From NCBI GenBank assembly GCA_964644605.1, contig CAZXWS010000039.1:1-60969 (forward strand): DNA of 60,969 bases, written 5' to 3'. Below the pieces are notes generated by a model that worked only from the letters and a program-made list of their open reading frames with translations, was not told the origin of the DNA and did no database searches. Below are positions 1-60,969 of this stretch, in pieces. The DNA comes from an uncultured Gammaproteobacteria bacterium (GTDB lineage: Bacteria; Patescibacteriota; Microgenomatia; UBA1406; GWC2-37-13). The position numbers and the translations under genes were made by a program. The first letter of the stretch is position 1; each line of letters starts with the position of its first letter.

Positions 1-110
1 CCTTACAATACAGCACGAGAAATTGAATGAGTTAGTACTTGTCTATCCAATTTACGGACTTGCAGAGAAAGACTAAGGTGGACCAGGATTTTTACATGTA
101 GATTTTATGA

Positions 111-139
111 GTAGGGAACGGTTTAAAACCGTTCCCTAC
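111..139. repeat. GTAG-headed palindromic hairpin (REP-like): GTAGGGAACGGTTTAAAACCGTTCCCTAC
   Basis: Read directly. The 29 nt are self-complementary around the central base. It shares GTAGGG...CCCTAC ends with the hairpins at 11601 and 19002. Confidence 0.6.
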
Positions 140-204
140 AGACACCTATCTACTTATACCTAAGGTATACATATTATCGTTTATGAATCTGACTATATCT
201 TACA

Positions 205-233
205 CAAAAAAACTCCCGGCTTGGGGCCGGGAG
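205..233 (-). terminator. Rho-independent terminator of the 260..2941 gene
   Basis: Stem CTCCCGGC / GCCGGGAG (213-220 / 226-233) with a 5-nt loop. On the minus strand it is followed by a run of 8 T (205-212). Confidence 0.75.
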
Positions 234-259
234 TAAAAATTCATTGCTGAATTTATAAC

Positions 260-2941
260 TTATTTGTCTGCTAAGACCTGTAAATCTAATGCATTTATTT
301 TGCCATCTGCGTTTACATCACATGCTGCCAGACTTTTGAAAGCTGATCGAGCACAACCTGCATAATTAAGTCTTGTATTTAGCTTCTGTGCAGCTGTTGT
401 TGAGAACATGCTTTTTTTTGCCGCTTCAGGTACATGACCTATACTCGCCGGCTTTAGACCTGTTGTTTCTGAAACCTTCTTGCCGTGAGAGTACAATGTG
501 GTGGTTGCTTTTACATTATTAGCTGCCATTTTACATTTTGGATCTGTTCCTTCAATAACAGCTCCGCTTGCAGTACATTTACCAGTACAACCTGCAGGTA
601 CAGTTACCTCATAATTTTTTCGGAGACCTGTGTTACATTGTGCAAGGTCTCGGTCACTTGGTGCAGGTGCATTTATAGCAGTTACACAAGCATCACATTG
701 GAAGAAGACACAGTTTAATGGTGTGTCTTGGGTCGGTTTATAGACTACTACATTTGATGATGCTGTTCCTGAGTTATTGACCGATGTAGAACCTTCGCAT
801 GCATATGTCTTCGATGTTCCTTTGGGATCTGGCATTACACGGTTTGAATTATTCTCACGAATATTGGAGCAACTATCTGCCCATGAAGCCCAGCAGAATC
901 CTCTATCTTCATTGTAGCTTTGTCCAGCCGGATGTTCTGCCCAATCTAACTGATATGTTTTAGCAGCTGGACATACTGCTGGTTGATTGTTAGGGCATGA
1001 AACATTAAATCCATTCATTGTACATGTTGCCGTACATCCTGGGGGAACTATTTTCTGATCAAATTGTTTGACTGAGACTTGATCATTAGGCGTTCCATTA
1101 TCACCATTGCAAGCAGCATAGTTGGTTACATTACCTCGGTCATCTTTCGCTGTCTGACATTTTCCTGCGGTTGTTAATCCGCATGTTGCTGTTACACATT
1201 GCATAGGCATGCAGTAATCAGTTTTGTTTGTGAAAACAGCTGCTCCCTGTACTGTTCCTCCTGAGTATAAATACCCATTTTCTGGTATTGTAAGGTTGAG
1301 CATAGGAGCTGGTGCTGGGCAACTATCACCCCATGATGAATAACTTGCCCAGGGTGTATCAGGCAAATTGGATGGCGCTCTGTAGCCTCCTGCAAATGTA
1401 AGGTCTATTTGATACGTTTGACCTTTTGGAGCAGGCGTTGCTGTGGGAATAGGTGTGCTAGTTGGCAGCGGACAACTTAAGTTACATGTTCCCACTGTTT
1501 GGATACCTTCTGGGGTACAAGCAACTGAACATCCAGGTGGAACACTTTGATCCTGAGTGTGAGTTGGAGGAGATTTTACACAGATATAATCTGTTTTTGG
1601 TCCGTTCCAGTTAGGAGGATAAACTGCAGTACATACTCCGCCGCAATCATGATAGTCACAGCGTAGAGTCTCGCATTCAGCTGTGGAGTTAGTGTGAACT
1701 AAATTTGTTTTTGTAGAATTTGTACCACAGAACTCATGCGTTTCTACATGTTCCATTATATTGCTGCAACTTTTACTCCATACGCTCCAACATTCAGGAC
1801 TAAATGGTTGATTATTAGAAGAATCAAGTTTATAAAGATCTAATTGATAGTGACTTCCTGGTTGAGTTGGTGTGGGGGAAGGGGGAGTAGTGGGTGTGGG
1901 TGAAGGAGTAACTGAGGGTTGAATAGTGGGAGTGGGTACATTGGGGAAACAAGAATAATCTACCAAGTAGTCTTTTTGTACATTAAGAAAACCATCGTTG
2001 CCTGCTGTCGGGAGAGAACGCATAGCTACCGTTACTTTTTTTCCTACATACTGTTCTAGCTTGTAGTAAGTAAGTAACCGACCAGGAAAATCCCAACATT
2101 GGACATTTCCTCCTACTTGTATTGGTTTATTCAATACCGATTGATTTGCTGTCTGAAATAACCGGGTTCCATTATAATCTACTGTAAAGTATCGTAAAGG
2201 ATCAGCAGGTCGTGGACCATCTTCACACACACGAATATTACATGCATCAGCGGGATTATTTGTCATTGACCATACATAATGAGAAAGTGTTGGAGTAGGT
2301 GTGAATTTAGGTTGGACTGGAGTTGTTGCATTATCACCAACCGGACTGATACAACCATCTACATCAAATTGTGAATAATATACAGTTGCATTTGGATTTT
2401 GTGGATTATCAGTTCTCATTATTTTTACGTGTGTTTTTCCAACTCCAAGCCAAGAAGGACGTTGATATCGGTCAAGTGCGAAACTTGGTGTGTATTTAAT
2501 GACTTGAAGTTCATTAGGATCAATGGGTGTACTTGCTCCTGTTGGTGCATAGGGATTCCATCGGATTATTCCGCTTTTTCGAGTACTTGCAATTACGCCT
2601 AGGGAAGCAGTGACATTGTTGCCCCTGTCATCAAATAAATTTACCCAGAATGTGGGCTGTCCATAATTTACATTTACTTGAACCATACATTTTTCAGTGT
2701 AATAGGAAATATCTCCAGTAATACCCGACTCTTGTTGAGGTCCTGGTGGAACGGGTGATGTGTTGAGGGGCTGAAGAGCTGCAGCAGGATTTACAGCTTG
2801 AGCATTTGATTGAGTTGTTTGTGGAGATGAGGGAATTAATGATCCCAACACTGTTCCAAGTGTTACGACAGCGAGCGAAGCAAGCATAATAAGAGTTGCT
2901 ACCTCACCCCTTTTTGTACAGTATGTTTTTTTTATATTCAT
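260..2941 (-). CDS. Large secreted or anchored modular Cys-rich protein with a C-terminal dockerin-like Ca-binding loop
   Basis: 893-aa ORF with an N-terminal hydrophobic segment and Pro/Thr linkers. Three ~130-145 aa Cys-rich modules each open with (H/T)YQ(L/I)D and close with VP(P/A)GC..C. The C-terminus carries DVNADGKINALDLQVL. Confidence 0.75.
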   Translation of the reverse strand: MNIKKTYCTKRGEVATLIMLASLAVVTLGTVLGSLIPSSPQTTQSNAQAVNPAAALQPLNTSPVPPGPQQESGITGDISYYTEKCMVQVNVNYGQPTFWVNLFDDRGNNVTASLGVIASTRKSGIIRWNPYAPTGASTPIDPNELQVIKYTPSFALDRYQRPSWLGVGKTHVKIMRTDNPQNPNATVYYSQFDVDGCISPVGDNATTPVQPKFTPTPTLSHYVWSMTNNPADACNIRVCEDGPRPADPLRYFTVDYNGTRLFQTANQSVLNKPIQVGGNVQCWDFPGRLLTYYKLEQYVGKKVTVAMRSLPTAGNDGFLNVQKDYLVDYSCFPNVPTPTIQPSVTPSPTPTTPPSPTPTQPGSHYQLDLYKLDSSNNQPFSPECWSVWSKSCSNIMEHVETHEFCGTNSTKTNLVHTNSTAECETLRCDYHDCGGVCTAVYPPNWNGPKTDYICVKSPPTHTQDQSVPPGCSVACTPEGIQTVGTCNLSCPLPTSTPIPTATPAPKGQTYQIDLTFAGGYRAPSNLPDTPWASYSSWGDSCPAPAPMLNLTIPENGYLYSGGTVQGAAVFTNKTDYCMPMQCVTATCGLTTAGKCQTAKDDRGNVTNYAACNGDNGTPNDQVSVKQFDQKIVPPGCTATCTMNGFNVSCPNNQPAVCPAAKTYQLDWAEHPAGQSYNEDRGFCWASWADSCSNIRENNSNRVMPDPKGTSKTYACEGSTSVNNSGTASSNVVVYKPTQDTPLNCVFFQCDACVTAINAPAPSDRDLAQCNTGLRKNYEVTVPAGCTGKCTASGAVIEGTDPKCKMAANNVKATTTLYSHGKKVSETTGLKPASIGHVPEAAKKSMFSTTAAQKLNTRLNYAGCARSAFKSLAACDVNADGKINALDLQVLADK

Positions 2942-2959
2942 AGTAGTAAATCTAAATAA

Positions 2960-3556
2960 TTAATTTGAAGAACTTGTAAATGTGCCGGCAAAGGTTTGAC
3001 CAAGCATATTATTACCTCCGACAGCTACAATATTCGCATCTGTATCTTTTGAGAATGAAATCGTAAAGGGGTTAACAGTTGGTAATTTAGTCATTTTAAA
3101 TGTGAATAATGTATCTTTACACACACCTGAGGTGTTAGAGGGTGGGACGGATACTGTAACAGTTAAGACTTTGTTCATTGGATTAGTTGTGGTTGACTGA
3201 TTTGCAACTACACAGCTTCCAGATCCTTGAACTCCGCCTACTTCAGCATCAACAGGCAATAATAATGTGGTAGTAACTGCTTTTGCTTGCCCATCGAGTT
3301 TCACATTAAAAGTACTACCTATTCTTACTAAATTGTCTTTTCCATCAGTTGTCACTGCTAAATCAAAATTATTATTACTTACTTGTAACGTACTATCCGT
3401 ATATGCCTTGGATTTAGATGTTAATTTGTTCTTAGTAAGGAGAGTGGAACTTACATAGAAACTGCAAAGAAGAAGTGCTACAAGAAATAGTGCTAATAAA
3501 ACTTTGGTTTGAGCATCAAGCCGTTTAAGTTGCTTGAGTTGAGTAGTTAGATTCAT
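2960..3556 (-). CDS. Small membrane-anchored beta-rich protein, possibly cohesin-like
   Basis: 198-aa ORF with an N-terminal TM helix (VLLALFLVALLLCSFYV) and a Thr/Val-rich body ending ISFSKDTDANIVAVGGNNMLGQTFAGTFT. It lies immediately upstream (18-nt gap) of the dockerin-tailed gene on the same strand. The cohesin call is a by-eye resemblance only. Confidence 0.55.
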   Translation of the reverse strand: MNLTTQLKQLKRLDAQTKVLLALFLVALLLCSFYVSSTLLTKNKLTSKSKAYTDSTLQVSNNNFDLAVTTDGKDNLVRIGSTFNVKLDGQAKAVTTTLLLPVDAEVGGVQGSGSCVVANQSTTTNPMNKVLTVTVSVPPSNTSGVCKDTLFTFKMTKLPTVNPFTISFSKDTDANIVAVGGNNMLGQTFAGTFTSSSN

Positions 3557-3909
3557 ACAAATAGGATTTGACTTTTAATGTGATTTCATTTTAGAGATAA
3601 ACGAAATCAGTTGTCAAGTCCATTTATATGTGGTTTTTAGATATATTATGAAGTTTAGAGGAAATGACTATGTTTGTTTCGATAACATCCAGGAAATAAA
3701 TAATGCTCAATTTAATAATTAAGGCGTAAGTATAGGTAATCAATTCGTAATGTACGGCATTCCTTTAAGAAATGTATTGCTTTGAAAAATTGAAGAAAAC
3801 AAAGGGGCTATATATCATGTACCACACCGTCCGTTCTATTTAAAATATAGTTTATTGCCTTCTGTAAGGCTTCTGTCATAGATGTGGACTATAATTATAC
3901 AATTAATAT

Positions 3910-4143
3910 ATGATAACCGTTCACGATTTATCAAAAAAATTTTCTGATGAAGTATTAACTCATCTTAACTTTAGTATAGAAGATAATGAAATAGTTGGAC
4001 TCGTGGGTGGAAATGGTGCCGGAAGATCTACACTTTTACAAATTATTGCAGGTGAATTGAAACCTGATACAGGTGTAGTTAATTTATACAGATTATATGA
4101 TCTATTACAATCATTTACGCTATCATCAAGGTATTCAACGTAA
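3910..4143 (+). pseudogene. N-terminal remnant of an ABC(-F type) ATPase
   Basis: Walker A motif GGNGAGRSTLLQIIAGELKPDTG, then the reading frame degenerates and stops after 77 aa. No Q-loop, signature or Walker B follows. Confidence 0.6.
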
Positions 4144-4276
4144 ACCAATTCAATCATTACTAATTCCGTCATCGAATAGCTGAACATGTACAAGAATGAC
4201 GACGAATTGCATACGCTATACTTAATGGGAGCACGCCATAATGACGAAGTTTTGATTTTTTAAGTCACCTCACAAT

Positions 4277-4299
4277 AAAAAAAGGCGGCTTGCGCCGCC
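4277..4299 (-). terminator. Rho-independent terminator of 4320..5060
   Basis: Stem GGCGGC-TTGC-GCCGCC (4284-4299). On the minus strand it is followed by a T-run (4277-4283). Confidence 0.75.
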
Positions 4300-4319
4300 T
4301 TTAAATTAAAACAAAAGTG

Positions 4320-5060
4320 TTACTTAGTAGATGTTGGCAGTGCAGGTAACGAATAATCTTTTACTTCATTAACTTGTATTATCGTATTATTTTTGTTGTC
4401 CCACATTCCTCTTACTCGTATACGATGTCCTGTTTTTAAATCAGTTTGAGTAAGTGTACCACCTTTTCTATCAGTGAATTTGGTGGATGAAGAAAGAGTT
4501 ACGGTTTGAGTTCCGCGTGCCTCAGTTTTCAATACTAGAGTATTTCCAGTGATAGAGGTTATATCTCCTACAAACACACCGAATCGTTTCATGATTGATG
4601 TGTCACGTATCATTGTCGCTTGAATGGTAGTACGTGCGGTGTCAGTATATTTACCGTATATATTTACTTTATCGTTTACTGAAATTTCAGCTAAGGACGA
4701 ACTACCCCAAAAATGGCGGCGAAACTTTGTTTTACTATCAGTGTTTACTATGATATTTTTACCTGCTGAGTTTATGGTTAGAGATGTACCATTAATGGCA
4801 GTTACTGTGCCGCTCAAAACACGGGCAAAGGTATTCACAAAAGTATCCTTGAGATCTTTGACTTTTTGCAAAAGATCTTTTTTGTCATTTTTAATGTCAT
4901 CCCGTTCCAGTTTTATGGTGGTTCTTAAATTCTGTACGTCTTGTCTCCATTCTTTTTTAAATTTTGTAGGACTTGGAGTCCCTTCTTCCGCATGTATAGG
5001 TTGTAAAAGAGGGTAGATAACGAGTAAAGAAATCGCGACTATAAAAAGTTTATTTTTCAT
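4320..5060 (-). CDS. Secreted protein with a coiled-coil segment and two DUF5666-like beta repeats
   Basis: Signal peptide MKNKLFIVAISLLVIYPLLQPIHA. Repeats of the form G.VT.I.G..L.......V.V...TKF......L.....G..V.V.G. It is a paralogue of 15281..16015. Confidence 0.6.
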   Translation of the reverse strand: MKNKLFIVAISLLVIYPLLQPIHAEEGTPSPTKFKKEWRQDVQNLRTTIKLERDDIKNDKKDLLQKVKDLKDTFVNTFARVLSGTVTAINGTSLTINSAGKNIIVNTDSKTKFRRHFWGSSSLAEISVNDKVNIYGKYTDTARTTIQATMIRDTSIMKRFGVFVGDITSITGNTLVLKTEARGTQTVTLSSSTKFTDRKGGTLTQTDLKTGHRIRVRGMWDNKNNTIIQVNEVKDYSLPALPTSTK

Positions 5061-5118
5061 ACTTTTAATAAATAATTAGTAATCTATAACTATATATGCA
5101 TCAGAATTAAAAAAAGTT

Positions 5119-5571
5119 TCACTGAACCTGGTAGGTAACGGTGATATCTTTTTCAGCAGTTTTGCCGAATTCGTTTACAGCCACAACAGTGATAATATTT
5201 TCTCCTTCATCAAGATTTATAGAAGTTGAAAAATTTCCTTGTGTGTCTGCTTTTAAGTCTTTTTCGTTGATGCTTATATCCGCATTGGGCACAGATTTAC
5301 CGCTCACTCTAATTGAACCTGTCTTTACTGTTTGGTTGGCTTGGGGATGTGAAACGGTGAGAGTAATGCCGGACCCTGTTGTAATGGCCAATTCAGTCGG
5401 TGTGCCGGTGCTGAGAGAAGTGGTTGTGGTCGTCTGTGTGTTACTATCAGAATTTTGGTATAAATTTACTACTCCTGTCTTTGGTAAAAGTGTCTTTTTA
5501 TTAAGTAAACGTATCCCTCCTGCTAAAACTATTAATATAACGATAACGCCAAAAATAAGTTCTTTTTTCAT
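5119..5571 (-). CDS. Membrane-anchored Ig-like-fold protein
   Basis: N-terminal TM (MKKELIFGVIVILIVLAGG), a Thr-rich linker, then a beta domain ITLTVSHP..IRVSGKS..NFSTSINLDEGENIITVVA. I prefer the start at ATG 5571 over the track start at 5601. It is a paralogue of 14856..15284. Confidence 0.6.
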   Translation of the reverse strand: MKKELIFGVIVILIVLAGGIRLLNKKTLLPKTGVVNLYQNSDSNTQTTTTTSLSTGTPTELAITTGSGITLTVSHPQANQTVKTGSIRVSGKSVPNADISINEKDLKADTQGNFSTSINLDEGENIITVVAVNEFGKTAEKDITVTYQVQ

Positions 5572-5585
5572 ACAAGTATTAATTT

Positions 5586-5981
5586 TTAACGGTGTGACCA
5601 ATAGTTGAATATCGATCTGATTTTATTTTTGATTTTATTAAAGTTGCTGTATGTTTTGATGATTAAATATAAAAACAGTATTCCGCAAACTAACATCGGC
5701 ACCAACAATATTTTAGGTGTCTCATCATAAATAGTTATGCAAATATCGAGTAAATAGTTTCGAATAACACTGATATCTTCATTAAAAATTTGCAGTAAAT
5801 CAAATGTTCTCTGGAGTGTATACACTTCGTAGAGCCATAGACATAATATAAGGAGTACCGTCAATAGGAGGATACTGATCGTGACACGAATAATAATATC
5901 CATCAGCGTTCGTTTGGTCTCGATTTTATATACTTCTCTTATTATTTTATCTTCAAGTTTGTGCATCGCCTGTGTTTGCAA
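5586..5981 (-). CDS. Small multi-TM protein, putative anti-sigma partner
   Basis: 131-aa ORF with hydrophobic helices. It overlaps the 3' end of the ECF sigma gene on the same strand. The function is inferred from position only. Confidence 0.4.
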   Translation of the reverse strand: MQTQAMHKLEDKIIREVYKIETKRTLMDIIIRVTISILLLTVLLILCLWLYEVYTLQRTFDLLQIFNEDISVIRNYLLDICITIYDETPKILLVPMLVCGILFLYLIIKTYSNFNKIKNKIRSIFNYWSHR

Positions 5982-6465
5982 CTGCTAATCGAAGCCGACG
6001 TATAATAGTTTTAATCGTATTCTCAGGTTTATGTAATGCATCCCCAATTTCTTTATACGTATATCCTTCGTACAACAATTGTATGATTTTTTTTTGTTCC
6101 GGATCGAGTACATTTATTAGTTCTTCATAATTATCTAAAACATCATGATCTTCGAGATCTTGTAGTTCGATATCTTCGTTCAGTGATACAGCTTGTTTAT
6201 GGGCTCGAAAATACATTTTAAGTTCATTTTTCGCTATTTGATATAAATAGGGAAGTACGGGTCGTGTATGATCGAAGCGATAGAGTGATTTATAAAAATT
6301 AATAAAAGTATTTTGCACTATGTCGTCGGTGTCGTCTTTTATGAATAGTTTATGAGAAATAAAACGTTTGATAACCGTAGTATATTTTCTGACGAGTACT
6401 GAAAAGTAGTTTATTTCGCCGTTTTTGATTTTTAGTATGGCTTCCGCATCGGTTAGAGTTTCCAT
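5953..6465 (-). CDS. ECF-type sigma-70 family RNA polymerase sigma factor
   Basis: Region 2-like DIVQNTFINFYKSLYRFD and region 4 HTH LLYEGYTYKEIGDALHKPENTIKTIIRRLR. Confidence 0.8.
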   Translation of the reverse strand: METLTDAEAILKIKNGEINYFSVLVRKYTTVIKRFISHKLFIKDDTDDIVQNTFINFYKSLYRFDHTRPVLPYLYQIAKNELKMYFRAHKQAVSLNEDIELQDLEDHDVLDNYEELINVLDPEQKKIIQLLYEGYTYKEIGDALHKPENTIKTIIRRLRLAVANTGDAQT

Positions 6466-6544
6466 ATACTCTGAATGAGTGTATGTATTATACTAGAATA
6501 GCATAAGTGTTTATAAGTTAAACAGCGTAAGGAGGTGATTGAGT

Positions 6545-6730
6545 ATGTGCTATAACTGTGGATGCGGAATGCCGGATAATGATATGGGTAAAGGGCATGC
6601 TGGAGTCGATCCAGAAGGTAAGTCAATTACTACAAAAACAATCCAAGCAGCGGCAGAAGCATTTGATATGGATGCGAAAACAGTCATGCAGAATATGGAT
6701 GAACTGCTTCATCAGGAAATGAACAAGTAA
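6545..6730 (+). CDS. Small protein with an N-terminal CxxCxC motif (possible metal binding)
   Basis: MCYNCGCGMPDNDMGKGH... AAGGAGG (6529-6535) lies 9 nt upstream of ATG 6545. The family was not recognised. Confidence 0.6.
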   Translation: MCYNCGCGMPDNDMGKGHAGVDPEGKSITTKTIQAAAEAFDMDAKTVMQNMDELLHQEMNK

Positions 6731-6734
6731 AAAA

Positions 6735-7157
6735 TTGCATATAAATTATTTTAAATTTATGAAAGGTTATAAGAATAATATTGAACAATTAACAGTAGCG
6801 AATAATAATTTCAGAACTGTTTTATATACAGGTAAACACTCACAATTAGTATTGATGTCCCTTAAACCAAGTGAGGAGATTGGTATGGAGGTGCATCCGG
6901 ACAATGACCAGTTTTTTCGATTTGAAAAAGGTACTGGTAAGGTAGTGATTGATGGAAATGAGTATGATGTCCGCGATGGTGATGCTGTCGTAATACCAGC
7001 AGGCGCAGAACACAATGTCACAAATACTTCATCAACCGAGGAGTTGAAAATGTACACCATTTATTCTCCAGCTCATCACAAGGATGGTGTAGTAAGAACA
7101 ACTAAACAGGAAGCTGAAGCAGATTCACCCGAATTTGACGGTAAAACAACAGAATAA
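6735..7157 (+). CDS. Cupin-domain protein
   Basis: Cupin motifs MEVHPDNDQFFRFEKGTGKV...GDAVVIPAGAEHNVTN. The true start may be the internal ATG at 6759. Confidence 0.75.
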   Translation: MHINYFKFMKGYKNNIEQLTVANNNFRTVLYTGKHSQLVLMSLKPSEEIGMEVHPDNDQFFRFEKGTGKVVIDGNEYDVRDGDAVVIPAGAEHNVTNTSSTEELKMYTIYSPAHHKDGVVRTTKQEAEADSPEFDGKTTE

Positions 7158-7180
7158 ATTTATCAGTTAGTTTTTTATGT

Positions 7181-7663
7181 ATGAAAGAACGTCATACTGT
7201 GATTCCACGTACTATGTGTTTTGTTTTTTATGGTGATGAAGTACTTATTATGAAAGCTAGTGAGAAAAAGGATTGGGCAGGTATCTACAATCCACTCGGC
7301 GGACATATAGAAAAAGGAGAAGATATATTACAAAACGCAGAGAGAGAAATTCTAGAAGAAAGCGGTCTAACAGTCCATGATACGAAGTTATGTGGAATCT
7401 TACATGTCACCAACTTCTACGGTAAAAATATTATGATGTTTATCACAACAAGTAAATCAGATTCGAAAAAAGTTATATCTTCAGATGAGGGTACACTCGA
7501 GTGGATAAGAGTTTCTGAAATTGATGCAATCAACAGTCATACTGATCTTAAGCCAATTCTTGAACGTGTACTTTCAAGTACTGGAGTTTTTACAGGCGTT
7601 TCGGAATTCGATGACAACAATCAACTTCTCAAATTAGATTTCTATCCACGGACGGATAAATAA
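7181..7663 (+). CDS. NUDIX hydrolase
   Basis: Nudix box GGHIEKGEDILQNAEREILEESGL. Confidence 0.8.
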   Translation: MKERHTVIPRTMCFVFYGDEVLIMKASEKKDWAGIYNPLGGHIEKGEDILQNAEREILEESGLTVHDTKLCGILHVTNFYGKNIMMFITTSKSDSKKVISSDEGTLEWIRVSEIDAINSHTDLKPILERVLSSTGVFTGVSEFDDNNQLLKLDFYPRTDK

Positions 7664-7671
7664 ACGCAGGT

Positions 7672-8343
7672 ATGAGCATTAGAAATAAAAAATTATTGCA
7701 ACAATTATTTATTGCGTTTGTATTCGCAGTGATTATTGTGGGATCAATTTATTCCCTTACTGAACTGCAAGAATCTGCTCATTTTAATGCTCGAACATTG
7801 TACCAATGGATTTCTTATTTTGGTCCGTTTTCTGCTCTAGTGTATGTGATTGTTATGGTGTTCTCTGTTATTACTCCAGTACCAGATTCCCTCGTATATA
7901 TTGCGGGTGGATATCTATTTGGTGCAGTTTTAGGTACTGTTTTATCATTGATTGGATTTATTATCGGAACTTCTATCGATTTCTGGTTTGCACGAAGGTT
8001 GGGACGTAAATATATCACACGGAAATTTCCCAACTATAGTCATCTCATTGATTCGTATTCCAAAAAGATAGGCTGGCAAAGTATTGTTATCATGCGCATA
8101 ATCCCTAGCCTCTCTTTTGATTTTATCGCGTACCTAGCAGGTATTTCATCGATTTCATTTAGAACATACTTACTCGCAAATATTTTAGGTGCATTTCCTT
8201 TGGCGTTGTTTGAAGTATTGCTGGGTAAAAGTCTTCATACCTCTTCCACTATTTACAAGATAGTGTTCATTATTTTCATCATTGTAATAATGGTAGCGGT
8301 AACTTCATATAAACATCTGCGTAAAAAAACAGAACATTTATAA
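7672..8343 (+). CDS. TVP38/TMEM64 (DedA/SNARE-associated) family membrane protein
   Basis: Multi-TM protein with PVPDSLVYIAGGYLFG and FWFARRLGRKYI motifs typical of the family. Confidence 0.7.
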   Translation: MSIRNKKLLQQLFIAFVFAVIIVGSIYSLTELQESAHFNARTLYQWISYFGPFSALVYVIVMVFSVITPVPDSLVYIAGGYLFGAVLGTVLSLIGFIIGTSIDFWFARRLGRKYITRKFPNYSHLIDSYSKKIGWQSIVIMRIIPSLSFDFIAYLAGISSISFRTYLLANILGAFPLALFEVLLGKSLHTSSTIYKIVFIIFIIVIMVAVTSYKHLRKKTEHL

Positions 8344-8472
8344 TGAATAAGCTTATTCAACTCTTACGAAACACATATCCTGATTTTATATTGCTTCAAT
8401 AGAATAATATATTCATACATTTTTCGCAGCTGTAAAAATGTAATTAAAAATTCTTTTCAAGAGTTTATTCTT

Positions 8473-8967
8473 ATGAGAAATAAAAAAATAATTCAAAAAT
8501 GTACCCAGCTTGCAACGGTAACTGCTCTATTTTTTATTTTATTTTTGGTGAGTGGTAGGTCGAGTCAGACTAATGCACAAATGACTAATCAGAATGCTAG
8601 TGTTTATCCGCGAATAGTGCATGGTATGGCACCACAGGTTCGCAGCGGCGAAGATATGCGTAATGTCGAGACCGATCAAACGACAGGTGTTACCGTGTAT
8701 GCCCAAAATGTTAGTCCTGTTGCGTTTGAAACTACAATTTGCGCACAGCAATGGACAAATGGCCATATGTATCATCTAGGTTGTGTACCGACTGCACCAT
8801 TTAAGAATGGCGGTGAGGGAGTAAGTAGATTTGACTTTAATGTCTGGCCAGTTGCCAATAAGCCAGGATCGCATTCTATGGTGTTTACCTACAGAGATCT
8901 TCAAGGAAATTGGAGAGAAATTTTATCACCGCAGTATCGAATACAGAACACTGCTATTCAAACATAA
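8473..8967 (+). CDS. Secreted hypothetical protein
   Basis: 164-aa ORF with a signal-like N-terminus. No recognisable domain. Confidence 0.5.
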   Translation: MRNKKIIQKCTQLATVTALFFILFLVSGRSSQTNAQMTNQNASVYPRIVHGMAPQVRSGEDMRNVETDQTTGVTVYAQNVSPVAFETTICAQQWTNGHMYHLGCVPTAPFKNGGEGVSRFDFNVWPVANKPGSHSMVFTYRDLQGNWREILSPQYRIQNTAIQT

Positions 8968-8992
8968 TTTTATAGTGTAATACAAACGATAG

Positions 8993-9015
8993 CCCCGCTT
9001 CGCGGGGTTTTTTTT
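8993..9015 (+). terminator. Rho-independent terminator
   Basis: Stem CCCCGC-TTC-GCGGGG followed by TTTTTTTT. Confidence 0.8.
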
Positions 9016-9028
9016 GTTAAAATATAGT

Positions 9029-10531
9029 ATGGAAATAAGAAATAAAGATATTAAAAACATACTAAAAAAATATAAAGAATTATCGTTGCTCACTAAAATA
9101 AATGCAGTGCTTGATTGGGATACTAATGTTAATCTACCCGCAAAGGGAGCCGATACACGAGGGAAACAAAACGCACTCATTACCGATTACATGACCCGTT
9201 TTTGGCTTGATCCCCGAATTAAAGATATTATCGAGCATCTGTCTGAAAATGGGTTAAATACAGAAGAACTGGCAATTCTGAGAAATTTAAAACATGCAGG
9301 AGCATATTACCTTAAAGTTCCCAAGGCACTCATACTTGAAAAAGTGGAAGCCACTACTAATGCATTTATGATTTGGCAGAAAGCGAAACAAGAGGATTCT
9401 TTTCAAGACTTCCTGCCATATTTACAAAAAAATGTCGAACTTGATCGTCAAATAACCGAGCACCTAGGATATGAGTCAAATCCTTATGATGCGTTGCTCA
9501 ATTTATATGAACCTCAACTTACTGCAAATTTTTTAGAGACTATTTTTACACCACTTCGAGTTAAGTTAACGAATTTGCTCAGCGAGATTGTTTCATCAAA
9601 AAATTACGAACAGAAATCTTCCGTAATAAATGATTCAGAAACCTATGACATAACAAATCAGGAAAAACTTTGTAAGTATGTCCTTGCGTTGATGGATTAC
9701 TCACAAGATGAAGGACGGCTTGATATATCCGCCCATCCATTTACAAACAGTTTAGGAAGATATGATGTGCGTATTACGACACATTACCATGATCATGATT
9801 TCAGACCAGCACTGAGTTCAACTATTCATGAGGCTGGTCATGGTCTTTATGAACTCGGAGTTAATCCAGTATATGATTTAACTCCATTAGAAGGAGGTGT
9901 GTCGATGGCGATACATGAATCACAGTCACGATTTTGGGAAAATCAAATCGGACGCAATCCTGTGTTTTTAGAGTTTTTATTGCCGCATATTAAAGAAGCC
10001 TTTCCTGAAAAAATATTTGAACTTAATGAACTAGTTCGTGCAATGAATGAAGTGAAACCGAGCTTGATTCGCACAGAAGCGGATGAAGTGACATATAACC
10101 TGCATATTATGCTTCGTTTCGAAATAGAAAATGACTTGATTAATAAAAAAATAGAAGTAAAAGATTTACCGGAAATTTGGCGTACTAAAATGAATGATTA
10201 TTTAGGCGTTACGCCGAGTAATGATAGAGAAGGGGTTTTGCAAGACGTTCATTGGTCTTATGGTTCATTTGGGTATTTTCCTACATATGCTTTAGGAAAT
10301 TTGTATGCTGCGCAGTTTGCAGCGCAGATGAAAAAAACTATAAAAGTGGATGATATATTGCAGTCAGGTAATGTGCAGCCTGTACTCGATTGGCTTCGAA
10401 AGAATATACATACATACGGCAGTTTAAAATGGCCAAAAGAGCTGGTAAAAGATGTTACTGGTGAAGAATTAAATCCAAAATATTTTCTAGACTACATTAT
10501 TAAAAAATACGCAAAGATATATTCTTTCTAA
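9029..10531 (+). CDS. Carboxypeptidase Taq-type (M32) metallopeptidase
   Basis: HEAGHGLYE (HExxH) plus IHESQSRFWEN and the overall length. I prefer the start at ATG 9029 because the track start at 9014 lies in the terminator T-run. Confidence 0.85.
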   Translation: MEIRNKDIKNILKKYKELSLLTKINAVLDWDTNVNLPAKGADTRGKQNALITDYMTRFWLDPRIKDIIEHLSENGLNTEELAILRNLKHAGAYYLKVPKALILEKVEATTNAFMIWQKAKQEDSFQDFLPYLQKNVELDRQITEHLGYESNPYDALLNLYEPQLTANFLETIFTPLRVKLTNLLSEIVSSKNYEQKSSVINDSETYDITNQEKLCKYVLALMDYSQDEGRLDISAHPFTNSLGRYDVRITTHYHDHDFRPALSSTIHEAGHGLYELGVNPVYDLTPLEGGVSMAIHESQSRFWENQIGRNPVFLEFLLPHIKEAFPEKIFELNELVRAMNEVKPSLIRTEADEVTYNLHIMLRFEIENDLINKKIEVKDLPEIWRTKMNDYLGVTPSNDREGVLQDVHWSYGSFGYFPTYALGNLYAAQFAAQMKKTIKVDDILQSGNVQPVLDWLRKNIHTYGSLKWPKELVKDVTGEELNPKYFLDYIIKKYAKIYSF

Positions 10532-10536
10532 AAAAA

Positions 10537-10558
10537 GGACAGACTCTAGAGTCTGTCC
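10537..10558. terminator. Palindromic hairpin between convergent genes; terminator for the minus-strand DsbA-like gene
   Basis: GGACAGACTCTAGAGTCTGTCC. A T-run follows only on the minus-strand reading (10530-10536). Confidence 0.65.
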
Positions 10559-10581
10559 TTAGTAATAATGAGTTGCTTACG

Positions 10582-11427
10582 TTATTTATTTTGTGACATA
10601 AACGTATCCAATTGCTGCTTCAAACTATCGTATGGTAAAGCTCCTTCAACTAAGAGATTTTTTCCTGTTTTCATGTCGTAAATAACACCTGTTGGAGTTG
10701 CTTGCACTCCTGCTGAGGAACCTTCATTTTGCTGATCTTTTACTTTCTGTGCGTACTTATTACTGTCTAAGCATGTTTTAAATTTATCGGCATCTAATCC
10801 GATCTCAGTTGCTAATGGTGTCAACGCATCGAGAGCAAAACCTGTCCCATTTGATGTTGTTCGCTCATATATTTTATCTGACATATCCCAGAATTTTTCA
10901 TCACCACCTTGTTCTGCTGCACACTCAGTTGCCTCAGCTTCTTTTTGTGCATTTTGGTGGAATGGCAATGGGAAGTGTCGGTATACCCATGCAACTGTAT
11001 CTTTATTTTCTCCCAAAAGTTTTACTAAATCAGGGTGAATTTTTTTACAGAATGGACATTCAAGGTCCGAATATTCAACCCATACATACCGTGCATTTGT
11101 ATTATTTCTCCAATGATCATCTTTGCCCGGTTTTTTGATTTTAAGTTCTGTGGGTCGAGCTTGAGGGGCTTGGTTATTTGCTTGATTATTTGCTGCAGTG
11201 TTAGCAGTTTTCTTCAAGTTCTGTACTTGCCAAAACATATATCCAGAAAATGCGAGAAGTCCTAAAATGAGAGCATATAGTAAGTAAGGTGGGCGTCGTG
11301 AGGCACCGTATTGACTGTTGAGTGCACGAATTGCTTCGGGTGAAAGTTTTTCTTCATAACTCTCTCGCTCATCAGCAACAGTTTTTGTAACACGGTTTGG
11401 GGTTTGTTTTTTTCTTTGTGTTGGCAT
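10582..11427 (-). CDS. Membrane-anchored DsbA/thioredoxin-fold thiol:disulfide oxidoreductase
   Basis: Single TM helix (YLLYALILGLLAFSGYMFW), CPFC active site and a DsbA-like C-terminal half. Confidence 0.8.
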   Translation of the reverse strand: MPTQRKKQTPNRVTKTVADERESYEEKLSPEAIRALNSQYGASRRPPYLLYALILGLLAFSGYMFWQVQNLKKTANTAANNQANNQAPQARPTELKIKKPGKDDHWRNNTNARYVWVEYSDLECPFCKKIHPDLVKLLGENKDTVAWVYRHFPLPFHQNAQKEAEATECAAEQGGDEKFWDMSDKIYERTTSNGTGFALDALTPLATEIGLDADKFKTCLDSNKYAQKVKDQQNEGSSAGVQATPTGVIYDMKTGKNLLVEGALPYDSLKQQLDTFMSQNK

Positions 11428-11600
11428 ATTGGCAAATAATAATGAATGTAAAAAGTAATGTCAATATAACATCACTATAACAAATGTATATATAACATTG
11501 TCAAAGTTAAAATATAAAAATCCAAATTGCAAAATATTAATTTCAAATCAATGTCAAAATCCAAATAAATATTTGAATTTTGGATTTAACATTCATCCAC

Positions 11601-11624
11601 GGACAGGTCACGACCTGTCCCTAC
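11601..11624. repeat. REP-like hairpin GGACAGGTCACGACCTGTCC-CTAC
   Basis: 23 of 24 nt identical to the 3' 24 nt (19006-19029) of the palindrome at 19002-19029. It sits 5 nt downstream of the stop of 11629..11967 (minus strand). No T-run follows. Confidence 0.6.
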
Positions 11625-11628
11625 TTTA

Positions 11629-11967
11629 TTATCTAATCACCGTTCCATTTTTTATTTCACTATTTACTTCGATTAAAACTGGTTTGCCTTCAACATCTGC
11701 TGACATTAACATGCCTTGTGATTCTTTATTCATCATTTTTCGAGGTTCAAGATTTGCAATAAATTGGAATTTTTTTCCGATAAAATCACTTGGTTGATAA
11801 TACTCAAGCATGCCGGTAAAAATAGTGACGGTTCCATATTCATCACCCAAATTAACTGTAAGTTCAATTAATTTTTTCGAACCTTCGGGAACCTCTGCAT
11901 TTTTAACTTCACCCACTCGAATGTCGAGTTGCTCGAAAGTTGTGTATTGTATGTTAGTTGTCGTCAT
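11629..11967 (-). CDS. Standalone tRNA-binding domain protein (CsaA/Trbp111/EMAP-like OB fold)
   Basis: FEQLDIRVGEVKNAEVPEGSKKLIELTVNLGDE...QGMLMSA matches the tRNA-binding domain pattern. Confidence 0.8.
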   Translation of the reverse strand: MTTTNIQYTTFEQLDIRVGEVKNAEVPEGSKKLIELTVNLGDEYGTVTIFTGMLEYYQPSDFIGKKFQFIANLEPRKMMNKESQGMLMSADVEGKPVLIEVNSEIKNGTVIR

Positions 11968-12063
11968 AAGGTATATGTCGTCGCCGCTCGTTTAGTTTCA
12001 CGTTAAACGTCTTACGATTTACAATACGAGCTGCGAAAACGTTTAATTTTTAACTCTTAAGGT

Positions 12064-13899
12064 TCACTTCGCGTAAATACGGTACAAATTATTTCCAATT
12101 TTTTCGTATTTAAAAATTTTTATTGTACCAATATCAGCTGTGTTTTTAACATGCGGCCCACCGCAAAATTCTTTTGAGTAGGCAGTTTCTAAATCGTTTC
12201 CCACAAAATATACTTTTACCGAGTCGGGATATTTTTCACGAAAGAAAGATTTAGCACCAATTTTTGATGCTTCGTCCTTCGGCATAATTTGGAAATTTAC
12301 TGGCAGTGCTTCATGAATTTTTTCATTAATAATTTTTTCAAGTTGATCTTTTTCTTCGTCGCTCACTTTTCTTGAAGCAGCAAAATCAAATCTTAATCGT
12401 TCGCCGGTAATATTTGAACCTTCCTGTCGTACATCATCGCCTAATAATTCGAAAAGTGCTTGATGAAGTAAGTGAGTGGCCGTGTGATATTTAACAGTTT
12501 GTTCACTTTGGTCGGCTAATCCGCCCTTAAACATTCCAGCGGATGAAGTTCTTGACAGTTGTTGATGTTGAGTGGCAGCCTCCTCAACTTCCTTATCAAA
12601 TTCTTCTTCAGGAAAGTTTTGATTTTTTTCTTTATATATGTCTCTTAATAATTCTTTTGTTATTTCTGGTGGGAAACCGTAACTTTGATACCAGTCAAAA
12701 GCTCGTTTACCTGTTACTTCGTTTTCAGCATTTTTATGTATTTCGTTCATTCCTTTTACAATAGATTTGCTGAATTTACTAAGCTCTAAAGATATGGTAT
12801 GTTCGATGTAAGTTATATCGGTTTTTTCGTCAAAATAAATATTTTTATATGTTTCAACGACGCTTTTGGCTATCTTAGAAAGTGAAGACATTTTCTGAAT
12901 GTCTACACCGAGAAAGTGCATTTTGACAGCGGCCCGTCGCAGTAGTCGTCGAAGAATATAGCCTTGCAGTTTATTTGAAGGTGTCACACCGTCCTGGATA
13001 AGAAATGTAGATGCTTTTAAATGATCAGCGATAACACGTATATATGCTTTATTTTCACCCTCATATTTTTGTTTTGTAAATTCTTCTATAGCATGAATAA
13101 TTGTCTGATAAAGATCGGTAGCGAAAATATCAGGTGTGTTGTAAACACTCGCCAAAATGCGTTCAAAGCCGCCGCCAAAATCCACATTTTTTTGTGGCAA
13201 TTCTTCTAAGGTTTTGTCTTCGCTTTTTCGATATTGAATAAAAACAGAGTTTCCTATTTCAATAAAGCGTCCACAGTCACAGTTTGGGTGACATTTTTGA
13301 TCTTTAAAAACTGAGTGTTCATGCAATTTTAAATCTGCACCAAAGTCATAAAAAATTTCTGAGTCAGGTCCGCCAATTTCACCTACTGGCATTTGTTCAG
13401 GTGTTCCTGAGCGAGACCACCAGTTTTTCTCAACGCCATAAAAAAATATACGTTCTTGCGGAATGCCAAGCTTAAGCCAAATTTCTTCGGATTCTGAATC
13501 TTTTGGTACATCTTTTGTACCCTCAAAAACTGAAACATACAAACATTCTTTATCGAGTCCTAATTCTTTTGTAAAAAATTCTAATACCCACGGTAGTTGT
13601 TCCTTTTTAAAGTAGTCGCCGAATGACCAGTTACCCAGCATTTCAAAAAAAGTATCATGACGATTATCTCCCACTTCTTCGATGTCCTGACTCCGTAGGC
13701 ATGGCTGAATATCAAACACTCTTTTTCCCAAAGGATGAACTTCGCCGGTTAAGTAGGGGACTAATTGCTGCATTCCAGAGCTTGTAAATAGTGTCGTTGG
13801 ATCCTCACTCAGTACAAGTGGAGCAGGTGGAACTGCTTTATGTCCTCTGCTTTCCCAGAATTTTTTGTATAATAGCCTCAGATCTTGCTGATTAATCAT
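12064..13899 (-). CDS. alaS: Alanine--tRNA ligase, short form (catalytic, tRNA-recognition and editing domains; no C-Ala domain)
   Basis: Class II AlaRS N-terminus (FWESRGH, FTSSGMQQ, FEMLGNWSFGDYFK). Editing motifs HTATHLLHQAL and CGGPHV lie near the C-terminus. The protein ends at 611 aa. Confidence 0.9.
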   Translation of the reverse strand: MINQQDLRLLYKKFWESRGHKAVPPAPLVLSEDPTTLFTSSGMQQLVPYLTGEVHPLGKRVFDIQPCLRSQDIEEVGDNRHDTFFEMLGNWSFGDYFKKEQLPWVLEFFTKELGLDKECLYVSVFEGTKDVPKDSESEEIWLKLGIPQERIFFYGVEKNWWSRSGTPEQMPVGEIGGPDSEIFYDFGADLKLHEHSVFKDQKCHPNCDCGRFIEIGNSVFIQYRKSEDKTLEELPQKNVDFGGGFERILASVYNTPDIFATDLYQTIIHAIEEFTKQKYEGENKAYIRVIADHLKASTFLIQDGVTPSNKLQGYILRRLLRRAAVKMHFLGVDIQKMSSLSKIAKSVVETYKNIYFDEKTDITYIEHTISLELSKFSKSIVKGMNEIHKNAENEVTGKRAFDWYQSYGFPPEITKELLRDIYKEKNQNFPEEEFDKEVEEAATQHQQLSRTSSAGMFKGGLADQSEQTVKYHTATHLLHQALFELLGDDVRQEGSNITGERLRFDFAASRKVSDEEKDQLEKIINEKIHEALPVNFQIMPKDEASKIGAKSFFREKYPDSVKVYFVGNDLETAYSKEFCGGPHVKNTADIGTIKIFKYEKIGNNLYRIYAK

Positions 13900-13927
13900 T
13901 GTAAAATTATATCATCACTCTCTGTAT

Positions 13928-14851
13928 ATGCATACGCTGATAAAGACATCAGACCTCAACACAGTCAAACCGTTTTTGGAACAGTTTTATTTACCACCAC
14001 CTGAATCTTATAAAGGTCAAAATGGACGCGTACTTGTGGTTGGAGGTTCTCATCTATTTCACTCAGCTTCTATTTGGCCTGCTGAAATTGCTGCTCATTT
14101 TGTTGACATTGTACATTATGCATCAGTTGAGGAGAATAACGATATCATGCGAAACCTCAAGAAGAATTTTCACAATGGTATTGTTGTTCCTTTAGAAAAT
14201 ATTGATGATTACGTTGTTGAAGATGACACGATATTAATAGGTAACGGTATGGTTCGCGGCGAGATTAGTAATACTAAATCGTATGATAATTTGTCGGCAA
14301 TTTTAGCATTACAAAATGAGTACGAAATTACATATCATCTGACGTGCTATTTATTACAAAAATATAAAAATAAAAAGTTTGTGCTTGATGCAGGTTCCTT
14401 ACAAATGATGGACCACAATTGGTTATTAGATTTGGATTCGACTCCAATAATAACGCCGCACATGCTTGAGTTCGAAAAGTTATTTGGGATAAATGTATGC
14501 AAAAAAAGTTTTGACGAAAAGATAGAAATTGTGAAACATACTGCAAAACAATTTCATTCTGTGATCATGTTAAAAACAGTAAAGGATATTATTTCAGACG
14601 GGGAAAATGTTTATGTCATTGAGGGCGGTAATCCTGGTCTGACTAAAGGAGGAACGGGTGATATATTAGCTGGAATTACAGCTTCTTTATATACGAAAAA
14701 TAATCCTATCATATCAGCAGTCATCGCATCTTTTATACTAAAGTATACCGCTGATAAGCTTTTCATAAAGAAAGGATATTGGTATAATAATGACGACATC
14801 ATTAAAAAAATCCCTGAGATATTACATGAGCTGATTTTAGGGCTAACATAA
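13928..14851 (+). CDS. ADP-dependent NAD(P)H-hydrate dehydratase (YjeF C-terminal / carbohydrate-kinase-like)
   Basis: YKGQNGRVLVVGGS and GGTGDILAG motifs. Confidence 0.75.
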   Translation: MHTLIKTSDLNTVKPFLEQFYLPPPESYKGQNGRVLVVGGSHLFHSASIWPAEIAAHFVDIVHYASVEENNDIMRNLKKNFHNGIVVPLENIDDYVVEDDTILIGNGMVRGEISNTKSYDNLSAILALQNEYEITYHLTCYLLQKYKNKKFVLDAGSLQMMDHNWLLDLDSTPIITPHMLEFEKLFGINVCKKSFDEKIEIVKHTAKQFHSVIMLKTVKDIISDGENVYVIEGGNPGLTKGGTGDILAGITASLYTKNNPIISAVIASFILKYTADKLFIKKGYWYNNDDIIKKIPEILHELILGLT

Positions 14852-14855
14852 TACT

Positions 14856-15284
14856 ATGAGAAAAGAATCAATAATTGCTATTGTGTTCGGCTTAGTGCTT
14901 GGCAGCACTGTCGCTTTTTTTATTCTTTTTAAAAATAAAGATCAGCAAATGGATAAGGTTAAAACAATCACTTCTGTAAATAGTTTGAGCCCGACTATTG
15001 TACAAAACACACCTTCCCAGTTGCTTTCAGTCGATGCGCCAAATGATGCCGAAATTTTTAAAACAAACAGTATTACTATTAAAGGAAAAGCTCCTAAAGA
15101 TAGTTTGTTAATTGCTGAATCACCGATCAAAGATATCACAATGAAATTAGATAAAGATCAGTTCTCTTTCAACTTTCCCCTTGCACTTGGCGAAAATACA
15201 ATCCATATTACTGTTTATCCGAATGACAAACAAAGTGGCGTACAAGAAAAAGCATTAAAAATTTATTATTTGGAAGAACAATGA
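14856..15284 (+). CDS. Membrane-anchored Ig-like-fold protein (paralogue of 5119..5571)
   Basis: N-terminal TM followed by the beta domain SITIKGKAP...FSFNFPLALGENTIHITVY. Confidence 0.6.
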   Translation: MRKESIIAIVFGLVLGSTVAFFILFKNKDQQMDKVKTITSVNSLSPTIVQNTPSQLLSVDAPNDAEIFKTNSITIKGKAPKDSLLIAESPIKDITMKLDKDQFSFNFPLALGENTIHITVYPNDKQSGVQEKALKIYYLEEQ

Positions 15285-16015
15285 GAGAATCACTAGCTAT
15301 TGGTGTAGCATTGGTAACATTGATAAATGTAATCTCTGTTTCTGCACAGACACGTACACTAACACCTTCACCAACAGATAAAGTAAAAGCTGCATCACCC
15401 TCAGCATCATTGTCACCCACAACTGTTGAAGATAAAGAAGTAAAAGCTCTAAAAGAGCGTGTGGCAAATAAAGTCAAGGAGTTAACTAAGGACACAAAAG
15501 CTGTGGCTGGTTTTGTGCAGGAAACAAAGGATTCACAGATAACCATTAAAACAGCAGACGATAAAGTTTCTGTTGTAAAAATAGATACAGACCTGACCAA
15601 ATATTATCAAATAACAGGTACAACTAGAAAAGAAATAAAATTAACTACGATAAAAAAAGGAGATTATGCCATTATTAGTGGTCCGGCAATTGGTGAAACA
15701 ATTACAGCTAATGTAATATATATAGATGAGCGTTTAGAGGTTCGTTCTGGTAAAGTTACTGAAGTGAGTACAGATGATTCTACAATAAAAGTAGTGACTA
15801 CTGAAAAAGATTCTATAACAATTACGATAACTCGAAGCACAAAATTATTACAAATGGATATAAAAACCCTGGATACATCGAGTACAAAACTGTCAAAAGT
15901 AAAGGAAGGAGATACAATTCACTTTGTATATTCGGTCGATCCCACTGCTAAGGATCCGGCAAAAGTTACTGCTCTCAAAGTACTCGTCATTCCTCAGGAG
16001 TTTTTCCAAAAATAA
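15281..16015 (+). CDS. Secreted protein with a coiled-coil segment and DUF5666-like repeats (paralogue of 4320..5060)
   Basis: Signal peptide, KALKERVANKVKELTKD, then repeats G.V..T.DS.I.I......V.V..DT..T....IKKGDYAIISG. There is a 4-nt overlap with the upstream gene. Confidence 0.6.
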   Translation: MRESLAIGVALVTLINVISVSAQTRTLTPSPTDKVKAASPSASLSPTTVEDKEVKALKERVANKVKELTKDTKAVAGFVQETKDSQITIKTADDKVSVVKIDTDLTKYYQITGTTRKEIKLTTIKKGDYAIISGPAIGETITANVIYIDERLEVRSGKVTEVSTDDSTIKVVTTEKDSITITITRSTKLLQMDIKTLDTSSTKLSKVKEGDTIHFVYSVDPTAKDPAKVTALKVLVIPQEFFQK

Positions 16016-16029
16016 ACACTGTTTTTACT

Positions 16030-18912
16030 ATGCTAAATATATTCAAAAAATTTTTTGATTTTAATCAGCGTGAAGTAGAGAGGTTAAGTAAACGAGTTGA
16101 TGAAATTAATGCGCTTGAGGAAAACGCTAAAAAATTAAAAGATATTGATTTTCCAAAAGAAACAGCTAAATTAAAAAAGCAGATTCAATCCAGAGAAAAA
16201 ACACTTGACGATGTACTGCCATGGGCTTATGCGCTTGTGCGCGAAGCTGCTCATCGTAGTCTTGGTATACGTCACTTTGATGTTCAGCTTATTGCTGGAA
16301 TTGCTCTAAATGAAAGTAAAGTCGTTGAGCAAAAAACGGGAGAAGGTAAAACACTTACTGCTACTTCACCACTCTATTTAAATGCTCTTACAGGGAAAGG
16401 CGTACACCTCGTTACTGTCAATGATTACTTGGCCCGGCGCGACGCAGGATGGATGGGTAAAATATTTGATTTTTTAGGCATGTCCACTGCTGCAATAATT
16501 TCCGACCAATCGTTTCTTTATAATCGAGAATACTCTGATGAAGAGTCACAGGACGAGCGGTTAACGCATTTAAAACCTGCTTCAATGCGGTTAACGCATT
16601 TAAAACCTGCTTCAAGAAAAGAAGCATATGATGCTGATATAACATATGGCATTAATAGTGAGTTTGGTTTTGACTATCTTCGCGATAATATGGCGCAGTC
16701 TGTCGATCAATTGGTACAGCGCGGTTTTTATTTCGCGATTATAGATGAAGCAGATTCTGTGCTTATCGACGAAGCGCGAACTCCACATATTATTTCAGCT
16801 CCCTATGATCAAGATACCTCACGCTACTATAACTACGCGCGTATTGTGCGCTCGCTTGATCCAAAAACTGATTATGTAGTAGATGAAAAATTAAAAACAG
16901 CACACCTCACAGACACTGGTATTGGGAAAATTGAGCAGGCGCTTGGAGTTGCAAATATTTATGAAAGAGACTTTGATACGTTATTCCACATAGAAGCTTC
17001 ATTGAAAGCAGAGACATTATTTAAACTGGATAAAGACTACATTGTAAAAGATGGCGAAGTGATTATTGTTGATGAGTTTACAGGCCGATTATTGCCAGGC
17101 AGACGATTTTCTGAAGGACTTCATCAAGCAATAGAAGCAAAAGAAAATGTCACGATTCAACGCGAGTCAAAAACATTGGCAACCGTTTCATTGCAGAATT
17201 ATTTCAGAATGTACGAAAAATTGGGAGGAATGACCGGTACTGCTTCCACCGAAGCAGAAGAGTTTCATAAAATTTACAAAATGGATGTGGTGGTTATCCC
17301 TACTAATCGTACGATGATCCGTAAGGATAATGCAGATATGATTTATAAAACAGAGAGAGCTAAGTTCAATGCAGTTGTGGAAGATATTATTGAACAGTAT
17401 AAAAAGGGACGGCCTGTATTAGTGGGTACAACATCAATTGATAAAAACGAGTACATTTCTCGATTATTAAAACAAAAAGGTATTCCTCATGAACTGTTGA
17501 ACGCGAAAAATCATGAGCGCGAAGCCCATATTATTTCGCTTGCAGGTGAAAAAGGGGCAATCACTGCAGCCACGAATATGGCTGGTAGGGGAGTGGATAT
17601 TATTTTGGGAGGGAATCAGAATGAAGTTAAAAATCAAAAGTTAAAAGTCAAAAGTAAGAAAGATGATTGGAACAAAATGCATGATGAGGTTGTGGAGCTT
17701 GGAGGATTATATGTTATCGGAACAGAACGGCATGAATCACGAAGAATCGATAATCAGCTGCGAGGTCGGGCTGGACGGCAGGGTGATCCAGGCGAAACTC
17801 GTTTCTATGTTTCATTAGAAGATGATCTCATGCGTATATTCGGCGGTGAACAAATTTCGAATTTAATGACTGCCTTTAATTTTCCAGAAGATCAACCTTT
17901 GAGTCATGCACTTGTATCGCGTGCTATTGAACAAGCGCAGGTCAAAGTGGAAGGCTTTAATTTTGATATACGAAAACATTTGGTCGAGTATGATGACGTA
18001 CTTAATAAACAAAGAGAGATAGTCTATACCATGCGTAGAAAAATACTTACATTACTTCCAGGAAAACAAGAAGAATTTAAAGATACAGTATTTGAAATAT
18101 TTTATGAACAAATATCAGCTCTTGTAGGCACGTTACAGAGTATTCATGAAACCATGCCTGACCAGGAAGCTGATAATTTTATCAACGATATTAATATGCT
18201 TGTTCCTGTTGATAAAACTGAGATTAAAAAATTACTAAAGTTAAAAAATATTGAAAAAGTTCAGCATACTATAGAAAAAAATCTTGAAGATCTTTTTGAA
18301 CAACGAGAAAAAAGTTTAAGTAAAGATGTATGGTATAGTATCGTTCAAGCGCTATTTTTGCAAACTATAGATCAATATTGGACAGAACACTTGACCGCAA
18401 TTGAAGATCTACGAGAAGGTATAAATTTGAGAGGATATGCGCAAATGGATCCGTTAGTTGAGTATAAAAATGAGGCTTACAGCATGTTTGAGAAGTTATT
18501 GAGTGATGTAAATTTTGAAGTCATGCGCCGTATATTCCATATGGACATCCAAATTGAGAATAAATCTCCTCAGAAAGAAGATGATAGTGACAGTGCAAAA
18601 AATGTAGAGACGTCTCGTCGAGATGTCTCACAAAAAAAACAAAACCTCCCAAAACCAAAACAGCAAAAAATGGAGTTTAAGTCTGCATCTGCCATAGATC
18701 CGTTTGCACATTCTCAGCAGGAATCTCAGCAAATCGCTACTACTTCAGACTTGACTCCCGCAGATAGAGAATATAACAAAAGTTTAGGTGCTGAACTTGG
18801 ACTTAAAATCACGCCTCCCGGAGTCCAAAAACCAAAGTTAGGCCGTAATGATCCCTGCCCATGCGGTTCAGGAAAGAAGTGGAAAAAATGCCACTATCCA
18901 GTAATTCCATAA
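16030..18912 (+). CDS. secA: Preprotein translocase ATPase SecA
   Basis: Conserved motifs are QKTGEGKTL, ITYGINSEFGFDYLRDNM, DEADSVLIDEARTP, GTERHESRRIDNQLRGRAGRQGDPG and the C-terminal zinc motif CPCGSGKKWKKCH. Confidence 0.95.
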   Translation: MLNIFKKFFDFNQREVERLSKRVDEINALEENAKKLKDIDFPKETAKLKKQIQSREKTLDDVLPWAYALVREAAHRSLGIRHFDVQLIAGIALNESKVVEQKTGEGKTLTATSPLYLNALTGKGVHLVTVNDYLARRDAGWMGKIFDFLGMSTAAIISDQSFLYNREYSDEESQDERLTHLKPASMRLTHLKPASRKEAYDADITYGINSEFGFDYLRDNMAQSVDQLVQRGFYFAIIDEADSVLIDEARTPHIISAPYDQDTSRYYNYARIVRSLDPKTDYVVDEKLKTAHLTDTGIGKIEQALGVANIYERDFDTLFHIEASLKAETLFKLDKDYIVKDGEVIIVDEFTGRLLPGRRFSEGLHQAIEAKENVTIQRESKTLATVSLQNYFRMYEKLGGMTGTASTEAEEFHKIYKMDVVVIPTNRTMIRKDNADMIYKTERAKFNAVVEDIIEQYKKGRPVLVGTTSIDKNEYISRLLKQKGIPHELLNAKNHEREAHIISLAGEKGAITAATNMAGRGVDIILGGNQNEVKNQKLKVKSKKDDWNKMHDEVVELGGLYVIGTERHESRRIDNQLRGRAGRQGDPGETRFYVSLEDDLMRIFGGEQISNLMTAFNFPEDQPLSHALVSRAIEQAQVKVEGFNFDIRKHLVEYDDVLNKQREIVYTMRRKILTLLPGKQEEFKDTVFEIFYEQISALVGTLQSIHETMPDQEADNFINDINMLVPVDKTEIKKLLKLKNIEKVQHTIEKNLEDLFEQREKSLSKDVWYSIVQALFLQTIDQYWTEHLTAIEDLREGINLRGYAQMDPLVEYKNEAYSMFEKLLSDVNFEVMRRIFHMDIQIENKSPQKEDDSDSAKNVETSRRDVSQKKQNLPKPKQQKMEFKSASAIDPFAHSQQESQQIATTSDLTPADREYNKSLGAELGLKITPPGVQKPKLGRNDPCPCGSGKKWKKCHYPVIP
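16557..16616 (+). repeat. Near-perfect 30-bp in-frame tandem duplication inside secA
   Basis: GCGGTTAACGCATTTAAAACCTGCTTCAA occurs at 16557-16585 and again at 16587-16615. It encodes RLTHLKPASM and RLTHLKPASR. Confidence 0.9.
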
Positions 18913-19001
18913 ATGAACCATCTACTTTAGCTCTTCTCAACAATCTATCAAACTCCCGAAGTTGTTTCTTCTACTATATAATTTAATACTATCAATATAT
19001 T

Positions 19002-19029
19002 GTAGGGACAGGTCGCGACCTGTCCCTAC
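19002..19029. repeat. GTAG-headed perfect 28-nt palindrome (REP-like): GTAGGGACAGGTCGCGACCTGTCCCTAC
   Basis: Read directly. It lies ~90 nt downstream of the secA stop. No T-run follows. Confidence 0.65.
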
Positions 19030-19060
19030 GCGAAATATTCGTTTATAATAACTGGTATCT

Positions 19061-19486
19061 ATGTGCAGTATGTGTCAAGATTTACCAGAATACAAAAAGT
19101 ATTTGATAAAAAAATATAAATACTGGAGAGTCGAGTTGTATTCAAACCAGAGTTATTTAGGTCGGTGCGTCATTATTCTAAATCGTCATTTAGAAGATTT
19201 TTTTGATATTACTCACGATGAGTTAAATGAGCTGTATGCTATAACTAAAAAACTTCGAGATGCTATAAAATCTTCATTTCACCCTGATTTATTTAATTAT
19301 GCAAGTCTTGGTAATGATACAAGACATGTGCATTTACATGTTGTCCCGCGGTATAGCCGAATAGTTACATTTCACGGTCATAAATTTGAAGATAAAAAGT
19401 GGGGTTATAACTACAGCGGGTATGATAAAACCTTTAAACTGAGTGATGATCTGATACATATTATAATAAGAGAAATTCAGATATAA
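19061..19486 (+). CDS. HIT (histidine triad) family protein
   Basis: HVHLHVVPR histidine triad. Confidence 0.8.
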   Translation: MCSMCQDLPEYKKYLIKKYKYWRVELYSNQSYLGRCVIILNRHLEDFFDITHDELNELYAITKKLRDAIKSSFHPDLFNYASLGNDTRHVHLHVVPRYSRIVTFHGHKFEDKKWGYNYSGYDKTFKLSDDLIHIIIREIQI

Positions 19487-19493
19487 TACTTAA

Positions 19494-20426
19494 GTGGAAA
19501 AAAATGTTTTGGAAGTACATAATCTCGTAAAAAATTACGGCTCTTTTCGAGCTGTTGATGGTATCTCATTTAACGTGCCAAAGGGGAAAATAATTGGTCT
19601 TCTCGGACCAAATGGCGCAGGAAAAACTACTACTATTCACATGCTACTCGGAATTACACTCTTGAGTTCCGGTAAAATAACGTATTTTGGAAAGGATTTC
19701 AATAAACATCGTGAGTATTGCTTACAAAAAATAAATTTTACATCCTCTTTTAACACCCTGCAGGGGAGGTGTACTGTCTGGGAAAATCTGATTGTTTTTG
19801 CAGGTCTTTATCGTATAAACAACCCGAATAATAAAATCAGAGAGCTGATACGATATTTTGAAGTTGAAGATTTGTCAAATCACCAATATTGGGGTTTATC
19901 TGCAGGCCAACGTTCCCGAGTTAATATAATAAAATCATTACTCAACGATCCCGAACTTATTCTTATGGATGAGCCAACAGCTTCACTTGATCCGGATATT
20001 GCAGACAAAATGCTGACTCTCATTGAAGATATGCGAAAAACAAAAGGTATTTCTGTGCTTTATACAAGTCATGATATGAACGAAGTCACGAGAATTTGTG
20101 ATGAGGTAATATTTTTGTCGCATGGCAAAATTGTAGCTCAGGATACTCCCCATAATCTGACTAAACGCATTCCTAATGCGCATGTTATATTACAATTTGA
20201 CTCTACAAAAAATTTACTGCATCTGTATTTACAGGAGAAACAATACAAGCATGATTTTGTAGACAATTCAACGGTACGAGTGTTGGTTGAAGAAAAGGAT
20301 ATACCTAAATTAATATTTGGCATAAGTAAAACTGGTGTGTATATTACAAATATTGAGTTGAGAAAAGCTGATTTAGAAGATGTATTTTTACAAATTGTAA
20401 GAGGAGAAAATCATGGCCATCACTAG
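19494..20426 (+). CDS. ABC transporter ATP-binding protein (ABC-2 exporter type)
   Basis: Walker A GPNGAGKTT, signature LSAGQRSR, Walker B LILMDEPT. Confidence 0.85.
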   Translation: MEKNVLEVHNLVKNYGSFRAVDGISFNVPKGKIIGLLGPNGAGKTTTIHMLLGITLLSSGKITYFGKDFNKHREYCLQKINFTSSFNTLQGRCTVWENLIVFAGLYRINNPNNKIRELIRYFEVEDLSNHQYWGLSAGQRSRVNIIKSLLNDPELILMDEPTASLDPDIADKMLTLIEDMRKTKGISVLYTSHDMNEVTRICDEVIFLSHGKIVAQDTPHNLTKRIPNAHVILQFDSTKNLLHLYLQEKQYKHDFVDNSTVRVLVEEKDIPKLIFGISKTGVYITNIELRKADLEDVFLQIVRGENHGHH

Positions 20427-21201
20427 AATTATAGCGATAATTAGGCAGGAAATTTATATCACACGTCATTCATTTGAAGTAATAGTTGATTTGGGGCTTT
20501 TTCCACTCATTAATTTTATTGTTTTTGGTTTTGTATCTTTGTGGTTAGCTGGTCCTGAGCATAAGGTAAATGCCTATTATTTGTTAATTGGCACAATACT
20601 GTGGAATATTGTCTATATTAATCAATACTCTATTGCCGTAGGTAGTTTATGGAATATATGGTCGCATAACTTAAGCAATATGTTTGTGGCACCACTCACA
20701 ATAAAAGAATATATCATTGCCATCATGTTATCAGGTATACTAAAAACTACTGCGGTATTTATATTCACTTCCATCATTGCAATATTTATCTTCCATTACT
20801 CCATTTTTTCGCTCGGCATTATTAATTTATTAATCTATTTTCTCAATTTGACTTTGTTCGCATGGATACTGGGGTTAATTGTGCTTGGTTTAATATTCCG
20901 TTTTGGCACACGAATACAAGCTTTAGCCTGGAGTATTGCTTATTTGGCACAACCTCTCACAGCTGCATTCTATCCAGTTACTATACTGCCACCATTTCTG
21001 CGAACTATTTCTTATCTCCTACCAGCAACGTATGTATTTGAAGGAGCCCGTAAGAATGTGTTTAATCAATCAGTGCAATGGGAATCAGTGGAAAAAGCCT
21101 TTATTCTAAATGCTATATATTTGGTTGTCGCGGTATTACTTTTTAAAATATTATTAAAACAATCAAAAGAATCAGGACAATTTGCCCGAAATGACGGATA
21201 A
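20413..21201 (+). CDS. ABC-2 type transporter permease
   Basis: 262-aa polytopic membrane protein that overlaps the ATPase gene. Confidence 0.7.
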   Translation: MAITRIIAIIRQEIYITRHSFEVIVDLGLFPLINFIVFGFVSLWLAGPEHKVNAYYLLIGTILWNIVYINQYSIAVGSLWNIWSHNLSNMFVAPLTIKEYIIAIMLSGILKTTAVFIFTSIIAIFIFHYSIFSLGIINLLIYFLNLTLFAWILGLIVLGLIFRFGTRIQALAWSIAYLAQPLTAAFYPVTILPPFLRTISYLLPATYVFEGARKNVFNQSVQWESVEKAFILNAIYLVVAVLLFKILLKQSKESGQFARNDG

Positions 21202-21208
21202 TACCAGT

Positions 21209-21859
21209 ATGCATAAAAAAATATATTTTGTGAGACATGGTCAGACAAATTCTCTCGATAATAAAATCGTCCAATCAGCAAGTTCAGAACTTTCTGCTAC
21301 TGGTATACTACAATCTGAAGAAGCTGCAAAAAAACTTAAAAATTTACCTATCGATTTAATTCTATCCAGTGATTTTAAAAGAGGTATCCAAACTGCGGAG
21401 ATAATCAATAAGCTTTTAAATAAAGAAGTTATATTTACAGAATATCTCCGTGAGGCAAAGAGACCAACTGAAATTGAAGGTAAACCAAAACTGGATCCTT
21501 TTGTCGTGGATGTAAGAAAACAAATGTATGATAAGTTTGATGATGATTGGCACTACTCTGATGAGGATAATTACTATGATTTAAAAAAGCGCACTGAAAA
21601 TTTTTTTGAATATATTTCTACCAGGTCTGAGATAAATATACTTGCTGTTACGCACTATATAATTTTACGAACGATCGTAGGGTTTGCTGTTTTTGGAAAA
21701 AATTTTAACCCTCAATTGTTGAAACGAATGATATATTATATGCGTTTAGATAATACAGGAATTACTGTGATAGAAAAAAGAGAGACAGATGACGATTGGC
21801 AACTTGTTACATGGAATGATTATGCTCATTTAGGTGAAGAAATGCGAACATATTATTAA
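21209..21859 (+). CDS. Histidine phosphatase (phosphoglycerate-mutase-like) family protein
   Basis: IYFVRHGQT catalytic motif. I prefer the start at ATG 21209 over the overlapping track start at 21182. Confidence 0.75.
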   Translation: MHKKIYFVRHGQTNSLDNKIVQSASSELSATGILQSEEAAKKLKNLPIDLILSSDFKRGIQTAEIINKLLNKEVIFTEYLREAKRPTEIEGKPKLDPFVVDVRKQMYDKFDDDWHYSDEDNYYDLKKRTENFFEYISTRSEINILAVTHYIILRTIVGFAVFGKNFNPQLLKRMIYYMRLDNTGITVIEKRETDDDWQLVTWNDYAHLGEEMRTYY

Positions 21860-21885
21860 TTTAAATATTTACAAATTTTAATTTT

Positions 21886-23268
21886 ATGACTCTTAAATCA
21901 GTAAATCCTCATGATCAAAGTGTGGTTGGTGAAGTGGAAGTCTCTACACAGCAAGATGTTTTAGATGCTGTTGAGAAGGCACAGATAGCATTTGCAATGT
22001 GGCAATATGTCTCAGTTAACGATCGTATTGAGTATATTAAAAAGTATCGAGAGTACGTGGTTAAACACAAGGAAGAGCTGGCACAGCTTATGACTCAGGA
22101 AATGGGCAAACCATTAATACAATCACAAGAAGATATCGATTGGGAACTTGGATTTATAGATTATTACATAGAAAAAGGTGCAGAAAATTTGGCAGACGAA
22201 GCTGTTTATAAAAAAGAGAAAGACGATTTTAGGGTAGCGTATGAACCTTATGGGGTTTGTGCATGTATCGCACCGTGGAACTTTCCACTTAGTATGTTCA
22301 ACTCCGGTGTACTACCTGCTTTGATAGCGGGAAACACCGTTGTTTTTAAGCCTTCGGAATATACAACACTTAGCCAAAAACGAATGGTCGAATTGTTGCA
22401 GGAAACAGGAATCCCCGAAGGAGTACTAAACATTGTGTATGGTGATGGCAGTGTAGGAGAGATGCTGGCTAAAAGCGATATTGACCTTGTTTGGTTTACT
22501 GGCAGTACGAAAGTTGGACAGGAAATTTATAAAAAATGCGGTGAAAAATTTATAAAAGCTCTGTGTGAACTTGGCGGCAGCAGCCCAGGTATTGTATTTT
22601 CGGATTGTGATATCGATAATGCGGTAGAGACAATTTATTTTGCGCGTTTTTCGAACTGCGGCCAAGTATGCAGCGCCATAAAGCGTTTATTTGTCGAAGA
22701 AAGTATTTATGATAGTTTTGTTCAGAAATTAACGGATCGCGTTAAGTCAATGAAAATTGGCAATCCAATGACGCAAGTGGATATTGGCCCAATGGTTTCA
22801 AAAAAACAACTGGATTTACTGACAGCTCAAGTGGAAAATGCAGTCTCACAAGGAGCAAAGGTAATGATTGGCGGCAAGGAACCAATGGGTGCTGAATATG
22901 GTAAGGGAAATTATTTTGAACCGACTATTTTGACAAATATAAAACCCCACATGCGAGTGATGACTGAAGAAACATTTGGCCCTGTTTTGCCTATTGTGCC
23001 ATTTAGTACAGAAGAAGAAGCGATTAAGCTGGCGAATAACACGCAGTATGGTTTAAGTGCTGATATATTTACTCAGGATTTGGAGAAAGCGGAAAGGGTA
23101 GCTAAAAAAATTAAAAGTGGAGCAGTAGCCATAAATACCGATAGTTACTATAAACCACAGTGCCCGATTGGTGGATATAAGAAAAGCGGGATAGGGAGAG
23201 TTTATGGAAAAATTGGAATGCAGGAATTTACACAGGTTAAATTAATTGCAGTGCATAAAAATTCATGA
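21886..23268 (+). CDS. NAD(P)-dependent aldehyde dehydrogenase family protein
   Basis: ELGGSSP, FSNCGQVCSA and EETFGPVLP motifs. Confidence 0.85.
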   Translation: MTLKSVNPHDQSVVGEVEVSTQQDVLDAVEKAQIAFAMWQYVSVNDRIEYIKKYREYVVKHKEELAQLMTQEMGKPLIQSQEDIDWELGFIDYYIEKGAENLADEAVYKKEKDDFRVAYEPYGVCACIAPWNFPLSMFNSGVLPALIAGNTVVFKPSEYTTLSQKRMVELLQETGIPEGVLNIVYGDGSVGEMLAKSDIDLVWFTGSTKVGQEIYKKCGEKFIKALCELGGSSPGIVFSDCDIDNAVETIYFARFSNCGQVCSAIKRLFVEESIYDSFVQKLTDRVKSMKIGNPMTQVDIGPMVSKKQLDLLTAQVENAVSQGAKVMIGGKEPMGAEYGKGNYFEPTILTNIKPHMRVMTEETFGPVLPIVPFSTEEEAIKLANNTQYGLSADIFTQDLEKAERVAKKIKSGAVAINTDSYYKPQCPIGGYKKSGIGRVYGKIGMQEFTQVKLIAVHKNS

Positions 23269-23290
23269 TCTGAGACGCGATTAATCGTCT

Positions 23291-23962
23291 CTACCTATCG
23301 TACCATTCCTCGTGTAATTGTATAGCATCGGCATTGATCATGAGATATTGCGCAAAGCCGTGGTTTATAAAGCCGGAATTCGCGTATCTACTCGCTGCAT
23401 CGTATTCTCCATAATGAGTATGGCCGAAAAAGGTAATCTCATTTTGTTTTTGAGTTTTTGCCAAACGTTTTTTTATCACTTCATTGGCTTTTTTATACCT
23501 CATATCTAAAAATTTTTTACCATATTGTTTTAGCATTCGTTCATTAAATGCATGTAGCGATCGTAATATTGGAATGGTAGGTTTTGGTATTCGTTTTAAG
23601 TGAAATTGATCGTCAAAAAATGGATACAGTCTATTTCCATGTTCAAAGTTCATGGTCATTCCATTTTCTGTAAGTGAATGTTTTGTAGTTTGAATATCAC
23701 AGAATAAATATACTCGTTGATCACTCAGTATGCTTTTATCGTGATTACCGTTTACGTAAATCGCATGTTTGGATTTAAGTAATGGAAATAAATCGTTCCA
23801 TGGAGATTCGACGAATCGCGAGAAAGTGGTAAGGTATCCATCCCAAAAATCACCATTAATAATAACAGTATCGGATTTTTTAATAATATCGTTTAGGTAT
23901 TTATATTTTATTGGTATAAATTTTTCGGTAAGGTGCGTGTCAGAAATTACGAGAGTTTTCAT
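23291..23962 (-). CDS. Calcineurin-like metallophosphoesterase
   Basis: ISDTHL, NGDFWDG, VNGNHD and GHTH motifs. I prefer the start at ATG 23962. Confidence 0.75.
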   Translation of the reverse strand: MKTLVISDTHLTEKFIPIKYKYLNDIIKKSDTVIINGDFWDGYLTTFSRFVESPWNDLFPLLKSKHAIYVNGNHDKSILSDQRVYLFCDIQTTKHSLTENGMTMNFEHGNRLYPFFDDQFHLKRIPKPTIPILRSLHAFNERMLKQYGKKFLDMRYKKANEVIKKRLAKTQKQNEITFFGHTHYGEYDAASRYANSGFINHGFAQYLMINADAIQLHEEWYDR

Positions 23963-24012
23963 GGAAAAAGTATAACAAATGCAATAAAGCATGCGCTATA
24001 ATCAGTGAAGTT

Positions 24013-24717
24013 ATGATAATTGAAAAAAAAGCTTGGCCGGAATATTTTGAGGAAATTCTGAAAGGTAATAAATCGTATGATTTACGTTTAAACGATTTTG
24101 AGTGCAAAGTAGGTGACACACTGCTTTTGAAAGAATGGGATCCGAAATCACAGAAATATACTGGAAGAGAAATTGAAAAGAAGATCACGTATATAGGTGA
24201 AACAAACAAGTTTACTTTTTGGTCCAAAGCAGATGCTGATAAATATGGATACAAAATAATGTCATTTCAGAATGATAAAAAAAACAGGAAAGGAGTCGAC
24301 TTTATTGGTGTAACTGTGTGTCTTTACTGCCATGATGGTAAAGGAAATATGTTACTGCAAAAACGAAGCATAGACTGTCGCGATGAAAAAGGACGATGGG
24401 ATGCTGGCGGAGGTTCAATGAATTTTGGAGAAACTTTTGAAGAAGCTGCTAAAAGGGAATTGAAAGAAGAGTACAGCATTGAGAATGCGGAAATACATTT
24501 TTGTGGTGCGATGAATGTTTTGAGAAATAATGGAAGTGAAGATACTCACTGGGTCGCGTTAGTATTTGCAGCTAAAGTAGACCCATCTTTTGTGATGAAT
24601 GGTGATCCTGATAAAATTGATGAAATCGGTTGGTTTCCAATGAATAATCTACCTTCTCCATTGCATTCGATGTATACAAAACAATTTGAAATGGTTAAAA
24701 AGTTCGTAAATTTATAA
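24013..24717 (+). CDS. DUF3850 (ASCH/PUA-like) domain fused to a NUDIX hydrolase domain
   Basis: N-terminal WPEYFEEILKGNKSYDLRLNDFECKVGDTLLLKEWD...YTGREIEKKITYI. C-terminal Nudix box GGGSMNFGETFEEAAKRELKEEYSI. Confidence 0.7.
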   Translation: MIIEKKAWPEYFEEILKGNKSYDLRLNDFECKVGDTLLLKEWDPKSQKYTGREIEKKITYIGETNKFTFWSKADADKYGYKIMSFQNDKKNRKGVDFIGVTVCLYCHDGKGNMLLQKRSIDCRDEKGRWDAGGGSMNFGETFEEAAKRELKEEYSIENAEIHFCGAMNVLRNNGSEDTHWVALVFAAKVDPSFVMNGDPDKIDEIGWFPMNNLPSPLHSMYTKQFEMVKKFVNL

Positions 24718-24722
24718 TACCT

Positions 24723-25250
24723 GTGAAAGTAATTGTTACTTCAAAAAATCCTGTAAAAATTGAATCGGTTAAGGCGGCTTTCCAAAAAGTTTTTAATAAT
24801 ACTACAATAGAAGTTGATGCATTAGGTGTTCCTTCAGGTGTTAGTAATCAACCTATGTCTGATCAAGAGACTCTTACTGGGGCAATGAACAGATTAAATA
24901 GTGCGATGTCCATAAATTCAAATGCTGACTACTACGTGGCAATAGAAGCAGGAATAAATGATATAGGTGGTGAAATGTATAACTATGCCTGGGTATTAAT
25001 TAAAAACAAAGATAATAAATTAGGTAAATCGAAAACAGACACTTTTGTCATTCCATCTCGTGTAAGAGATCTCATTCTTGAGGGAAAAGAATTGGGAGAA
25101 GCAGACGATATAGTATTTGGACATACAAATTCGAAACAAACCGTAGGGTCAATAGGTATTCTTACAAAAAATCTTATTACTAGAACTAGTTATTATGTTG
25201 AGGCAGTGATTTTAGCTTTAATCCCATTCATGAATTCTGAACTATATTAA
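24723..25250 (+). CDS. Inosine/xanthosine triphosphatase (YjjX/DUF84 non-canonical NTPase)
   Basis: GTG start. VTSKNPVKIESVKAAF...VPSGVSNQP...IEAG pattern of the family. Confidence 0.7.
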   Translation: MKVIVTSKNPVKIESVKAAFQKVFNNTTIEVDALGVPSGVSNQPMSDQETLTGAMNRLNSAMSINSNADYYVAIEAGINDIGGEMYNYAWVLIKNKDNKLGKSKTDTFVIPSRVRDLILEGKELGEADDIVFGHTNSKQTVGSIGILTKNLITRTSYYVEAVILALIPFMNSELY

Positions 25251-25467
25251 GTAACGAGAATAACGAAGTATGCTAGAATACTGAAATAAGTAATTCTGGC
25301 GTGCGCGCACTAAGTTTATCGAATGTGTCCAGAATCAGACGAATTTCTGATACAAATACCGATTCTGGATGCGCGAAAACGTGAGTTGTCGCTTACCAGA
25401 ATGACGAGTTTTTTAGTTGCGTACCTTCTGCCAATAATTATCGAAAATTAAATTATTATAATAAAAT

Positions 25468-25920
25468 ATGGAGAAAAGTACAGTAACTGATTCAGAAGAA
25501 CAAATAGGTCTTTGTGTCATTATTTTGGATAAGGAACATAAGAACGTTTTATTGGGTAAACGACTAAATAACTACCGAGCCGGTACTTACGGCTGCCCAG
25601 GCGGACATTTATATAAAACAGAATCTTTAGAAGACGGCGCGAAACGAGAGCTTGCTGAAGAAACTTCATTAGAGGCTAAATCACTACATTTTGTTGGTGT
25701 TATTCGTGAGTATCAGAAAGACCATAATTATAATTTTATTCACTTCGTTTTTTCTTGCGACGATTATGTAGGGACTCCTCAAAACCTTGAACCGAAGAAA
25801 TGTGCAGGCTGGCATTGGTGTTCCCTAGATACCTTACCAGAAAATCTTATCAAAGGTCATCGTTGGGCCTTAGACATGTATAGGAAAAAATCTTCTACTT
25901 TATGTGACACTATAGACTAA
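25468..25920 (+). CDS. NUDIX hydrolase
   Basis: Nudix box GGHLYKTESLEDGAKRELAEETSL. Confidence 0.8.
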   Translation: MEKSTVTDSEEQIGLCVIILDKEHKNVLLGKRLNNYRAGTYGCPGGHLYKTESLEDGAKRELAEETSLEAKSLHFVGVIREYQKDHNYNFIHFVFSCDDYVGTPQNLEPKKCAGWHWCSLDTLPENLIKGHRWALDMYRKKSSTLCDTID

Positions 25921-25955
25921 TTACTTTAAAAATCCCTCTAGCCAATAATGCGTAT

Positions 25956-28394
25956 ATGTCTTATAATATATATCTGCATGTAGCATATATGGATACACAG
26001 AAAAATAAACAATCAGTATCAGATATAATAACACCCGAATTCTGTAAAAAACTGTTAAACAGCTTGGAGGATTATGCCATTTTTACCACAGATATTAACG
26101 GTATTATACAGTCGTGGTCAAAAGGAGCACAGAAGTTACTTGGTTATTCAGAAAAAGAAGTGATTGGAATGAGTTCTGAGGTTATTTTTACTGATGAGGA
26201 TAGACTAAAAGGGATGTTTACCGAAGAAATGAATACAGCTAAGCTTAAGGGTAAAGCGTTAGATGAGCGTTGGCATCTAAAAAAAGACGGTACTCGATTT
26301 TGGGGAAGTGGATTAGTGTATCAGCTTAAAGATAAAAATAATCAACTGATTGGTCTTACAAAAATACTTCGCGACTTAACACAAAAATACTTGTTTGAGC
26401 AACAGCAGAAGCAGGCATCCATCGAACAAGAGAGAACAAATCAACAGGCTGCACTCATAGAAACTGCTCATGACGCTTTTATAGTACTTGATAATCATAA
26501 TAAAATCCTTTTTTGGAATGAAGGTGCAAGGCAACTGTACGGATGGAAAGTAGAGGAAGCTCTCGGTAAAATCGCATATGAATTATTACATACGCGTTAC
26601 CCAATTCCATTAAGAAAGTTAATCGCTACCCTTAGGAAAGAAAAAAAATGGGAGGGAGAACTCATTCATATTACAAAATCAGGTCAGCAAATAGTTGTAG
26701 ATAGTAGATGGGAACTATTAAAAAGCGGTAATTCTATACGATATTTAGAAGTAAACAGAGATATAACTGAACGTAAAAGATATGAAAATAATCTTAAGTT
26801 CTTATCTGAAGCAAGTAAAGTACTCTCAAGTTCATTAGACTATAAAAAAACATTAGAATCTGTAACAAAATTAGCGGTGCCGTATATAGCTGATTGGTGT
26901 TCAGTGGATATGATTGATGAAAATGGTCAGGTGCAGCTCATATCGGTAGCACATAAAGATCCAAAAAAAGTGAAGTGGGCGAAAGAACTGAGAAAAACAA
27001 ATCCTGTGGATATGAGTGTTAAACAGGGGCTACCTGAAGTAATACGAAGTTCGAATCCTGAATTCTACCCATATATAACTGATGAAATGTTGGTAAAAGC
27101 TGCTCGGAATAAAAAAGAATTAGATTTGGTTCGTACGATAGGATTTACTTCAGTTATTATCGTTCCTATTTGTAAAGATAATAAATGCGTTGGAGCAATT
27201 ACACTTGTGAATACTGAGTCGCGGCGTCGTTATACTGAAGCAGAGTTTGATATGGCAAAAGAACTGGCCAATAGAGTGTCACTCGCCATTCAGAATGTAA
27301 CGCTCTATGAGAATGCTCAAAAAGAAATTGCTATTCGAAAAGATACAGAAGAAGCACTTATACAAAGTAAAGCACAAATGCAGGAATTATATGATGCTAA
27401 TATTATTGGAGTATTTTATTGTAATGTGAATGGCTTGATTATGAATGCAAATGACGCATTCTTAAACATAATAGGTTATTCGCGAAAAGAGTTGGAGGCG
27501 GGTAATCTTAATTGGATGCGAATTACACCGCCTGAGTACCACACAGAAGATCAGAAAGCTTTAAAAGAATTAGTAACAAAAGGAGTACTCAAACCATGGG
27601 AAAAAGAATACATTCGAAAAGATGGAAGTCAAGTACCGGTAATTGTTGGCGCAACGATGACAAATAAAACTAAAGGCGAAGCCATGGCGTTTGTGCTTGA
27701 TATAACAGAACGTAAAAAGCTGGAACAGCGAAAAGATGAGTTTATTGGCATTGCAAGTCATGAGCTTAAGACGCCCTTAACGAGTATTAAAGGGTATGTG
27801 CAGATACTGGAACGCATAATACAGCAAATGGGTGATCCACGACTGGAACTTTACTTGAAAAAAACAAATACTTATATTGATCGGTTGAATACATTGATTG
27901 CGGATTTATTAGATGTGTCGAAAATTCAGGCAGGAAAGTTGCAGTTAAATTACAGTACGTTTAATATAAAAGAACTTGCTGAAGAGGCAATAGAAGGTAT
28001 CCAACACATGAACTCACATCATAAAATAGTATTACAAGAAGTAACAGATATACAAATTAATGGTGACCGGCAGCGCTTAGAGCAGGTATTTACAAATTTA
28101 TTAACGAATGCAATTAAATATTCCCCTACTGCGCCTAAAGTATATGTATCCGTTGAAAAAAAAGGGAGCAATGTGCAAGTAAAAGTACAGGATTTTGGTG
28201 TGGGTATTGCGAAAAAAGAGCAACAGAAATTATTTCAACGTTTTTATCGTGTAGAATCCACTGCAAAAAAGTTTTCGGGACTGGGTATAGGACTGTATAT
28301 ATCCTGTGAAATTGTTGAGAGACATGGTGGTAAAATGTGGGTAGAAAGCGATGAAGGCAAAGGTTCGATCTTTTATTTTACATTACCTATATGA
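25956..28394 (+). CDS. Multi-sensor (PAS-PAS-GAF-PAS) histidine kinase
   Basis: Repeated PAS-like segments ending DITERK, a GAF-like middle, H-box ASHELKTPLTSI and the ATPase motifs NLLTNAIKYS, DFGVGI and GLGIGL. The start could instead be ATG 25989. Confidence 0.85.
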   Translation: MSYNIYLHVAYMDTQKNKQSVSDIITPEFCKKLLNSLEDYAIFTTDINGIIQSWSKGAQKLLGYSEKEVIGMSSEVIFTDEDRLKGMFTEEMNTAKLKGKALDERWHLKKDGTRFWGSGLVYQLKDKNNQLIGLTKILRDLTQKYLFEQQQKQASIEQERTNQQAALIETAHDAFIVLDNHNKILFWNEGARQLYGWKVEEALGKIAYELLHTRYPIPLRKLIATLRKEKKWEGELIHITKSGQQIVVDSRWELLKSGNSIRYLEVNRDITERKRYENNLKFLSEASKVLSSSLDYKKTLESVTKLAVPYIADWCSVDMIDENGQVQLISVAHKDPKKVKWAKELRKTNPVDMSVKQGLPEVIRSSNPEFYPYITDEMLVKAARNKKELDLVRTIGFTSVIIVPICKDNKCVGAITLVNTESRRRYTEAEFDMAKELANRVSLAIQNVTLYENAQKEIAIRKDTEEALIQSKAQMQELYDANIIGVFYCNVNGLIMNANDAFLNIIGYSRKELEAGNLNWMRITPPEYHTEDQKALKELVTKGVLKPWEKEYIRKDGSQVPVIVGATMTNKTKGEAMAFVLDITERKKLEQRKDEFIGIASHELKTPLTSIKGYVQILERIIQQMGDPRLELYLKKTNTYIDRLNTLIADLLDVSKIQAGKLQLNYSTFNIKELAEEAIEGIQHMNSHHKIVLQEVTDIQINGDRQRLEQVFTNLLTNAIKYSPTAPKVYVSVEKKGSNVQVKVQDFGVGIAKKEQQKLFQRFYRVESTAKKFSGLGIGLYISCEIVERHGGKMWVESDEGKGSIFYFTLPI

Positions 28395-28774
28395 AAAAAG
28401 TACTCATATGCGATGATGATGATGGTATCGTAGATGTCGCACAAATTATTTTACAGGAGCGCGGATATACTGTGCAAACTCTCACACAGTCAGGTGATAT
28501 TTTTGATAAAGTAAAAAGTTTTGATCCTAATCTAATACTGCTAGATTTATGGATGCCCGAAATGAACGGTGAGGAAATCACACGAAGTTTAAAAGCAAAT
28601 ACAAATACACAACATATTCCAATCGTTATAGTATCCGCAAGTAGAGATACCGAAAAAGTAGCCAGAAAAGTTGGTGCTGACGATTTTATTTCGAAACCAT
28701 TTGATATTATTGAATTAGAAGAAAAAGTCGCTCGAAATATTGAAAAAGGTTTCTCTAACAATCTAACTCACTAA
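28391..28774 (+). CDS. Single-domain response regulator (REC only)
   Basis: CDDDD acidic pocket, LILLDLWMPEMNG phospho-acceptor region, SKP. Its ATGA start overlaps the kinase stop. Confidence 0.85.
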   Translation: MKKVLICDDDDGIVDVAQIILQERGYTVQTLTQSGDIFDKVKSFDPNLILLDLWMPEMNGEEITRSLKANTNTQHIPIVIVSASRDTEKVARKVGADDFISKPFDIIELEEKVARNIEKGFSNNLTH

Positions 28775-28867
28775 TACTATTGTACTGTAACTTACTTAAT
28801 TCTTACAACTTTATCACTGCACCTTTTCTTTCTCAGATAAAAATATAGTGTTAATAATTATAGTAGT

Positions 28868-29242
28868 ATGGCACGTATACTTATTATTGATGATGAAGAA
28901 AGTATTTTAGAATCCTTGCAAATTTTACTTCAACAGGCTGGACATACCGTAGAAACTGCTACAAATGGAAAGGTTATAAATAGACATATGAACGGCACTT
29001 CACCTGACCTAATTTTGCTCGATTATTACTTACCTGACCGAAATGGTGATTCAATTGCATGTGAATTAAAGTCGAGAGAGGATACAAAACATATACCAAT
29101 TGTCATGATATCCGCAAGTTATGCTGTGAAGGGTGTAGCTATGTCGGTAGGTGCTGATGATTTCCTTTCCAAACCGTTTAACTTTGATGATTTGCTCACT
29201 AAATTGGATCAAGTTATAAAGCAAAGATCTACGGTACACTAA
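28868..29242 (+). CDS. Single-domain response regulator (REC only)
   Basis: IIDDEE, LILLDYYLPDRNG, SKPF. Confidence 0.85.
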   Translation: MARILIIDDEESILESLQILLQQAGHTVETATNGKVINRHMNGTSPDLILLDYYLPDRNGDSIACELKSREDTKHIPIVMISASYAVKGVAMSVGADDFLSKPFNFDDLLTKLDQVIKQRSTVH

Positions 29243-29302
29243 ATTTACGATATTCTTACTTTACTCTTTAACTCTTCTTAATCTGATGGATTATCTTATG
29301 AT

Positions 29303-29491
29303 ATGGCACTTATTAAAAAAGTCTTTTTTATAATAATAATAGGCGTTATTGGTTTAGCATTACAACAATTATATGCAGAGCATATCGTACATGTTAAGCT
29401 GATGGATTTAGGTGTACAGTTTATAGGAGCTGAGGTTGTAAAGTCGGCATTATTACTTTTATTTAGTAAAAACTTTCATAAGTTAGATTAA
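29303..29491 (+). CDS. Small hydrophobic hypothetical protein
   Basis: 62-aa ORF with a TM helix. No other support. Confidence 0.3.
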   Translation: MALIKKVFFIIIIGVIGLALQQLYAEHIVHVKLMDLGVQFIGAEVVKSALLLLFSKNFHKLD

Positions 29492-29509
29492 AAAATAAGG
29501 AGGTGTTCT

Positions 29510-29602
29510 ATGAAAAAGAATAGACTAAAATACAGATCGGAGTTGCAAGATAATTTTATCGAAGATATTCTTCGCGTTTTTATAAACGGAGTTAATCCTT
29601 AA
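29510..29602 (+). CDS. Candidate 30-aa small ORF (MKKNRLKYRSELQDNFIEDILRVFINGVNP)
   Basis: It is not in the ORF track. A strong AAGGAGG (29497-29503) lies 6 nt before ATG 29510. Confidence 0.35.
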   Translation: MKKNRLKYRSELQDNFIEDILRVFINGVNP

Positions 29603-29702
29603 GATAATCTTCAATTTTATTGTTGGTAATACCCCGCTGTTTATAACTGCGGGGATACCTTAGTCAAAAACAACAACAAACTTTTTAATATTCATCTAAA
29701 TA

Positions 29703-29746
29703 CCCCGTCAGCTTGCTGCGGGGAAGTTTATTTGTTTGTTTTTTTT
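29703..29746 (+). terminator. Rho-independent terminator upstream of the second kinase gene
   Basis: Stem CCCCG(T)CAGC / GCTGCGGGG followed by a T-rich tract (GTTTATTTGTTTGTTTTTTTT). Confidence 0.65.
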
Positions 29747-29779
29747 CTCTCTTGCAGTAGAATATAAGTCTTATAGTAT

Positions 29780-30937
29780 ATGGAAGAGCTTTTGAAAAAA
29801 ATAAATAAATCTGCAATAAAGTTTTTAGCTCCGCTTAATCCTGAAGATACGTATAAAAGTATACTGAAAGAAGCACAAAAAATTGTGGGGTCAGATTATG
29901 GAACTATTTTGTTGAATGAAAATGGATGCCTAAAACGTGTATATGCCACAACCGAGGAATTATATGAGGTAAAAATAAGAAAAAAGGGCTTTTCATATTC
30001 TGTATATAAAAAAAACAAAGCTGAGTACTTTGACACTTCTAAACTTGCAAGTATTCATCCAAAATTAATAGAAATGGGCATTAAATCAGTAGTCATGCTT
30101 CCTTTGTCTTATCGAAAACATCCTATAGGCGTTCTTACTCTGCAGTTTAAAAAAAAGGAGGATTTCAAAGAAAAAGATTTGCAAATATTTACTCTTTTTG
30201 CTTCGTTAGCAAGTATGGCCATTCGAAAAACACAGTTGAACTCTGAGTTAAAAGAAGCACTGGAAACTCGTGATTTATTTATTGCACTTGCTGCCCATGA
30301 GCTACGTACACCGATGACTTCTATAAATGGATATATAGACCTTATGAATCGTAGGTTAATCCAAAATAAAGCAATTGAGAACACATGGGTTAAATCATTA
30401 TCTAATGAAGCAAGCAGGCTAACACATCTAATAGAAGAGTTACTGGAAGTAAATAAAGTAAAGTCTGGAAAGCTCGTGTTTGATTTCCGAAATTGTCACT
30501 TAAGCGATGTAATAACTCAAGCTATCCATCGCTTTAAGTTCACATTTCCCACCCATAAAATTATCTATACAAATAAAGTTACTCAAGATGTTGATACCGT
30601 ACGTGGTGATTTTAATAAACTTCTGCAGGCTTTTAATAATTTATTAGACAATGCGGCAAAACATTCTTCGGTTGATAAACCAATATTTATAAATTATTTA
30701 TATATAAAAAATAAATTGGTTATCGAAATTCAGGATAGCGGTAAAGGGATAGCTCCCCACGATATACCAAATGTGTTTAAAGTATTTTATAAGGCAGAGG
30801 ATAATTTAAAGGAAGGAATGGGTTTAGGACTTTATATAACTAAAAATATACTGGATAAACATAATGCGGCAATCAAGGTAACATCGGAACTTAATAAAGG
30901 TACTACGTTTATTCTTACATTTCACCCTCAAAAATAG
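29780..30937 (+). CDS. GAF-domain histidine kinase
   Basis: GAF-like N-terminal half, H-box AAHELRTPMTSI and the ATPase motifs NLLDNAAKHS, DSGKGI and GLGLYI. Confidence 0.85.
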   Translation: MEELLKKINKSAIKFLAPLNPEDTYKSILKEAQKIVGSDYGTILLNENGCLKRVYATTEELYEVKIRKKGFSYSVYKKNKAEYFDTSKLASIHPKLIEMGIKSVVMLPLSYRKHPIGVLTLQFKKKEDFKEKDLQIFTLFASLASMAIRKTQLNSELKEALETRDLFIALAAHELRTPMTSINGYIDLMNRRLIQNKAIENTWVKSLSNEASRLTHLIEELLEVNKVKSGKLVFDFRNCHLSDVITQAIHRFKFTFPTHKIIYTNKVTQDVDTVRGDFNKLLQAFNNLLDNAAKHSSVDKPIFINYLYIKNKLVIEIQDSGKGIAPHDIPNVFKVFYKAEDNLKEGMGLGLYITKNILDKHNAAIKVTSELNKGTTFILTFHPQK

Positions 30938-30938
30938 T

Positions 30939-31925
30939 ATGGCGGAAATGAAGATGTCGATGGAGCCACAAGAAAGGCTTGCTATGAATGAGATACAGGA
31001 AATGACCAAGGAGGCACTGGTATACTGTGGTCATTTAGAACCGTTTAGCGGCGAGTACGGTTTACAGTCGTTTGAAGAATTGTACAAAAAAATTCAAGAA
31101 GAAATAATCTCCGGTAATCATGAAACCCCTACAATCTTTGCTGTGATAGGTCCGTCTGGTGCGGGAAAATCAACAATTGCTTCTGATTTATTTTTATTAG
31201 CCTCACAGGATCCGAAAATAAATGATGTTGCTATATGATTTCTAAGATGGGGTCGCATGATTGATGCATACGGACAAGTTATGCAGCCCGAGCAAGACAT
31301 TATCAAAGGGGCATTAAGTCCGCAATTACATGACAGAGTAGCTCGGTTTGCTTTCGAAAAAGTACAGACGGTTACCAACACACTGCGAGGAATACCAGCG
31401 CTTTTAGGTGTTGAGCTGGTTGGATTTCCTGGTTTGCCGCTTGATGTTAATAATATAGCCACAGATATTCCTATGCAGAATAAAAACAGAGGATTAAAAG
31501 CATTAGCTTACTTAGCACAAAATAATGGATATGCTTTAGTTACAATACCAGATGAAGCACAGATATTTCGAGCAGCGCAAATCAGGAATCAAATTATGAC
31601 TGATGACACTTCGGAGTTACTTGCGGACAGTAATATATCCGTATATGGCACTGCATCTGCAGTGGATGAAGAGTGGGTTTCACTTTCGGCTCCTGCCGAA
31701 ACAGTAATCAAGATGCAGGAAGAATTGGTAAACGATATGTTCAATTGGCATACTTTTGGTATTGTTGATTTGTCCACAGAAGATGTTGGCGAAGAAAGAA
31801 TATTATCATCACTTAGAAATAATGTCGAATATCGTATACAGATGCTTGGGGAACGGGTTGTTCCAGCACTCATGCAAATGCTAGGTTTTCAACCCGACCA
31901 CGTATTTATTGCGAAAATAAATTAA
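30939..31925 (+). pseudogene. P-loop NTPase/kinase-like ORF interrupted by one in-frame TGA (31236-31238); either split or read through
   Basis: ORFs 30939..31238 (Walker A GPSGAGKST) and 31257..31925 are in the same frame, separated only by TGA plus 6 sense codons. The ATG lies 1 nt after the kinase stop. Confidence 0.5.
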
Positions 31926-31983
31926 CAGATCATACGCCGTTTTTTTTAGATACATTACGGGAATATGAAATTGAGTAAATAAC

Positions 31984-32074
31984 TTATTAGTTACTGGTTA
32001 AGAGTTGGGAGTTACGAATGACGAATTACGAGTATTTTGTATAAAGTATTCAGTATCTAGTATTTAGTATTTAG
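31984..32074. repeat. Degenerate heptanucleotide-periodic tract (13 units, T-N-N-N-N-A/G-G/A)
   Basis: The units read ttattag ttactgg ttaagag ttgggag ttacgaa tgacgaa ttacgag tattttg tataaag tattcag tatctag tatttag tatttag. Confidence 0.7.
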
Positions 32075-32083
32075 GAAAAAATG

Positions 32084-32157
32084 TGTAGTGGTGCCATTTA
32101 TGGCACCTTAATAGGATTTTTTTTATTAAGGAGGGTGTGATAAATCACACCACTACA
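32084..32157. repeat. Composite palindromic element (BIME-like; three hairpins closed by an outer stem)
   Basis: Outer stem TGTAGTGGTG / CACCACTACA. Inner hairpins are GGTGCCA-TTTA-TGGCACC, CCTTAATA-(10 nt)-TATTAAGG and GGTGTGAT-AA-ATCACACC. Confidence 0.7.
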
Positions 32158-32323
32158 TATTTTTCATAAATCTATAATCTTCAATTTTGAAAATTTGAAT
32201 TTCAATATTGATTTAAAATTTAAAATTGAGAATTTAAAATTTATTGAATGTGGGCGTTTACCATATACCACTACCGAGCAATTCTTATATCGTAGATCTT
32301 AAATCATAAATCTATAATGTAGT

Positions 32324-32995
32324 TTATTCTTTTATCATGTATCCGAAGCCGCGGACGGACTGGATTAGTTTTTTTTCGTGTTGCGAATCAATTTTTTTTC
32401 GTAGATATCCCATGTATACATCAACCACACGCGTTTCAATATGTGAAGAATAGAGCCAAATTCGGTTTAATATCATTTCACGTGTTAACACCCGACCTTT
32501 GTTATTTAATAAATATTCAAGCAGCTGAAACTCTTTATGGCTGAGTTGAATCACTTCATTTGCCCGCTTTACTTCAAGTGTTTTAGTATTTAATTCCAAA
32601 TCTCCAGCTGAAATAACTGAGTTTTCACCTTCGTGTGAACGAAGACGAGCATGAATGCGCGCGAGCAGTACTTCTCCTGCAAACGGTTTAGTGACATAAT
32701 CATCTGCGCCCAGCTTAAGTCCGTTGACAATATCTGATGTTGTGTCTCGAGCTGTTAATGTAATGACTGGTAGATCAGGGTATTTTTTACGTACTTCTGC
32801 AACCACTGACTCCCCACTTAAATTAGGAAGCCCAAGATCTAAAATTACTAAATCCGGTGGTGCCCGTTTAACTTTATTAAGAGCCTGGACTCCGTCTGAT
32901 GCAAGTTCTACTGAGTAGCCATTATCAAGTAGTAATTCTTTAAGGTAAGATTGAATTCCCTCATCATCTTCTACCACCAGTAAATGTTTTGCCAT
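32324..32995 (-). CDS. OmpR-family response regulator (REC plus winged-helix DNA-binding domain)
   Basis: LLVVEDDE, LVILDLGLPNLSG, TKPF and the C-terminal LT.KEFQLLEYLL...VRGFGY. I prefer the start at ATG 32995. Confidence 0.9.
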   Translation of the reverse strand: MAKHLLVVEDDEGIQSYLKELLLDNGYSVELASDGVQALNKVKRAPPDLVILDLGLPNLSGESVVAEVRKKYPDLPVITLTARDTTSDIVNGLKLGADDYVTKPFAGEVLLARIHARLRSHEGENSVISAGDLELNTKTLEVKRANEVIQLSHKEFQLLEYLLNNKGRVLTREMILNRIWLYSSHIETRVVDVYMGYLRKKIDSQHEKKLIQSVRGFGYMIKE

Positions 32996-33105
32996 ATTTT
33001 TTATTATAGCATTTATTCTTACAAATGTCTTGTCATGAAGCACTTCTTACAAAATTCTTACAAAATTATTGTCTTTTTTTCAGCTAACCTCCATATATTT
33101 AAAAT

Positions 33106-33504
33106 ATGAGAAAAATTATTTTAGTATCAATACTGTTGTTGGTACTATTTCTTGTAAGTGCATTTCAGTATGCATTAAATGCGTTACGGGCAGACGCTGA
33201 GCAAAAAGTTAAAATTTCAACAAAAGTATCAACTTTATACAGTAACGGTTTACCTCTGAGTTTGAGTACACCGTTATATAACCCTTATTTAAATCCAAAT
33301 ATTGTGTATTTAAAAATACAATCGGAACCTGGTTCTTTAATTCGAATAAATGGTGAAGACAGAAGTTATGTAGATGGTAGAGGGATACTGGAAACTCCAC
33401 TTACGCTGGAAGACAAATGTTCAGGTGAGAATTTGTTTAGTATTGTCAGTATGAAAGAGGATCATCTGACTCAAAAGCAGCTATATATAAATGCAAAGTG
33501 CTAG
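33106..33504 (+). CDS. Secreted or anchored hypothetical protein
   Basis: 132-aa ORF with an N-terminal hydrophobic segment. Confidence 0.45.
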   Translation: MRKIILVSILLLVLFLVSAFQYALNALRADAEQKVKISTKVSTLYSNGLPLSLSTPLYNPYLNPNIVYLKIQSEPGSLIRINGEDRSYVDGRGILETPLTLEDKCSGENLFSIVSMKEDHLTQKQLYINAKC

Positions 33505-33525
33505 TTACAAATTTATGGTAATACT

Positions 33526-33753
33526 ATGGAAACACAATTTTTTAATGTACTAAGAAAAGGATTTTTACTAGGAACAGGTCTGGGATTAGTTTTTGCTGTT
33601 TTAGCAATTATTTTCCCTGTAATAGGACATCTATTTATGAATGGACCAGTAGAAGCTCTGTTAAAGTGCGGGGCATTAACAGCAGCTGTATGTACTGGAG
33701 CCGCGACAGGAACTTTTGCAGGTACATTAGGGGGATTAATTATGCAGCTTTAA
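33526..33753 (+). CDS. Small Gly/Ala-rich two-TM hypothetical protein
   Basis: 75-aa ORF with glycine-zipper-like helices. Confidence 0.4.
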   Translation: METQFFNVLRKGFLLGTGLGLVFAVLAIIFPVIGHLFMNGPVEALLKCGALTAAVCTGAATGTFAGTLGGLIMQL

Positions 33754-34595
33754 TTTTTTGGTATGAGTTTAAACCAGAGCAATAATGCGGTTGTAATAGC
33801 AAGAAGTATGTAAATATATTCATTATAAATGTAGGTGAAAAATGCGTTTTTTGACTTTGCTGTATTCGCTACAAAGAGATTGAGTGCATTAGAAAACTTT
33901 TGATAATCCATAACTTCGAGTTTTCCGTTTTGACCCACGGTTATAGTTCCTCGTTCTTCAGATATAATAATCACAAAAGCATCGGAGTTTTTAGTTATAT
34001 TGAGTCCAGCCAAGTGGCGTGTGCCCCATTTTACCCGTTTATTGTATGATCTGTTTAGAGCTATATATGTACTGAAACTTTCAATAATATTGTTTTGTAT
34101 GACGACAGCTCCGTCGTGCCCAACTGAAGAATGATCAAAAATACTTAACAATAAAGCAGTGGAAACCTGTCCATTTAGCTCTATACGGTTTAAAATAAAT
34201 CTATCAAGTGGCTCATGACCTTTAATGAGAATTAAAGCTCCCGTGCGGGTAGCCGCAAGATCTTTTACTGCTTCTCTAATAGCAAATATACTCTCCATTG
34301 TAAGATGACTTCGATAGGAGTTAATTGCATAAAATGATATTATTTCGAGATATTTTCTGATTTCACGCTGAAACACGACAGTAAGTACGATAACGATAAC
34401 ACTGATAAAGGATTCGAATATTTTTTTCGTTAATCCTAGATCCAATATTGATGCAATAAAATACAATATAAAAAGTGTTATAAATCCGAAGAGCAAAGGT
34501 GTGTTACGTAACCGTCGTAACACGAAAATAAAACAATATATCAGGAAACTCACTATAGCAATATCGATACCAGTAATTAAAATTTTTGGATCCAT
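33750..34595 (-). CDS. cdaA: Diadenylate cyclase (membrane-anchored CdaA/DacA type)
   Basis: Three N-terminal TM helices and a DAC domain with GALILI, DGAVV, GTRHLAG and VIIISEERGTITV. Confidence 0.85.
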   Translation of the reverse strand: MDPKILITGIDIAIVSFLIYCFIFVLRRLRNTPLLFGFITLFILYFIASILDLGLTKKIFESFISVIVIVLTVVFQREIRKYLEIISFYAINSYRSHLTMESIFAIREAVKDLAATRTGALILIKGHEPLDRFILNRIELNGQVSTALLLSIFDHSSVGHDGAVVIQNNIIESFSTYIALNRSYNKRVKWGTRHLAGLNITKNSDAFVIIISEERGTITVGQNGKLEVMDYQKFSNALNLFVANTAKSKNAFFTYIYNEYIYILLAITTALLLWFKLIPKN

Positions 34596-34670
34596 AACAA
34601 TGAAGACAGAAATGGGGCAAATGCTGTCCCTATTATAACAGAAGAAAGATAGTTTGATAAAATATAATAC

Positions 34671-35663
34671 ATGGATCAGTTTTTAAATAGCTTTTCATTA
34701 CATGGCAACTGGGTGGATTTGGCGTTTGTACTTGTCGTCTTGTATTTTTTGTTTACGAATCGCGGGTTTTTAGACACAATGCTTGATGTGGTAGGTTTTG
34801 TGCTGGCGCTTATTTTTTCTTATAGACTCTACAACGTTATTGGCAGGTTGCTAGTTTATAATTTTGCGCTTCCGAACGGGATATCGAATGCGATTGGCTT
34901 TTTTATTGCGTGGTTTTTTCTTGAAATGTTTATATTTATCGTAACAACATTACTTTCTATTCATGTCTTTGATCCTTATAAAAAGAACCCTTTGAATAGA
35001 GGATTAGGATATTTAGCTGGATTTATACAAGCCGTTGTTATTTTTCTATTTTTTATTAGTCTGATATTTGCCTTCCCAGTTAAAGGACAAATTAAGCGCG
35101 ACATACTGGAATCAAAAACAGGCCCTTTTTTTGTAAACTTGTCTCAGTATTCAGAGCTGAGGCTTAAGAATATATTTGGCGGTGCTATTTCAGAAACAAT
35201 AAACTTTCTCACTATAAAGCCGCAGTCCAACGAGACCATTGACCTTGGCTTTAAAGCAAATTCTTCTCAACTACATTCTGATGAAACTTCGGAAGAGACA
35301 CTACTCAATTTAGTTAATAAGGAACGTACTTCTCGCGGTTTACACGCACTCAAATTAGATACAAGTCTACGGAGTTTAGCGAGGAATTATGCGGTGGAAA
35401 TGCTTGAGAATGGATTTTTTGCACATGTGTCGCAAGTGGATGGTTCATCACCGGGAGATAGAGCCAATAGAGCGAATATAGAATACACTGTGCTTGGTGA
35501 AAATCTTGCATATGCTCCAGATGTATATATTGCTCATCAAGGTCTTATGAACTCAGAAGGACACAGAAAAAATATTCTTTCACCAGAGTATGGAAGGGTG
35601 GGAATTGGTGTCATTGACGCTGGGTATTATGGGAAAATGTTTGTACAGGAATTTGCAGATTAA
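34671..35663 (+). CDS. CvpA-like membrane domain fused to a CAP/SCP (YkwD-like) extracellular domain
   Basis: N-terminal 4-TM CvpA-like region. C-terminal LNLVNKERTSRGLHAL..LARNYAVEM..FAH...GENLAY...HQGLMNSEGHRKNIL...GIGV. Confidence 0.7.
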   Translation: MDQFLNSFSLHGNWVDLAFVLVVLYFLFTNRGFLDTMLDVVGFVLALIFSYRLYNVIGRLLVYNFALPNGISNAIGFFIAWFFLEMFIFIVTTLLSIHVFDPYKKNPLNRGLGYLAGFIQAVVIFLFFISLIFAFPVKGQIKRDILESKTGPFFVNLSQYSELRLKNIFGGAISETINFLTIKPQSNETIDLGFKANSSQLHSDETSEETLLNLVNKERTSRGLHALKLDTSLRSLARNYAVEMLENGFFAHVSQVDGSSPGDRANRANIEYTVLGENLAYAPDVYIAHQGLMNSEGHRKNILSPEYGRVGIGVIDAGYYGKMFVQEFAD

Positions 35664-37007
35664 TCATAGTAGTGTTGCTACTTTACGCCAAAATTCTACA
35701 ACACCATGAGGACTTAACTCATAAGTATTTATATCATCTTTTCGGCTTGCCATGTTCAAATTAAGCATTTCGTAGAATATTTTTTGGTCTAAACACCATT
35801 TAATAAAACCAGCTGCTGCAACGGGGTCATTGGGCAAAAAAATGCCGCGCCATTTTTTTATTTCCTTTTGTAAATCTTTATCAGTATCAAGAGATATATT
35901 TTTTTCTGCATAATGCCAGAGTGTTCGCTGTTCACTGACAAGAGGGATGAGATAATGCCTTCGAAGGAAATCTAAATTATCAAACTCCTGCCGTCCAACT
36001 GGTTCAGAAAAAAGCAGAATTGAGCCACCTTTTTTTTCGGGGGATATAAGTGCTTTGAATGCTTGTTCGCTCGGCTTTGTAATCTCTACCGCAATCACTT
36101 CATGAGTATAAATATTTTCATAGGAATCAATAATATCTCGATCCACCGCAGAAGTAGTAAGTTTTACAAAAGGTCGTTCATTCATTTCATATATGAAGTT
36201 TTTTGTAAAAGGCGCAGTTTTTGCCACTACATGCAGTGAAAATCTATGGCTGCGTCTATACAACGCGTCTATTAATACAGTGAAATACTGGGTACCTACT
36301 GCTGCTCCTGAAATTGGTATTACTAAATTGGTAAGTTCTGTGCTCTCAGGATCAAGTTGTCGTTTTTTGTACTCGTATTGATGCTCCGTTAAGGGTTGAG
36401 CAAGCATGGGAGACAGAGGGTAGGGGTTTACTGCAAAATCGGTGTGTTTTAGTTTTGCTTTTCTCCCGTATGCTTCAAGTGCTTTTTTTGTTTTTTCACT
36501 CGGTACACACGTCAAATCTGCTCCTGGAACGTACCACATTTTTTGCGGACTATCATCTGTGACTTGTACAACAAGAATAATTTCAATTTTTTTATCTTCA
36601 GCTAATTTATCTTTTATTGCAGCAATTTGATGTGCTAATCCGAAGTGCGTAGCAATCACTAACACTGTGGCAGGCGATTTTAGTCGTTCATCAATAAGCG
36701 TAGTTAGCTGTCCATAGAGAACCTTTGTGCGAGAGCGGAGGAAAGCTCCGTACAAAACAGCAGTGATATTTTCACCGATTCCTTTTCCTATCCATTCATA
36801 AATAGCCCGCGTAATACGATAATTACTGGCGATTCTGTGAACATAGTTTATTGAGTAATCTTGTGCTCCCAGTAGTACAGGGTTAGCACCTGATGGAAGT
36901 CCATGATAAAGAGCATTAGTTACTCGTAAATGGCCAAATCCGGCAGGTGCATAGGTAAATATAAGCAGCATCGAAGGATTGGTGAGTGCTTTACTATAAT
37001 CGTCCAT
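35664..37007 (-). CDS. Divergent GT-B glycosyltransferase, MGDG-synthase/UgtP (GT28)-like
   Basis: N-terminal FTYAPAGFGHLRVTNAL resembles the G.GH motif of MGDG_synth. C-terminal ITKPSEQ...EPVGRQEFDN resembles the K(P)GG...PGQE motif. Assigned by eye only. Confidence 0.4.
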   Translation of the reverse strand: MDDYSKALTNPSMLLIFTYAPAGFGHLRVTNALYHGLPSGANPVLLGAQDYSINYVHRIASNYRITRAIYEWIGKGIGENITAVLYGAFLRSRTKVLYGQLTTLIDERLKSPATVLVIATHFGLAHQIAAIKDKLAEDKKIEIILVVQVTDDSPQKMWYVPGADLTCVPSEKTKKALEAYGRKAKLKHTDFAVNPYPLSPMLAQPLTEHQYEYKKRQLDPESTELTNLVIPISGAAVGTQYFTVLIDALYRRSHRFSLHVVAKTAPFTKNFIYEMNERPFVKLTTSAVDRDIIDSYENIYTHEVIAVEITKPSEQAFKALISPEKKGGSILLFSEPVGRQEFDNLDFLRRHYLIPLVSEQRTLWHYAEKNISLDTDKDLQKEIKKWRGIFLPNDPVAAAGFIKWCLDQKIFYEMLNLNMASRKDDINTYELSPHGVVEFWRKVATLL

Positions 37008-37050
37008 ATTAATTACTATAGCAGATATGTCTGGCTGTAATGCTACACAA

Positions 37051-37590
37051 TTATTTTTTAAGAAGGTTTGAAAACATCATTTCAAAGTGTTCCAGTTTGG
37101 GACCGATGATGAGTTGACAGTATGGTTGGTTTGGATTGTTCTCAAAGTACTGTTGGTGGTACTCTTCTGCTGCATAAAAGTTTGTGAACGGTTTAATTTC
37201 AGTGACTACTCGTTTCGGTATATTCTGCTGATTATATTTATTTTGCATTGTCTTAAGTGTTAGCTCTGCTTGGCGTTTATGTTCATCTGACGTATAGAGA
37301 ATAATGGAGCGGTATTGAGTCCCTACATCATTCCCTTGCTGGTTAAGAGTAGTTGGATCGTGGACATAGAAGAATACTTCAAGAAGTTGTGTATATGAAA
37401 TTATGGATGGATCAAACTCAATTTTTACTACTTCAGCATGTCCTGTTTCTTCATAACTTACTTCCTGGTACGTGGGATTTTCTTTGTACCCTCCAGCATA
37501 TCCAGAAACTACTGAAATGACACCCTTAAGGCGCTGAAATACTGCTTCCGTACACCAAAAACATCCTCCACCGAACACAGCTATTTCCAT
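37051..37590 (-). CDS. msrA: Peptide-methionine (S)-S-oxide reductase
   Basis: GGGCFWC active site and GYAGG motif. Confidence 0.9.
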
Positions 37591-37612
37591 AGGTACTGAA
37601 TGTCACGGATAA

Positions 37613-37978
37613 TCATGGATTAATAGGGATAAATTTTAACGATATAGAGTTGACACAGTGACGGGTATTTTTAGTGGTAAAATCTTCACCAACAAAAACA
37701 TGACCCAAGTGTGCACCGCAGTTGTTACAAATTATTTCAGTTCGTTTCCCATCTGCATCGAGCACACGTTTAACAGCACCCTCAATTTCTTGATCAAAAC
37801 TCGGCCAGCCACAATGTGCATCAAATTTAGAGTCTGATCTATATAATGGCGCATTACAACGTCGACACACATAAGTGCCTTCTTGATAGAAGTCTTCATA
37901 CTCGCCACTAAAAGGTGTTTCAGTACCTTTGTGTATGATTACATTTTCCTCGTCCGGAGTTAGTTTGTTATAAGTCAT
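37613..37978 (-). CDS. msrB: Peptide-methionine (R)-S-oxide reductase
   Basis: Two CxxC zinc motifs, GHLGHVF and RHCVNS. Confidence 0.9.
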
Positions 37979-37993
37979 GAGCTATATAGCGTA

Positions 37994-38299
37994 TTATTTA
38001 TATGACTCTTCTTCAATAGCGGAGCGTTTAATAAAGTGGTATGACATGCTGGGGTCTGATTTATACTCAGAATCACTGTACTCAAATGCTAAGAGTTGCT
38101 CTTCAAATAATTGAAAAAAATCTTCCCAAGTTGTTTCATGTAGTTCGCGTTTATCTAAAAATTTATCGTCTTCATCACCAGGAAAGTTGATGCGAATTCC
38201 CCTCTCGTCGCCAGTGGCATCAGGAGCGTCTATAATTTCTGGAAATCCTTTATGTTTAATAATCCAGTCTTTAATAACTTTATGATCAGTTGTTGTCAT
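37994..38299 (-). CDS. Acidic hypothetical protein
   Basis: 101-aa ORF in an operon-like arrangement with msrB/msrA. No recognised domain. Confidence 0.45.
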   Translation of the reverse strand: MTTTDHKVIKDWIIKHKGFPEIIDAPDATGDERGIRINFPGDEDDKFLDKRELHETTWEDFFQLFEEQLLAFEYSDSEYKSDPSMSYHFIKRSAIEEESYK

Positions 38300-38321
38300 A
38301 GTATATTTTACTAATTTTCAA

Positions 38322-39260
38322 TCATGAAAACAAATCAATTTGATCGTCGGTTGCTTTCTTTTTTTCAGGAATGGCGGAGTGCTGTTCAGGTTGATTTTTT
38401 GTACTAAAAATTCGTTCTTGAAGCGATTTGATTTGGAATGAGGATAGGAATTCTTTTAACCGCTCATTAAACCATGTAAACTGTGTTTGTTCGAGATTGC
38501 ATTCTATCGGTACGTCTTTACGAATAGTGGCAAGTTCATGCGATAGTGCTATATTTTCTTTATGACTAATAATAAGTTCCTTGATGCGGTTCTCTTTAAT
38601 GTCATCAGCATGCGTTAATACGCCGTTTACATCCCTATATTGAGCAAGAAGTTTAGCGGCTGTTTTTGGACCAATTCCCTTTGCACCTACGTAGTTATCA
38701 GAAGCATCGCCCATTAAGGCTTTGAGGTCGGGGATTAGATTTGGCCTGACACCCATTTTTTTCTCGACACCCTCTTCATTATACACAGCAATATCGCTTA
38801 ATCCAGTTTTGGGAGTGATAACAAAGACATTTTTGTCCACGAGCTGCATAATGTCTCTATCTCCTGTAAGGATGAGAATACGTAGATCAGGAACATTTTT
38901 AAATTTCTCGGATAAGGTTCCTATGACATCATCAGCTTCATATCCATCTTTTTCTAAAAAAGTAATTCCAGCTATTTCCAGCATTTGACGAATTAAAGGA
39001 ATTTGTTTTATAAAATCATCATCAGCTTTTGGTCTATGTGCTTGATAAGTAGGGGAGAGAGTATTGCGAAATGTAGGTTTTGGAGTGTCAAAGCAGACAA
39101 TAATATAATTCGGTTTAAAATCTGTTACTGACTTAAAGAGCATGCTTAAAAATCCATAGAGCGCGTTTGTCGGAACACCATCTTTTGTGTGGAAGTTGGG
39201 CATGGCATGATATGCACGATGTATGAGAGCATTACCATCGATTAGTAAAAGTGTTTGCAT
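38322..39260 (-). CDS. Standalone 5'-3' exonuclease / flap endonuclease (Pol I N-terminal domain homologue)
   Basis: LLIDGNALIHRAYHA, FDT..PTFR, EADDVIGT, GDRD and SDNYVGAKGIGPKTA (H3TH). Confidence 0.85.
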   Translation of the reverse strand: MQTLLLIDGNALIHRAYHAMPNFHTKDGVPTNALYGFLSMLFKSVTDFKPNYIIVCFDTPKPTFRNTLSPTYQAHRPKADDDFIKQIPLIRQMLEIAGITFLEKDGYEADDVIGTLSEKFKNVPDLRILILTGDRDIMQLVDKNVFVITPKTGLSDIAVYNEEGVEKKMGVRPNLIPDLKALMGDASDNYVGAKGIGPKTAAKLLAQYRDVNGVLTHADDIKENRIKELIISHKENIALSHELATIRKDVPIECNLEQTQFTWFNERLKEFLSSFQIKSLQERIFSTKNQPEQHSAIPEKKKATDDQIDLFS

Positions 39261-39302
39261 GTAGAAATTATAACTAATATTTTATTAAGCATTGATCACT
39301 TC

Positions 39303-39469
39303 AATCACATATAGTAAATTTTTCAGAATGTAACTCGTCCTGAATTCTTTGTCGACCTGCCCATATTACAAGCATTTTTACTTAAGAAATAGTGGCATCG
39401 CCCGTACGTTATCATACTCGAAGAATCAGGACTCGGACAAACATTCTTCAAAATTTACTATATGTGATT
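39303..39469. repeat. Long imperfect inverted-repeat element (~165 nt); MITE-like or structured RNA
   Basis: AATCACATATAGTAAATTT (39303-39321) pairs perfectly with AAATTTACTATATGTGATT (39451-39469). Inner pairings are GAATGT/ACATTC, GTCCTGA/TCAGGAC and TTCTT/AAGAA around a ~65-nt core. Confidence 0.65.
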
Positions 39470-39483
39470 TTAAGTAACACGAT

Positions 39484-41409
39484 TTACAATGGAGGGGCAA
39501 AAACCTGGCCTTCGCCGGACGGAACATCCGGAATATTTTCTGGAGTTTTTTTCGGGCCGACAATCACTTCAAATTCTTCTTTATCCATATTTTCTTTTTT
39601 AATAAGTTCTGCCGCTACTTTGTCGAGTAATTCTTTTTTATTTTTGATAAGTTTTGTGGCCTCTGCATAACATTTTGTAATAATGCTCTTTACTTCTTCA
39701 TCGATCTTTCCTTGTATTTCTTGAGATATAGAATTTTGTTCCCAGTAACTTTTACCCCATTCAGTCACATCTTGTGTTGGACCGAAATTAATTGGGCCGA
39801 GCGGACTCATGCCATACTCCACTACCATAGCTTTTGCAATTCGAGTAGCCTGGTCGAAATCATTAGCTGCACCGGTGGTAACTTCTCCAAAAATCACTTC
39901 TTCTGCAACTCTTCCTCCCATCATCGCCGTAATACGTTCTAGTAAATTTGTTTTTGTTTCATGCAATTTATCGGTATCCGGATGAATGAGTGTATATCCA
40001 AGTGCCATTCCACGGGATACAATAGAAATTCTTTGCACTGGATCAGTGTGTTCGAGGAAGTGAGAAACTATAGCATGACCTGCTTCATGGTATGCAGTCA
40101 ATTTTTTATCGTAGTCTGATTGTAATCGTTTTTTTGCTGGACCTAATTTCACTTTCACTGCGGCTTCTTCAATATCCTCCATGCTAATTTTATCTCTTGA
40201 ATGTCGTGCGGCATTAATAGCTGCCTCATTTAACATGTTCTCGATATCTGCACCTGAAAAACCAACAGTTCTTTTAGCAACTTTATCCCAATTTACATTA
40301 GCTTCGAATGGTTTACCGCGACCGTGTATTTGAATAATGGACTTTCTTCCTTCAACGTCTGGATAATCGACAACAATACGTCTATCAAAACGTCCGGGAC
40401 GTAATAATGCTGTATCGAGAAGATCACCACGGTTTGTGGCGGCTATAACGATGACATGCTCATTCGGATTAAATCCATCCATCTCAACAAGAATTTGATT
40501 TAATGTTTGTTCCCGTTCGTCATGTGAAGGCATAACACCCGTAGATCGCGCTCTCCCAATAGCATCAATTTCGTCGATGAAAATAATAGATGGTGAATTT
40601 TTTTTGGCTGTCGAGAAAAGATCTCGTACTCGTGCAGCTCCGATACCTACCAGCATCTCCATAAATTCAGATCCGGCAATAGAGAAGAAAGGGACGCTTG
40701 CTTCACCTGCCACTGCTTTTGCGAGTAATGTTTTACCAGAGCCAGCAGGCCCAATAAGAATCACACCTTTTGGAGTACGTGCACCTAATTTTCGGTATTT
40801 TTCAGGATTTTTGAGAAAATCAACTACTTCTTCAAGTTCTTTTTTTGCTTCGTCTACTCCCGCTACATCATTAAATGTCACTTTTGGTAAATCGCGGTTA
40901 AAACGTTTTGCTTTAGACTGTCCAAAAGAAAATACTGACTCCTGAGCACCTTTTGCCTGTCTGAATAGAAATATAAAAAATGCGACCATCAGTATTGTTG
41001 GAATAATATTACTGAGTATATTGATCCAGCCCATTGAGGTTTGCGTGTCTTTATATCTTATGTCTGCCGAAGATGGGTCAACTCCGAAATTTTTAAGCGT
41101 TTGAGTAAAGCCTTCGGTTGTGTCCTTGTAACTGACTGCCATTTTGTCATCTTTATAGTGAGCGACAATCTTGTTATCGAAGACATCCACATAACTTACC
41201 TTTTTATCTTTTATATCTTTAATAGTTGAAGTGAGCGGTTTTTCTGGTAAGGCTTTTTTGACTTCGCCAGAAAGAGCATTGTAAACGTAAAATAGAAACA
41301 ATCCAGCAAATAAAAGTATGAAGAGAGTTTTAATATCAAAATTAAATTTAAATTCTCTAATTTTTTTGTTTTTTTGTTTGTTAGAAATAGTTGAGTTTTT
41401 TTGTGGCAT
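39484..41409 (-). CDS. ftsH: ATP-dependent zinc metalloprotease FtsH
   Basis: Walker A GPAGSGKT, Walker [12 protein letters not shown] region [19 protein letters not shown] and zinc site HEAGHAIV. Confidence 0.95.
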
Positions 41410-41457
41410 ACTCAGATATTTTAGCAGATTTTTGGTAGAATTGATAGCACAAAAAGT

Positions 41458-42510
41458 ATGAAAATTATATCAAGCACTGACAAATCAGCAGTTCAACAAA
41501 CTGTAAGTATTTTACGAGCAGGAGGTCTTGTCGTCGCCCCTACTGACACCGTATATGGATTGCTTGTAGATGCAACCAATGAGCGTGCCGTAGAAAAATT
41601 GATACAGTTTAAAAGTCGTCCACCTGGTAAGGCAATATCGATATTTGTCGAAAACCTACACATGATGGATAAGTATGTGACAATTTCACCAGCGCAAAGA
41701 TCGCTGTTAGAAATATTATTACCTGGTCCGTACACTATTATCCTTGAATCAAAGCACAAGACTTCAAAGTTACTTGAATCTGAAATTGGAACTCTAGGTG
41801 TGCGTGTACCAAACTATGATTTTATAACCGATCTTGTTCATGAATTCAAAAAACCACTTACAGCAACTTCGGCAAATCTCAGCACAAAATCACCCAACTA
41901 TTCTGTAGATAGCTTTTTACAAAGTTTATCCAAGCAAAAAATGGAGTTGCTAGATTTGGTAATAGATGCAGGAAATTTACCCCATAACAAACCTTCTACT
42001 GTTGCTGATCTCACTAAACCTGAAGTGCAAATTTTACGGCAAGGTGATTTGGAGTTCAAAGAAGAAAACAAGTACAAATCAACAGTTGAAGACGAAACAA
42101 AAGTTATAGCGAAGAAATTATTAAATGATTTACTCGATGAGCGACAAACAATTGTTATAGTACTAGAAGGTGATTTAGGGGTGGGAAAAACAGTGTTTGT
42201 GAAGGGAATCGCGGAACAATTGGGAATTCATAATATAATCTCCCCGACTTACACGGTTTATTACGAATATACGCTCAGCGACATGTTGTATAAAAAATTA
42301 TATCACTTCGATTTGTATCATATAGAAAACGAAGAAGAGTTCAAATATCTTGGACTAAATAAAATTTTAAAAGAAACATCTATTATCTGTCTCGAATGGG
42401 GTGAAAAAGCAGCTTCAATTATGCCCTTACTGAAAGAAAAAGCAAAGGTAGTGTATGTGAAAATGCAGTATATTAATGAAAAAGAAAGAAAAATTATTAT
42501 AAGTACATAG
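41458..42510 (+). CDS. tsaC-tsaE: Fusion of threonylcarbamoyl-AMP synthase (TsaC/YrdC domain) and the t6A ATPase TsaE
   Basis: N-terminal GGLVVAPTDTVYGLLVDA (YrdC). C-terminal GDLGVGKTVFVKGIA..SPTYT..HFDLYH (TsaE). Confidence 0.8.
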   Translation: MKIISSTDKSAVQQTVSILRAGGLVVAPTDTVYGLLVDATNERAVEKLIQFKSRPPGKAISIFVENLHMMDKYVTISPAQRSLLEILLPGPYTIILESKHKTSKLLESEIGTLGVRVPNYDFITDLVHEFKKPLTATSANLSTKSPNYSVDSFLQSLSKQKMELLDLVIDAGNLPHNKPSTVADLTKPEVQILRQGDLEFKEENKYKSTVEDETKVIAKKLLNDLLDERQTIVIVLEGDLGVGKTVFVKGIAEQLGIHNIISPTYTVYYEYTLSDMLYKKLYHFDLYHIENEEEFKYLGLNKILKETSIICLEWGEKAASIMPLLKEKAKVVYVKMQYINEKERKIIIST

Positions 42511-42515
42511 TTGTT

Positions 42516-43577
42516 ATGAAAATACTATCAATTGATACCTCATGTGACGAAACATCCGTGGCGATAACTGAAGGAAGGAAAGTGTTATCGCATATTGAGT
42601 ATTCGCAGATTTTAACTCATAAGGAGTGGGGAGGAGTAGTACCGTCGCTCGCAAAACGGGCTCATGAAGAGAGAATTGAATGGGTAGTACTGCATACATT
42701 GCAAAGGGCGTTTGGAAAGTCAAAGAATACACTAGACACTGCAATCCAAGAAGTGGATGCAATCGCAGTGACGTATGGCCCAGGACTAGCCATAGCACTC
42801 GAAGTAGGTATCAATACAGCAAAAAATTTATCTGTACACTATCAAAAGCCTCTTATTGCAGTTAATCATATGGAAGGACACATTTACTCGTGCTTTGTAC
42901 AAAACAGTAAAGGGAATCCAGTTAGAGAGTTTGATTTTCCTTATTTAGCGTTGCTTATATCTGGAGGACATACAGAACTAGTACTGTTTAAGAGTTACTT
43001 TGATTATGAGATTATCGGACAGACAGTGGATGATGCTGCCGGGGAAGCAATAGATAAAGCAGCACGTATGTTAGGATTTAATTATCCGGGCGGTCCCGTA
43101 CTGGAACGACTAGCAGAACAAGCAGGAAATTTGGATTTTCATAATTTTCCTCGTCCGATGAAAAAATCACAGGACTTAAATTTCTCTTTTTCTGGGTTGA
43201 AAACATCATTTTATAACTATACAAATAAAATGAACAAAAACGATAGTGTTAACTCTCCTGATAAGCTATCTTCATCTTTTCAAGAAGCGGTATTTGGCTC
43301 CATACTTATAAAAACTGAGCAGGCCATCCAAACTCATAGGATTCATCGTTTGGTTGTTGGTGGGGGAGTCATTGCAAATAAATATTTGCGAAAGCGTTTG
43401 CGTCAACTTGTAAAGCCTTATAAAGGCGAAGTTCTTTTTCCGCCTTACCGGTATTTAACTGGTGATAATGCCAGTATGATTGGGGTGGTTGCCAGTATTA
43501 AAGCTTCACGAGGAATGTTCATAAAAGACATACATGAGTTAGATCGTAGTCCTCGATTATCACTAGGGTCGGGTTGA
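42516..43577 (+). CDS. tsaD: tRNA N6-adenosine threonylcarbamoyltransferase TsaD
   Basis: ILSIDTSCDETSVAI, GPGLAIAL, VNHMEGH and LISGGHTEL. Confidence 0.9.
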   Translation: MKILSIDTSCDETSVAITEGRKVLSHIEYSQILTHKEWGGVVPSLAKRAHEERIEWVVLHTLQRAFGKSKNTLDTAIQEVDAIAVTYGPGLAIALEVGINTAKNLSVHYQKPLIAVNHMEGHIYSCFVQNSKGNPVREFDFPYLALLISGGHTELVLFKSYFDYEIIGQTVDDAAGEAIDKAARMLGFNYPGGPVLERLAEQAGNLDFHNFPRPMKKSQDLNFSFSGLKTSFYNYTNKMNKNDSVNSPDKLSSSFQEAVFGSILIKTEQAIQTHRIHRLVVGGGVIANKYLRKRLRQLVKPYKGEVLFPPYRYLTGDNASMIGVVASIKASRGMFIKDIHELDRSPRLSLGSG

Positions 43578-43616
43578 TAAATCGTGCTCTTTCGGGTACA
43601 CTGTAAAAACTTTACT

Positions 43617-44336
43617 ATGCTTCAAATACAAGATTTAAGTGTTTCTATTGACGGTAAATCAATACTCAAAAATATTAATTTTGAGTTTGAAAAAGGAAAA
43701 ATTTATGCAGTAATGGGTCCGAACGGATCTGGTAAGTCAACACTCGCCTACTCAATTATGGGTAATCCATCCTACCAGATAGACGAGCAATCTCATTTAC
43801 TGTTTGAGAACGAAGATCTAACTGAACTTGATGCTCACGAACGAGCAGAAAGAGGAATATTTCTATCATTTCAGTCGCCACTCTCTTTATCAGGAGTAAG
43901 AATACATCAACTGCTTCAGTTGGCGATCAAAGGTAAAAAAAGTCCGATTACTGTTCGAGAAGAGACAAAAAAAATAGCAAGCGAACTTAAGATAAGTGAA
44001 GAATTATTGAGTCGATCTCTTAATGACGGAGCCTCTGGAGGTGAGAAGAAGAAACTTGAAGTGTTACAGGCTGCGGTGCTTGATAAGAAGTTGTTGATTT
44101 TCGATGAGGTTGATACAGGAGTAGATGTCGATGCCTTAAGAACAATAGCTGAGTATCTGGAGAATCATCGCGCGGATAAAACGTATATTATTATTACGCA
44201 CTATAACAGGATTCTCCATTACCTAAAACCGGATAAAGTATTGGTCATTGCAGATGGAGAGTTAAAAAAAGTAGGAGGTTCAGATTTAGCTGAGCAAATT
44301 GAGAAAGAAGGTTACCAAAAAGTGATTGGTACCTAA
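43617..44336 (+). CDS. sufC: Fe-S cluster assembly ATPase SufC
   Basis: MLQIQDLSV, GPNGSGKST, GASGGEKKK and LIFDEVDTGVD. I prefer ATG 43617 over the upstream GTG. Confidence 0.9.
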   Translation: MLQIQDLSVSIDGKSILKNINFEFEKGKIYAVMGPNGSGKSTLAYSIMGNPSYQIDEQSHLLFENEDLTELDAHERAERGIFLSFQSPLSLSGVRIHQLLQLAIKGKKSPITVREETKKIASELKISEELLSRSLNDGASGGEKKKLEVLQAAVLDKKLLIFDEVDTGVDVDALRTIAEYLENHRADKTYIIITHYNRILHYLKPDKVLVIADGELKKVGGSDLAEQIEKEGYQKVIGT

Positions 44337-44521
44337 TTTCTCACTGCATATCAAATTTACTCAGAAGTTAACTCTTCCAGAAAAGGCAGATAGTTGTAGT
44401 TCAAATCGCGAATTTTCGAATAATGGCTATCTCTTGGAAAAGCGTATGCCTTTCTGGAATCAAACAAAACTTCTTCCTAAATTCGATATACAGTGATATT
44501 CGTGTTTTAAAATTTTTTTAT

Positions 44522-45922
44522 ATGGCAAATAGTAAACAAAATTTGGATTTCGATTATCGATATGGGTTTGCTATGCCTGAAAAATACGCATTTAAGGCGC
44601 AGAAAGGGCTTTCAGAGCAAGTTGTACTGGATATATCGCGCATGAAAGGGGAACCAACCTGGATGACCGAATTTCGCTTAAAATCATATAAGATCTTTTT
44701 GGATAAAAAAATGCCCGAGTGGGGAGCTGATCTGTCACGTATTAACTTTGAGGAAATTTATTACTACATTAAACCAACCGAAAAGCAAGTTGATTCCTGG
44801 GATAAATTGCCTGCGGAAATAAAGGAAACATATGATCGGATTGGTGTTCCTGAAGCCGAAAAAAAATTTCTTGCTGGAGTTTCAGCTCAGTATGAGTCGG
44901 AAGTTGTGTACGAAAGTGTTAATCGTGAACTAAACAGGCTGGGGGTTATTTTTTGTGATATGGACACCGCTTTGCGTAAATATCCTGATATGGTAAAAGA
45001 GTATTTCGGAACATTAATTCCAGCACACGATAATAAGTTCTCTGCATTAAACTCAGCGGTGTGGTCGGGTGGATCTTTTGTTTATGTTCCTAAGGGAGTA
45101 AAAGTTACACTACCGTTACAAGCATATTTTAGGATTAATTCAGAGCGTTTTGGTCCATTTGAACGAACATTAATCATTGCTGATGAGGGAAGTAGTGTCC
45201 ATTATGTAGAAGGTTGTACCGCTCCTATTTATACATCTGATTCTTTGCATGCGGCAGTGGTGGAAATTTTTGTGAAAAAAAATGCACGCGTCAGATACAC
45301 AACTGTTCAAAACTGGAGTAAAAATGTTTATAATCTCGTAACAAAACGGGCGCGTGCAGATGAAAATGCGATAATGGAATGGGTTGATTGCAACATTGGG
45401 AGTCAAGTTACAATGAAGTATCCGAGCGTTTATTTGTATGGAGAAGGCGCACGCGGAGAGGTGCTTTCAATAGCCTTTGCGGGAAAAGATCAGCTTCAGG
45501 ATGCGGGCGCAAAGATGATGCACTTCGCGCAAAACACATCCTCACGAATTGTTTCTAAATCTATATCTAAAGATGGCGGAAGGACATCATACCGCGGTTT
45601 AGTACAGGTTTATCCCGGAGCTAAGAATTCTTCCGTATATGTTTCTTGTGATGCACTTATTCTAGATGATTTATCACGTTCAGACACATACCCATATATG
45701 AAAATAAAGGAAAATGATGTATCTATCCAGCACGAAGCGACTGTGGAGAAATTAGGCGAAGAAAAGCTTTTTTACTTAATGTCACGGGGTATTAAAAAAG
45801 AAGCAGCGGAGGGACTTCTGGTAAACGGATTTATCGAACCAGTAGCTCGTGAGATACCAATGGAATATTCAATCGAGTTGAACCGTCTCATCAATCTGGA
45901 AATGGCAGGAAGTGTGGGGTAA
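44522..45922 (+). CDS. sufB: Fe-S cluster assembly scaffold SufB
   Basis: Typical SufB beta-helix sequence including YVEGCTAP and the C-terminal MSRGI..EA..L.V.GF. I prefer the start at ATG 44522. Confidence 0.9.
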
Positions 45923-45929
45923 TTTATTG

Positions 45930-46073
45930 AATTTACGAAATTATTTTAGATACTCGATACAATTTTTTTTGTTCCAGTGGGACCCCCCGGAAATTGCAAC
46001 AGGCAAATCCGGGCATCCCAAGTCACAAAAAAATTGTATCTTCGCATCTATTTTTAAAATAATTTCGTAAATT
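45930..46073. repeat. Long imperfect inverted-repeat element (~144 nt) between sufB and sufD
   Basis: AATTTACGAAATTATTTTA (45930-45948) pairs perfectly with TAAAATAATTTCGTAAATT (46055-46073). Further arm pairing includes GATACAATTTTTTT. The GC-rich apex pairs CCCGGA with TCCGGG and TGGGA with TCCCA. Confidence 0.7.
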
Positions 46074-46087
46074 TATAAATTATTTTT

Positions 46088-46654
46088 ATGTCAACATTTA
46101 TAGACTTAACTCATAAAGAAGGGCAGACATTACATTTTGACAAAAAAGGTCATTATGTGGTGTTTATGCATAATACATCCGGAAAATTTGTGTTTGAATT
46201 AGCGGCGCGGGGTGTGGAAGTGGATATTTTTGGATTATTTGAAGGTAAATCACAAGATGATTTTCAAATTGAAACTGTGCAGCATCATCTGGCGCAAGGA
46301 AGCACTTCTAATTTACTTATAAAAGGTGTTTTTGCGGAGTCATCACGATTCGATTATTCAGGTTTAATACGGATTGAAAAAGAAGGTCAGCAATCTCATG
46401 CCTATCAGAAAAATCAAAACTTACTATTATCACCGGATTCTTTTGTTCAGTCTAAACCGTTTTTAGAAATACTAGCTAATGATGTCTTTTGTACACACGG
46501 TTCAACGACTGGCAAATTAAACGAAGAGCAAATTTTTTATATAAAAAGTCGAGGTGTTACTCAGAAAGAAGCGATGAGACTTATCATTGACGGTTTTGTG
46601 AATGAGGTGTACGATAAAGTGCGACAAAAAGTCCCAAAATTTAGACCATTATAA
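46088..46654 (+). CDS. sufD: Short SufD-like protein (C-terminal half only)
   Basis: 188 aa. SufBD C-terminal motifs LLLSPDS..KP.LEI.ANDV.C.HG...G.L.EEQIFY..SRG......RLII.GF. Confidence 0.75.
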   Translation: MSTFIDLTHKEGQTLHFDKKGHYVVFMHNTSGKFVFELAARGVEVDIFGLFEGKSQDDFQIETVQHHLAQGSTSNLLIKGVFAESSRFDYSGLIRIEKEGQQSHAYQKNQNLLLSPDSFVQSKPFLEILANDVFCTHGSTTGKLNEEQIFYIKSRGVTQKEAMRLIIDGFVNEVYDKVRQKVPKFRPL

Positions 46655-46658
46655 ATAT

Positions 46659-47894
46659 ATGGATAATCTTAAAAAAGACTTTCCAATTTTTACAACTGAT
46701 CCTAAATTAGTATATCTTGACTCGACAGCCACTGCTTTAAAACCTGATACAGTAGTGCAAAAACTTGAGGAGTATTACACTCAGTACTCAGCCAATATAT
46801 TTCGAGGGGTATACAAAATATCTGAAAAAGCTACACAAGAATATGAAGCAACGCGTATCGCAGTAGCTCGTTTTTTACATGCCTCACGCCCAGAGGAAGT
46901 TGTCTTTACAGGAAATACAACTGGCAGCTTAAATTTAGTTGCCTACTCACTCGGCAGACAGATTGTTGACGAAAAAAGCGAAGTGATGACCACCATTATG
47001 GAACACCATTCCAACTTCGTACCATGGCAAGTGTTGTCACAAGAAAGCGGGGCAGTGTTGAAAATTATCGATATTAATGAACAGGGATATTTACAAGGTA
47101 CTGATGAAGGATTTCACTCATTGGAAGAAGTTATTACAAAAAAAACAAAGATACTTTCGTTAACATATATATCCAATGTTTTAGGAACTATTAACCCTAT
47201 AAAAAAAATAGTAGCTATAGCAAAACGCTTAAATCCTGAAATAATAGTCGTGATTGATGCAGCTCAAGCAGTTCCTCACATACAAGTGGATGTGCAGGAT
47301 CTAGGGGCTGATTTTGTTGCGTTTTCTTCACATAAAATGCTTGGTCCGACAGGTGTCGGTGTTCTTTGGGGCAAATATGAAATTTTAGAAAGAATGTATC
47401 CATTCATGTATGGCGGTGAAATGATTAATGGAGTGTATATAGACCATTCAGAGTATAAATTGCCTCCTCATAAATTCGAAGCAGGGACACCGATGATCGG
47501 TGAAGTGATAGCTTTACGATCTGCAGTAGAATATTTGGAAAAGCTGGGTATGGAGGGGGTACATGCACATGAACAAAGTATAGTCGAATATGCGTTGCAG
47601 AAATTAACAGCTGAATTTGGTTCACGCATGAAAATATATGGGCCACAGAATAGTAAAGATAGAGGTGGGGTAATCGCATTTACATTAAAAGGATGTCATC
47701 CTCATGATGTCGCTCAGATACTAGATGAAGAAAATATAGCTATACGTGCCGGGCATCACTGTGCTATGCCCTTGCATACTCGACTCGGCCTTGGTGCTAC
47801 CTGTCGCGCGAGCTTCTACGTATACAATACCAAAGAGGATGTGGATTCACTCGTTACAGCATTGCAGAAGGTAGAAAAAATATTGACAAAATAA
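46659..47894 (+). CDS. sufS: Cysteine desulfurase SufS (class V aminotransferase)
   Basis: YLDSTATALKP, SSHKMLGPTGVGVL (PLP lysine) and RAGHHCAMPL (catalytic Cys). Start at ATG 46659. Confidence 0.9.
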   Translation: MDNLKKDFPIFTTDPKLVYLDSTATALKPDTVVQKLEEYYTQYSANIFRGVYKISEKATQEYEATRIAVARFLHASRPEEVVFTGNTTGSLNLVAYSLGRQIVDEKSEVMTTIMEHHSNFVPWQVLSQESGAVLKIIDINEQGYLQGTDEGFHSLEEVITKKTKILSLTYISNVLGTINPIKKIVAIAKRLNPEIIVVIDAAQAVPHIQVDVQDLGADFVAFSSHKMLGPTGVGVLWGKYEILERMYPFMYGGEMINGVYIDHSEYKLPPHKFEAGTPMIGEVIALRSAVEYLEKLGMEGVHAHEQSIVEYALQKLTAEFGSRMKIYGPQNSKDRGGVIAFTLKGCHPHDVAQILDEENIAIRAGHHCAMPLHTRLGLGATCRASFYVYNTKEDVDSLVTALQKVEKILTK

Positions 47895-47912
47895 TAATTT
47901 ACTTTTTATTTG

Positions 47913-47947
47913 TACTTTTGACTTTTAACTTTTGATTTTTGACTTTT
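47913..47947. repeat. Heptanucleotide tandem tract (tactttt gactttt aactttt gattttt gactttt) directly upstream of sufU
   Basis: Read directly. Positions 47913-47940 are the exact reverse complement of secA 17629-17656. Confidence 0.8.
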
Positions 47948-47949
47948 TT

Positions 47950-48303
47950 ATGTCTATTTATCAGGAAATTATATTAGAACATTACCGTAACCCTCAAAAT
48001 CACGGACATATTGAGAATCCTACTAAGTCAGTGACCGTGAATAATCCGCTCTGTGGAGATATTCTCACTATGGAAGTTTTAGTTGATGGAGATATGGTTC
48101 GTGACATTAAGTTTGATGGTGAAGGCTGCGCTATATCTATTGCTTCTGCTTCGTTGCTTACTGAAAAAGTAAAGCAGCATACATGGTCTGAAGCACAAGA
48201 GTTTACTCCAGATACAGTAAAAGAATTATTAGGCATTGAGTTAAGCCCCAATCGTCTCAAATGTGCTCTTCTACCGCTCGAAGCCCTCAAAAAATTACTA
48301 TAA
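47950..48303 (+). CDS. sufU: SufU/IscU-like Fe-S scaffold / sulfur acceptor
   Basis: YQEIILEHYRNPQNHG, NPLCGD, GEGCAIS and RLKCALLP. Confidence 0.85.
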   Translation: MSIYQEIILEHYRNPQNHGHIENPTKSVTVNNPLCGDILTMEVLVDGDMVRDIKFDGEGCAISIASASLLTEKVKQHTWSEAQEFTPDTVKELLGIELSPNRLKCALLPLEALKKLL

Positions 48304-48321
48304 ATAGTGTAAAATAGACAG

Positions 48322-48594
48322 ATGGACAATACCTTAAAAGACCCGCAGCTTCCTTCTGGACCAGTAAACGTGCGTACATTACGAGTAAAAGTAGACAGGG
48401 ATCTCTGTATCGGCGCGGCAACATGTATTGCAATAGCGGAAAAATCATTTAATTTAGATCAAGATGCAAAAGCTGTCATTTTAAACACTGTTGACCAAGA
48501 TAGTGATCAAGTGATCATTGATGCCGCTAAAGGATGTCCAGTGGCGGCAATTATTATAGAAAATGAAAAAGGTGAGAGAATCTTCCCGCGATAA
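48322..48594 (+). CDS. Small ferredoxin
   Basis: VDRDLCIGAATCIAIA ... GCPVAAI, typical of single-cluster ferredoxins. Confidence 0.7.
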   Translation: MDNTLKDPQLPSGPVNVRTLRVKVDRDLCIGAATCIAIAEKSFNLDQDAKAVILNTVDQDSDQVIIDAAKGCPVAAIIIENEKGERIFPR

Positions 48595-48715
48595 TGCTAT
48601 TTATAATGAACGTATTTGTCCCGAGTGTGGCTATAAAACGATCAGTGGGATGCCTGGAGGGAGAGATGCTACATGCAAAAATTGTGGTTTTAAGGATCCA
48701 TGTTGTTACGATTAG
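48563..48715 (+). CDS. Candidate 50-aa zinc-ribbon ORF (not in the ORF track)
   Basis: Translation MKKVRESSRDNAIYNERICPECGYKTISGMPGGRDATCKNCGFKDPCCYD, with CPEC...CKNC pairs. It overlaps the ferredoxin 3' end in another frame. The start is uncertain (ATG 48563 or GTG 48572). Confidence 0.4.
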   Translation: MKKVRESSRDNAIYNERICPECGYKTISGMPGGRDATCKNCGFKDPCCYD

Positions 48716-48787
48716 AACCGATTTGTATCAAAAATTTGAACATTATTAATTGAATAGCTTAATCAAGCAACAAAAAGCAAAAAAAGT

Positions 48788-48816
48788 TTGACAGTTGGCA
48801 GATAATCTGCTATACT
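48788..48816 (+). promoter_or_regulatory. Sigma-70-like promoter of lon (TTGACA, 17 nt spacer, TATACT)
   Basis: Consensus -35 at 48788-48793 and near-consensus -10 at 48811-48816. The lon ATG lies 10 nt after the -10 box. Confidence 0.6.
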
Positions 48817-48826
48817 GCTAATTACT

Positions 48827-51295
48827 ATGACATTTAAACTTGGAGCATCAGAACAATCTACTTATCCGGTCGTCGCTGTTAGAGAAGGCATTGTATTCCC
48901 CCGTACTGAGAACGTACTAGTGTTTGGTCGTCCGAAGAGTATGGAGGCCTTAAATGAGGCGCAAAAGCGTGATAAGAAGATCGTTTTACTGACTCAAAAA
49001 AATCAACTCACAGAAGACCCCGACACAGAAAGTCTTTATAAAGTCGGAGTATTGGCTACAATTGAAAAAGTATCCTTCGGCGAAAAAGGGGAAATGACTG
49101 CATTGATCAAAGGAATTGAGAAAGTAGAGGTTGTTGAGTATACAAAAGAAAGTCCATATTATGAGGCTGCTATTCAAATTATTTTGGATAAAAATGAAGA
49201 AGACGAAGAAATTCAGGCAATGGTTCGACATATCTCCAATCAAATCAAACGTAGTATAAACCTCGGAAAAACTATAGACTTCGTCTTTTTAATGAATATT
49301 CTCAATATTACGCAAGCTACAGACTTTTCTTACCAGATAGCTATGGTGCTGGATCTTAAAACGAATGAGAGACAAGACCTTTTAGAGGAAACTAAGTTGA
49401 AAGAGCGTTTGAAAAAAGAGGTCAACTACGTCAATAGAGAGGTTCGTATACTAGAAATAGAACATAATATTTCCTCTAAAACTCAGCAAAAATTTGAACA
49501 GGGTATGAAAGAAACGTTTCTTCGTGAAAAAATGAAGACAATAGAGGAAGAACTGGGCGGCAAAGAAGAAAGTGATGTGGCAGAGTACCGAGCAAAGATT
49601 AAAAAAGCGAAAATGCCAAAAGAAGTAGAGGAAAAAGCAATAAAAGAGCTTAAAAGATTAGGACAAATGTCACAGTTTAATCCAGAGGCATCTTATATTC
49701 GTACGTATCTAGATTGGTTAGTTGAACTGCCATGGTCAGTGAAATCGAGTAACTCAATCGACATCACTACAGCGCAGGAAGTATTAGACGCTGATCATTT
49801 CGGGTTAAAAAAGGTAAAGGAAAGAATTTTGGAATTTTTAGCGGTGATGGAGTTACGTAAACAGAAAGAAAAAGAACAGGAGGAAAATTCTAGTGCTCCG
49901 CGAAAGGAAAATCCGCCTACTATCCTTTGTTTTGTAGGACCACCTGGTGTTGGTAAAACTTCATTAGGGAAATCTATCGCCAAATCACTCGGAAGAAAAT
50001 TCGTAAAAATTTCACTCGGCGGTATTCGTGATGAGGCAGAAATACGAGGGCATCGACGTACCTATGTAGGCGCACTTCCAGGCAGAATGATTCAAGGTGT
50101 CAAACAGGCTGGCACAAAAAATCCTGTATTTATGCTTGATGAAATTGATAAAGTCGGTAAAGATTATCGTGGTGATCCTTCTTCTGCACTGCTTGAAGCA
50201 CTCGATCCAGAGCAGAATCATTCTTTTTCAGATCACTACTTAGAGGTTCCTTTTGATTTATCTGATGTATTCTTTATTACGACTGCTAATATTCTTGACA
50301 CAATACCTGAAGCTCTCATGGATAGATTAGAGATTATTCCTTTTGCTGGATATACTGAGGACGAGAAATTCAATATTGCCAAAGAATATTTAGTTGATAA
50401 ACAACTTGCTGCTCATAGTTTAACTAAAGAACAAGTGAAAATTACTGATGAAGCTTTAAAAACTATTATAAATCGCTACTCACGGGAAGCTGGTGTACGT
50501 GAATTAGAACGGCAAATAGCAACAGTGTATCGAAAAGTAGCTCGCGAAATAGTGGAGAAAAAAATCAGCAAAAAATCAGTGACTATCTCTGATCTTCAGA
50601 AATATCTTGGACCTTTCAAATACTCGTCACAAATTATTGAGGAAAAAGATGCTGTCGGTATATCAACTGGCCTTTTTGTTACTGCTGTAGGCGGCGGTAT
50701 ATTATTTATAGAAATAACACCAATGCCTGGTAAAGGTAATCTCATTATTACCGGTCAACTCGGCGACGTAATGAAGGAGTCATGTCAGGCTGCCCTTTCC
50801 TATGTAAGGGCACGATGGGATCTTTTTGGCTTAAGTAAAGATTTCTTCAACAAAATAGATATTCATGTACATGTACCAGAAGGAGCTACTCCAAAAGATG
50901 GACCATCTGCCGGTACAGCTATTACCACAGCGATGGTGTCCGCACTCACTAAAATACCAGTTCGCCGAGATGTCGCAATGACGGGAGAAATTACACTCAG
51001 AGGAAGAGTACTTGAAATTGGTGGAATAAAAGAAAAAGTTATAGCTGCACATCGGGCAGGTATAAAAACAGTGATAATGCCAAAAGATAATAAAAAAGAC
51101 TTGGAAGATATCCGAAAGAATGTGTTAGATGACTTAAATCTGCACTTTGTTGATCATATGGACGAGGTTTTGAATCTGGCCTTAGCTTTCCCGAGCAGAA
51201 AAAAAGAGCTTCCTTTTATGCAGCAGGGAAGTACTAAACAATATGCGAGGGTGCAAGCGAAAGAGGAGAGTACGGATACTGAAGTGATTCATTGA
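48827..51295 (+). CDS. lon: ATP-dependent Lon protease
   Basis: Lon N-terminal domain, Walker [10 protein letters not shown], Walker B MLDEIDK and protease catalytic site PKDGPSAG. Confidence 0.95.
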
Positions 51296-51365
51296 TTCAT
51301 TGCTTACATTGTTGTAGCAAGCTAAACGGTAGTTCTAGTATTTTAGCACTTTATATATTTTTTTG

Positions 51366-52376
51366 CTAAACTTTCAGTTTCAGGTATAGATCACGTATCT
51401 TGTGAACGCTGTTATAAACAGAGTACATGAATGGATTAACAACAAGATCAAAGCTTCCGGCTAAGTGCGTAAATTGCGCATTATATCCTTCCTTAAATCG
51501 TGTAAATCCAGCCCATGGGTTATTCTGATTATATTCAGGGGCTAGTGATCCCCACATATCAAACTTTTCGCACCCTAATTTTTTCCCTATTTTAATTGCT
51601 TCCCACATCAGTAGGTTGGCACCCATAAGATTTCGATGCTGTTCAGAAGATCCACCATAGGGATAATAGAAAGTTTTATTAAAATTAAATAATTCGTATG
51701 CTGCCAACGGTATGTCTCCATAAAAAGCGATTAGGATATGAGCGATATTTTTTTGAAGCGTTTCCCATACGATACGATGATACTCATGTGTGTGGCCATA
51801 ATATTTTTGTCTATGTGTTGTATCAAAGTACAGTTTTGAAAATATCTCAAAACCTTTTGAATTTGAGAGCTCTTTTACAGTAACACCTTTTTTTTCAGCA
51901 AGGCGGATGTTGTATCTCGTTTTTGGTTTCATGTTTTGCAGGAGTTCATTTTCTGAAGGACTAATATCAAGCATGAGCGTCCACTCGGGAAATAAGGCGT
52001 GTGATGAAGGGGCTATTTTTAGTTCTGATTGGTTGTTTTCAAGCGAGAAATCTTGCTTAAGTATGTATGGCTCGAGTTTGATAAATATAATCTTTTTTTC
52101 AGCTGCTAGTTTCTGTAGTTTAGTAAGAGTTTCTTGTGAGGGCCATACGGAACGAGGGAGATAGCCGATTTTATAGGGTGTGTGAGGAATAGGGTGTATA
52201 GTCAGCTGAAAAATGTTTGTAAGCGAGTCTCTTTCATTCGAAAATTCTCCTAAACGGATAACTTCTATACCCATTTTTTTCCGCGCTTCGCCCCATTCCC
52301 ATGATTGGAGTGGGTGGGAGGCTACCGCATTATAAACGGTTATATCAAAATTATCCGGAATATAATCAATATGCAT
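51366..52376 (-). CDS. FemAB-family peptidoglycan peptide-bridge aminoacyltransferase
   Basis: SWEWGE, KPKTRYNIRLAEKKGV and the overall FemX-like layout. Confidence 0.75.
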   Translation of the reverse strand: MHIDYIPDNFDITVYNAVASHPLQSWEWGEARKKMGIEVIRLGEFSNERDSLTNIFQLTIHPIPHTPYKIGYLPRSVWPSQETLTKLQKLAAEKKIIFIKLEPYILKQDFSLENNQSELKIAPSSHALFPEWTLMLDISPSENELLQNMKPKTRYNIRLAEKKGVTVKELSNSKGFEIFSKLYFDTTHRQKYYGHTHEYHRIVWETLQKNIAHILIAFYGDIPLAAYELFNFNKTFYYPYGGSSEQHRNLMGANLLMWEAIKIGKKLGCEKFDMWGSLAPEYNQNNPWAGFTRFKEGYNAQFTHLAGSFDLVVNPFMYSVYNSVHKIRDLYLKLKV

Positions 52377-52401
52377 ACCAGAAGTATATCAAAAGAAGAA
52401 G

Positions 52402-53508
52402 TCATTTCACCATCGCTTTGAGCTGCGTTAGCGTTTCTTCAGCACATTTTTCCCAGGAGAATTCAGTAATTCGTTCGAAGCCTTTATTTTTGAGCTCTTT
52501 TTGAAGTTTTTTATCATTAAAAAGCAGGTTGAGATTAAATAATAAATCTTGAGAACTTTTAGGTTCAAAATATAGACATGCCTCCCCGCCTACTTCGGGC
52601 AAACTGGCAGCATATGAGGTAATGACTGGACACCCATATGACATTGCCTCAAGTATGGGAATACCAAACCCTTCATAGAGTGATGGTAGTACGAAACAGA
52701 ACGCATGCTGATACAATGCCGATGCTTCAGCATCCGGGATATATCCTGTAAAAATAATATTTTCTTGATTTTCTGACATACCTTTAATAATCTCATCATA
52801 CATCCAGCCTTTTTTACCGACTATAACAAGCTTCATGTCTTGATGTGTATTATGGAATTGATTAAAGGCTGCAATGAGTGTTGGAATATCTTTGCGCGGT
52901 TGGAGCGTTCCCAGGTACAAGATATACTTTGATTGTTGTAAAGAATAGCGATTAGCAAGAGTTTCCCATACTTCTTTTACGTTACTGGAGCTATTTTTTT
53001 CGAAACCATTATAAATAACGTCAATTTTATTATCAGAGATTTCATAAAATTTCATGATATCCTTTTTAGTAGTTTTTGAGACCGCGATAATTTTTTTTGC
53101 TTTTTCTACTGATTCTTTTGTCCAGTTTCTGAGCTTAAACAAATCTTTTTTTAGAAATTCATCAGGATAGTAATAGTAAGCGAGGTCGTGGATAGTCACT
53201 ACCAGGGGTAAGGGCAAGGAAGACGGCGAATAGTGAGCCGGAGCAAAAAAAACATCACTTTCTCGTCTTATGTTTAAATATAACGGCAGGAACAGTCGTA
53301 GCCACAATGTCGGTCCGAAGACAATGCGATATTTAAAGTAAGGAGTTTCTGAAGGCAAATCGGGATTAGGTTTCTTTCGAAGATAAATACGAAATTGAAT
53401 ATCTTTATCAGCTTGTTTTTGAAAATACTGCAGCAATTTGGATGCATACACAGATACTCCAACCTTATGCTCGACATTAGCTTCATTACCATCTATTCCT
53501 ATGATCAT
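52402..53508 (-). CDS. Glycosyltransferase family 4 (GT-B, GT1-type C-terminal domain)
   Basis: LPSLYEGFGIPILEAMSYGCPVI motif. Confidence 0.85.
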   Translation of the reverse strand: MIIGIDGNEANVEHKVGVSVYASKLLQYFQKQADKDIQFRIYLRKKPNPDLPSETPYFKYRIVFGPTLWLRLFLPLYLNIRRESDVFFAPAHYSPSSLPLPLVVTIHDLAYYYYPDEFLKKDLFKLRNWTKESVEKAKKIIAVSKTTKKDIMKFYEISDNKIDVIYNGFEKNSSSNVKEVWETLANRYSLQQSKYILYLGTLQPRKDIPTLIAAFNQFHNTHQDMKLVIVGKKGWMYDEIIKGMSENQENIIFTGYIPDAEASALYQHAFCFVLPSLYEGFGIPILEAMSYGCPVITSYAASLPEVGGEACLYFEPKSSQDLLFNLNLLFNDKKLQKELKNKGFERITEFSWEKCAEETLTQLKAMVK

Positions 53509-53588
53509 ACATGAGTTATACGTTTACGGTATCGCTGCTCGTTTCGTATACCGTCGAACGGCATGGATATGTCACTAGACGCTATATA

Positions 53589-54692
53589 TTAAGTCTTCTT
53601 AGGCGTATCCTGCAATATTGTAATAAGATTATTATAATAGTTTTCAGGAGAAAATTGAGCAGAGTGTTTTAATCCTTTCGCACTGAGGTCTGCACGTAGT
53701 TTTTCATTTTCGAGAAGTTTTTTTAATGTTGCGCTAATGTCATCAATTTCTAAGGGGTTAAAAAGTATAGCCGCTCCTTCGCTTATTTCTTTCAGTGATG
53801 AGGTGTTAGATGTCGCTACTGCTGCTCCTGACATCATTGCCTCAATTACTGGATAGCCGAATCCTTCCCATACAGATGGCATTACAAAAAAAAGACAAGC
53901 ACGATAGAGTGCAAACAGTTCAGTATCACTGAGATATCCGGTAAATTTGATATTGGGATGCGCTTTTTGATCAATAGTATCCCATCCCTCTGGGCCAACA
54001 ATCACAAGCTTGACAGTATCTAGGTGTAATTGGGAAAATGCTTGAATAAGTCGGCCAATATTTTTGCGGGGTTCAATTTTACCTACTGAAAGAATAAAAG
54101 GTTTTGATAATTGTAATCTCTTCAGCGTCTCGTTACTATCTTTTTGCTCTACAGTAGGAATTTCAATACCTGGATAAAGAACTTTAATTTTTTCAGGCGG
54201 AATATTCATAAGTTCCATTAAGTCTTGTTTTGTTGCTTTGGAGAGCGCGAGAAAAAGCGAAGACTCTTTTTTTGCCCAATTAAGTCGTTGTTCTTGTACT
54301 TTTCGTATTTGTTCTGGTACTACTTCAGGAAATCTTTTATACGCTAAATCGTGAACAAGGGTTGCAAGACATGAATTAGCAGGAGGTTGTGTCCAGTCTG
54401 AAGTAATAACCCAGTCTTGATCGCCTATTAAAGAGTTTATGTTAATCAGGTGGAGTTTATTCCAAAGAAGATCTAACATTTTAGGAGATAATGGGTATTT
54501 TTTTAATTGATAATGTCTCTTTGACAGTTGTTTATGTAAGTTTGTATCAAGATTTCTTCTTAGTGCTGAAAAAAAGAAAGTCCAACTATTCTCTGTATCA
54601 TATTTTAGAATACTATCAAGCATTCCCGCGTTATATCGAGCGCTTCCGGTCCCCTTATAAACGATTTGAGATATATCAATTCCAATTTTCAT
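53589..54692 (-). CDS. Glycosyltransferase family 4
   Basis: MPSVWEGFGYPVIEAMMSGAAV motif. Confidence 0.85.
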   Translation of the reverse strand: MKIGIDISQIVYKGTGSARYNAGMLDSILKYDTENSWTFFFSALRRNLDTNLHKQLSKRHYQLKKYPLSPKMLDLLWNKLHLININSLIGDQDWVITSDWTQPPANSCLATLVHDLAYKRFPEVVPEQIRKVQEQRLNWAKKESSLFLALSKATKQDLMELMNIPPEKIKVLYPGIEIPTVEQKDSNETLKRLQLSKPFILSVGKIEPRKNIGRLIQAFSQLHLDTVKLVIVGPEGWDTIDQKAHPNIKFTGYLSDTELFALYRACLFFVMPSVWEGFGYPVIEAMMSGAAVATSNTSSLKEISEGAAILFNPLEIDDISATLKKLLENEKLRADLSAKGLKHSAQFSPENYYNNLITILQDTPKKT

Positions 54693-54703
54693 ATGAAATA
54701 AGT

Positions 54704-55909
54704 CTATTGTTTAGGTTTCCGTATTGATCTATACATTACTTCAAGCTGGTGAGCTATCGACTGGTAGCTATATTTATCCTTTGCAAACTGAAAGGCATTT
54801 TTGCGCAAATTATCATACAGTGTTTTATCTTTTAAAATACTTTCAACTGAATTAGCAAACTGTGTAGGTGTATCAGCTATCAGGACATGTTTTTTGTGCT
54901 CTACTTCCAGTCGTTCTGCTGCGATTTTTGTCGAGATAGTGGGGAGTCCTGAAGCTAATGCTTGAAGGATCTTGAGGTTGGTCCCTCCTGGTCCAAACAT
55001 TGGGGCAATAAACAAGGTTGAGTTTAAATATAGATCGCGAATTTCTTCTACTGGTAACGGTTCGTCTCCGAGTATTTGAACATTTTCATCAATGCCTTTA
55101 GTAATTTTAGACTGTGCTTTTTGGCCCGCTATGATCACACGAATATTTGGAATACGTTTTTTTAACGGAGGGTAAATTTTTTCTAAAAGATACTCAGCTG
55201 CTTCAGTATTTTGAAGCCAATAAAAATTACCTATAAATAGCAGTATGGGTTTACTGATATCTTTTTTTTCAAGTTTTTCAACAAACATTTCATCCCCCGC
55301 CCCATTAGGTACAACTACTGGGTTTATTGAGGGCACTAGTTTTTTAATTGTTTGCTGGTCGGCATCTGAGACAGTTGCAACAAGTTGAGCCTTTTTCCAG
55401 TAATTAATTTCTGATAATCGAAGCTTGAAAATGTCCATGTAAAAAAGCGGACGCAGCCAAAGAGGGAGTGTTTCAATAAAATGCATATATACCTGGTATT
55501 CAATAGTTTGTTCTACAAGAAGTACAGGCACTAATGTTTGTGGAATATGCGGCATAATATAAAAAGTTTCCGCGTGAATGACATCGAAATTTTCTTCATT
55601 TAGTAATTCTTCTATAATTTGGTGTGCCTCTTTTGAGTAGTTTCGAACCATTAAAAATGGGAGCAGTGAAAAAACTGATTTTAAGACATTACCTAATTGC
55701 CATGGTTTTTCTGCGCGTTTACATACATATAATTTCTTACAGTATTGTTTTAAATGTGCTGCATATCGTTTCTCTTTTTCGTTTTTATAAAGACAAATAA
55801 GTGTAATATCGTGGTTTTCGCTTAAGTATTTTAGTAAGTAGAGACTTCTAATTTGTCCACCAGACGCAGGCGGGTAGGGTAGATACGGGGTCAACATCAA
55901 TATCTTCAT
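54704..55909 (-). CDS. Glycosyltransferase family 4-like
   Basis: N-terminal PPASGGQIR and C-terminal GGTNLKILQALASGLPTIST. Confidence 0.75.
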   Translation of the reverse strand: MKILMLTPYLPYPPASGGQIRSLYLLKYLSENHDITLICLYKNEKEKRYAAHLKQYCKKLYVCKRAEKPWQLGNVLKSVFSLLPFLMVRNYSKEAHQIIEELLNEENFDVIHAETFYIMPHIPQTLVPVLLVEQTIEYQVYMHFIETLPLWLRPLFYMDIFKLRLSEINYWKKAQLVATVSDADQQTIKKLVPSINPVVVPNGAGDEMFVEKLEKKDISKPILLFIGNFYWLQNTEAAEYLLEKIYPPLKKRIPNIRVIIAGQKAQSKITKGIDENVQILGDEPLPVEEIRDLYLNSTLFIAPMFGPGGTNLKILQALASGLPTISTKIAAERLEVEHKKHVLIADTPTQFANSVESILKDKTLYDNLRKNAFQFAKDKYSYQSIAHQLEVMYRSIRKPKQ

Positions 55910-57372
55910 AGCTTGAAGAGGATAAATGTGTCATTTTGGAAAACTACCTTTAAATCTTTTTTTAAGTCAGAGATCATATGTGGGTCAGCAGTAACTAAGT
56001 ATTTATAACCTTGCTGCTTGAGTTCTGTAGTAGATTTATATACTGCGGGAGCTCCTTTTCTATTTGCTAAATAGAGCAGGGTTGTATCACCAAGCCGATC
56101 AGTTACTATTTTATCGTCCTCTTTTGTTAATGTTTGAATAATATTGGCTATTTGCGGTAAATCAGATGGAGTAGCGTAATAGTCTTTCACTTTATAATAG
56201 GAAAAAGAAAATCCGAGAATTATCACAATTATTAATATGGGGTATGCTGCTACGCGATTAATATTATTTTTGGTATTTGTCAGTATAAATTGTGTACCAA
56301 GACCCACGAATAGTGCTAATGCAGGTAATATCAAAATTTGATAGTACTCGTGTTGAACATTTCCTCCTTCAAAAACAAATAGATACAGAAGAGCTGCAGC
56401 CAAAATAGTATGCAGGAAATAACGCCGATTTTTTGTAAGAATACCGATGATAAATAGTACAAGTACATAACCTCCAAATATGTAGTTATTTATACGTTCA
56501 AAAAAGATCCAGCGAAAAAATGCTGGTTTTAAAAATGTATTTTTTTGACCTTCAAATGTGTTGACGCTTGTAATTAACCACCCACTAGCGGGGATACCCT
56601 CAGGATATGCTTGAATATATTGCCGCCACATCAGAAGTGGTATAAATCCGAGTACAAAGTAAAGATAAAACCATATATTTTTAAGTATTGAAATTTTATA
56701 ACGATCTATAAATAGATAGAGCAATGGAAGAGCATAAAAAATAACAGTAGGTTTAACTAACAGTGCTGAAGCAAATGATATAAAAGATAAAACATAAAAA
56801 ATTAAAAATTGTTTGAATTGTTTTGATTCAAAATCGAGAGCTTTGTATAAGAAGAAAATCGCTAAAAATGCGAGCGACGTAGCAGCTGGATCGGGAAGAA
56901 CGACTCGCGAAAAGAAGACAAAGAACGGCATAATCGCAAACGTGGCTGACGCAGCAATGGCTGCAATTCTTCCGGCTTCTTTTCGTGCCAAGTAGTATAT
57001 AACACCAATAGTCACCAGCGAAAAAAGTATGGTCACGATTCTTCCATGAACTTCTATGGGGAATACTGGAGCAAGTTTAGATGAGAGTGCAAATAATGCA
57101 TTATAGATAGGAAACTCGACAAAACGATATCCCTGAGGGTTTTCTTTGCCTGATTGGACATTTGAAAGGTCATCATATCGTGGATGAAGAAAATCAAATC
57201 CCTGTTTAACAAAGTTTCTTCCAACTGCAGCTGTATCTGCCTGTCTCCATGAGTGTAGGTCAGCTAGAGGGGTATTGATTTTATATAGTCGAAATGCAAA
57301 AGCCACACAGATAATAGTGAGCAAAATGACTGTGTCAATTGTTTTTGCAAAAGAAAATTCCTCTTTTTTCAT
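55906..57372 (-). CDS. Polytopic membrane glycosyltransferase (GT39/GT83, ArnT/PMT-like)
   Basis: About 11 TM segments with N-terminal LHSWRQADTAAVGRNF, typical of the PMT_2-type family. Confidence 0.65.
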   Translation of the reverse strand: MKKEEFSFAKTIDTVILLTIICVAFAFRLYKINTPLADLHSWRQADTAAVGRNFVKQGFDFLHPRYDDLSNVQSGKENPQGYRFVEFPIYNALFALSSKLAPVFPIEVHGRIVTILFSLVTIGVIYYLARKEAGRIAAIAASATFAIMPFFVFFSRVVLPDPAATSLAFLAIFFLYKALDFESKQFKQFLIFYVLSFISFASALLVKPTVIFYALPLLYLFIDRYKISILKNIWFYLYFVLGFIPLLMWRQYIQAYPEGIPASGWLITSVNTFEGQKNTFLKPAFFRWIFFERINNYIFGGYVLVLFIIGILTKNRRYFLHTILAAALLYLFVFEGGNVQHEYYQILILPALALFVGLGTQFILTNTKNNINRVAAYPILIIVIILGFSFSYYKVKDYYATPSDLPQIANIIQTLTKEDDKIVTDRLGDTTLLYLANRKGAPAVYKSTTELKQQGYKYLVTADPHMISDLKKDLKVVFQNDTFILFKL

Positions 57373-57377
57373 AAATA

Positions 57378-58889
57378 TTAAGCAGTATTACTCTTATGTA
57401 ATGCAAGTGTAGCAATTATTATGCCGGAGAGCAACCAAAAGTAGTATGCCACTTTAGATGCTTCAAATACATCGATATATGATGCATTTAGTAATAGTCC
57501 CAGGGTGCCGAATAAAAACCCTGTGTAGAGGATAGCTGTTTTGTCTTTTTTTCTACCCGCATTAAAAACGCGTACAGATATGTTGAATATTATAAACAAA
57601 AAGATGCTAGTTCCAATTAAACCAAATTCACCCAACCATCGTAAGTAATCATTGTCCGTTGATTCAGTAATGGAGGCTGGTCCTGTTCCAAATAATGGGT
57701 TACGTTTTAACGCATTTATAGCGCGTGGCCATTCTACTTGTAAACGAGTGGCATTAGAAATATCTGCCGAAATTGTATTAACTGGTCTTAAATCAGCGGA
57801 CATTGTCGCAACTATTTGTGCAGCTTCACTGGCTGTCAGTACCCTGCCTGATTTAGTAGCATCTTTTTGTACCTGATCCAAAAGTTCTTCTTTTAGTAAC
57901 TTAGCAGTGGCCGGATTGACAGTTGGTTGCACGTCGTTCTGGATAGGAATATAAGCCCCGCCAGCAGGAAGTTCTTTAGATGAAATAAGCTGGGGCAGAA
58001 CAGTTTGTCCAGTTTTTTCGTTTACAAATACCTGTTTTATCTGGAATGTCTGGAAAAAACGGGATGTTAAATTGGTGGAAACAAATGTCAAACCAATGGT
58101 AATGAGTCCAATAATGATAAGATGTTTAAATTTGCGTGTATATAAGAGAAATGCTCCCATAGAACCAATATATGCGATAAATGAAATACGGGAAGCAGTA
58201 AGTGTCAGAGCGAAGATGGAAAGGAATGCAACTACATAGTAGAAAATATTTTTGCTGTAAAAATACATAGCAACAACAAACGGAATTAAAAGCACGAGAT
58301 AGGCAGCTAAATCATAATGTCCTCCAAAGGTAGAAGAGATTCTTGCCTCTGGAGTTAGGTACAGAAGTGCTCCTCGCGCAAATGCGGGGTTCATAGTTTG
58401 GATAGCAGGCCAGCCTAAAAATTTCTGTCCGATTCCATAAAGCGTGACTAGTAATAGAACTACAAATATCAACCGCACATAAAATAATAGGTCTTCTTTT
58501 TTCTTGACAGTTGTGAATCCGATAAAGAAGAAAATCATGTACTGCACTCTTCGACCTGAGTGAAGTAGTCCTATTTGAAAAAGCTGCTGCCTTAAGGTAT
58601 GTTGGAGAAAATAGCCTACTGCAAATGACGCAAAAACTGCTGCCCAAAAGGCTATAAAAAGTATAAGAAAGTAGCGATCTATTTTTACTTTTCCTCTTAG
58701 CAATTGAATAAAAAAAACTGCCACAACAAATCCAACATAAATATCATCAAGACGCACGGCAATGTATGTATATTCGATAAGTTTAAGAGGAAGTTTAGGG
58801 TATAGAGGAATCACGAAGATAAAAAGTGTAATTAGAATTTTGAGCAAATTATTGTCAAGCCATGTCAACCAGTTTATAAGCTTCTTCAT
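57378..58889 (-). CDS. O-antigen ligase/polymerase-like (Wzy_C) membrane protein
   Basis: Polytopic membrane protein with a large external loop, embedded in the GT cluster. The family assignment is by topology and context. Confidence 0.5.
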   Translation of the reverse strand: MKKLINWLTWLDNNLLKILITLFIFVIPLYPKLPLKLIEYTYIAVRLDDIYVGFVVAVFFIQLLRGKVKIDRYFLILFIAFWAAVFASFAVGYFLQHTLRQQLFQIGLLHSGRRVQYMIFFFIGFTTVKKKEDLLFYVRLIFVVLLLVTLYGIGQKFLGWPAIQTMNPAFARGALLYLTPEARISSTFGGHYDLAAYLVLLIPFVVAMYFYSKNIFYYVVAFLSIFALTLTASRISFIAYIGSMGAFLLYTRKFKHLIIIGLITIGLTFVSTNLTSRFFQTFQIKQVFVNEKTGQTVLPQLISSKELPAGGAYIPIQNDVQPTVNPATAKLLKEELLDQVQKDATKSGRVLTASEAAQIVATMSADLRPVNTISADISNATRLQVEWPRAINALKRNPLFGTGPASITESTDNDYLRWLGEFGLIGTSIFLFIIFNISVRVFNAGRKKDKTAILYTGFLFGTLGLLLNASYIDVFEASKVAYYFWLLSGIIIATLALHKSNTA

Positions 58890-59760
58890 ATGTTTTTATA
58901 AGGTATTGGCGCCCAGTAAGCCTTCCTAAAAGGGAGGCTAGTGATGCTTTCAATTTTAACATAACTTTAAGTAAAAACATAGAAATTTTTCCATAATGTT
59001 TCTGATAGAAGTAGAGATATCCTTTATAAACTTGAAGTATAGGAAATGTGCGTCCACCGCTGGATGCCGATCCAAGATGAATTATCTCAGCACCTGGATA
59101 AAAGAATGTTTTGAAACCATATTGTCGGGCACGATATAGTAAGTCTACCTCTTCCATATACATAAAAATCTTTTCATCAAATCCACCTAACTTTTCGTAA
59201 TATTCTTTTTTACATAAAATACACGCACCCGCTACCCAATCAACTTGTCTTGTAGTGTTCGGAGAGTATCGGGTCAGTCCCCAGTAATCACCTCTGAGAA
59301 ATAAAAAACCAAACACGACAAGCGGCGTAAAAAATGGAGCTGCAGAAGGCTGAGGAGTTTTATCTTTATTCAGAAGTTTAATCCCTAAGAAATGAACGTG
59401 ATTTTCGTTTTTAGTATAAAATTTGTACATTTTTGTAATCGCGTTATCAAGGATGAGGGTATCTGAGTTTAGTAATAGTATATATTTACCATGAGCTGAT
59501 TTGACTGCTTGATTATTGCCACGACCAAATCCGATATTTTCATTGTTTTCTATAAATATGAGATTTTCATGATTTTGTGAGTATTTTTTAAGTGCTTCTG
59601 CTGAACCATCAATTGAGGCATTATCGAGTACGATAATCTCGGTTGCGGGACTCTTTTTTTTCTTAAGAGATTCATAAATAGAGTCTAGACACTGTAATGT
59701 AATGTCTTTGGTGTTGTAAGAAAGAATGATAATTGATAAGTCAAATGTTGGGCTAGCCAT
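58855..59760 (-). CDS. Glycosyltransferase family 2
   Basis: LSIIILSYN, VLDNASIDGS and LNSDT motifs. Confidence 0.85.
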   Translation of the reverse strand: MASPTFDLSIIILSYNTKDITLQCLDSIYESLKKKKSPATEIIVLDNASIDGSAEALKKYSQNHENLIFIENNENIGFGRGNNQAVKSAHGKYILLLNSDTLILDNAITKMYKFYTKNENHVHFLGIKLLNKDKTPQPSAAPFFTPLVVFGFLFLRGDYWGLTRYSPNTTRQVDWVAGACILCKKEYYEKLGGFDEKIFMYMEEVDLLYRARQYGFKTFFYPGAEIIHLGSASSGGRTFPILQVYKGYLYFYQKHYGKISMFLLKVMLKLKASLASLLGRLTGRQYLIKTYEEAYKLVDMA

Positions 59761-59833
59761 AAGTTTATTACCGATTTATCTCCTATTATAGTATAATTTA
59801 CTGGAATTATTGACAAGTGTAATTGGTTGATTT

Positions 59834-60006
59834 GGCTGGATAGCTCAGTGGTAGAGCAATCGTTTCACCTGCCCGCAATGCCAACATAGCTCAGCGGCAG
59901 AGCAGACGTTTCATAAGCGTCAGGTCACAGGTTCGAATCCTGTTGTTGGCACAGCTTTGGCAGGCGGGTAAGCGATCGGTCGTGGGTTCGAATCCCGCTC
60001 CAGCCA
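59834..60006 (+). tRNA. Outer tRNA, exons 59834-59867 and 59969-60006. Joined it is 72 nt with loop TTCATAA (anticodon CAT; Met or Ile2-type), interrupted by a 101-nt insert that contains another tRNA
   Basis: The arms are listed below.
- Acceptor GGCTGGA / TCCAGCC.
- D arm GCTC-AGTGGTA-GAGC.
- Anticodon stem ATCGT / GCGAT.
- Variable loop CGGTC.
- T arm GTGGG-TTCGAAT-CCCGC.
- Discriminator A. Confidence 0.7.
59880..59951 (+). tRNA. tRNA-Met(CAT), elongator-like, nested inside the outer tRNA
   Basis: The arms are listed below.
- Acceptor GCCAACA / TGTTGGC.
- D arm GCTC-AGCGGCA-GAGC.
- Anticodon arm GACGT-TTCATAA-GCGTC.
- Variable loop AGGTC.
- T arm ACAGG-TTCGAAT-CCTGT.
- Discriminator A; no encoded CCA. 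Confidence 0.9.
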
Positions 60007-60027
60007 CCTTTTTTAAACACTTCTTTC

Positions 60028-60702
60028 ATGCATATATCAGAATACAAGAATATCTTCCACAATGAAGAAACTCACTTTTTTTACAGAAGCACACACGCTA
60101 TTGTCGTAAATCTTATAAAAAAATTTTTGCCGACCTCAGAAAAACTACATATTCTAGATGCAGGGTGTGGCACTGGTCGACTGGCTGTGTTACTACAACA
60201 GTTAGGTGCCGTTGAAGCAGTTGATATCAGTGGAGAAGCTATTCGGTATGCCAAAAAAAGAGGAATCGATGCTAAAAAAGCATCGATAATGAATTTACCG
60301 TTTCATGATTCTACTTTCAGTCTCGTAACATCTATCGATGTGTTATATCACCAGCATGTTCAGGACACAAAAGCTCTTAAAGAAATCCATCGTGTATTAA
60401 AAAAAAAGGGATATTTAATCATTCGAGTACCGGCAAATCCTCTGTTTTCTACATCCCATGACAGGCTGGTTCATACAAGACACCGTTACACGCAGTCTGA
60501 ACTCACTCAGAAACTAGAAGATGCCGGTTTTTTGATCGTTTATTCTACTGCTGTTCATTCAGTTCTTATACCTTTTGTGCTGATGCGAAAGTTGCAGGAA
60601 AAAATAAAAGGAAGCGCACCACACACTGCGATCACCTCAGTCAACCGATATGTAAATATCCTACTCACGGCAATATTGTTACTAGAAGTAAAGTTTTTAT
60701 AA
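60028..60702 (+). CDS. Class I SAM-dependent methyltransferase
   Basis: Motif I ILDAGCGTGR and a Methyltransf_11-like layout. Confidence 0.75.
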   Translation: MHISEYKNIFHNEETHFFYRSTHAIVVNLIKKFLPTSEKLHILDAGCGTGRLAVLLQQLGAVEAVDISGEAIRYAKKRGIDAKKASIMNLPFHDSTFSLVTSIDVLYHQHVQDTKALKEIHRVLKKKGYLIIRVPANPLFSTSHDRLVHTRHRYTQSELTQKLEDAGFLIVYSTAVHSVLIPFVLMRKLQEKIKGSAPHTAITSVNRYVNILLTAILLLEVKFL

Positions 60703-60837
60703 TTACATCCTTTACCGGTCGGAGTAGGAATAGTTGTTGTCTGTAAGAAACAATAATTACTTCTGGAGAAAATCTGCTTTAGCTAAAAAACGGTTCTTAA
60801 CAAATATCAGGTGATCTGTCAATGTTTCCATAATCTC

Positions 60838-60969
60838 TCAGGACATTTGCAACAGATGGACAACTTCTAACGGTGTTTTAAGATCAATACCTAAGTGTGG
60901 TCTTTGCGTATTGTATTCTTTCAAAAACGCTGCAAACTGACTCCGTAAATCATCATAATCTGTGGCTCC
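60838..60969 (-). mobile_element. C-terminal end of a DDE integrase/transposase (rve core), truncated by the window edge
   Basis: The minus-strand translation from the window edge is GATDYDDLRSQFAAFLKEYNTQRPHLGIDLKTPLEVVHLLQMS*. The YN..RPH....KTP signature is present. The stop TGA is at 60838-60840. Confidence 0.65.

Follow-up and report, generated by a model that had tools for sequence, protein, structure and literature searches.

A complete tRNA(CAT) gene lies within the anticodon loop of a second tRNA(CAT) gene on a bacterial contig of 60,969 nt (CAZXWS010000039.1 of assembly GCA_964644605.1, forward strand; the whole contig is hereafter the window), and we consider this nested locus to be probably the result of a cassette insertion at the DNA level, in which the inner tRNA works and the outer gene is a freshly displaced relic. 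A GC-rich palindromic element (E), which has also moved to unrelated sites, supplies the two arms that bound the insert. The arrangement recurs in both nesting orders among related DNA records and assemblies (given here as L-numbers), and about half of the related lineages have lost the outer gene or keep it only in truncated form.

Anatomy and folding of the nested locus

The nested unit spans 173 nt of the + strand (59834-60006). The outer gene, of a type that we call A, is split between positions 35 and 36 into a 5′ half (59834-59867, positions 1-35), which consists of the acceptor strand GGCTGGA, the D arm, the 5′ strand of the anticodon stem and TTCA, and a 3′ half (59969-60006, positions 36-73), which consists of TAA, the 3′ strand of the anticodon stem, the variable loop, the T arm, the acceptor strand TCCAGCC and a discriminator A. 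Of the 101 nt inserted between the halves, 72 form a tRNA of type B (59880-59951, +; acceptor GCCAACA, no encoded CCA) that is presumed to be functional. The flanks of this inner tRNA (CCTGCCCGCAAT and CAGCTTTGGCAGGCGGG) are the two arms of E (CCTGCCCGC...GGCAGGCGGG): the left arm, CCTGCCCGC, is followed by AAT (59868-59879, +) and is shared with cargo-free E copies in L018, L032, L376 and L377 and with the L068 cassette, while the right arm, CAGCTTT plus GGCAGGCGGG (59952-59968, +), was assigned from its sequence and from E copies in relatives. The match to GGCNGGCNGG is unique to 59952-59968 within the 61-kb window.

The inner tRNA is detected by three methods, namely ARAGORN, Rfam (RF00005, 71 bits) and a family-specific covariance model (94 bits). 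When joined in silico the outer halves give a flawless 72-nt cloverleaf with the loop TTCATAA (ARAGORN), free of point defects and identical at 62-68 of 72-73 positions to uninterrupted tRNAs of the same type from other metagenomes; the pattern of the 5′ half is that of 25 uninterrupted type-A tRNAs in metagenomes. A covariance model built from relatives only places both halves as partial matches (59834-59874, 20.8 bits, and 59963-60006, 28 bits), a check proposed in an earlier note on this DNA. ARAGORN in intron mode reports the inner tRNA alone from this region because the program expects introns at 37/38. The two tRNAs share a 13-nt stretch of the anticodon stem-loop (CGTTTCATAAGCG). In a comparison by eye with E. 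coli and B. subtilis sequences, neither type shows the marks of an initiator (C1xA72 and an anticodon stem with three G-C pairs). As the acceptor stem of type A is invariant and that of type B varies, A and B may represent distinct isoacceptors such as Met and Ile2.

The locus adjoins a GT2 glycosyltransferase gene (58855-59760, -; ORF with Pfam Glycos_transf_2) whose homologues are named Candidatus Roizmanbacteria, and the host is a bacterium, as SecA, FtsH and Lon are encoded. A TATAAT box resembling a -10 element (59792-59797, +) is the presumed promoter of the nested unit, and the box, (T)GTATAAT or TAGTATAAT, keeps its position in syntenic loci; because a simple two-hexamer scan gave no full sigma-70 match on the + strand, we only infer this promoter. 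Past the outer 3′ half a T-run (60009-60014, +) may, judging by its sequence, mark the end of the transcript, and a terminator scan found no canonical site on the + strand. Downstream of the tRNA locus, a SAM-dependent methyltransferase gene (60028-60702, +; Pfam) opens a strain-variable region: it is 100% identical in L001-L010, and other genes replace it in the close relatives L342 and L343. The window ends within an IS-type transposase gene (HTH + rve_3), of which the 3′ end is present (60838-60969, -) and the full 297-aa version is found in L002 and L003. The window ORFs scanned include no tRNA ligase or splicing endonuclease, and the 61-kb window holds no second intact type-A gene.

Folding predictions for the 173 nt give a compact, nested shape (-73.7 kcal/mol) in which the inner cloverleaf is preserved and the E arms, CCTGCC(C)GC and G(C)GGCAGG, form a hairpin. 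In the minimum free energy (MFE) fold the two junctions face each other directly across a single uninterrupted helix (A35-U36, then C-G, C-G, U.G and so on). A bulge-helix-bulge (BHB; two 3-nt bulges with 4 bp between them, or a relaxed version) at the exon-intron boundaries is absent from the MFE structure and from the base-pair probabilities, and manual drawing of one in both orientations worked in neither trial. The insert is likewise no group I or group II intron, since it measures only 101 nt, where a group I catalytic core (P3-P9) takes about 200 nt or more, Rfam recognises no family except tRNA in the locus, and the 5′ exon ends in A, not in the U that pairs with G in P1 of group I introns. 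Nor is the outer gene split in the manner of Nanoarchaeum, where the halves come from separate loci with promoters of their own and are joined by means of complementary leaders and trailers; here the halves lie 101 nt apart on the same strand behind one promoter-like box. The earlier note had described the nested anatomy with its 35/36 split, the flanks with two mutually exclusive helices (CCTGCC:GGCAGG and CCCGC:GCGGG) and the lack of a known intron type or canonical BHB; all of this stands, and every coordinate and sequence in it proved correct on re-check.

Recurrence and decay among Candidatus Roizmanbacteria

The locus is syntenic across Candidatus Roizmanbacteria. The GT2 gene is the anchor that comes before it in all related genomes and adjoins it in L016, L031, L032, L033, L068, L342-L349 and L369-L377. 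The locus holds the types A (acceptor GGCTGGA) and B (variable acceptor) either alone or nested. A search of related genomes, suggested by the earlier note, showed the nested architecture in unrelated assemblies and MAGs (JGI, ENA, NCBI), with diverged sequences in at least eight other lineages. The order A5′[B]A3′ is found in the window, L068 and L369, and the order B5′[A]B3′ in L032/L040, L031, L345, L024/L091, L033/L034 and L016; the split site is 35|36 in every nested case. A second pass through genome contigs returned 66 stretches, mostly ordinary tRNAs with other anticodons (TTCAC...), among which only L040, L068 and L091 were relevant. Genome contigs searched with the outer 3′ half gave no matches, and viral contigs searched with the junction motifs gave only chance matches outside any tRNA context.

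Both types also occur uninterrupted: B stands alone in L342, L344, L349 and L371, as A does in L011-L015 and others. The type B of the window stands by itself at the syntenic site in L342 and L344, and the GT2 protein of L342 is 94% identical to that of the window. Between the uninterrupted B of L349-L358 and the joined outer B of L032, 2 of 72 positions differ, and this near-identity delimits the inserted unit exactly; the GT2 proteins of L032 and L349 are only 54% identical, although their B tRNAs match so closely. L002 and L005, in which the A 3′ half is present and the A 5′ half absent, are recombinants between L342-like and window-like genomes that crossed over within the D loop of type B, a reading that replaced a simple deletion of the 5′ half. 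As these genomes lack the A 5′ half, that strain lives without this A copy.

The outer copies are in very different states of repair. In addition to the window, flawless outer tRNAs are found in L068, L032/L040 and L345, and also in L031 except for a T-loop insertion. Elsewhere the outer 3′ part is truncated (L024/L091) or the 3′ half absent (L033/L034), the 5′ half is degenerate (L016), the 3′ half is lost and the D stem carries an insertion (L369), or A survives only as a T-arm relic after B (L344). Of about 16 outer or fragment copies, 6-7 carry extra hairpin insertions; of about 24 inner or stand-alone tRNAs, none does. For loci with one half missing (L002, L033, L024) the partner half was not found in the available DNA. 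The proposal of the earlier note that the halves of a split or trans-spliced bacterial tRNA are rejoined is not supported; this decay, the restriction of the extra insertions to outer copies and the presence of E in a protein gene and in dead tRNA fragments (below) argue against it. Its alternative, a pseudogene made by insertion of a paralogous tRNA, comes nearer to the evidence but is too simple for an event that is recurrent, site-specific and element-mediated and that has occurred in both nesting orders.

Between lineages the outer B genes have diverged in their acceptor and anticodon stems, and every change is matched on the opposite strand of the stem (GCTAGGG/CCCTAGC, GTCAGTA/TACTGAC, GTCGGCA/TGTCGAC); the flank variants group roughly with their outer B genes. 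For an old insertion, this pattern would be consistent with selection for a working split gene. The closing helix of the inner tRNA likewise shows covariation (GAAG/CTTC, TTAG/CTAA, AAAG/CTTT), indicating that something is under selection at the RNA or single-stranded DNA level.

Element E and the origin of the nested locus

E behaves as a palindromic mobile element: it forms a hairpin, it has copies at unrelated sites, and empty sites exist for both the GT2 gene and tRNA B. A 39-nt copy lies in frame in the GT2 gene of L032/L040 and gives the protein 13 residues that its orthologues lack. In L018, L376 and L377 truncated tRNA fragments carry copies in the D loop, and in L369 the dead A half has a 20-nt perfect palindrome (CCTGCCTGCCGGCAGGCAGG) in its D stem. 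E occurs in both orientations and always after an A, with no target duplication at any of the five kinds of site. At the GT2-adjacent tRNA locus of three lineages (L018, L376 and L377), E is immediately upstream of a gene for a 78-aa GIY-YIG nuclease, inside a duplicated 5′ fragment of a tRNA. A cognate transposase for E was not identified. DDE transposition was rejected because target duplication is absent, and an att-type crossover by a serine or tyrosine recombinase was rejected, as the two junctions share no core or dinucleotide. Conversion between B5′[A]B3′ and A5′[B]A3′ through homologous recombination, inversion or tandem duplication at the 13-nt stem-loop gave no matching product.

If the nested locus is a DNA-level insertion, a cassette made of a complete type-B tRNA(CAT) between E arms would have entered a resident type-A gene between positions 35 and 36. 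The resident promoter would then transcribe the whole unit, the E arms, together with the short closing helix in relatives, would pair so that the inner tRNA could fold as a separate domain, and RNase P and RNase Z would free that tRNA as the product of the working gene. The outer halves would be by-products of a recently displaced gene that no longer functions in this strain, still pristine here and heading for the decay seen in sister lineages. The GT2-adjacent locus would be a hot spot in which such insertions, among them modules with E and the 78-aa GIY-YIG gene, have layered tRNA copies like an onion, with the newest intact copy in the centre, older 5′ fragments upstream and older 3′ fragments downstream. 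For the insertion chemistry our guess is a hairpin- or ssDNA-directed reaction 3′ of an A that leaves no target duplication. This explanation does not account for the presence of a tRNA at the apex of E or for the origin of both nesting orders.

The genomes of Candidate Phyla Radiation (CPR) bacteria are small and their tRNA genes usually single-copy, so insertion into such an essential gene should be lethal unless the transcript is spliced. The same point counts against the relic reading if A and B are different isoacceptors, as one inserted into the sole copy of the other would be lethal unless spliced or duplicated. The locus might instead be an RNA-level intron, in which the outer tRNA is functional, an endonuclease cuts the E arms off at 35|36, either following the release of the inner tRNA by RNase P and RNase Z or separately from it, and an RtcB-type ligase joins the halves. 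The perfect outer halves of the window, L068, L032/L040 and L345, the full compensation of stem differences in outer B genes, the 70/72 identity between the joined outer B of L032 and the intact B of L349 despite GT2 proteins at 54%, a junction that is exact in all lineages, paired intron ends and the covarying closing helix are all what such an intron predicts. However, it has no BHB, no ribozyme and no known intron family behind it, its junctions are blunt-opposite in a helix, a geometry that to our knowledge no RNA-processing enzyme cuts, and the window ORFs scanned encode neither ligase nor endonuclease. The occurrence of E in both orientations argues against a strand-specific RNA signal, and E has also landed within the reading frame of a translated gene and in fragments of dead tRNAs; truncation affects about half of the outer genes, and junk insertions are confined to outer copies. 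We therefore regard an RNA-level intron as unlikely. The bacterial splicing pathway that it would call for, with RNase P and RNase Z excising the inner tRNA, a nuclease trimming the arms and an RtcB-like ligase sealing the halves, so that one transcript yields two CAU tRNAs and E is a mobile, protein-spliced intron of tRNA loops, is similarly doubtful.

Alternatively, the outer halves and E arms may have been exapted as a structured leader and trailer that serves precursor stability, insulation, processing or termination. The covariation of the helix that closes the inner tRNA, the compact 173-nt fold with its intact inner cloverleaf and the T-run behind the outer 3′ half would all suit such a scaffold, but the inner types do without it in many lineages (B in L342, L344, L349 and L371; A in L011-L015 and others) and the scaffold decays freely, leaving this explanation only a slim chance. 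It is very improbable that the locus is a reversible DNA switch, in which precise excision of the cassette lets a population switch back and forth between the nested form and one with the outer gene intact, in the manner of hairpin-directed ssDNA transposons. The seamless insertions without target duplication and the coexistence of empty and filled sites among relatives are compatible with a switch; against it, close relatives have B alone or are recombinants, with no empty type-A allele among them, no transposase was identified, and a 101-bp circle is an unlikely double-stranded excision intermediate. Finally, although the shared 13-nt CGTTTCATAAGCG can mislead assemblers and the L373 scaffold has a run of N exactly there, the chance that two similar tRNA genes were mis-joined into a chimera, a possibility that the earlier note wanted checked, is negligible given the identical 173 nt in L001, L004 and L006 (three further independent assemblies from different samples) and the same, diverged architecture in at least eight other lineages from different projects and assemblers.

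Implications and comparison with known systems

Searches of the literature turned up no account of one tRNA gene inside another, nor of such introns in CPR bacteria. If the nested locus indeed arose by cassette insertion, it represents a so far undescribed route by which selfish DNA enters an essential gene: a palindromic cassette enters the anticodon loop and brings a whole replacement tRNA, and a single locus becomes a fossil record of invasions. In that case the CPR would also gain a new family of GC-rich palindromic insertions, with members in the loops of tRNAs and, in frame, within a protein gene, and a link between this family and a very widespread 78-aa GIY-YIG nuclease. On a practical level, tRNA finders list the inner gene alone, and tRNA inventories and missing-tRNA arguments for such genomes therefore need care. 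Should the outer tRNA be spliced after all, Bacteria would have their first protein-dependent, non-group-I tRNA intron, a tRNA intron would for the first time be seen to carry a tRNA, and the finding would bear on how split and intron-containing tRNA genes arose.

Disrupted tRNA genes are familiar from archaea, where BHB introns occur at non-canonical positions (multiple in Thermoproteales), split tRNAs are found in Nanoarchaeum equitans and Caldivirga, and the tRNA-Trp intron of Haloferax holds a box C/D sRNA. The nested locus is similar in that the break falls at or close to the anticodon loop, complementary GC-rich stretches border the halves, the insert contains a functional RNA, and small additional insertions are present in D and T loops of relatives. 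Unlike the archaeal genes it has a bacterial host, no BHB, a junction at 35|36, halves in cis and a decaying outer gene, and no EndA-type endonuclease was seen. In bacteria, group I introns interrupt tRNA-Leu(UAA), tRNA-fMet (cyanobacteria), tRNA-Ile(CAU) (Azoarcus) and tRNA-Arg(CCU) (Agrobacterium). Here too a bacterial tRNA, CAU tRNAs included, is broken in the anticodon loop, and genes of homing-endonuclease type are present in relatives; in contrast, the 101-nt insert, of which 72 nt are tRNA, has no group I core and follows a 5′ exon that ends in A rather than U.

As a GC-rich palindrome in an AT-rich genome, E resembles selfish palindromic repeats that insert into genes, namely the Rickettsia palindromic elements (RPE), the REP/REPIN sequences with their RAYT transposases and the GC clusters of yeast mitochondrial DNA. 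It has one copy that is translated in frame (13 extra residues), others in RNA genes, and both orientations, and its layout of a tetranucleotide (CYYG) followed by a hairpin is similar to that of REP. It differs from these repeats in bearing a complete tRNA at its apex, in targeting tRNA loops and in the low copy number seen, and it is linked to the 78-aa GIY-YIG nuclease, with no RAYT or transposase identified. Compared with integrative elements that target tRNA genes and bring a copy of the tRNA segment they displace, and with the T4 SegB-type GIY-YIG genes, the nested locus shares the hit on a conserved, essential tRNA, the replacement brought along to keep the host alive and the decay of fragments, but its 101-bp insert places a whole tRNA inside the anticodon loop, an integrase and an att duplication are both absent, and the acceptor stem of the inner tRNA differs from that of the outer. 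The GIY-YIG gene at the locus in L018, L376 and L377 parallels the free-standing GIY-YIG homing endonucleases of tRNA clusters, and the Goddard-Burt cycle of invasion, decay and loss applies to the nested locus as well.

Anatomy of the nested locus

The locus at 59834-60006 (+) reads GGCTGGATAGCTCAGTGGTAGAGCAATCGTTTCA / CCTGCCCGCAAT / inner tRNA / CAGCTTTGGCAGGCGGG / TAAGCGATCGGTCGTGGGTTCGAATCCCGCTCCAGCCA, and its description in the earlier note, a tRNA(CAT) inside a second CAT tRNA split between anticodon positions 35 and 36, is borne out by the sequence, ARAGORN, Rfam and a covariance model for the tRNA family made from relatives only. The inner gene (59880-59951), the sole tRNA called in the 61-kb window by ARAGORN and Rfam (71 bits with Rfam), reaches 94 bits with the relatives-only model, which also recovers both outer halves in place as partial matches (59834-59874 and 59963-60006). 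Joining the outer halves (59834-59867 and 59969-60006) in silico reproduced the perfect 72-nt cloverleaf with loop TTCATAA that had been claimed. The host encodes SecA, FtsH, Lon, SufB and AlaRS and is a bacterium, placed in Candidatus Roizmanbacteria (Microgenomates, CPR) by the neighbouring glycosyltransferase (GT2) protein and GTDB matches.

Elsewhere in the window, a Sua5/TsaC-TsaE fusion and TsaD are neighbours (41458-43577, +); they make t6A37, which both CAU tRNAs are expected to carry. Two large ORFs of 893 and 447 aa (260-2941 and 35664-37007, both –) match nothing in Pfam or NCBIfam. Downstream of the tRNA locus the sequence varies between strains, and the window ends within an IS-type transposase gene (HTH + rve_3; 60838-60969, –) that is complete, at 297 aa, in the related contigs L002 and L003.

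Recurrence of nesting and the palindromic element E

Querying metagenomes with the outer 5′ half returned 25 loci with an uninterrupted tRNA(CAT) of the same type (type A, acceptor GGCTGGA). In L016, L024/L028, L031, L032 and L033/L034 the intact A in turn lies within the anticodon loop of a second tRNA(CAT), type B, whose acceptor varies (GCTAGGG, GTCAGTA, others) and which is likewise split between A35 and T36. A genome scan adds L040 and L091, both named Roizmanbacteria MAGs, and L068, in which, as in the window, A is the outer and B the inner tRNA. As all nested loci sit immediately upstream of one and the same GT2-Wzy-PMT cluster, after a conserved (T)GTATAAT box, the tRNA locus is orthologous. 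Further orthologous loci sampled via GT2 homologues hold B alone (L342, L344, L349-L358, L371), A alone (many of L011-L030), no tRNA (L343, L359-L368) or further nested and layered forms (L345, L369, L375). The proposed check for conservation in related genomes thus finds nesting recurring in both orders, always split at 35|36. Our full-text literature search turned up no account of one tRNA nested within another, nor of insertions of this kind in the tRNA genes of CPR bacteria.

On the public scaffold L373 a run of 10 N stands exactly after CGTTTCA in the anticodon loop of the B tRNA upstream of GT2, which may be an assembly break from insertion polymorphism at 35|36. In Alphaproteobacteria (L073, L085, L086 from Rhizobiales and Brucella, and L053) unrelated sequence, CCAATWCTTGTCGTTGC..., comes after a tRNA 5′ half that ends ...GCGTTTCA; this is either a different kind of interruption in the same position or the boundary of a genomic island. 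No Rfam family was found in L085.

The window's flanks start with CCTGCCCGC and finish with GGCAGGCGGG, and are the arms of a GC-rich palindromic element, E, which stands in reverse-complement orientation (CCCGCCTGCC ... GCGGGCAGG) in loci of the order B5′[A]B3′. The arms are tetranucleotide repeats, (CCYG)2CC and GG(CRGG)2, a build that accounts for the two mutually exclusive 5-6-bp helices noticed earlier and present here, and for a third pairing register, which spans the full length with a single C.A and a single G.U pair. E also occurs free of cargo. D loops hold it in a truncated A fragment of L018 (39 nt) and in truncated B fragments of L376 and L377 (37-49 nt), and the D stem of a dead A half in L369 has a perfect palindrome of 20 nt. 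A 39-nt copy lies within the GT2 coding sequence of L032/L040, where it adds 13 in-frame residues (TRLPSLGSGLSGQ) missing from orthologues. Each E insertion directly follows an A, and no target duplication was found at any E insertion site.

The arms CCTGCC / GGCAGG (59868-59873, 59959-59968; also in the L031 and L032 flanks) equal the type A acceptor CCAGCC / GGCTGG save for one base pair. In the covariance-model alignment they stand in for acceptor strands, so that self-closure of each outer half is conceivable; the likeness may reflect origin, folding competition or chance. The GT2 homologue P0087 has a distinct 12-residue insertion (VETGLKPVSTNK) close to its N-terminus (residues about 34-45), which may be another in-frame element insertion.

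The L018 (type A), L376 and L377 (both type B) loci share one order: promoter, positions 1-14 of a tRNA as a 5′ fragment, E, positions 15-25, some 20 nt, a gene for a 78-aa GIY-YIG protein and then an intact tRNA with the same acceptor. This nuclease family is found very widely in CPR, and its conserved C-terminus reads KYFKTGFGRRFLKxRI; the L018 GFGRR codons are GGCTTTGGCAGGCG, and their last 13 bases, GCTTTGGCAGGCG, are also found in the window's right flank. E and the nuclease may belong together, which we offer as a lead, not proof.

The uninterrupted B of L349 and the joined outer B of L032 match at all but 2 of 72 positions, and this near-identity defines the L032 inserted unit as exactly CCCGCCTGCCGAAGTACGTTA - tRNA A - CTTCGTACGGCGAGCAGG. 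For the window's order no empty type-A allele was found in close relatives; L342, with a GT2 94% identical to the window's, has B alone. L002 (350-480) and L005 are recombinant alleles, L342-like on the left as far as the tRNA B D loop and 100% window-like on the right, from the B D arm through a methyltransferase. Since the two sides are joined inside the B D loop, the right arm of E and the A 3′ half are present and the A 5′ half is absent. Populations with the window locus recombine, and the L002/L005 strain lives without this A copy.

Decay of outer copies

The outer gene is intact in the window, L068, L032/L040, L345 and L031, the last with an extra T-loop insertion of about 60 nt. It is cut off after the T loop in L024/L091, lacks its 3′ half in L033/L034, is degenerate in its 5′ half in L016, has lost its 3′ half and gained a D-stem palindrome in L369, and is reduced in L344 to a T-arm relic of A bearing a 23-nt hairpin. 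L345, L375, L018, L023, L376 and L377 are layered like an onion around an intact gene, with older 5′ fragments on its upstream side and older 3′ fragments on its downstream side. Extra hairpin insertions were found in 6-7 of ∼16 outer or fragment copies, compared with none of ∼24 inner or stand-alone tRNAs; the chance that six random insertions among 40 copies all fall in outer ones is about 0.2%, with the proviso that being 'intact' partly defines the classes. This bias fits the prediction of relaxed selection on outer copies.

Other small hairpin-insertion families (for example CTTGYCC...AGGR and GTCCTTCC...GGAGGA) lie in tRNA T loops at 53/54, 56/57 and 57/58 (L031, about 3745-3805; L020, about 3560-3640; and, upstream of GT2, L344 and L345). 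All have a layout of ∼4 nt plus a hairpin ending at the 3′ junction, and they were seen in outer or fragment copies only. In L376 (582-710) three tandem 41-nt repeats, each with a tRNA 3′-end relic (GGTCG + hairpin + CTGCTGACA), follow the intact tRNA. In L023 (2582-2840 and 2408-2510) an intact A, with an HTH-domain ORF after it, borders on a truncated A fragment (GGCTGGATAGCTC + hairpin) and on a hairpin of 26 nt, CCCGCCGAAGCCTCGGCGTAGGCGGG.

Readings of the nested locus

We consider the nested locus to be probably a DNA-level insertion, in which a cassette, a tRNA between E arms, would have entered by means of E, leaving the inner tRNA as the working gene and the outer one as a fresh relic. 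The pseudogene offered as a fallback in the earlier note would agree with the decay of outer copies in relatives, but the event is not just a tRNA insertion, being recurrent, found in both orders and probably E-mediated.

That the outer tRNA is functional and spliced is unlikely, and would be a major finding if true. In favour of splicing, the window's outer gene has no defect, outer B genes of separate lineages differ by fully compensated stem changes, flank variants roughly group with outer B genes, and the helix closing the inner tRNA covaries (GAAG/CTTC, TTAG/CTAA, AAAG/CTTT). A and B are inseparable outside the acceptor stem and both lack initiator features; as the A acceptor is invariant and that of B variable, they may represent distinct isoacceptors, possibly elongator Met and Ile2. 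If A and B were each single-copy, inserting either into the other would kill the cell unless the outer one were spliced or had been duplicated beforehand, and no second intact member of the family was found on any contig examined. A role of the outer halves as a scaffold is less likely still, and a reversible DNA switch highly improbable. An assembly artefact is barely worth entertaining: the same 173 nt, identical, stand in three further assemblies from other samples (L001, L004, L006), which answers the earlier worry about a chimera.

In the MFE structure of the window locus a single unbroken helix takes in the anticodon stem, the pairs U32-A38, U33-A37 and A35-U36, and the E arms, with both outer junctions directly opposite one another. 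Junctions facing each other in this way are not those of a bulge-helix-bulge, of which the earlier note could draw no canonical form, and we know of no RNA-processing enzyme that cuts such a helix. As modelled, the junction geometry looks like that of a palindrome placed at the centre of a hairpin loop.
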